Positions 1-64,000 are shown, counted from the stretch's first letter. The stretch is 64,000 nucleotides of DNA from Heteronotia binoei (GCF_032191835.1 NC_083232.1:56110001-56174000); one strand, 5' to 3'. Translations and numbers: made by a program. Notes: generated by a model not told the origin, from the sequence alone.

Positions 1-46
1 CGTGCGTATGATGAAATCACGTCACCCAGAAGTGATGTCATCAAAA

Positions 47-467
47 TGTAGCAGGAAAATAACGAAGCCCCACACATTGCTTGGTTTGAAACTAGGTATT
101 TTACTTTGACATCAAAGTAGAAGTCGGCATAAGCCCAAAATGACTAAGTTACAATCATCAGCCTTCTGACCGTTTTTATTCACAACTCAAAACAAGCAGA
201 CAACCCTCCCCCTTATCTATTCAAATACCCCACCTTCCTGTATTTTTCCGCTATGAGTCTGCTATCAGCTTTCAGCAAGATGCTCCTTCTGAGGGGCCTG
301 TCTGTTATCAATACACATTTGTGACTCACACCCATTTGGGCTGTGGCCTCTAACAGTTACTTTTAAAAGTTGCATCAGACATTCTTTTCTGAAGGCACAA
401 AAACCATATTTTCATTTATTTTTATTATTACAGGGTTATTCATTAATTATTCAGGGATCCCTCTTCA
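47..467 (+). repeat. Direct repeat, copy 1 of a ~420-bp duplication
   Basis: Nearly identical to 6213-6647. Confidence 0.92.
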
Positions 468-3310
468 TTCCCCCCTTTCAGTCTTCTGAAAGGTTTTTTT
501 TATTATTTTAAAATCTGAAGGAGACTGTCCATCATCATCATTAAACAAATCAATTCTGTTTGCCCACTCAAGAAGGGCAGCTAGGTGACAATTTGGTTTT
601 CAACATTCCCAAGAAAGACTGAAATAACACTACAATGGTGTAATTAAATAGTATATTGACAGAGATGGGGTTTAGATGGGTCACGGGAGGAGAGAGACAG
701 TGATGGGATTATCCATTCACACTGGCACATCCCAGTATTTTCCATCTAGAGAAGGTGTGTGTGTGGAAGGTCACTCAGAGGCATGCCTTGGCTATGCAGC
801 CCAGCCTTCCAATATGGAGTTTTCCTGGTCTCCATCATGGGGCCTTTCTGGGCACACAGACTAGCTTGAGAGGGCCCCCCATGTCTTTTAAGGCTACCCT
901 CTTTATTTGGTAGCACTCTGGTATCAATTCCTCCTCTTTGGCACTATCCAGTCCTTGGAGGGTGTGTGCCACATTTCATGGTGCACTGCTGATCAGACTT
1001 CAAACAACCAGGGTTGTGACACAGTTGGGACAAAGGGAAAGGTTTAGGAATGTCAACTACCAAAAATAGGCTATGCCTGAGTTAAAAAAATATAAAATAA
1101 TCCATTCATGGTATATGAATTGAATAATTACACATGTCCAGTCTAAATTTGTGACTATAGATCTTGGAAGGATCCTAGAGAACTTATTTCTTTATCAATA
1201 AAACATTACTAGTTATGATGCAAGAATACAAGAACTCATCTCATTTTCTAAAACACATAAGGGACATATGCAAGTGACATGCTATAAACTGAATCAACTC
1301 ATTTGCCTTTATGGCAGACACCTTGTTGTATCCTAGGTGATTAAGATACACACATTCAGACATTCTTGGAAACATTGGCAGCCGTGGGCAGTCCACACCT
1401 GGCCACATTATTACAATACAAAAACCATTTCCTGACTAATTCTTTGTTCCCCTCCTCCCTTAGTCTAACAAAAGGTCTTCTTTCTTGAGTTCATGGAGAG
1501 TTTACGTACTCTATGCATGACAATCTTTTCACAGGGAAATCTGTTTCTGTTGCAGCCAAAAGGAATTCCTTTTCTTGGAAGCACAACTTGGAAGTGGCAG
1601 TGGGCTGCTGTTATGATCAGCTGGGGCAACCAGCCTTTTGCTAGGCAGAGGAATTTCCCTGGAAATAAGTTTTCTCCACAACTCAATTTGGATGGGGTTC
1701 TCAGGGAGGCCTTCCTTCCAACATCAATGAGGCATGACCAGGCAAATTTCAGGACCTCTAAGTAGATATGGAAGAGCCTAGAAAACATACTTGGAGAAAC
1801 AAACAAATAAAACAGCAATAATAGGTGCCTTTTTTCTTTAAAGCTTTCCTTGGCTGTTCACAAAGTGCCATAACTTGAGTCCAACCCTGTTGAGATAGGG
1901 TTTCACACATATTAGCTAAATTACCATACTTGCTTTGGACAGGAGACTTCCTCCTTCTCACATGGTGTTCAGTTTGACAAGGTCTCTACCCTTCCAATGT
2001 TAAAGGACAGATTTCATACACCATACATTATACAAAACACAAATTCACTATATAACCCTATGCATCACTTCTCATGATTCAGGCTAGTGCATATCCATAT
2101 AGAAAATGAGCACCTAGTGGTTCATGAGAGGCTTTTTATTTTGTTGCAACAGATATGAATCTAAAAAGAAACATAAAATTGTGCATAAAATTTGGGAGCT
2201 CCAAAAAGAGATTACCAGAGTTGAAGTTACCCCTGGATTATGAAAATGATCACAAAAAGGGATGAAAAACTTCAAAAACAAACACAAAACAAAACTGAGA
2301 CCTCAATAGAACAATGCCAGCTTTAACATACATGTATGCGAGGGATCAGACCCAAAATGATTAGAGAACTGGATTAGAGAATGTAAACCACTGGACATCA
2401 GTGGGGTGTTCAAGTCCCACTGAACCCCATCTTCCTCCATGTCAGCTCATCCGAAATTTGTTCTGTGGGTCTCACGTAGGTGTGAGAGTGGGTTTCAACA
2501 AACTTTAACAACAAAAATCCTAAAAGCAAATAATAGTTAATCCTTAAACAAACAATTCTTAGCAGACATACCAGTAATTCTTAAAATTACTATATAATAA
2601 TGAGCATGCACTAAACTTGAATTGCAGATCCCAATTTTCTTCATATATAACAAAACAATCCTGGAAGGCAAATTCTGGTTAATACACCTTGACAAAGAAG
2701 GTTGAAATAACAGAGAGGCATGAACTTAAAACAATTAAATGGAAATGTGTTATCCAGTAGCAAGCCTGGCCAGGACTGGAGACTGGATTGAAACACAAAA
2801 TCAAGCAGAATTGGAGTCCTACCATGGTAAGAACATGAAACATAGAAAGGATTTTCTGAACAAAACACTCAGAAAAGTCATGCTCTAACAAAATGCTATA
2901 GTTGGAGGCATAAAATATGATAGATAAGTATATAGATGCCTCTTTCCACAAGTAAGAGGTTCTGGCATTTTAAAGGTGAAAATAAAGGTACACCTCTCTG
3001 AATCTCTCTCTCAATTATGACAATAAATTGTATTTATTTAATTTGCATCCTTGCTGCATTTTAAAAGAGCTGAACCTAAGTTCTTTTGGGCTAACTGTAA
3101 TGCAGTAGCCATGCACCAACTGAATTTTAATACTGAGATAGCTGAATAGCCTTAACTAGATATACCACGAGGGTCTGGGAGGCATAAAAATAACATAATA
3201 AGTACATTTCTTTGCCTAGCCTAACCTAGACTAGAGCCTATTATGCTGAACACCCACCTGATGTAATTCCATTTGGGGAAACCCTTGGATTCCATCTGAA
3301 CACTTGAACT

Positions 3311-4331
3311 CAGTGGGGTGCCGCAGGGCTCGGTACTGGGTCCCATGCTCTTTAACTTGTTCATAAATGATTTAGAGTTGGGAGTGAGCAGTGAAGTGGC
3401 CAAGTTTGCGGATGACACTAAATTGTTCAGGGTGGTGAGAACCAGAGAGGATTGTGAGGAACTCCAAAGGGATCTGTTGAGGCTGGGTGAGTGGGCGTCA
3501 ACGTGGCAGATGCGGTTCAATGTGGCCAAGTGCAAAGTAATGCACATTGGGGCTAAGAATCCCAGCTACAAATACAAGTTGATGGGGTGTGAACTGGCAG
3601 AGACTGATCAAGAGAGAGATCTTGGGGTCATGATAGATAACTCACTGAAAGTGTCAAGACAGTGTGCGTTTGCAATAAAAAAGGCCAATGCCATGCTGGG
3701 AATTATTAGGAAGGGAATTGAAAACAAATCAGCCAGTATCATAATGCCCCTGTATAAATCGATGGTGCGGTCTCATTTGGAGTACTGTGTGCAGTTCTGG
3801 TCGCCGCACCTCAAAAAGGATATTATAGCTTTAGAGAAGGTGCAGAAAAGGGCAACCAGAATGATTAAAGGGCTGGAGCACTTTCCCTATGAAGAAAGGT
3901 TGAAACGCTTGGGACTCTTTAGCTTGGAGAAACGTCGACTGCGGGGTGACATGATAGAGGTTTACAAGATAATGCATGGGATGGAGAAAGTAGAGAAAGA
4001 AGTACTTTTCTCCCTTTCTCACAATACAAGAACTCGTGGGCATTCGATGAAATTGCTGAGCAGACAGGTTAAGACGGATAAAAGGAAGTACTTCTTCACC
4101 CAAAGGGTGATTAACATGTGGAATTCACTGCCACAAGAGGTGGTGGCGGCCACAAGTATAGCCACCTTCAAGATGGGTTTAGATAAAAATATGGAGCACA
4201 GGTCCATCAGTGGCTATTAGCCACAGTGTATGTGTGTATATAACATTTTTTGCCACTGTGTGACACAGAGTGTTGGACTTGATGGGCCGCTGGCCTGATC
4301 CAACATGGCTTCTCTTATGTTCTTATGTTCT
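3311..4331 (+). mobile_element. 5'-truncated young CR1 LINE with an uninterrupted 300-codon RT C-terminal frame
   Basis: [41 protein letters not shown]; 3' tail (ttcttatg)n. Confidence 0.95.
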
Positions 4332-5224
4332 AACTCTGTATGAAAATATCTAGCTCTCTGAATTTATACCCAGTTAGCTAGTTACATTGAACAACTCACT
4401 AGTAAAACCAATGCTTTCAGGGCCACCACAATCTGAGCCAAACTTACCCACTAGCCTTTGAAAGTACCTACTATCAATTTTGAAAACTGACTTGGGGAAC
4501 GCCTTGCTGCAGCGGTGTGGCTTGGTTTTCTCTAGAGTTTTCCTAATAGGCAGAGGCTTGACTATGGCCTCTGTGCTAAAGGATTTATCCAGCCTGGTGG
4601 CAACCTACCTTCCTGGTGTTTCTGGGGGAAATACCAGACTTTGGACCTGTGTTGGATTATCAGTTGGCAACTCTACTGACCCACCTTGGCCAGACAGGTG
4701 GCAGACTTTGTCACACTAACAGAAATCTCATCTTTTGGGCAAGGCCACATTCTCTGCAGTTAGTTTTATTTCCTGAATGGGGTTGCCATATCCAGACAGG
4801 ACAGATTGCTAGAGATCTAAAATGGAAGTCTAAAGAAAGATGAGATCCCAAAGGAACCAGGCTCTGAGCTCTCACTCACACCAAACTTCCATTACCCTGC
4901 AGAGAAAACTAAGTCTGCAGCCTGGAACTTTGTGCTGTGATTCCAGGAGATCTCCAGGCCTCCCCCTGAGAACTGGCCTCATCTAATTTTAGTCCAAATC
5001 ATTGCTCTTCTGTTCTTTATTTTATTAAGGGGAGAGAGGTCTTTGTTACCTTACAAAGCCAGGTCTCTCCATTCTAAAAGACATCCAAATCCAAAAGTTA
5101 GATTTTTCTTGTAGGGAAGGTTTAGGGACAAAGGAGCCTTGCCTACCCACATGGAACTACATTTCTCTGACATTTTCCAGAATTCTGGCTTTTAAGTTCC
5201 CCATGGCACCAAACATTTAGACAA

Positions 5225-5421
5225 NNNNNNNNNNNNNNNNNNNNNNNNNNNNNNNNNNNNNNNNNNNNNNNNNNNNNNNNNNNNNNNNNNNNNNNNNNNN
5301 NNNNNNNNNNNNNNNNNNNNNNNNNNNNNNNNNNNNNNNNNNNNNNNNNNNNNNNNNNNNNNNNNNNNNNNNNNNNNNNNNNNNNNNNNNNNNNNNNNNN
5401 NNNNNNNNNNNNNNNNNNNNN
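5225..5421. other. Assembly gap
   Basis: Run of N. Confidence 1.
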
Positions 5422-5678
5422 NGATTTATATTCTGCCCTCCACTCAAAAGTCTCAGAGCGGCTCACAATCTCCTCTATCTCCCTCCCTCACAATAAACAC
5501 CTTGCGAGGTAGATGGGGCTGAGAGGGCTCTCCCAGAAGCTGCCCGTTCAAGGACAAGCTCTGTGATAACTTTGACTGACCCATGGCCATTCCAGCAGGT
5601 GCAAGTGGAGGAGTGGGGAATCAAACCCAGTTCTCCCGGATAAGAGTCTGCACACTTAACCACTACACCAAACTGGCT
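5422..5678 (-). mobile_element. tRNA-derived SINE (second family)
   Basis: Head agtttggtgtagtggttaagtgtgc..gggtttgattcccc on the minus strand; family shared with 57118-57345 and 6925-7070. Confidence 0.8.
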
Positions 5679-6212
5679 CTCAAACAAAAACAGGAGCTGC
5701 CAGTAAGGGGTCTGGCAGCCAGGGAGCCCTGAGGGTTTACATTCCCTTTCTCTCGTGAACCCAGTAAGATCTCCCTACTGGGAACTACACAAGAGAAAAT
5801 CCTTCTTGCTTAGAGGCTTCATCTCTCATTCACACACACCACAGAAATCCTCCCAGATCCTAGCTTCTGTGCTTCAGCTCCAAAGCAGAGCCTAATAGAC
5901 AGAGCTCAAGGGGTGATCAGACCCTTCTTCTCTCCCAAGGAGAGGCAATCAAAATTCCCAAACAGTTCATACTCACAATCCTGAAAATCTTCCAATTCCC
6001 TACACATGTCGGTTCAACCAGGCTCGGGATCTTGGTTGAGTGGCCGGGTACCCCCCCACAAGGCAGAGAAAGCTGGACTCAGTCTAAAATGTGATCGTGG
6101 CACTTAGTCTGTTCTTTCTTGCCATGAGGGTAGAGAGCAGACGGGTATGCAGTCATCCAAGGGGAAGAAAAAATCCTTACCACGTCATTCTCCAGTCAAT
6201 GCAACCATTTTA

Positions 6213-6582
6213 TGTAGCAGGAAAATAACGAAGCCCCACACATTGCTTGGTTTGAAACTAGGTATTTTACTTTGACATCGAAGTAGAACTTGTTGGCATA
6301 AGCCCAAAATGACTAAGTTACAATCATCAGCCTTCTGACCATTTTTATTCACAACTCAAAACAAGCAGACAACCCTCCTCCTTATCTATTCAAATGCCCC
6401 ACCTTCCTGTATTTTTCCACTATGAGTCTGCTATCAGCTTTCAGCAAGATGCTCCTTCTGAGGGTCCTGTCTGTTATCAATACACATTTGTGACTCACAC
6501 CCATTTGGGCTGTGGCCTCTAACAGTTACTTTTAAATGTTGCATCAGACATTCTCTTCTGAAGGCACAAAAACCATATTTTC

Positions 6583-6613
<31 letters not shown>

Positions 6614-6647
6614 GGGTTATTCATTAATTATTCAGGGGTCCCTCTTC
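6213..6647 (+). repeat. Direct repeat, copy 2
   Basis: Nearly identical to 47-467, with an expanded (tta)n tract. Confidence 0.92.
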
Positions 6648-8429
6648 AATGGCAGCGCCAGACGCTCTAGCCATTTGGGAGGTTAAAACTCTATGGCACC
6701 TATTGTACCATTTCACCTCCCAAATAGTTAGATAGTCCGGGAAAACCATAGAGTTTCCCTGGAAACGCCTAGAGTGGCCCTGCACGGGTGCCACTATTTT
6801 GATGACATCACTTCTGGGCGACATCTTCACGCCAGCAATGCAGGGGGAGGTTCCCCTCATCGGCCCAATGTGGGCCAGCGGGTTGAGAACCTCCCAGGCG
6901 GGAGATTCCCCGGACCGGGGGCTTGGCAGCTTCTGTGAGAGCTCTCTCAGCCCCACCAACCTCACAGGGTATTTGTTGTGTGTAGGGGGGAAGGTAAAGG
7001 AGATTGTGACCGCTCTGAGATTCAGAGTGAAGGGTGGGATATAAATCCAATATCCTCCTCCTCCTCTTCCTTCCTACCAACCAATCCTCAGATTAATTCA
7101 GTTATAGGGAAGGAATGAAAATGCCATATAAAAACTGAAGTTGTGATATGCTTTTTATTCAATATATAAATGTGAGTTATATAGTGATGACCTGCTATTT
7201 CCTCAGAAGTTCTAGAATTTCTAATTTTAATAGGACTCAATAAAAAAAATATTTTTTTTGCTGTAAAAGATTTTGAGAAGCTGAAAGGTAAAGAAAAATT
7301 GTTAGCGTGCAAGATCTTAAGACAACCTTTCTGTTAAATGTATTTAAAACAGACCTGCTATGAGAAACGTCAATCAGCAGAGGTCTCTCTGGTTTGCATG
7401 AACAATTTTGTGCAGATGTACCATAGGTTAAAGGCTAAAATACAAAAGGTATGCATGTTGTCAAGTCGCAGCTGACTTATGGTGATCCCAGCAAGGGTTT
7501 TCAAGGCAAGTGAGAAGGAGAGGTGGTTTGCTATTGCCTGGCTCTGCAGTCTTCCTTGGTGGTCTCCCCCCCAAGCACCAATCCTCCCTTAGTTTCCGAC
7601 AGGATCAAGCTATACCATCCTGCCTTCCCTCCTACAAGAGGTATAGAATTATTTATTTTAATCTTTATGAATTATTCTCAAAAGGCTCTGCAGACGCAGT
7701 AGGATTTTAAAACAATACATTTTACACTGCAGACTAAATCCATTGAAGCCAAAGGGGTTAGAAGGATGTTACTTTGTTTAGGATTACACTGTTCACAGTA
7801 TGGGTTAAAGGAGAATGCTGAGTTTGTGTACATGCAGTGAAAGGGAAACAAATTCAGAATCTCTGAAATTTTGTTGTATTGCAATGTGTTTAAAACAGGA
7901 AAAAAGGTTAACATCAAAGAAAAAACCATTAGGGTAGATCCCCACACACACTTCTAGCTGTTGAAAGGACCTGCAGAGTAGTCACATGTAGACTAACTAT
8001 ACAAACAGAACTCAAAAATAACAGCCTGCTTTCAGCAATGTAACCCTGCTCAGAGTGATGTGCTAGAAATCAATCTGTATTGACTTGTATGAATGACATC
8101 AATCTGCACACAACCTGCTCTGTACAGGGCAGGAATGGCTAAAAGGCAACATCAGCAGCAGTTGCTTAGTGGACAACTGTGCGAATCAGCCAACAGTGCG
8201 CGCAGTTTCCTGTAAGCACTACTGCTTGAGAGTCTCTAGAAGATGAGGACATCTGCTCCTGCTTTCCTCCTCCTATCTAGTTACAGAACTGAACACAGGT
8301 TCCCAGGATTAGCCAATTACTACATTCTGGAATCCAGCCCTGAAGGAGATAAGGATGGTGATGGCAGGGAAGCCCAATTATGGATACCTGCAAGCAAGAG
8401 CAGGCCTAGCAATATTCACATTGGGGGAG

Positions 8430-9560
8430 AAATCATAGAGTGGAAGGGACCTCCAGGGTCATCTAGTCCAACCCCCTGAATGATACACCCCCAGTGACAC
8501 CTGCTCCACAGCCAGAAGATGGCAAAAAAAATTCTCCAGGATCCATGGCCAAACTGGCCTGAAGAAAAATTCTTGCCTGACCACCTAAGTGGTGAACAGC
8601 ATTTCCTGGGCATGTAAGAGGGGACTACAAGAACTAATGCAACCCTTCCTGCCCTCTTTCTCATGAGCTGCCTAAGTTTAGAGAATCAGCACTGCTGTCA
8701 GATGGCCATCTAGCCTTTGTTTGTAAACTTCCAAAGAAGGAGAGCCCACTACTTCCCAAGGAAACCTGTTCCACTGAGGAAACACTCTGTCAGGAAGTTC
8801 TTACTAATGTTTAGCTGTAAACTCAATTTCATTTCAACCTGTTGGTTCTTGTCTGATCTTCTGGGGCCATAGAAAACAACTCCACACCATCCTCTATATG
8901 ACACCCTTTCAAGTACTTGAAAATGGTGATCATTATCACAGTCTCTTCTCCAGGCTAAACATACCCAGCTTCTTCAGCCTTTCCTCGTAGGACTTGATCT
9001 CCAGACCCCTCTTCTTTGCCCTCCTCTGGACACATTCCTGTTTGTCTATATCCTTCTTAAACTGTGGTGCCCAAAACTGAACACAGTACTCTAGGTCAGG
9101 TCTAACCAGAACAGAGCAAAGCAATACCATCACTTTGTGGGACCTGGACACTATACGTCTGTTGATATGGCCCAAAATCACATTTGCCTTTTTAGCTACC
9201 ACATCACACTACTGACTCATGTTAACATAGTCCACTAAGATTCCTAGATCCTTTTCACACATACTAGTGCCAGGACATGTCTTCCCCATCCTATAATTAT
9301 ACATTGGATTTTTCCTACCTAAATGTAGAACTACATTTATCCCTATTAAAATTCATTTTATTTGTTTTAGCCCAGTTTTCCAGCCTGTCAATATCATCCT
9401 ATATCCTGTCTCAGTTTTCTACCGTATTTGCTACTCCTCCAAATTTAGTATCATCTGCAAATAAACATTCCTGCTATTCTTTCATTTAAGTCATTTATAA
9501 AGATATTAAAGGACAGATCATTAAGGCATTCCACATGCCACTCCTCTCCAAGAGGATGAG
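8430..9560 (-). mobile_element. CR1 LINE, 3' part (host of the L1)
   Basis: [41 protein letters not shown] and FADD-region remnants; CR1-type 3' end near 8430-8480. Confidence 0.85.
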
Positions 9561-12500
9561 TTTAAACACAATTTTATTGATAACATATGGTAACCATATC
9601 CATTAATACCTTATTTTTATCTATCCCATATGCTATTTTCTAGTCCCCCCTCCCCCCATTACTTGACTCCCGCCGAAGTTATATACCTAAAATACTAACA
9701 TTTAAAGGTACCCTTAAACCATAAGAACCTATATTCATATTCTACTTTTTTCTAGTACTTGATCATTTTTAAAAAATTGTCCAATATCCTTTTATATTCC
9801 ATTCCTCTTCTACATAACATCTAAACTTTTTCCACTCCTTTTCATACACTTCCAAATCATAGTCTTTTAAGATTCTTGTTAGTTTGTCCATCTCACTCCA
9901 TGTTATAACTTTTACAATCCAATCCAATTTTTCTGGTATTTTTTCTTGCTTTCATAACTGCGTATACAATGTCTTAGCCACTGAAAGCAAGTACCAGATC
10001 AAAGTTCTATCTGCTTTTGGAAAGTTTTCCATTTGTAATCCCAATAAAAAAAGTCTCTGCTACTTTCTTGAATTCATATCCCAAGATCTTTAAAATTTCT
10101 TGTTGAATCATCTGCCAATACTTTTTCACTCTTTCACAAGTCCACCACATATGGTAAAAAGAACCTTCATGTCTTCAACATTTCCAACATCTGTCTGGAA
10201 TCTTTTTATTCATCTTTGCCAATTTTTTAGGAGTCATATACCACCTATACATCATCTTAAAACAATTTTCTTTTATACTCTGACATGTTGATAATTTCAT
10301 AGAGTTCTTCCAAAGATACTCCCATGTATCCATCTGTATTTCTTTATTTACATTGATTGCCCACTTAATCATTTGAGATTTTACTACCTCATCTTCCATA
10401 GACCATTTTAACAGTAACTTATATATTTTTGAAATTAATTTCTCATTATCTCCAAGCAGAACTTTTTTCATTTCTGTTTGCTCACGTCTTATTCCTTCAG
10501 TTTTGATATCATTCTCCACCAGGCTTTTTATTTGTTGCATTTGAAACCAATCATATTTTTTATTCAGCTCCTCAGCAGTTTTCAATTCTATTTTGCCACT
10601 TTGTATTTTTAGTAATTGATTGTATGACAACCCTCTCTCTTCACTGATTTCAGCTGTTATTTTTATTACTTCTGCTGGCACTATCCATGATGGCTTTCTC
10701 TCATCACCATATTTCTTGTACTTCATCCATGTATTTAACAAATTATTTCTGATATAATGGTGAGAAGAAAAACCATCCATCTTTTTCTTTCCATACTACA
10801 TATAAGCATGCCAGCCGAATTTATTTCCATGAGCTTCCGACATTAAAAGTTTTTTATTCAACAGCATCATCCAGTCTTTTATCCATACTAAGCAAACTGC
10901 ATCATGATATAGTCTTAAATCTGGTAGCTGGATTCCTCCTCTCTTTAGTATCTGTTAAAATTTTCATTTTAATCGTTGGTTTCTTCCCAGCCCATACAAA
11001 TTCTGAAATCTTCCTTTGCCATTTATTAAATTGTTTGCTATCTTTCACAATCGGAATGATTTGAAACAAATACATTATTCTCGGCAGAATATTCATCTTA
11101 ATTGCAGCTATTCTGCCCAGCAATGACATATTAAGTTTATTCCATTTCACCATATCTTCATCCATCCTATGCCATAGCTTTTCATAGTTATTTTTGAACA
11201 AATCAATATTCCTCATTGTTATCTCCAAGCCCAAATACTTTACTTTAGAAGTAACTTCACATCCTGACAGTCTCTGCAATTCCTTTTGCTTATTTACTTG
11301 CATGTTTTTACATAAAACTTTCAATTTTTCTTTATTAACATAAAGTCCCACCAGCTCTCCATATTCTTGTATCTTGGCTAACAGCAAAGGTATTACTTGT
11401 ATAGGATTTTCAGCTACAAACATTATATCATCAGCAAATGGTCTATATTTATAAGTAAATCCTCTAATTTTCAGCCCTTCTATTTTTTATCATCAAATAT
11501 TTGCATCAACAAAATTTCAAGAGTCATTATAAACAATAATGGTGAAAGCGGACAACCTTGTCTTGTACCTTTACTGATCATCATATCCTCTGTGAGGTCT
11601 GCATTTATACACAACTTTGCTCGCTGTTCCATATATATATATATATTGCTTTTATCATTCTTATGAAATGTTCTCCAAGTTCCATCTTTTCCATTACTGC
11701 AAACATAAAGTCCCAGTTCAAATTATCAAAGGCTTTCTCTGCATCCGCAAAAAATAATGCGACTTCCTTTTCTGGATGTTTTTCATAATATTCTACAATA
11801 TTTACAACTGTTCTTACATTGTCTCTTATTTGCCTTTTAGGGAGAAATCCTGCTTGATCTTCCTTTATGAAGTTAATCAAATATTGTTTAAGTCGTTCTG
11901 CCAAGATTCTTGTGTATATCTTATAATCATTATTTAATAATGAAATTGGTCTGTAATTCTGTACATTCATAACATCTCTATCTTCCTTGGGGATCAACGA
12001 AATTACAGCTTCTTTCCAAGTGTTTGGTATTTTTCCTTTTATTCTTATCATATTCATCAATTTTTGCAGTTTTGGTACTAATTCTTCTTTAAAGGTTTTG
12101 AAAAATTTAGCCATATATCCATCTGGCCCAGGTGCCTTTCCCATTTTCACTGCATTAATTGCTGCTTCAATTTCAATTTTTTCAATTGGATCATTCAAAA
12201 TTTTCTTCATATATTCAGTTAAGGGTGCTATTTTAATATTTTGCAAATATACTTCAGTCTTTTCTTTTTTTAATCTTAACACCCTTAAATCAATTAGCAT
12301 AATACTTAAAAATTATATTTTTATTCCTCCTTGATCTACTATCTCTCTTCCATCAGCCACAATTTTATTAATAATTTTACTTTCTCTCTTTTTCTTCAAT
12401 TGCCAGGCTAAATACTTTCCAGGTTTATTCGCACCCTCAAAAGATTTCTGTTGCAGTTTTTTCAAATTCCATTCTACTTCTTTATTTAACAAATGTCTCA

Positions 12501-15206
12501 TTTGGGTTTGTAATATAGTAATCTCCCTTATAATTGTCTTTTTCCCTGGTCTTTTTCTCAATTCACCTTCTTTTTTCTTTATCTCATATTGAATGTCCAA
12601 TCTCTTGGGGTTTTTTCGCTCTTTTATCCTCATTGTTTAATGTAATCAATATTTCTCTCATTACAGCTTTGTAAGCGTCTCATACCATCTGGAACTCTAT
12701 ATCATCTTTGTCATTTATTTTGAAAAAACCTTTAGTTTCATTTTCTAAAAATGTTACAATTTCTTTATCTTGTAGCAAATTTCATTTATTTTCCATCTAC
12801 TTGTTTTTCTTTGCAGTTTTGTAGCCCATAATATTGGATTATGATCCGCACTTATCTTTGGAAGAATCTCTACTTTTTTAGTTATGAGGCCCAAATCCTT
12901 AGTACCCTATAACATGTCAATTCTGGAAGAAGTATTGTGTCTTGCTGAAAAAAAAGTATAGTCTCTTACTTCAGGGTTAAATTTTCTCCAAATATCTTCC
13001 AAATGTTATTGTTTAACCAGTTCAAAAAACGATTTTGGCAATTTTCCTTCCTTGTTATTACTTTTTTGGCCAGATCTATCTATTTTATTCTGTATTGTTC
13101 CATTAAAATCTCCCATCATCAAGATCTGATCATAAGTCACTTCATCCAACTGTCTTATAATGTCTTTTAAAAAAACATCTTTTGCACCATTTGGTGCATA
13201 CAGTCCTAATAACAATGTTTTTTTCCCATTAATCATTATCTCTACTGCTATATATCTTCCGTCTTTATCTTTAAATACCAATTTTGGCTCTAATTGCTGA
13301 TTAATATAAAAAACCACGCCCCTTTTCTTTTGTTCAGCCAATGACAAAAATTCCAGTCCTAATTGTTTATTCCATAAAAATTTGTAATCTTTTGTTGTAT
13401 ATGAACTTCTTGTAAACAAATTATATTACAATTTTGTTTTTTAATCCAATGAAATGTTGCTTTTCTTTTTTGTGGTGAATTTAGTCCATTTACATTCCAA
13501 GATAATAATTTGTAATCCATCATGGTGCAAAGTCTTTGTTTTGTTCGTAAAAACTAGACAACTCATGTGCATTTGTGATTGTAATCCTCTTTCCATGTAG
13601 CTCAAAACTCAAGCCTTCAGGTATTATCCATCTATATCTTATTTCATTAGCACACAATTTCTCTGTCAGTTTCTTGTATGTTTTCCTATCATTTATCACT
13701 TGTCTTAGCAACTCTTTCATTATTCTGACTCTGCTCCCTCCTACAAATTCAAAATTTCCCCTGCCATGTCTTTTGTCATAAATTTTATATCTCTTGGAAA
13801 ATTTTTGTTCTTGGCATATGATGAGTTAACTCTGTACATGTTATCATACATATTTCTAGTCCCTTCAGGATCTTTCTCCAAAAAGTCAGCAATTATTTTC
13901 ACCATATATTCCTTTAAGTCAGTTCCCTCCCCTTCAGGTACTCCTCTCAGAAGAACTTGAGTTTCCATCATTCTGCAGTCATGTATTGTCACCTTCTTTT
14001 GCAGCTTCAGCAAGGTGGAATCATGTACTTTAACTTTCTCCTCTACATCCTGGACTTTTTTTGTGACTACCACCACGTCATTTTTAAAATCTTCCACTTC
14101 CTTTTTAAGATCTCCACTATCTTTTTAAAGTTCTTTTTTAAAGGCTGTTAACATCTTGTCAACTCCTTTCATTATTTAGCTTCCATCGCTTCTAGTTGGT
14201 CATGCATTTTTTCCAAAGAGAGAGCTCTTGCACGTGTTGTTTTTGACTCTGACATTAAAGAAAGCCTATGAAAATTTTAACGTCTCAAAATCAAAATAGC
14301 AGATTCAATAACTTAGAACTTGCCCTTTTAAATAAGCCTAATTTCGCCATTCTATGACCTTCCTGGGCTTAGATATTAATTTTTAAAAGTTTTATTTTTT
14401 TCAAAATGGTGATCGCAATTTCTCTATAGTAAAAAATCCTAGAGTAGGCCTTCTTGTTCATCTCTTTTATCTTATTACTTCCTGCTTTGCTAGGTAGCAG
14501 ATCCCATTCTCAATGGTATCCAAATCTCACAGTCTTTGTTAGTCTCACTTCCCTTGTTACTTCCTGCTTTGCTAGGCACCAAGTATCATCCTCAATGTTA
14601 TCCAAGTCTCATGATCTTTGACGTACTTCCTGTATTGATTGTAGAGAATGCAGAGCTGTGACACTGATGCTTTCATCGATGTCCACAGGTATTTCAAACA
14701 AATACTTCTTTCCCAATTTTTAGCATTGTCCTTATTTTAACAAAGTCCAAAGTTCAATCTTTCTTTTCTTTGTCTTCCCCTCTTTCTAGATCACTCCTTC
14801 CCACCTTCCAAAATTATTTAGTTTGCCTTTAAAAAGTCCCAGAGCGAAAGATTGTAATCAGTTACCTCTCCACTGATATCCAGCTTAGCTTCGGTCTCTT
14901 CAAATATCAGATGTTCATCAGTCCTAAAAGATCTTAGGATCTTGTCAAGCTTATGCCAATTGAATGGCTGTATAAGCCTCTGTAGATGATGAAAAACGCC
15001 ACTCTTCTCCAGGGGTCCCTCAAAGCCTGTAAGGAGCCCCCAACGGAGCTCCCTATCAGCCAAGGTTAACTGTGTTTCTGTGGGTATCCTGGACAAATCT
15101 CTAACTGAGAAATGTAGGCAGAAGGACAAAGAAACCTACCCTGAACAGAGGCTTAAGACTGTCCCCGTTCAGAGGACAGCTCAGCACGATTCCCAAACCA
15201 GAAGCC
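9561..15206 (-). mobile_element. Full-length (~5.65 kb) degenerate L1-clade LINE: 5'UTR ~14256-15206, ORF1 14255-13520, ORF2 13520-~9780
   Basis: ORF2 begins MDYKLLSWNVNGLNS (APE endonuclease; LLLGLYAPN, MGDFNG). RT motifs KAPGPDG, YRPISLLNNDYK, DAEKAFD, QGCPLSP, FADD; C-terminal RCWKC. AATAAA at 9578-9573. 20-bp TSD 9541-9560 vs 15207-15226 (17/20 identical). Frameshifts and stops present. Confidence 0.92.
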
Positions 15207-15455
15207 CTCCTCTACAAGAGTTTGAGGAACCATGCACAAACACTCCTTGGGTGTGATCTGTCAACCAATTAACAGTAATCAGATCCAAACCACATTTTAG
15301 CAATTTGTCAACAAAAATATCATGTAGAATCTTATCAAATGCCTTACTATAATCAAGATAAACTATGTCTACAGCATTCGCCTGATCCAGCAAGGTAGTA
15401 ATATATTAAAAAAAAGAGAGAGATAAGATTAGTCAGACATGACTTGTTATTTTAC
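15207..15455 (-). mobile_element. CR1 LINE, 5' continuation of the element at 8430-9560
   Basis: LDQANAVDIVYLDYSKAFDKILHDIFVDKL is CR1 RT and resumes at the L1 target site duplication. Confidence 0.85.
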
Positions 15456-16977
15456 ATTATTTTACATCACAATTTAATATATGTTTCGCTGAACAAACAC
15501 TGCACCGATGTACAATGTATGCTTGCTTGGGGTGGAAAAGATGGGAAGTCCTGGAACAGCAGCTGCTCCTAGGTACTGCACAACTGACAGCTTCTCAGCA
15601 TTCTGGCAGCACAGCAAAAGAGAAATAAATAATGGAAATTACTTGTGTGTATGGATATATAGATATATATAATTTCTATTTTTATTTCTGTCTCTGTCTT
15701 GACTCTAATTGGCCTTTCATGGTAACTAAACACCCCCTGCCCTCCCTTTTCCTATATTTAATGGTTGTGGAAATTCTGTTTCACTGTATCTGAAGAAGTG
15801 TGCTTGTTGGCCTTAATGATGCCACTGAATTCAAACTTAATAATGACACTGAATTCGAACTTTGTTCTACTGCTTCAGACTACATGGCTGCCCACTTAGA
15901 TCTATCTTGCTCCTTAAGGCTAATAAATAATAGGAAGTAGCCTAGTATAAGAAATGACACCTCAAAGACTCTATTGTCAGTCAAGAATACCTCTAAAGGG
16001 TCCCCTGCACCTGGCCAATGAGGAAGATTTCTGAAATACTCTGCCAGATGTATAGATACTGTGTCAGTGTAAACTGTCTTAATAAATTAGCTTCACAGTT
16101 AGTGAATTAGCTTCACTCTTAGTCAGCATGGATGAACAAAAGCGAGTTAACTTTTATTTACAACTCTAAACATCAGAGTGATCTATGTACACGGATACAA
16201 AGTTTCTAAATGTTTGAACACTTGATCCCTAAATCTCCTTATACTTTCAATCCTCTGTTACAAACTTCCAGTGTACAATTTACAAGTTTCCAAGTCAATC
16301 TCCTTCACTCCCAAACTCAAGTCTCTCAACTCCTTTTTAAATTCCTCAGTCCATAACTGCTAACTGCTAGCCTCCCATCAACATTCTGTCAGTTGTCATC
16401 GCTTGCAGTCTGAGGGAGGCGGATGAGACCTTTCCATCCCAGCAGCCAAGGAGAGAAAGTAGCAATGATGAGAAGACTGGTGGCAGGATTTGAAACATAC
16501 CACTCCGTACCAATGGCTCATGGGCCCAGCAGTGCCATGCTTCTGATACCAGTTGGAAAGGGTCTCTTTTATTTTATTTTTTATTTTAAAAAAATACTTA
16601 AAGCTTCTAACTACTTAGCTTTAGGAAAACTTTTAATAGCTTAGAAAAGAAATATTTCATACTAATACAACATGAAAACACTCTAGGGCTGCCAGCTCTG
16701 GGTTGGGAAATACCTGGAGGTTTTGTGGGTACACTGTGGAAAAGGCAGGATTTGGGGAGAGGAGGGACTTCAGTAGAGTACAACACCACAAGAGTCCACC
16801 CTCCAAAGCAACTGTTTTCTCCAGGGTAACTGATCTTGGTCATTTGGAGGTCAGTTGTAGCAGCAGGAGATCTCCAGGTACCACCTGGAGGCTGGCAGAC
16901 CTGCTTATATAGCTTTTAGATTACAAATGTATGAGCAAGTCCCCTGCTTTATTTTAATCTCTGTACACCACCTAGAA

Positions 16978-18407
16978 CAGGGGTGTCAAAGTCATTTGTT
17001 ACGAGGGCAGAATCTGACATAAATGAGACCTCGTTGGGCCGAGCCAGGCCATGTGTGTACGAATTTATAATTAGGTAGCAGAGATATAAACTTTATAAAG
17101 GACACAAACAAACACAAATATTTTTTTTAAACCCTCAAAACATCCTTAAAACATTAGCATTCGGTCTTAAAGGTGCTTTCTTTGTATTTCTCCTATGGGG
17201 CCCAGGGAACTGGGCAAAGGAAGCTCTGTTTCTTTCCTTCCTTCCCCAGGGGACCAGTAGGGGGAAGAGCCTTAGTCAATAGAAGGAAGAGAGGCTTGGC
17301 TCAGTAGCTCTGCTGTGCAATTGAGACAGCCTGGCAAAGCAAGCTCTCCCTCCCCCACTTCCTCCCCAAGGGAGGAGCCTCAGCCAATTGAGAAAATAGA
17401 GGCTTTGCTATGTAGCTACTGTATCATTGAACAAACCTGTTGTGGAGAAACTCCATCTTAGTTAATGGTGGTGCTTGGTTGGGAGGGAACATGAAACTGC
17501 TAAGGCAGGCTTTGTGGCCTAGCATTCCCCTCATTCTCTCCTCCCTTCCGGAGTTAAACCATCACCTCTAGAGGGAAAGCCTCCTAGAGGGGCAGGAAGT
17601 TCTTTTTTTTATTGGAGTGAGGTGGGAAAAGTTGAGTTCTCGGCTGGCCCTCAAGGAGAGAGGTTGTCAGTCTGTGGGCTCCTGACTGTGGGAGAGGCCT
17701 TCTCAAGAGGGAGAGGAGGAGTGGACTCCAGGCAGTCAGACCGAGGAAGTCATCCACAAGGCAGGGCAAGTTTAGACCAGGGACGGGAGGATGCATTTAA
17801 ATCCACCTTTTGTCCTTCTGGTTGCTGTTCAGGTGCTGTGCTAAACTTTTACATGCAACTGCTTTTGTTTTTTTTCCTTTTCTTTTTCTTTTCTAATTAA
17901 ATATTTTTACTGTTTTGAATGCTGGCAGTCAAACTTTGTACCACATAGATCCCCAACCGCTTTAGACCACGCTGCTTTATGAATGGGGCCTCGGGGAAAG
18001 GGAAAAGGCCTGTAGTTGGATAAGGTGCCAATCCTCCAGGGGCTCCTCGAAGAAGTGCTGTGGTCTCTGTGATACCCAAGTACAGGGTGGCAGAGGACCT
18101 TGAGGCCTGGCCTCAGAGCTGGAGAGGGGGATTGGGAGTCCTGTTCCTCTCAATCTGAACCCCTAGACTGAGCAGGTGGTGGCAGTGATCCCAAGTGGCT
18201 GGAGGAGAAATAGCTCCCTCCAAAAAGGGGAACGGGGTCTGGTAGGCAAACCAGGGCCGTTCCGTCACACCTGTCAAAGCAAACTGTGATGCAGAAGGAA
18301 GCAAGAGAGAGCGAGAAGGAAGCAGATGACAACCAGTTGCTTGGGGGCCTGATAGGAGCCCTCCAGGATCCTGGTTTGGGCCCAGGGCCACATATTTGAC
18401 ACCCCTG
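16978..18407. mobile_element. hAT-superfamily non-autonomous DNA transposon (MITE) carrying a solo LTR
   Basis: TIR caggggtgtcaaa / tttgacacccctg; perfect 8-bp TSD acctagaa (16970-16977, 18408-18415). Confidence 0.9.
17441..18269. mobile_element. Solo LTR (829 bp)
   Basis: TGTG...CACA termini and a 5-bp TSD cctgt (17436-17440, 18270-18274). Absent from the sister MITE at 32420-32929. Confidence 0.75.
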
Positions 18408-18914
18408 ACCTAGAATTTTTAGATACTTCATAAATAATAATGATATATCAGGCAAAACCCTGCAAGTCTATCTTCTTCAGGGTATTAGATTATCATGCCA
18501 GGCACCAGGATTCCTGGAAGAGTTTTAATGGAAGGGGGCAGATAAAGGGAGGCAGAATGTGATGGATGTTCAGATATTAAGATTGACCTAATGAATATTG
18601 TCTTCTTTTCTAGTGTACTTTAATGAGTGCTTTTTAAATAAGCAGTTAATAAAACTAGAAGCTATCATATTCATCATGTGCATCACTCTGTTCAATCTAA
18701 CAAGGTAAGGGAACCAAGAAAAAGGGATATGCCTCATGCTGATAGTTCTTAGAACAAAAAACCATAAGAATCACACACTTTTAAACTTTATTTTTTAAGT
18801 TTTCAGCAATTATACAAATGAATGTAACATAACAATTATATGAATAACACGTATTGCATGGCTGTGAGCAGTAAAGAACTACCAGGTAAGCATGAATAAA
18901 AAGGTAAAGATAAT

Positions 18915-19045
18915 ACCCTGTGAAAGCGCCAGCCATTTCCGGCTCTGGGGTGACGTTGCTTTCACAACAACGTGGCAGACTTTTTACAGGATGGATTGCT
19001 ATTGCCTTCCCCATTTACACTTTACCCCCAGCAAGCTGGAGTTAA
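18915..19045 (-). mobile_element. Sauria-type SINE fragment
   Basis: Reverse complement of ggggaaggcaat...aaaaagtctgcc...gtcaccccagag. Confidence 0.7.
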
Positions 19046-20399
19046 AAAACACTTATAACTAACTGTTGGCTAGTGTGGTTGTACAAATCTTGGTGTCTGG
19101 ATTTATTAACCAAATCAGCCTATAGGATTCAAGAATTATTGTGTCTTTTTTTTTTAGGGACAACGATAGCATTCATTTCATACCAAGTTTGTGAGATGCT
19201 ATCTTGAAATAATGCATAATTACAGGTAGCAGTAAGGGGTAGGCTTGCCAGGTTCAACTCAGGAAATATCTGGAGACTTCAGGTGTGGAGACAGGAGCAA
19301 GGTTGTGACAAGCACGACTGAACTCCAAAGGGAGTTCTGACCATCACATTGAAAAGAAGTTCTGGCTCTTTTTAAATGCCTTTCCTCCTTTGGAAATCAT
19401 GGAGAATTGAGGCACCTTCTTTTGGGTCCAATCTTTTTAAACTTGGGGGGTTTATTGAGGAGAGGTACCAGATGGTATGAGGAAAATCTGGTGCCTCTGA
19501 CTCAAAAAGCAGCTCACCAGAGGCTCAAATATTCACAGATTGATTCGCCAAGATTATTTGTTGCTGTATGATAAGTACTTTTGTTTCTGTACAATAAGTA
19601 CTTTTGTATGAGATAATTGAATGTTGGAAATATTCTAAGTATTTTTACTGAACCTGTTGTGTTCTACCTTTATGAGTATGTGTTTTGGAGGTTGGTTGTC
19701 ACAGAAACTATTGTTTTGATCCTTCCAATTCCCAGTTGGGGGCAGGGGATCCCCTGGTTTGGAGGCTCTCCCCCACTTCAGGGTTAGCAGAAAGCAGGGA
19801 GGGAATGTCTGCTGGGCATACCCATTTTACCAGTCCCCACAGAGTCTAATGGAGCCATATCCAAGAGCGGTAAGATGACATTTCCTTTATAATTATGCAT
19901 ATGGAGTTGATGTGTGGTTTATGTTTCATAGCTTATTATATAGCCTTGATTTGAACTTTTCAGTTCACTGATGAAGGTGACCGGAATGAGACCTGTACTG
20001 GATTTTTCTTTGAATTTGGGATTGTGAATTTCGGAATGAACACTGGATTCTTCTATGCCTAGGATGGTACTTTGTGAACTGAGGATTGCATATTTAGGGA
20101 TGAACTTTGTACTCTTCTATGCCTGGATTATTCTTTGATAATTACATCTACTTGATCACGGGAAGAATATTGTGTATTAGCCGTAGATTAAGGAGAACAT
20201 GTTGCTGGTGGACATGAGCACAGAATGAAGTTCCGGAGTCCTAAAGTGGTTAAAATGGACTGCACCACTTCAGACTGCAAGAGGATGGAATCCCCTTTCA
20301 ATATTCTTTGCAATTTTAAAAAACTGTCTGCACATTCAAAGCCAGTATAGCAAGGAGAAAGCTTCTAACTCTTCCCCTTTGCTTACTGTGCTGGCTTCC

Positions 20400-21850
20400 T
20401 ACTTGCAGGGCGTTTTTAACAATGAGAAGAGTATTCCAAAAAGGCGAATCCCCCCCCCCCTGCAATCTGAAGTGGCGCAGCCCACTGTACGACCTCATTT
20501 CTCTTCGCACGTATGCATCAGATATAAACTTTGGGCAACAGCCTGGGATGACAACGTTGGAGCTGCTGCGGGTATCTTCGGCAGTGGGTGCAGCTGGTGG
20601 CTGCTTGGTCAGACCTTTTATCACGTTTTCATCTTGGCCCAAAGCCGTCAAAACGTATGGACTCCACCTCTGACACAGCCAGGGCCTCGCAGTTCCGCTC
20701 TACCGAGCTCAAGATGCGCCGCCTCTCTTCCCTCTCGCTCCCCAGCCCCGTCTGCTACTCTCGCCCCTCTAGTGCCAGCTGCCTCTCCTCCCCCGCCAGC
20801 CACGCAACGCTCAGCTCTAGCAACCCTCTCGCCTCTTCGCTTCCTTGGAGTAACACATCCAACCGCGGCAGCCGATGGTGGAGCTGCAAGCAAACTCCTG
20901 TTGGGGAGGCCCAGGCTCAGCCCGCCTCGCGGCTCTTCGTCTACCTAAGTCCCAAAGCCGGCGCAGCAGCGACAGCGAGGAGGAGCACCAGCTCCGGCAG
21001 GCCCTTCCAAGGCGCCCAGAGAGGAGGGACGCGGCTCTGCCATGCTGAGTCCGGCACTGACAGCCTCACGTGCAGGCAACCGGGAGGAAAGGCGCGCACA
21101 ACGCACGGCAGAAAATGCCGCTGCTCTTCTGACAAGGCCTTCTTGCCCAGGGTCGCTCCTGCTGAGACTCCGCCAGCCGCATCCGGGAGAAAGCTGGGTC
21201 CTGCCTAGCTGGAAAGAGCCACCTGCGTGAAGAAGAGTGAGGGCCGGAAATCCCACGCACTTTTGCCGCTTGGCTTTTGTGCAGGACCGGGCTGAGGCAC
21301 ATCAGCGCAAAGTGTGCCGCCCACCTCAGGCGCTGCCACCGGGAACCGCAGCGGGGAGGAGATGCCCCAGCCCGCCTGCTCGGGGTTGGAGGAATTGTAT
21401 GCAGCCGCGAGGCAACGGAAGAAGAGCGGCTGGGAATGGGTGCCGCCTCTAAAGAAAGCAGCCGGTACTCGTTAAAAGGCGAGGGACTTTGAGCGGACTT
21501 AAAAGAGAGAGAGAGGCATGTAGTTTGGCCCATTGTGTTTTTCCTGTGACTCTCAGTGGCTGTTGCAACGGAAGGGGAACCAATCGCTACAGAATGAGTG
21601 CGGCCCACTGAACGTTGGGAAATGTCGCCGATCCTCCTGGCTATTCAGAAGCAGCCAATGCATTCCAGTGGCTATTGGATGCCATCCTTTTAAACATGAC
21701 CCACGGCAAAGGTGCGCAGAAAGGCGGGGTTTAACTTTCCTGCATGTCAACTGAATGTACATTACAGGAAGCCGGTGGGAAGCTAAACTTGCTGCTGGCA
21801 TGCAACGCCATCTTGAATCTGTAAACTATGAAGTGCCCGGACTCAGCAAT
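20400..21850. promoter_or_regulatory. CpG island with promoter-like motif cluster, not attached to an intact gene
   Basis: High CpG density. CCAAT at 21580 and 21655, ATTGG at 21674, GGCGGG at 21723, CGCCATCTT (YY1-type) at 21806. Confidence 0.75.
20577..20948 (+). pseudogene. NFE2L3: Possible relic of NFE2L3 exon 1
   Basis: One open frame without any ATG carries WWLLGQTFYHVFIL (20595), GPRSSAL, PAASPP and RFLGV (20838), collinear with human WWSAGGGLLHLTLL, GPASSAY, PAAPP and RALGV. It lies in a CpG island upstream of the exon-4 relic. GC-rich sequence inflates chance P/A/S matches. Confidence 0.4.
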
Positions 21851-24517
21851 TACATCCTGTGATTTTCAAATTCCATATATACGTAGACTGGTAGTTTACT
21901 TAAGGAGTTCAGAGCAGCATTCTTCTTCGTTTCACATTATTTAGGTGCGACCCTTAGCTCCCCCCAAAAATTATTTGACATCCCTTTATTATGTGTGTGT
22001 TGTATGGAAACTTAATAAAACCTTGAGCATTAAACAGACTTGTCTCCAAGCCCAGTTATGGGGCTGAGAGGGAAGGAGCTTAGTCTGATCCATTAGGTTC
22101 CTGCAACATTCCTTACACATCCTTTGCCCCTTCCCACTCCTCCCCTCTGTTACTTTGCAGGATGCATGGGACCAAATTTGTGTTTTCAGTCCAATCCTAT
22201 GTATGTTTATTCCAAGTTGCTCCCAAATAAAATTGTTTTTGGCTGTGGCAATTCCATAGGTATTTGACAACTTACAAACCTAGGGTTAGTGGTTTATGGA
22301 ATTCTGTGAGGCCAGAATGTGGTACAGTCCTGTATATTTGGGGCAGTGTTCCCTCTAAGCTGAGTTAATGTGAGCTAGCTCATGGGTTTTTTAGCTTCCA
22401 GCTCACACGTTTTTGTCTTAGCTCAGGATTAATTTATTTTACTAATTTATGCAGTAGCTCACAGCTTTAATGCCAGTTACTCACAGAGCAGAGTTTTTGC
22501 TCATAAGACTCCACAGCTTAGAGGGAGTATTGATTTGGGGATATTTCACTAATGTGCAGTGTATGGTATAGATGCCAAGCCAATTTTGGACTCCTAGGAA
22601 AAAGCAGGATTCACCTCTCAGATGGAAAGGTCACACTCATACATGCCTTCCTTATCTGGAAAATCAGGAGATATAAGAGAGGGTGATTTTTAAATCTGCA
22701 TGATTTTCTCGAGAAAAAATTTGTTCCCTCCATTTCTATATCTAAAAAATGTCATTCAGCTTTTGTTTTTGTTAAAACATCACTGCAGGTTTCACCTTTA
22801 TATTCTAAAAATTCTGTACAGTTTTCCAAAACCATTAGTGCTGGTTCTGCCTCTTAGTGAGATCTACAGGAATTCTGTGCTGACTGTGATGTGGTTTTAA
22901 GCTTTAATATCCTTTTGATTAAAGAGAACACACTGTATTATAGATTGCCAGCTCAGAGCTGCAACATAGTTAAATTAGGCTACTGCAGAGCCATATTAAG
23001 AATATATATACTTCAGTCATTCCAAAAGATTATCAGGCTTCTGTATGGGAGAGAATTTTCTTTCCCTCCCTCCCTCTAACCTTATGTGTTGGATTATTTA
23101 GATGAATAGTTATATTCCGCCTATACGGAGGTTGAACAGCACCTTAAATTGTATTTTTAAATTGTTATTTTATCATTTTAAATTACAATTGTAAATGTTT
23201 TGAACTGATTTATTTTATTTTAATCTTATACCCTGCCCTGAGTCGCTTTAAGAGAGGGCAGGGTATAAGATTAAAGCGATTTATGAAAGCTCATACCCTG
23301 TCACAGATTTTGTTAAGTCTTTAAGATGCTACTGGACACTTTTCTGGTGTATATTAGTGTGTAATCAATATTGTCCAGTACCAACACAAAGTTGTTGCAG
23401 TAAATTTCAGTGCATTTACAGAATGAATCTCACACAGAGATAACCTTTATGGGCAATTAACAGCATTATTCATGTTTGTTTGATAGATATTTGCCTCAAA
23501 AGCATACTTATTTTGCTGCTGTTTAATTCTTTCCACAGCTGATGTTTAATAACGTGTAGGATACTGTCCTGTATTTTGTGCTTGTATGCTTATAAATCCT
23601 ACAGATTTCTGAAGTTTTCAACCCAGTTGGTCAGATGTATGCTTGCTCAGAGTGAAGTCCCATTTTGTTCAATGGAACTTACTCCCAAGTAAGTATGCAT
23701 AGCACTGCAGCCTTGAACAAAGATACAGAACTTCATGAAAAGCAACCAGGGTTGTCAACAGGCTTTAACAGAAATGTCATGTCATTTAATACAGGTTTAA
23801 GATTAGGAAATGGGCAGTAGAAGTTTTTCATAGCATGGTGGTAAATAACACCACTCAGCAAAAAGCATCCCTATTCAGTCTCTATTAAAAGGACAGAGCA
23901 TTTCTGTTGTTAACCCTAAAAGCAACCATGCATAGTTTAAACGGTACATATTTAAAACTACTCAATCCATCACACGTGTCATGTAATGAATACATACGTA
24001 TTGTTATCAAATGTGCTTCCTTTCACGTGTATCCTTAGACATGTACATACTCTCTAACTTGGGTTCAGGACACTCAACTGGCCAGACCCACAACCAATTT
24101 GGGGGGATTGAGCTCAGTGTCAGGAAGAAACCTCTTGTTTCCAGAGCTGAATTAGCTTGGGAAACTGACACACTTGCCAATTAGGGAGAGCAGCAGAGCA
24201 ATGATTTAGGGATCATTACCTGGTCTTTTTCAAAGCAAGTTTTGGAATTTATTGAAAGAAATATCGGAGTACATGAATGGAAAAGGTGAACAGAACTGTG
24301 AAATCGTTGTGTACAGGAGGATGTAAACATGAAGAATTAAAGAGAGAAGAAAAAGTGAAAGAGAGCCAGGCCTCTGGCTGACTGAAAAATCTGCACCGGG
24401 AGGACTGAGAAACATGGGGTTTTTTAAAAAAGGAGAGTTTTTAAGAGAAAACAAAAGAACAGAAAAGTTTACCTATCCTCAGTCTGCTGAGCTGGGTAGA
24501 TTATGTTGTCTGTTCAG

Positions 24518-24587
24518 ATGATCCAGAGATTCAGTGTAGAGGACCTTTAGGAAGAGCTTCCAGAAGTCCCAAGGAAATAATGAGAAG
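24518..24587 (+). pseudogene. NFE2L3: Possible relic of NFE2L3 exon 3
   Basis: Bounded by ttcag| and |gtaagg. Reads MIQRFSVEDL*EELPEVPRK**E; FSVEDL resembles FSLEDL, with the same 19-residue distance to the exon-terminal E. Confidence 0.35.
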
Positions 24588-24959
24588 GTAAGGCAGCAGA
24601 GAAACATGCTTGTGCAGCAAAGAAATGTCCCAAAGCCCCAGAGTTATCCTGTGTGCCAGTGGTAGAAACTAGACAGCATAGTTTTGGCTAGCAAAGCAGT
24701 GATAGTTACAGGAGTTAGCACAAAAGAATGTCAAATAAATAATTGTAAAGTCCAGGCATTCAAGGTGAGTTAAGGATGAGAATCTGTGGATTTCCTGACT
24801 GAGGAGGAGGGCCTTCCCACAAAGGTAACAAGGGGCGATTACATCTTTGCAGAGTGGACAAAAGAGCTGGTGAAGTGGGAAGAGGCATTCAGGCAAGCTC
24901 AGTAAAAAGTAATCAAGTCCACCTGGCTGTTTGATAGTAATTAAATTCCATACTTGAGA

Positions 24960-25500
24960 CCTGTCTGGCTTTGCAGACAGTCCCATCAGTAAATCAGTTC
25001 CAGGATGGACTATTGTAACTCGCTCTATGCAGACTACCCCTTGGGGCTGATCCGGAAACTCCAACTGGTGCAAAATGAGGCAGCACAGCTGTTAACTGGA
25101 TTGCCTGTACAGGCAAGCAGTCAGCCAATGCTGTGCAAATTGCACTGGTTATCAATTGAGTACTGGATCTGCTTCAAGGTTCTAGTACTGACATTTAAAG
25201 CCTTGTGTGTCCTGCGACCGACATACTTGTAGGATTTCCTCTCCCCATGAGCCCCAAAGACTGTTGCAATCTACTGATCAACATCTTCTGGCCCAAAGGA
25301 TGTCTGTCTTGCTTCAACCAGGGCCAAGGCTTTTTCAGCCCTGGCCTTGACCTGGTGGAATCAGCTCCCCATGGAGATCCGGGCCCTATTGGACTTGTTA
25401 CCATTCCATAGGGCCAGTAAGACAGAGCTGTTCCACCAGGCCTTCGGTTGAGGGAAGCGGGCATCCTTATTGTTCAAACCATCTACTGCCTTCCCCCACA
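24960..25500 (+). mobile_element. L2-clade LINE 3' fragment
   Basis: DYCNSLYADYPLGLIRKLQLVQNEAAQLLTG..LHWLSIEYWICFKVLVLTFKAL, typical of the L2 RT C-terminus. Confidence 0.8.
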
Positions 25501-25700
25501 ATGATTTACTAGCTGAACTATTATACTCAGGCTGATAACTGTGTTTAATCTGCAAAATGTGCCCGTCTTGCCTGTATTGTATTTTTGAGTTATGTGGTGT
25601 TTAATTGTAGATTAATTTTAGTGCTGTATTTTGCTTTTTTGCCTGTAATTCACCCTGAGCCCACATGGGGGATGGCAGAATGTAAATCCACTAATAAAAT

Positions 25701-25891
25701 TAGGGTTGCCAAGCTCCAGGTGGTACCAGGAGATCTCAAGATGACCAAGATCAGTTCCCTTGGAGAAAATGGTGCTTTGGAGGGTGGACTCTATGGTAAT
25801 CTACCCTGCTGAGGTCCCTCCCCAAACCCCACCCTCCTAAGGCTCCACCCCCAAAATATCCAGGTATTTCCCAATCGAGCTGGCAACCCCT
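25701..25891. mobile_element. MITE with agggttgcca / tggcaaccc ends (related copies at ~63538-63742 and ~19245)
   Basis: Terminal inverted repeats; internal sequence shared with 63538-63742. Confidence 0.65.
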
Positions 25892-26404
25892 AAGTAAATC
25901 AGTTTTCTGCTCAGATTTATGGCCACTCAATATAGCCTGAGGAAAACCTTGATCTCACCTTCTCCAAAGCAAGGCATTTTTAGAACAGTACGTCAGGGTT
26001 TTCACATTGGCACGGGTGCCAAAAAGGTCCACTCCTGGAAAGCCCGTTGAAAAGCTAGCAGTGAATTCTTCCCTAGAGAACATTCATGTTCTGATTGCCC
26101 CATTCTACGGATGTCTGCCTTTGTGTTCAGCCGTATATGCAACATGCACTGCTTGAAGGATCCTTGAGCTACAGTCAATTCCCAAATGCAGGTGGCTCCC
26201 CCACATAGGGCTGTCAAGGCTGTGCCCTATTGGTTTATATAGGTCATAGGTGTAGTATTGTTTGTAATGACCTAAATGACTTTCCCCTTGGTGAGTCCTG
26301 CAAACAAGGTGAGGGTGTAATGTACAACATGTAACTCTAGGAGGTTAACATGAAGACCACATTTTTTCTGGCAACAACACAATGGGCTTCCCAGCCCTGG
26401 AAAG

Positions 26405-26740
26405 ATGCATGAGATTGTAGAATCAGAGTTGGAAGGGACCTCCAGAATCATCTTATCCCCCTGCACAATACAGGAAATTCAGAAGTACCTCCCCCCTCCA
26501 CACACACAGTGACCCTCACTCTAAGCCCGAAGACTGGGGAGGGAGGCGGGAAAGCGGAAACCTCTCCAAGATCCCTGACAGAACCTGCTTGGAGAATTGC
26601 TGCCAGACCCCGAAGTGGCAAACAGCACTTCCCTGGGCAAGAAGGGGCCACAAGAACAAAACACTGATGCAACCCTTCCTGCCCTCCTCATAATTTGCCT
26701 AAATTCGTAGAATCAAGTGTTGCTGTCAGATGGCCATGTA
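26405..26740 (-). mobile_element. CR1 3'-end fragment
   Basis: Similar to 8430-8710 (gagttggaagggacctccag..atc). Confidence 0.6.
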
Positions 26741-27019
26741 GAAAGAACCCCCCAAAAAGATAACCTTCTGAGGTGGTCAGAGGCAGAATTTCTTGCTGTT
26801 GACCTGTGATAACCGGGATGGATACCTCTATGGAACAAGCATCCTGAAGGTCAAGTACACAAAACCAAGAGTTCAGTGGTAACAGTTACAACTCCCAGAG
26901 CCTTCTCTGTAGAAAAAGCCCAACCAGAACTCATTTGCATGTTAGGCCACATCCCCTGCTGCCAAGCCAGCCAAAACTGTGTTCCTGTGCATTCCTGCTC
27001 AACAAAAGCCCCGGCAACT

Positions 27020-27335
27020 CCAAAGCCAACATTTTGAACTTTCTAACATTTAGAAAAAAATTCAGATCCCTTAGGTCCAGTATTGGTCTAAAACCTCCAT
27101 CTTGTTTTGAGTACTAGAAAAAATTGGAAAAACCTGCAATACAGTCCAAATCAGGGAATCTGTACTGCCTTTTGTGTAAGGGACAAGTTCCTGTTTCAAC
27201 CTAGACAAGGATCCAGATGTTGGAGGGGTGACCATTGCCAAATTATAACCCAAACTAACAACTGACAAAACCCAAGTGTCATAAGTAACTTCCTGCCATT
27301 TGCCATTAAAAACAGCCAACCTGTTTAAAGACGGT
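27020..27335 (-). mobile_element. DIRS-type retrotransposon RT relic
   Basis: WQEVTYDTWVLSVVSLGY followed, after a frameshift, by QDGGFRPILDLRDLNFFLNVRKFKML, matching the N-terminal part of DIRS/Gypsy-like RT. Confidence 0.65.
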
Positions 27336-27509
27336 AGGTGACTGAAACTATTACAGGTCCTAGTCAGAAAGGACCTTTTTGAGACTGCTGTGGCTCTTTA
27401 GGAAGCAGCTGATGTTGTGAGCCCAACAAAACAGAAATAAGATTTTAAATTCCAAGTAACATTTGCTAATGTTAACAAATTAGTAACATTTGCTAATTTG
27501 CTAACATTT

Positions 27510-29104
27510 GGGGTGTTGAAAGACCTGAGTCAGATTGAGGTGACAAGAGAGGTCCTACAACTAATGGACGAATTAAAAACTAATAAGTCACCGGGTCCGG
27601 ACGGCATACATCCAAGAGTTCTGAAAGAACTCAAAGTTGAACTTGTGGATCTTCTGACAAAAATCTGTAATCTTTCATTGAAATCTGCCTCCGTTCCTGA
27701 GGACTGGAAGGTAGCAAATGTCACCCCCATCTTTAAAAGGGGTTCCAGAGGAAATCTGGGAAATTACAGGCCAGTCAGTCTGACGTCAATACCGGGAAAG
27801 TTGGTAGAAACCATTATCAAGGACAGAATGAGTAGGCACATTGATGAACACAGGTTATTGAGGAAGACTCAGCATGGGTTCTATAAGGGAAGATCTTGCC
27901 TCACTAACCTGTTACAGTTCTTTGAGGGGGTGAACAAACATGTGGACAAAGGAGACCCGATAGATGTTTACCTTGACTTCCAGAAAGCTTTTGATAAAGT
28001 TCCTCATCAAAGGCTCCTTAGAAAGCTCGAGAGTCATGGAGTAAAAGGACAGGTCCTCTTGTGGATCAAAAACTGTCTGAGTAATAGGAAGCAGAGAGTG
28101 AGTATAAATGGGCAGTCTTCGCAGTGGAGGACGGTAAGCAGTGGGGTGCCGCAGGGCTCGGTACTGGGTCCCATGCTCTTTAACTTGTTCATAAATGATT
28201 TAGAGTTGGGAGTGAGCAGTGAAGTGGCCAAGTTTGTGGATGACACTAAATTGTTCAGGGTGGTGAGAACCAGAGGATTGTGAGGAACTCCAAAGGGATC
28301 TGTTGAGGCTGGGTGAGTGGGTGTCAATGTGGCAGATGAGGTTCAATGTGGCCAAGTGCAAAGTAATGCACATTGGGGCCAAGAATCCCAGCTACAAATA
28401 CAAGTTGATGGGGTGTGAACTGGCAGACACTGACCAAGAGAGAGATCTTGGGGTCATGGTAGATAACTCACTGAAAATGTCAAGACAGTGAGTTTGCAAT
28501 AAAAAAGTCCAACGCCATGCTGGGAATTATTAGGAAGGGAATTGAGAACAAATCAGCCAGTATCATAATGCCCCGGTATAAATCGATGGTGCGGTCTCAT
28601 TTGGAGTACTGTGTGCAGTTCTGGTTGCTGCACCTCAAAAAGGATATTATAGCATTGGAGAAAGTCCAAAGGGCTGGAACGCTTTCCCTATGAAGAAAGG
28701 TTGAAACGCTTGGGATTCTAGCTTGGAGAAATGTCGACTGCGGGGTGACATGATAGAGGTTTACAAGATAATGCATGGGATGGAGAAAGTACTTTTCTCC
28801 CTTTCTCACAATGCAAGAACTTGTGGGCATTCGATGAAATTGCTGAGCAGACAGGTTAAAATGGATAAAAGTACTTCTTCACCCAAAGGGTAACATGTGG
28901 AATTCACTGCCACAGGTGGTGGCAGCCACAAGCATAGCCACCTTCAAGAGAGGTTTAGATAAAAAATATGGAGCAGAGGTCCATCAGTGACTATTAGCCA
29001 CAGTGTGTGTGTGTGTGTATATATATGTATAATTATATTTTTTTGCCACTATGTGAAAGTGTTGGACTGGATGGGCCATTCTAACATGGCTTCTCTTATG
29101 TTCT
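27510..29104 (+). mobile_element. 5'-truncated CR1 LINE, same subfamily as 3311-4331, frameshifted
   Basis: [45 protein letters not shown]; ttctcttatgttctt tail. Near-identical to the 3.3-kb copy. Confidence 0.95.
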
Positions 29105-29150
29105 TAAATAATGTAGTGGGTTTTTTTTTTTTTTTAAAGTTGCTCTAAAT

Positions 29151-29387
29151 CAGGGGTGACCAAATGGAGGCACATGTGGCTTTCACACACACTGTGTGGC
29201 TCTCAAAGCCCCCACTGCCCCATCAGCCAGCTTGGAGAATGCATTTAAAGTTGTCTTTCCACTTCTCCCTCCCTCCCATCTGTCTTCCTTCCTCCCTCAC
29301 TTCATTGACACGTGGCTTTCAAGCATGTAGTTTATTCTATGTGGTTCTTACATTAAAGCAAGTTTGGCCCACCCCTGCTGAAAATCA
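29151..29387. mobile_element. hAT-like MITE
   Basis: caggggtgaccaaa ... tttggccccacccctg-like ends; TSD imperfect. Confidence 0.55.
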
Positions 29388-31179
29388 TTAGTGTAATTGC
29401 AAAAATAAATCTTAAATGTGGGGTGCTTGGCAAAGGTTTTATTAAAACCTATCATTACCCTTTACTTACCAAGACAGAGATTATGGGGCTGCAACGAATT
29501 TTAGTTGCTGTATGTCATAATCGCATGACCTATGACTCCTCTTGCTGAAAATATATAGCAAATAATTTCCATTTACTTCCGATTTACAGGTTTAATTTTC
29601 CATTATTAACATTTTAACTTGCACTTGTTTTTCATAGTCCCTTGACCATGCTATCTGGGGTTAAGTAAGGACCTAACTTTTGGGAGGAATACAATTAAGC
29701 TGGCCTGAAACTCCCAGTTTTTTGCAGGACTTCAGCTGAGTCACTCATCAAATTCAGTAGTAATTGCCTTCCAGTAACTGATTTGCATACTCGCCTGAAG
29801 AACCTGCTTAAAAATTGATCCCATGCTTAATCATAACTATTAAATGGAAGATCCTACTGTAATGCTGGGCTTGAGTGGTGAACTGGATGCAGCTTTCAAG
29901 TCCTTTGGGTAATTCAGCATTTTAAATTTGTTCAGTGGACAGTACTGTACTTGCACAAAGGATGCCAGATTTTAAATCCATCAACATTCCCCTCCACATG
30001 TTAACTGCACCACATCAAGGAGTGCCAGAAGCAGGTTTTCCATGCATGGACGGACTTGGAACTCCCCCCCCCCCTCCCCAATTGTTATCCTATCCAAGCC
30101 AGCGTCTACAGTGGGACCAACAGGGGTAGGATCCTTTGCCTAACCTGAAACATTAAGCTTCTTCTCAGCCTACCTTGCATACTCGTGAAGATAAAATGGA
30201 TAACCATGTATGCTTCTTGGAGGAAAGGTGGGATAAAAAACTAGGTGCAGATGCTGGAAAGTTATTTATTCTCATTAGGGTCAAAAAGTTCCATAGAGAA
30301 AACTTCTAGCTATCCATTAGCTCATTCTGTAGGTGACCATAAGCAGCTTTGATCAGGAATGCTCTCAGTATGCTGATTTATATGTTCTTTTTATATTCCT
30401 GCGTATCAGAGTGGCTCTTTCTGCACATAACTCTTCCCAACTTACTCAAAACCTGCTAGATATAAAAACCTGCTGGATATGTATTTACACCTCATTATAT
30501 ACTTTTACTTTTTTTCAGGTCAAATACAAGGAGATTCTGTATCTGGCAGATATATTTTACACTGCTTTTAAAATCCAACAGCATAAAGGAAATAACCATT
30601 ATTAGGATCAGCTGGAACTCTTCTTAAGCAGGTTAAGATGAACACACACAAACGGGGAGGATAGCCAGAAAAGAGGCAGCCTCAAAAGATGCAACCACTT
30701 AGTCTTAAAAACTGCAGACATTAATTTGACCAGAACTTTTATAGTACGCAGTTTTTGGTTTTTAGTTTGGCTCCTGAACAGCAAGTTATCGTTAAAAGAT
30801 AGAAAGCACAAACTAACAGACGACAATGTTATATGGATATCAAACTGGCTACTTGCAGTTTCTGTATAGTACTGTCAGCTACTCCTTTTAGTTTTTGGCA
30901 TTTTTGTTAATGGTCATACTTTTGTTAGCTGATCCTAAAGAAAACATTTAGCTGTCTTTAAAGAACTATTAAAAAAGTGTTTTGGAATTACACTGAAACT
31001 TAAAATTTCAGGAATATAAAGCAATACTATTGACGATCCAGCAAAGAGACCTTTTCAGGAGCTAAGCAAACATACTTGAAACACCACCACCCCCCACTTT
31101 AGGAACATTTGTTATGAAATATTTTGCCAATCAGTAGCAAAAGAAATGTGTATTTGTTGACACCATACAATAGATTCTG

Positions 31180-31860
31180 CCTCCATTGTTAGTTGTGATG
31201 TCAGCCTTCTTGTTACTAATTAGGATGATCAATACTCATAGTAAATTGAGGAAGAAGAAACTGGGAGATACAGGAGACTGTCAAAAAATTCTGCTCTAAC
31301 TTATTCTAATCTGTCACTTGTGTTGACGTGACAGTGATGCCAAATCTGCCAGTTGTGATAGAAAGCTTGTTGGAGGTTACCACTAGTAAATGGGCTAACA
31401 AAGTAACTATGGCCATTGTGCAGAATATCTTGTAGGTGTGTTTTCAGAACCACACACATTGTCACATCAACTGTTATCTCCATTACTGTGCTACCTACCA
31501 TGACCAAAGGAATCCAATAAAACCAGAATTAGAAACAGAGAGAAATCAACTGTGCAAAAAGCCCTGAGAATTCCTTTCTCTGAAAATGAGTTACCTTGTT
31601 TATTTAACATGTTATAAAAATAATATCTGATAATCAACTATCATTTGTGACATAAAGCAGAAATGGAAAAGTTGTCTTAAATATCACTTAGCCTCATAAA
31701 AAGAAAATGGAACGGTCTTTACTGGAACATTTTCAGACAAGAGATATGGGGGAAGACCTGTTAACCCAAGCCAATACACTGTTCACCTGCTGCTGAAATA
31801 ACAATGTTTTGGCTGTGCCTGGGAAAATAATCCAATCTGAGCCTAAAAATATATCTTAGA
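31180..31860 (+). pseudogene. NFE2L3: Decayed last (CNC-bZIP) exon of NFE2L3/Nrf3
   Basis: Collinear blocks across shifting frames, relic vs recalled human NFE2L3: VSCDVSL (AISQDVNL); LVGGYH (AVGGYY); FQNHTH (FHNHTY); KALRIPFSENE..FNML*K*YL at 31558-31629 (KALHIPFSVDE..FNSMLSRYYL); CDIKQKWK (RDIRRRGK); SLIKRKWNGLYWNIFR (NIMKQKLHDLYHDIFSR); GRPVNPSQYTVH at 31751-31786 (GRPVNPNHYALQ). Multiple stops and frameshifts. Position and strand match mammalian synteny. Confidence 0.85.
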
Positions 31861-32419
31861 AATTTTGGAAATTTAAATACCATTATTCAGAAGTGTACAA
31901 TACAGGATATGAGTAAACAATATGGTAAGCGAAATCATACACACCTTGAAAGAAAAGCCAAGCAATAGCAAAACTCTACCTCGCTTAGCATTTTACTAAA
32001 CACGTAAATTATAGAATTTATGCTGAAAATTTGAGTGATACACCTTTCTGTGATAGCGAAACATTTTGCCTGTTAATTGTTCTTTGTGTTCACTACTCCT
32101 GTAAGAAAACCATTATATAACTAGCCATTCAAGGCGGTGATCTTAAGTGTACTTCCAGTACAATTCTAAACAGTTACATTTCTCTAAATCCTGCGACTTC
32201 AATGGATTTATAGGAGTATAACTTGTTAGGACTGTACTGTTGAAATCTGGAACAGAGGTTGCTAAAAACTTTAAAACTACAGGTTTTGAATTATTAAATT
32301 TTATCATTATACATTAAAGTACTTTTGCATTCACATGACATTAAGCCCCCATGCATTGTTATGAAGAGAAAAGCGATTCAATACATACACTGAATATTCT
32401 GAAATAACCACTTTGATCT

Positions 32420-32929
32420 CAGGGGCGTTGAACTCATTTATTAGGAGGGCCAGATCTTACACAAATGAGACCTTGTTGGGCCAAGCCATGTTGGGCCGTG
32501 TCATGTATGTACCTATTTAAGATTAGGTAGCAGAAATATAAACTTTATAAAGGGTACAAAGAATTTAATTTAAGCTTAAATCATTAGCACTTTTTGGTCT
32601 TAAAGGTACATTCTTTGTATCTCTCCCATAGGATCCACGGAACTGGGCAAAGGAAGCTCTGGCTCTCTCCTTCCTTCCCTGGGGACCAGGAGCCTTAGCC
32701 AAAAGTTAGAGGCTTGGTTCAGTAGCTCTGCTGTGCAATTGAGAGCACCTGGCAAAGCAAACTCTCCCTCCCCCTTCTTCTCCAAAGGAGCCTCAGCCAA
32801 TGGAGAAAATAGCTCTGTACCTTCTGTGTGATTGAGCAAGCCTTGCAATGCAGTTATGCAGAAGGAAGCATATGACAGCCAGTTGCTCGGGGGCCTGATA
32901 TGGCCCATGGGCTGGATGTGACACCCCTG
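32420..32929. mobile_element. hAT MITE, same family as 16978-18407, without the LTR
   Basis: cagggg...gacacccctg ends; internal sequence collinear with the 17-18 kb copy. Confidence 0.8.
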
Positions 32930-33764
32930 CTCTAGGTACTAGCACTGAAACCACATTGAATTCCATCTCCTTTCTACTGCTTGACCATTCTGAATGACAG
33001 ACTTGATGGTAGAGTGCTTGCAGATAGGGCAAGGGCAATGAAATGAATCCTGATGCTTCTGCAGGTACATTTCAACTTGGGGAATGTTTTTACTCTCTCA
33101 GAGCTAACCAAAATACCCCCACAAAATCCAGTTTCCCTGGCTGTTGCTTTTTCCCCCGGATGGGAGAAACCTGGCATACACAGGAACTTTAGTCTGAATG
33201 CAGCCTGTGGTCAGCCACATAAAGACACCCAGATATGCAGCAAGTCACTTTTTCAAATTAAAAATATATATACTTTCCTTCAAGAGGCAACTGAACTTAG
33301 AGGAAACAATGAAACAGGGATGGAGAACCAATCAAGTCTTAATTATACTGGAAAGGCAGATCTGAATAAGAGCAAGTCCCCCCCTACCACCAATTCCTCA
33401 TGGACCTCCGAATAGTCTAAAACAAGTACAGTAGTTCCATAAATATAATATACAATATGTCTATCCTATGAGTTGTCTGCGGAGACAACTGGTTATTAGG
33501 GCAAGCAGAATGAAGTTATGAAGACTTTACAAGCTATCTTAGGTGTGCTGGGAACTATTTATACCACATGTTTTTTTGGCAGTTGAAAGCCATGATCCTA
33601 AATACACACAAACTGCATACCCTCATACAACATGGTTTGTAAGCTTTCCGTTTCTATTTTAATGGTACAAATAATGTGTAGACATATTTAAATGCCAAAG
33701 CAGTATAAATGGTAAACAGGCCTTTGACAAATTACTGAAAGGCTGATTTAAAGGGAAATCAGAT

Positions 33765-33935
33765 ATTCCGAGGTCGGTAAAATGAATACCCAGCTTGCTG
33801 GGGGGAAAGTGTAGATTACTGGGGAAGGCAATGGCAAACCACCCCGTAAAAAGTCTGCGGTGAAAATGCTGTGAAAGCAATGTCACCCCAGAGCTGGAAA
33901 CGACTGGTGCTTGCACAGGGGACCTTTCCTTTTCC
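33765..33935 (+). mobile_element. Sauria-type SINE, 3' half
   Basis: Collinear with the 3' half of the 61-kb copy. Confidence 0.8.
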
Positions 33936-34109
33936 CCCCAGGTATCAGAGAAGCTTATTTTCTACACTTTTGGATGAGCAAAGAAAAGAATTTCACTTGA
34001 TTCCCCCTTCTACACTACAGCCAACTCTTCCATGCTGCAGTGCATTTTGTGAGGGTTCCCCCAACCTCCACACATGATTTTAGAGAAGGGTTAAAGCCGG
34101 TTGTAGGGG

Positions 34110-34300
34110 ATGAAATTATTTTTACAGTAGCAGTTCAGAGGGGGAAATCAGTGGCCTAGGGAGACAGTCAACTCTCTCTCTCATGGCAGTCTTCAAACAG
34201 CAGTTGGATTAACACTTGTCAGGGATGCTTTAGGCTAAAGGGGGGGGGGGGGTTTGGACTAGATGGCCCGTAGAGTCCCTTTCCTACTTTACAATTCTAA
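34110..34300 (+). mobile_element. CR1 3'-end fragment
   Basis: tcttcaaacagcagttggat..ttggactagatggcc..caattcta. Confidence 0.55.
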
Positions 34301-34734
34301 GATCTTTTGCTCAAGCAAGCATGGAAACATCTAGTATAAGATGATGAACACAGACACCAAAGGTTTGCCTTGCCAACACTGAATCAGAAGCTATTTGAGG
34401 AACAGAAGAAAGCCATTTCTAAATGGGAACTGTTTAATATAAAGTCTGTGTCTACTGCCTTGAGCTGACAGAAAACTTAATACCTGACTAAGCACTATAG
34501 TTAGATCTTACAACAGCCCCGAAAATTCTGGAAAAACAATACACATTATTCACCATTCATCTTTGAGCAGATTGCCTTATATTCAGCAAAACCCTTTAAG
34601 ATAAAACAGGAACTTCTTGTTACTTTTACCTTCTTAAACAGCATCTACTTTGGAACAAGCTCTGAAACAGTGTCGAAGCGTTAAGAGTTTATAGTTTAAA
34701 TGGTATGAAATATTAAAATGTTATCAGACTAGAA

Positions 34735-35024
34735 ATATTTTTGTATAAAAGTTTATTATGAGTTATAAAAATATGACACAATAATTACTGTCTTTAACAT
34801 TGGTCTTGATTTCCTTTTGACTCAATTCTACAGAATTGCTAAAATTTGATAGTTTTTTTAAAAATCACAAGTCTCTGCACTAATATTCTGTAGTAGTAAT
34901 ATATCCTAAAAGGTTTTTAATAAAAGCAGCAAAGCCAATTATTTTGTGATAACAAATTTCTTATATCTTGGCAGTTTCTGTGGTTGACCACTTCTTCATT
35001 AGTTACCTGCAGGCTGGCACCTTC
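34735..35024 (-). other. HNRNPA2B1: Distal alternative terminal exon of HNRNPA2B1
   Basis: Acceptor tctttttctttggcag|gaaggtgcc...ctgcaggtaactaatgaagaagtggtcaaccacag resembles the recalled human distal UTR. AATAAA on the minus strand at 34757-34752. Confidence 0.55.
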
Positions 35025-35321
35025 CTGCCAAAGAAAAAGAAAGCATCTGAAGAGGTTTATCATATCTTTTCACATCTCCTGTACGAAAATTTCAGCAAAT
35101 GGCTATGAGCCACTGAGGAGACAAACCCATGCCTTTTAGTGTGCCATCTGTACCAAACAGTTAAAAGTTTAAAAACATAATTCAGAGCAAAAAGAAGCAA
35201 CAGGTTATAATCTTGTTAATATGAAGCAAATCCTACTCTGCACAAAATGTTTGGCTTCAACTGTATATTAGAAGTTGCAAGCATTAACTGACAGATAGAG
35301 GAGGGAGCGATAACAAAGCTG

Positions 35322-35580
35322 CACTTACCTGTAATGATTATTCATCAAGTTATCTTCTGTGCAGGCACACATACCCTCCCCCCTCCTGCATGCTCTAGCA
35401 GTGCTAGAGGTACTGAGGATAGATAGCACTGCTGTGCAGGACCAGGTGGTCCCTGGGCAGAAACAAGCTTCTGGCTCCAGTGCAGTGCCCTCTGGAGGCT
35501 CCTAGCTGTAAAGACCTATCCTGTGGGAGGCCTGCTCACGCAGACCCCATGTGGGACTGCACAGAAGATCGATGATGAAC
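35322..35580. repeat. Short element with ~32-bp imperfect terminal inverted repeats (possibly non-autonomous DIRS-like)
   Basis: ttcatcaagttatcttctgtgcaggcacacat (35341-35372) vs atgtgggactgcacagaagatcgatgatgaa (35549-35579). The family assignment is from recall only. Confidence 0.55.
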
Positions 35581-36280
35581 TGACATTAACAAAATGTACA
35601 AGACATCACCATCATAGTCAGTTCCAACCTGCATGCATGTTTTAAGTTCTGCCTCAACTTCTATTTTAGTATCATATGATCCCCTGAACACAACTATTAC
35701 AGTTCTACTAACAAGAATGTGTGTCAGAAACCAATAACAACATTTATTTCTGTTAAGTTCTGCAACAGGAACTTTGAATTTCTACAGCTGCAAGACTTCC
35801 GTGAAACACCTATGTATATCTTATTTTACATACAAATATTAAAAGAGTTAGGCTTTTAGGAAAATTAAGACTGAAGGCAAAAATATAAATTATACCATTT
35901 AAATTAACGGCAACATACCATTTTAACTAACCAGAGAAGGGATGGAACCCTTGCAAAGCATTAACGGACAACTTGGCTGGTTCATTGCTCAGCAGGTCTA
36001 TTGCTTGTCCATGGTGCATAAAGCTAGATTCCAGTAGGGGAAAAAATAGGTTAAGTAACTGAAGTTAAAATAAATGAAATGAAAATATAATAGCCCGAAA
36101 GAAAAAATGAAAAACAAAAACAGAACAGTATTTTTAAAATTTTCAGTGCACAGTTGTTAAATCAGTTCATTGCTATGTTAAACTAAATAACATAACCACT
36201 ATACTGAAACAGTACACTGTCATATAATATTAGTTTCTTGTTTTGGAATATTAAGAAAGGAAAAGTAAATGAGATCTTAC

Positions 36281-36507
36281 CTAAAGAAGTTTAACTGAAG
36301 CTTAGAACTATTTTGCTCTACACCCTCAGCTTTCGTTGGCATCCTTATAAAACTACTGTAGTTAAAGCTCTGCAGAAGTACAGCACAGCTTTTTAAGACT
36401 GGCTGAACTTAGTGCCGTTCTCAAGAGTTCTCTTGCACTAGACCTGTGTCCCTGGAAGAGTACCTCGCTGGGGATATTTCCTTTCCTTGCCATTGAAGAA
36501 GCAGCAT
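36281..36507 (-). other. HNRNPA2B1: Alternative non-coding 3'UTR exon of HNRNPA2B1 (candidate NMD-coupled)
   Basis: Pyrimidine tract with ttttag|atgctgc acceptor and ctttag|gtaaga donor. Mammalian HNRNPA2B1 is known to splice within its 3'UTR. Confidence 0.6.
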
Positions 36508-36699
36508 CTAAAAGATCTAAAAAGGTGTTTCTCCTTGCAGAGATATCCCTTATGTTATCTAGATATTTAAACCTGGTAATTTACAGAAAACATTATCTGA
36601 CCAGCATTTCACATGTACAACAATAACTTTGTGGTATTTGTGGGACCTTCTACTACCCACTCCTTGCCTTAATTTACAAAGTATCTTAAATAAATCTAT

Positions 36700-37126
36700 N
36701 NNNNNNNNNNNNNNNNNNNNNNNNNNNNNNNNNNNNNNNNNNNNNNNNNNNNNNNNNNNNNNNNNNNNNNNNNNNNNNNNNNNNNNNNNNNNNNNNNNNN
36801 NNNNNNNNNNNNNNNNNNNNNNNNNNNNNNNNNNNNNNNNNNNNNNNNNNNNNNNNNNNNNNNNNNNNNNNNNNNNNNNNNNNNNNNNNNNNNNNNNNNN
36901 NNNNNNNNNNNNNNNNNNNNNNNNNNNNNNNNNNNNNNNNNNNNNNNNNNNNNNNNNNNNNNNNNNNNNNNNNNNNNNNNNNNNNNNNNNNNNNNNNNNN
37001 NNNNNNNNNNNNNNNNNNNNNNNNNNNNNNNNNNNNNNNNNNNNNNNNNNNNNNNNNNNNNNNNNNNNNNNNNNNNNNNNNNNNNNNNNNNNNNNNNNNN
37101 NNNNNNNNNNNNNNNNNNNNNNNNNN
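36700..37126. other. Assembly gap inside the HNRNPA2B1 3'UTR
   Basis: Run of N. Confidence 1.
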
Positions 37127-37375
37127 TGTTATTTCGAAAACCTGAAGCTGTTCTGTTACCTCTGGGCTCATCCTCTCCTATTTATACAGTGAAGCCTGTT
37201 TCAACAGAAGTAAAGAGTAAAAAAATAGGTTATGAAGTTATCCATCTAACCAGTTTCTTTTTAAAGGAAAGATAATATGATCCTAAAAAACTTTTACCCC
37301 TGCAGCTAAATCCAGAAACAATGCAATTTCAGCACTTAAAAAAAGCACACTCACCCATGAAAAGTTTACAGAAGC

Positions 37376-48469
<11,094 letters not shown>

Positions 48470-50487
48470 CTCGGGTCGCTGAAGAAACGGAGAAGGAAAG
48501 CGAGTGGGTTCTGGGATGCGATGCCTCTTGCCTCGGTCGCTCCGGCGGGTCTAGACGCGGTGGCGGCGGCAGTGGCGGCGACAGCGGACGTGTGTGAAGC
48601 GGCTAGCACTGTGGCGGCGGCGCAGTGAAGGGCGGGAACGAAAGAGGGTGGGTGTTTGCAGTGCGCAGCGGCGCTCTCGCTCTGCCCAACCCCCTCACGA
48701 CTCCCGCCCTGGCTGCGGCTGCCGCGGCCCCCCGCCCTCCTCCTCCTTCTCTCCCCGCCCCCTTAAATGTCGTTGCTGCTGGTTCAGTGCGCGCCGGGAG
48801 CCAGGAGACTACGGGGGAGCCGAGCCGCTGGGCACCATTGAAGTCCGTATCTTTCTTTTCCCCTACTCTCTTCCCCCTCTTGTCTAACTTGTCGTGTATG
48901 TGCATAGCGTAGGCAGCAGCAGGTCGTGGATCCTTTTGAAAATTCGGCTTACATTTTATGTAACTCCAAGAAATAATCAGGCGTGGCCTCTTTCTCCTCC
49001 CTCGTCAAGTTCTCCCCCCCCCCGCCTCCTTTCCCTCTATCATGTCCGCCGTTTCTTGGCTCCTCGAGGGCCTAGAAAAAGGGCTCTTGTTTCGTAGGCT
49101 GCCTTTAAGATAATTTCCAACTAACTACCCCACTCCCTTTTGGAGGGGGGGGAGAGTCTGTTGATCTGCTTGCGGGGGTGGGGGGGGGCACTGACAAGGC
49201 ATACACAGGTCGGAGCAGGCCGAACCCGTCTGCATCTTTCTTCGAAGTAAGTCTAGCCGACAGCCTTGGGAATTAATCCCAAAATAAATGCATGAGCCAT
49301 CTGCGGATGGGGAAAGAGATGGGGAATTACAACACGAAAAAGGTGGCTGCGGCCTGGGCCGCAGTCAAAGAAGAGCCCTTAGAGACGTGGACGTATATTT
49401 TAAAGCCGTTGAAGTTTTTAGCGCCTCGATGGGTGGTGGTGTGCTTGCAGGTGTGGGCAAAACGTGGCGGTGCCCGGGGGAGGGTTAATGGTGATTCTAA
49501 CTGCGCAACATTAATGTGTGGCCTGGAGTTTCCACGCATGTAATGGACGCGGCGTTTCCGATCTCGGCGGTTCGCATATCTTTGCCTTCTGCTCTGCTGG
49601 ATATGGGAGGCCCAGCCAGACTCACTTATCTTTGCATGCATCCCCCCGCCCACCCTTTTCTTGCCTATCTGCCTCGTGGTTAAGCATTTAGTTCTTTGGA
49701 ACAGGCCTTTGTTACTCTGTTTTATTCTAAGTCGAGGCGCTATGAGCGATTTGCATGGCCTAGATGCTACCATGGTACTGCATCTCCTGCAAAGAGATGG
49801 GGAACCAGGCAGAATTGCTGAGTCAAAGAGTGTTCTTGGTCTCTTCCTTGCTCTTCTCATTCTTATGGCTGATACTCCTTATTGGTTGCCAAGAAACCAC
49901 GGTGCAAATGAACTGTAGTGGGATTTAGAATAAGGCTTTCTATCACTTTCTAGGATATTTGTATCTTGCCTTTAAAAAGTATATTGGTGAAATAATTATT
50001 TGAGATACAAATATTCGGTATGTGCAGTTTTTAAGATAGGTAGGTAGCCTATACTGCTATGTCATATAGACCATAATACTTAATTATCGTTGTCACAGCT
50101 ATTGATCTGAAGCCATGTAGTCTAAGAATATGAAATCAAACCTTAGTATTGAAGGTTTTATTACATTATTGCCTATGTTTTAGGTTTTTGAACAGTAAGG
50201 CTGTCCTATAGACTTTTGTGAGTGGTACATTAGAATGGGAAATAAAAATGAGGAGGAATGTCATATGTGTAATGAGTCCAAATAATATTACTGCAATCAA
50301 GGCATAACATCAAGGCTTATTAACTTGTATTTGAAATATAGACCTTTTCACCACTTGGAATAATGCATTGAGCTCTTGGGGGATAGAACAAGGACCATAC
50401 TTGTATTGAGATGCCTTTCTCTGAGTAATGCAACATTCCTTTTGTCATGCATTTTTCTAGTAAAAGCTCAGCAAGTCTGCAATAAAA

Positions 50488-57684
<7,197 letters not shown>

Positions 57685-58211
57685 TTGTTTGGATTTTCTT
57701 TTTTATATATGTATAAAAAGAATATTAACAACTGTTTGGTTTTGACTTACCAGAAATGTGGAAAATGTCTGCATTCTAAGATGAGTTTGATTATTTTTAA
57801 AGTAATGTGTTTTGCATAAACAGAAAGAAAAAAGGGTTTGTGCTATTTGCTTTGTTTATTATGGGAGAGCATTTGATACTGCTTCCTGCATATTAAGTAA
57901 AGTGTTTTATAAAGTTAATGGTTAAGTGACTCTTAATGGCAGTTTGAACAAACTCACAAGTGTTTTTGTAGTTCTCTATTTTGATTGACATGCATGCATC
58001 TTATTCCCAACTTAGTCCTTTATCGGTGCAAGTGGAGGTATACTTTTTAAAGACCACTGAAGTTCAGGATTGCACAGTAAATCTTTAAGGCCGTTCTTTT
58101 TAGTATTTGTGGCTACTTGGTTCTGAGAGGACCAAGTGAAAACTTTGTAGTAAGTTGAAGGTGCAGACTGTATATTGTTTATTTTATTGTAAATACTGGT
58201 GAATGGTGATC

Positions 58212-58217
58212 AATAAA
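58212..58217 (+). terminator. CBX3 polyadenylation signal
   Basis: AATAAA about 530 nt after the stop codon, followed by a T-rich tract. Confidence 0.7.
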
Positions 58218-61062
58218 ATACTTTTATATTCTTGTTCCCTCTTCACCAAACAATGGGAAACCAAGTCTTCTGAAGGCTGTTTTTGGTAGTGATGATATCC
58301 CTTTAGGCACAACCCATACAGGACTGATACAACTACTCCTTTGCATTTTATTTATTTTTCGATTTATATTCCATCCTCTCTGCAAGCAGGCTCAGGGCAG
58401 ATCATGGATCACTTGCAATTCTCAGTTTCTGTAACAGCTTTTTTGGTACTGTGTCTAAATTGGCTAAAATAATTTGATCACACAGATCTCCTAATAGCAT
58501 TCTTAAGTCTTGGTCAGTTCAAATTATACCATGTTGGCAAATGAGTGGTTTGTGCAAGTACCAAAAATACACATAATCCATTTACATCTGTTCATTCCAT
58601 TACAGGTTGGGTACTGGAATGAAACTTCATGAAGCAAAACATTGGCATATGTTCTTGAAACTGACATACTGGTTTTGATCTGGGTCATTACTAAATTTCC
58701 AGCTTTTTGGAACAATGTAGCTTGAATTATTAGTTTTAAGTGTTTAGGGATAAAAGTTTCTACTTCTGTACCACTTCACAAGATTACAAGCTATTTCACA
58801 TTGCTGTCAGAACAGTTGATTCATATGCATGCCCAAGAAACAGCACAACATTGATTAATTTGTTTTTCCCCCAAAGGAAGCTAAACCTTTCTCTACCATG
58901 TTAGCTGCTACTCTTATTTCAGGTGGGACGCTTTACGATGTGGTAGGAGCATTTCCTTGTACTTGCACACAATGTATGGGAAATTGTGACCTTGTACAGT
59001 TTACCTCTTCCTGGTGTGTGGGCAAATACCCAGCAATACATATCTACTTCATACTGATGTACAAAGTAGTAAGGTAATTACCTCACTGCTAAAAGATAAT
59101 TGGTTACCCCACAAGTAAATGAGAAATAGTACAGGACAAGCTTAGATCCTGAGAGGAACTGGGATGTGAAAATTATACAAGTTCTCATAAGCTTGAACAG
59201 ATCACTTTCTTCTTAGGCCTCTGTCTCCCCCCCCCCCTCCCCCCGGCCAAATGATTCAGCAGACTATGCCCCTGGATATGCTCAGCCTTCATCAGGACAT
59301 TATTTGGTTTTAATTTATGATGTATTTATGCACACATACACTTAAACCAGATCCATTCTGTATCTCAGTGACTGGATCTTGCTCTTCTTGTGATTGATAT
59401 GGAAGTCAGCCACTTCAGTTCCAAGAGTGTTGCTTGAAATAGGTACTCCTGAAAGAACTGAGTGGGTGTACAAGTGACTGCCAGTTATGTGTTACCTTTT
59501 TTATAATGAATCACTGGATAATTTGAGAACCAGATAAAGATAAGGTGAAAGTTATATTTATTGAAGGAAGGTACTACTTTTGCCCATCATATGACATCCT
59601 AATAGGGGTATGGGAAATTTTCCTATGAAAACTGCAACGAGAAGACTCACAGATGCGCACTGTATCTGAGGTTTCCAGGCACCTGGTGGCATCATGGCTG
59701 CCTGCTGATGGGTTTTCTGGCACCCTTTTGTTGCTTTCAGAGTATTCTTTTCCATGAAGCCAATAACATGTTCTGGATTTCCTTGACCTCAGTGGAGCAG
59801 CAGGTGCTGCAGAAGAGCCTAGGAAGCATCTCTTCCAGAAGCCAGAACAGTCAGAACCAGCTGCTTTTACTGTGGGAGGATACTTAGTTTGCAACGTCCC
59901 AACATTTTGTGTTTGGCCTTTGTTCCCCATGGCAGCGGTTGGGTGATTAGTCCATTGCACAATGGCAACTATTTTGTGGTGGCACCTGTTTCCCAATTTC
60001 AAAAGTACCCACAGCCTCAAAAAGTGCCTTGTAGCACCCTGAACTCTAGCCTTAATTTCCACAGGCTAGAGCTCAGCTCATTAAATGCATAAAATGGCAC
60101 ATATATCTGACAATGAGCTCTAGTTCATTTTACTAACTGGTTAGTCTTTGAGAGAAGGGTTTGATACTGTAAATATACTAGGCTTTTCAATTAGCTTTAC
60201 CACTTGATGAGGACCTGTCAGGTTTATTTTTGCTTTGCATTTTTCACTTTTTTTTCATGTTCAGTGTTCATAAGAGCCTTTGCTGTATCAAGTAACTAAT
60301 CCCATCTAGTCTTAACATTCTGCTTCCAACAGTGGCTACAAGTGCCATTTGAAAGTCTAAAAGTCACAGCAGCTTCCTTTAAACTCAAGTGGTAATTTTC
60401 TAAATTTAAAGTGCTTTGTGCTTTTCTTTACCTTCTAGGTTCTCTATGTTCTGCCAGACATGTTTGAGTAACCTGCTGTATTGCAAGAAGAATAATTCCT
60501 CCATATAAGATAGGGGGTCAAAATGTAGAGGGTATGATGGCCATAATTCCCTCTGGCAACCTTCCCAGTTACATTTCACTACAGGAAGAAGTACTTGAAA
60601 TACCATTGCCTGTAATACCGTACCAGGCTCTGAAGCACCTAAAGAAATCTCGAACTCTCTTGTTTCTCTAGAGCCTCATTCTCTGCTGCAAAGAAGTTCT
60701 TTGCGTTTAGTTGCAGTTGAATGAAGCAGGCTTTAGGAAATGTAGTTTGAATTACGTAGTGTTCTATAAGTTTCTAATACAAGGAAAATTGATTATAAAG
60801 GTTTATAAAATGAGACATGCTCTGTTTATACACTGTGTTTCAACTTGATTAGCCCCCAAAGCAGCTTCCAAAAAAAATTACCACTGTTTAAAGTAGGTGA
60901 GTTTTATTTTTATTTTTTTTAAGTAGATGAGGTGGGGGTTATAGATGCTAGTCTTTCTGTGCATTTTTAATTCATGCCAGTTGTTAAAACTGCTACCAGT
61001 ATGCAGTTTCTGATAGTGGCAGACAGATCCACAATTATGACTTTCCTATACAAATAAAGAAG

Positions 61063-61356
61063 AGCCCCGTGGCACAGAGTGGTAAAGCTGCAGTACTGCA
61101 GTTGGAGCCCTCTGCTCACGACCTGAGTTCAATCCCAGCAGAAGCTGGTTCAGGTAGCTGGCTCAGGTTGATTCAGCCTTCCATCCTTCCAAGGTCAGTA
61201 AAATGAGTACCTAGCTTGCTGAGGGGAAAGTGTAGATGACTGGGGAAGGCAATGGCAAACCACCTGTAAAAAGTCTGCCATGAAAACGTGAACGCAATGT
61301 CACCCCAGAGTTGGAGACGACTGGTGCTTGCACAGGGGGACTACCTTTACCTTCTC
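61063..61356 (+). mobile_element. Full-length Sauria-type tRNA-derived SINE
   Basis: tRNA-like head (gtggcacagagtggtaaagc, gagttcaatcc), accttt tail, perfect 15-bp TSD atacaaataaagaag (61048-61062, 61357-61371). Confidence 0.88.
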
Positions 61357-64000
61357 ATACAAATAAAGAAGTCCTTGTCAAGTGCTCCAACGATTTAAGA
61401 GGCTTGGCTGGCAAGTGCTAGAAATTAGAAGGAAGGTTTCTGATATTTGTCACTCTGTTTTTCAAATGGCAGCTTCTGACAATTGGTCATGGAAATGGAC
61501 TTAGGAAAATAAGTTAGCCACAAATAACTTACATCAAGTGAGCACTAGTAACAGGAGGCCTGGCAGAAAATAGCATTTTCACAATATTGAGTGAATAACA
61601 ATGTAGTCCTAAATTTTAATGTTTGCTGCAAACACCATTCCCTGCCCTGGGAGGGGGTCCTGGCTCAGTGACAGCACATCTACCTTGCATGCAGAAGATC
61701 CCAGGTCCAATCTCTGATATTTCTAGTTAAAGCCTTGAGCAGTAGCTCATTTAAAAACACTAATGTATAGAGAACCACTGTCTGTCAGTTGACAATAGTG
61801 ACCTTAAAAGGTAAATGCTATAATTCACTATAATGCAGGTTCATCCAAAATGTTTTGCATTCTATAGTGCCCCAATACAAAATCTCAATGAGCTAAACAG
61901 CATCCACACATTTTCCTCGGTGTGTTTTAACAACAGATTATACAAAATGCTGCAAAGTGATGTGGAATGTTGCTTGTGAAAGGAAACATTTGTGACTTCC
62001 CAAAACATTCCCATTTGTCTCCCAATGAGATGGCTGTTCAGACCTCAACTACTGTGCTCCGAGCCGAGACATTAGATCTTATGCCCCTCGAGAGAGAACA
62101 GGCAGACACAGGTTATGCATGCTTCAGTCATTAAGATTCCTGGATATAAGTTAATGTTTATTATAACTATTCTTGTAAAGTGAACTATACCATCTCCCCT
62201 CTGATTTAAGACTAGACAAGACAAATGGCAAAGATCCCTGCCCTTTTCTGGGAAGTGTGCACCATGACTGCTAATTTCCCCTTCGGAGAGAAATCTCAAC
62301 ACACGTCCCTTCACTTTCCCTACACATTAGTTTCGAGTAGATTCCTACAATATACACCAGAGTAAAATTCTACGTTCCTTCCCTCTTGTGCAGCTACTTC
62401 CTGCTGTATAATCATACCTTGTCCGTAAGAGGAAAGTCCCCATCACTTGCGAAAGCAGGAAGTAGGTCTGTTCCTTATTATGCCCCCTCCCCATTGCCAG
62501 ACACTTCCTGATCCTGACAAATATTTTGCGATTTTGCTTGACTGCACTCTCTCCATCACTTGCTGCTATCTGAGGAGCAGCAAAGGGGAACGTTGCTGTA
62601 ATGAAGGGCAGGGTCACGATCCAATCCTATAATAAAACAAGAGTAATTGACAGAGAAAATTTATTCTAGTAAGTGTTGTTGAGCCAGAGCTCACCACCTA
62701 CATTTCTGGTGCCCCAGACTGTTGATCTCTCAGACTAACACAGCTACCCATCTGGATTGACCCAATGATCCCACTCCTTTATGTGTTTAGTTAAGTGCAA
62801 TGGGGTTTCATCCTGAAAAAGTGAGCCAATAAGATCACATATTCTATTTGTCAGGGGCCAGGGGGAGATCTGACATACAGCAAGGGGTGGAAGTTTAATG
62901 TAGACCCACGAATCTCGAGGGATAAATGGCTTCTACCTGAAATTCTGTTCATGCTGCATAACAGGATGAGAAGGATGCTGGGATGCTGCGATTTATATAT
63001 TTCCTTTTTTTCAAAACGAGTTTTCAATAGAATCCTATTTCCAGAGATAGCCAAGGCAATCTGTTGCAGAATTAAACATATCCAGTGAATCGTTAAAGAT
63101 TAACAAACTTTATTGCACTGTAAATTCCAGTGAGTTAGATCTTATTTCTTCAGATGCATGGAATGTGCATTCATTTTACAGACATTTTTATGACCAAATT
63201 TACGAACAGAAAGAAATGGGGGATCTTTATCAGAGAACTTTTGTAAATTATGCATACTGAGGCAATCCTATCCACTGTAAATCACAAAGGTACAAAATGG
63301 TAGGGTATCCTCTTCTGAGTTTGTTTGCTTGTATGGCTTAATGGCAGAATCAATATAGATAAGAAAATATCATATTGGAGACATCTGGAAGTTAAAGTAT
63401 ATAAATTTGGAGTTCACATAGAATTCATCACTAAGCAGAGTGGAAGTATGCCAAAGTCTCAGCCACATTACTTCTTTACTTCATTTATACCCCTAACTTT
63501 CTCCTAATTTCATGCTCACAACAACCCTGTAAATCAAATGGTTGCCAACCTCCAGGTAGTGACTGAAGATCTGATATTAACATAATGGATCTCCAGGCAA
63601 CAGAGGTTAGTTCATCTGGAGAAAATAGTCACTTTTGGAAGGTAGACTTTATGGCATTGAAGTCCTCCTTCCTATACCCCACCCTCAGCAGGCTGCACCC
63701 CAAAATTTTCAGGTATTTCCCAACCTGGAGCTGGCAACCCTACCTGTGAGGTAGGCTAGGAGTATATGACTGGCCCTCAGTCATCTAGCAAGCTTCCAGG
63801 GCAGAGTGGGTATTTGAACCTGGGTTCCCAGTTCCCATTTCAACACTCTAACCACAACACAATGATCTGCAGTAGCGGCAGCGTTTCATTATAATCAACC
63901 AAAATATCACAAAATACTGAGCAAGCTTTCAAATTTCCCTGAACTCTTAATCCGACTTGATGTACAGTATATTATAAAAAGGCCTTGCAAGAGACCAAGT

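Follow-up and report, generated by a model that had tools for sequence, protein, structure and literature searches.

The window analysed here is a 64-kb stretch of the genome of a gekkonid gecko, Heteronotia binoei (C10:56110001-56174000). It contains HNRNPA2B1 on the minus strand, CBX3 on the plus strand and the decayed remains of NFE2L3, also on the plus strand. The coding exons of HNRNPA2B1 (38325-43847, minus strand) translate into RRM1, RRM2 and a glycine-rich tail. The conserved 3' region of this gene lies at 34655-37664 (minus strand), is 70-89% identical to four squamates and includes the stop codon (37376-37378), which on the minus strand follows the protein end GGYGGRSRY. Positions 36700-37126 of this region are masked as N. 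The exons of CBX3 (53488-56373, plus strand) translate into chromodomain, hinge and chromoshadow domain, and a CpG island at 47-49.6 kb lies between the two genes. An intronless copy of HNRNPA2B1 was looked for and none was found.

Two further observations concern the surroundings. In one part of the HNRNPA2B1 3' region, 35711-37664, identity to skink, amphisbaenian, lacertid and boa is 84-89% over about 1 kb, and this part is present in many small sequence-capture-sized runs from at least 12 other organisms; it looks like an ultraconserved-element locus. The window also contains LINE fragments with reverse-transcriptase-like ORFs at 3318-4220, 8936-9202 and 27498-29011, and on the minus strand at 10175-14097, as well as high-copy interspersed repeats at 29050-29421, 32398-32955 and 33700-34257, which are covered hundreds to thousands of times in DNA sampled at 0.45x. 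The repeat at 32.4-32.9 kb has a further copy at about 18.1-18.5 kb.

NFE2L3 (Nrf3) is an ER-anchored CNC-bZIP transcription factor of jawed vertebrates. The remnant of its last exon (exon 4) is found at 31103-31862 on the plus strand. Represented in it are the serine/acidic region, the beginning of the CNC domain and the C-terminal tail. An earlier interpretation made without database searches, here called the sequence-only reading, had placed an NFE2L3 pseudogene at 31180-31860 from seven collinear peptide blocks. The exon 4 relic is indeed there, but it is longer than proposed, and more relics of the gene are present at 20.9-23.0 kb. In the translation of 31100-31900 the peptide blocks that had been named occur at the places given for them, KALRIPFSENE starting at 31558, NGLYWNIFR at 31711 and GRPVNPSQY at 31751, in differing frames and with stops between them.

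The similarity of these blocks to NFE2L3 goes well beyond chance. Reference proteins were collected with the CNC-bZIP domain of the gecko NFE2L1 as query against 1.84 billion representative proteins. Among the best 150, those closest to the window are named NFE2L3, from Hemicordylus capensis, Pantherophis guttatus, Trachemys, birds, a frog, coelacanth and bowfin. Further NFE2L3 searches added Tiliqua, Lerista, Rhineura, Candoia, Liasis, Ahaetulla, Naja, Elgaria, Varanus, Anolis, Zootoca, Lacerta, Podarcis, turtles, Gavialis and many mammals. In tblastn searches of the 64-kb window, squamate NFE2L3 proteins give highly significant collinear matches at 31161-31877, with summed E-values of 8.6e-14 for Lacerta agilis, 1.4e-12 for P0162, 1.7e-11 for Lerista, 3.7e-10 for Zootoca and 1.3e-9 for Tiliqua. 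A profile of 16 sauropsid NFE2L3 proteins was run on all 4192 stop-to-stop pieces of the window, and seven of the eight top pieces lie at 31161-31856 (plus strand), collinear with profile positions 235-607 of 616.

The same relationship is seen at the nucleotide level. Against the Hemicordylus NFE2L3 gene, blastn of the window gives E=5.7e-30 and 2.3e-21, and against the NFE2L3 loci of five squamates E is as low as 6e-30. The exon 4 relic is 61-67% identical to five intact squamate exons, while these exons are 72-86% identical to each other. The relic retains 230 readable codons, with 51% identity to Hemicordylus.

Two other candidates in the window were rejected as chance matches not collinear with NFE2L3. 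One, at 50751-50795 in a CBX3 intron, is a CNC-like peptide that resembles a basic region and contains a stop, and the other is the piece 34160-34270, with a profile E-value of 0.023.

The CNC-bZIP paralogs have motifs in common, and the gecko's own paralogs do match the relic, if weakly, so one could read it as a fragment of NFE2L1, NFE2L2 or NFE2, as a retrocopy or as a chance similarity. However, tblastn with the last exons of the gecko's own NFE2L1, NFE2L2 and NFE2 reaches E ~2 on the relic, compared with 1e-13 for NFE2L3 orthologs; the paralogs are thus inadequate as probes. A maximum likelihood (ML) tree was built from 43 NFE2L3 proteins, the three own paralogs and the relic, read through with X at each break. 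The tree places the relic within the NFE2L3 clade (100/99) and, inside this, at the unresolved base of the squamate NFE2L3 clade (100/100), which is where a gecko ortholog would be expected. The terminal branch of the relic is 0.74, compared with a median of 0.064. As for a retrocopy, the intact intron-exon structure of the locus argues against it, with an exon 1 relic 10 kb upstream, a preserved intron block and the retained acceptor AG. Altogether, we regard a retrocopy, paralog fragment or chance similarity as extremely improbable.

The structural evidence comes from a comparison with the NFE2L3 loci of Hemicordylus (L040), Tiliqua, Rhineura, Candoia and Lacerta (L040-L044). Nucleotide collinearity with the squamate loci extends over a promoter block, exon 1, an intron 1 block, exon 4 and the HNRNPA2B1 3' region. 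The promoter/5'UTR block is found at 20874-20975 (plus strand) and aligns by blastn to Hemicordylus L040 9728-9830 with 71% identity (E=6.7e-9); the ATG of that locus is at 10001, so that the counterpart of the block sits just 5' of the NFE2L3 start codon. The relic of coding exon 1 lies at 21263-21470 (plus strand). An nhmmer search with an exon 1 profile from three species identified it as the sole match in the window (27.4 bits, E=1.2e-8), while 300 dinucleotide shuffles of the surrounding CpG island score at most 3.6 bits. Its translation contains the conserved LRE..G.PRFPAA..WL motif with an in-frame stop inside.

An intron 1 block at 22592-23007 (plus strand), in collinear order with the relics of exons 1 and 4, is matched by blastn in Tiliqua, Rhineura and Hemicordylus (E=2e-17, 4e-15 and 7e-12, 60-68% identity). 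Exon 4, 9.8 kb from the exon 1 relic, aligns by blastn to the squamate loci over 31065-31872 with 60-72% identity. The splice acceptor AG of the last exon is kept at 31101-31102 (plus strand) after a pyrimidine tract, and the exon 4 sequences of Hemicordylus, Rhineura and Lacerta align from 31103. This intron boundary shows that the relic is not a processed copy, and the view of the locus as the true ortholog and not a retrocopy is upheld by the collinear promoter, exon 1, intron 1 block and exon 4. Exons 2 and 3 gave no match better than E=0.5 with three- and four-species nucleotide profiles on the window, and have thus been deleted or have decayed past recognition.

The position is also that of the ortholog. 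In Tiliqua, Rhineura, Candoia and Lacerta, the four loci with long enough flank, NFE2L3 on the plus strand is followed by an RRM/HnRNPA1_LC gene (HNRNPA2B1) on the minus strand, and the CDS ends are 5.7-6.6 kb apart. In the gecko window the HNRNPA2B1 stop codon lies about 5.5 kb downstream of the relic, again tail-to-tail. A location tail-to-tail with HNRNPA2B1 and a few kb from it had been assumed from mammals in the sequence-only reading, and it is thus seen directly in squamates. Similar pairs exist elsewhere in the gecko genome, with NFE2 beside HNRNPA1 (C13:28862170-28871606) and NFE2L2 beside HNRNPA3 (C16:35712131-35728342). These are the paralogous counterparts of the NFE2L3-HNRNPA2B1 pair, and the logic of a paralogon fits.

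Two side observations on the compared loci can be added. The LINE fragment at 27498-29011 is inserted in the former intron 3 of NFE2L3 and is 69% identical to an element within the Tiliqua locus. The NFE2L3 annotated in Tiliqua scincoides (L041) has 774 residues and spans 88 kb, starting 79 kb upstream of the exon that matches exon 1 of other squamates; its long N-terminus is probably an annotation fusion.

From these data, we conclude with high confidence that the window locus represents a unitary (non-processed, unduplicated) pseudogene of NFE2L3/Nrf3, located at the ancestral position in a gekkonid gecko.

The lesions in exon 4 were counted from a six-sequence alignment. The relic shows 21 indel events, of which 17 shift the frame, and it lacks 433 of about 1220 nt, a third of the exon's length. 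Eleven stops are found in the ancestral frame, at 31115, 31221, 31247, 31384, 31387, 31396, 31501, 31615, 31621, 31678 and 31794. The frameshifts and the lack of an ORF that had been described are therefore both present, and the two stops that had been singled out, at 31615 and 31621 (31615-31623, plus strand), are both TAA in the ancestral frame and lie inside the CNC domain.

Two large deletions affect conserved regions. The junction of a 224-nt deletion is at 31292/31293 (plus strand), and here the stretch encoding the invariant E-x-D-S-D-S-G-L-S-L block is gone. A 112-nt deletion, with its junction at 31672/31673 (plus strand), has taken away most of the leucine zipper along with the core of the basic region. 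The lost part corresponds to residues ~513-549 of the Hemicordylus protein P0152, within Pfam bZIP_Maf (473-563) and within the segment aligned to the solved Nrf2-MafG-DNA structures 7X5E, 7X5F and 7X5G. The Pfam family PF03131 has no match in the window or its pieces. The exon 4 relic, which has lost the basic region that contacts DNA and most of the zipper used for dimerisation, cannot yield a CNC-bZIP protein.

Independent data were placed on 29050-34600 and bear on the reality of the lesions. Logan contigs from an RNA library of the same species, generated in another study (X1), cover the relic at a depth of 3-11 with no listed differences, and one contig (31112-31386) bridges the junction of the 224-nt deletion. 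Independent contig bridging is listed for this junction and none is listed for the 112-nt junction. Contigs from a close relative, organism B (X3), cover 31344-31608 and 31691-31992, are ~96-97% identical and contain the same broken sequence. X3 differs from the assembly by AGTT after 31738 and by the absence of 3 nt at 31803, and X1 matches the assembly at both places. The additional AGTT implies that the two species had already split when the 4-nt deletion at 31736/7 arose. The whole-genome run X32, sampled at only ~0.45x, has no listed difference in the relic.

It could be argued that an intact NFE2L3 exists but is absent from the assembly, or that the lesions are assembly errors. The assembly consists of 661 contigs with some gaps, and the sampled short-read support is below 1x. 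However, the decayed copy occupies the syntenic locus itself, and no other copy was found when the whole 2.63 Gb was searched. Further, both the same-species X1 contigs and the related-species X3 contigs agree with the assembly and reproduce the lesions that they cover, and dozens of lesions together with a neutral substitution pattern could not be produced by assembly error. We therefore consider this explanation very improbable and the lesions of exon 4 real.

The search for a second copy used Pfam bZIP_Maf (PF03131) and the Hemicordylus NFE2L3 protein on the whole assembly. No second NFE2L3 was found in the assembled genome, and the matches are NFE2L1 (E=1e-55), NFE2L2, NFE2, two BACH loci and MAFs. 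The relic DNA is single-copy in the assembly. NFE2L1 is located on C15, NFE2L2 on C16 and NFE2 on C13, and the last exons of NFE2L1 and NFE2L2 are open, with 446 and 403 codons and complete CNC-bZIP domains. We suggest that CNC-small-Maf (ARE) regulation in this lineage would depend on NFE2L1 and NFE2L2, which are both intact, along with NFE2 and BACH1/2. As a side note, an identical BACH CNC-bZIP exon with the same score is present on C59 (936937-937140), a small contig, and on C1 (83723311-83723514); the C59 copy probably reflects an unplaced haplotig and not a gene duplication.

The substitution pattern in the relic is a neutral one. Where five intact squamates all have the same nucleotide, the gecko departs from it at 23.7, 25.2 and 24.7% of codon positions 1, 2 and 3, while in intact species the same test gives 2-3 times more changes at position 3. 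The equal change at all three codon positions shows that the sequence has evolved neutrally for a very long time. The ML branch to the relic is 0.42 substitutions per site, compared with 0.14-0.27 from root to tip in the intact lineages, and the Jukes-Cantor (JC) distance at the otherwise invariant sites is 0.30. The long-ago loss that had been proposed is thus in agreement with both the codon-position statistics and the very long branch. With homology, synteny, lesions, neutrality and the lack of another assembled copy all pointing the same way, the proposal of a unitary NFE2L3 pseudogene is well founded. The three checks put forward with the sequence-only reading, on the alignment, on a further copy in the genome as assembled and on assembly error, all favour it.

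An exact age is harder to obtain. The local neutral rate was set at ~0.8-1.3e-3 per site per My, from four-fold-site distances of 0.25-0.50 among the intact species and approximate divergence times. At this rate a JC distance of 0.30 gives an age exceeding that of the gecko lineage, and the dating was dropped; the distance is read only as "very old". A faster gecko rate or misalignment in indel regions must inflate the JC-based age. What can be said is that the gene has been drifting during most of the lineage's history. We suggest that selection on NFE2L3 ceased long ago and was followed by drift, with the promoter block, exon 1 and exon 4 persisting as relics. The inactivation is probably ancient, having occurred on the stem of Gekkota or early within it.

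How far the loss extends among geckos was studied in annotated proteins. Identity of the NFE2L2 last exon of this genome is 89% for Gekko japonicus, 88% for G. kuhli and 87% for Paroedura picta, 82% for Euleptes and Eublepharis, 79% for Sphaerodactylus and at most 73% for non-geckos, which places the animal among gekkonids other than Gekko. In word-limited protein searches, on protein sets from which pseudogenes are absent, no NFE2L3 protein was found from Gekko japonicus, G. kuhli, Paroedura, Euleptes, Sphaerodactylus or Eublepharis, while the same six annotated geckos, representing three families, all gave NFE2L2. The same searches gave NFE2L3 from cordylids, skinks, an amphisbaenian, lacertids, an anguid, Varanus, Anolis and six snakes. 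This suggests that the loss of NFE2L3 may span all Gekkota.

One contig with an intact exon 4 (P0072 at L055, from Logan SRR31946008) was considered as a gecko ortholog and rejected, as it is 63% identical to the relic and has only two exclusive states in common with it. P0072 is a squamate genomic exon 4 contig that branches at the unresolved squamate base, no closer to the relic than other squamates are.

A more restricted loss must also be weighed, one that is recent and limited to the genus or a small gekkonid subgroup, while other geckos keep a working NFE2L3. The CpG island at the promoter, described below, is intact, which is easier to understand with a younger death, and organism B, which has the lesions in common with our gecko, is only ~3-4% diverged. 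Against this stand the equal change at all codon positions, the JC distance and ML branch length given above, the 21 indels and the disappearance of exons 2-3. None of the six annotated geckos gave an NFE2L3 protein, compared with six of six for NFE2L2, and the intact P0072, with its two exclusive states shared with the relic, is not a gecko ortholog. A recent and local loss is in our view unlikely, though it keeps some real weight.

The ancestral promoter and exon 1 lie in a CpG island at 20300-21700, with a GC content of 0.58, a CpG observed/expected ratio (o/e) of 0.68 and 80 CpG in 1.4 kb. The corresponding values for the island of the intact Hemicordylus NFE2L3 are 0.625, 0.61 and 84, i.e., the gecko island is equally strong. 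In the rest of the dead gene the o/e ratio is 0.19. An island of this strength would not be expected at a locus that lay silent and evolved neutrally for more than 100 My. Its persistence suggests that the island may still be protected from germ-line methylation and hence still be used. Alternatively, NFE2L3 may have died later than exon 4 indicates.

Expression was examined in one RNA-seq library (X4, 1.0 Gb, 6% sampled) for the exon 4 region only, and the depth is zero over 29422-32397; only the three high-copy repeats in this region (29050-29421, 32398-32955 and 33700-34257) are covered. The contigs from the RNA libraries X1-X3 were rejected as evidence of expression, as their flat low depth extends over intergenic DNA too and X4 has zero depth. 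The flat low depth of the X1 and X3 "metatranscriptome" contigs is most simply explained as DNA carry-over and not transcription. No Rfam family was found in 15-50 kb.

The locus might then be dead as a protein gene and still work as DNA or RNA, with the island driving a non-coding transcript or regulating the neighbours. The o/e ratio of the island, as strong as in the intact Hemicordylus gene and far above that of the gene body, is in line with such a role, as is the promoter block with its 71% identity, while the lack of X4 reads over the exon 4 relic and of any Rfam family speaks against it. We judge a retained function of this kind to be unlikely. It can further be speculated that NFE2L3 became inactive in the stem lineage of Gekkota over 100 million years ago, that all geckos are natural Nrf3 knockouts and that the island was kept unmethylated by being taken over for a non-coding transcript or as a regulatory element of the HNRNPA2B1/CBX3/HOXA neighbourhood. 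This combination, taken as a whole, is decidedly improbable.

Compared with intact NFE2L3, as in Hemicordylus capensis (XP_053119816) and Lacerta agilis, the pseudogene has the same locus, with a gene desert upstream and, on the other side, HNRNPA2B1 in tail-to-tail orientation and CBX3. The exon 4 boundary, the exon 1 motif, the start of the CNC domain (KALRIPFS...) and the GRPVNPSQY tail are all recognisable. Unlike intact NFE2L3, the gecko locus has no ORF, basic region, DSDSGLSL block or recognisable exons 2-3, most of the zipper is missing, and the substitution pattern is neutral.

In protein searches, NFE2L3 is retained in coelacanth, ray-finned fishes, mammals, birds, turtles, crocodilians and most squamates. 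It is also named as a flanking gene in Varanus (PMC7955980). A recent survey of gene loss in squamates covers segmental deletions and in-place decay (PMC13005343). The unitary pseudogenes described there resemble the gecko locus in their in-place decay, conserved syntenic position and lack of a functional copy of the same ortholog, and NFE2L3 is absent from the main text. No report of NFE2L3 loss in any reptile was found in the literature searched. The loss of this broadly conserved factor is thus apparently unreported, while the kind of loss, in-place decay, is ordinary.

The closest experimental parallel is the Nrf3-null laboratory mouse, which likewise has no Nrf3 protein and intact NFE2L1 and NFE2L2. 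The gecko loss differs in being natural, fixed and ancient in a wild lineage, while the mouse allele is engineered. Nrf3-null mice, described by Derjuga et al. in 2004, are reportedly viable and show no overt baseline phenotype. To our knowledge, Nrf3 is one of only three vertebrate Nrf factors driving antioxidant-response-element/proteasome-related genes, and its normal physiological role is, as far as we know, still poorly defined. In Nrf3-deficient mice, the expression of Nrf1 and Nrf2 shows no compensatory change (PMC12310284). NRF3 is ER-bound like NRF1, activates POMP and is degraded via beta-TrCP (PMC7867063).

For annotation, the relic explains why NFE2L3 is missing from gecko gene sets, and it warns against assuming an assembly gap. 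A clade that has long been without Nrf3 would constitute a natural experiment, in which the functions specific to Nrf3, for example the POMP/20S proteasome assembly axis (PMC7867063), would have been either dispensable or taken over by NFE2L1/NFE2L2. The gecko would then offer a comparative system for finding compensatory changes.
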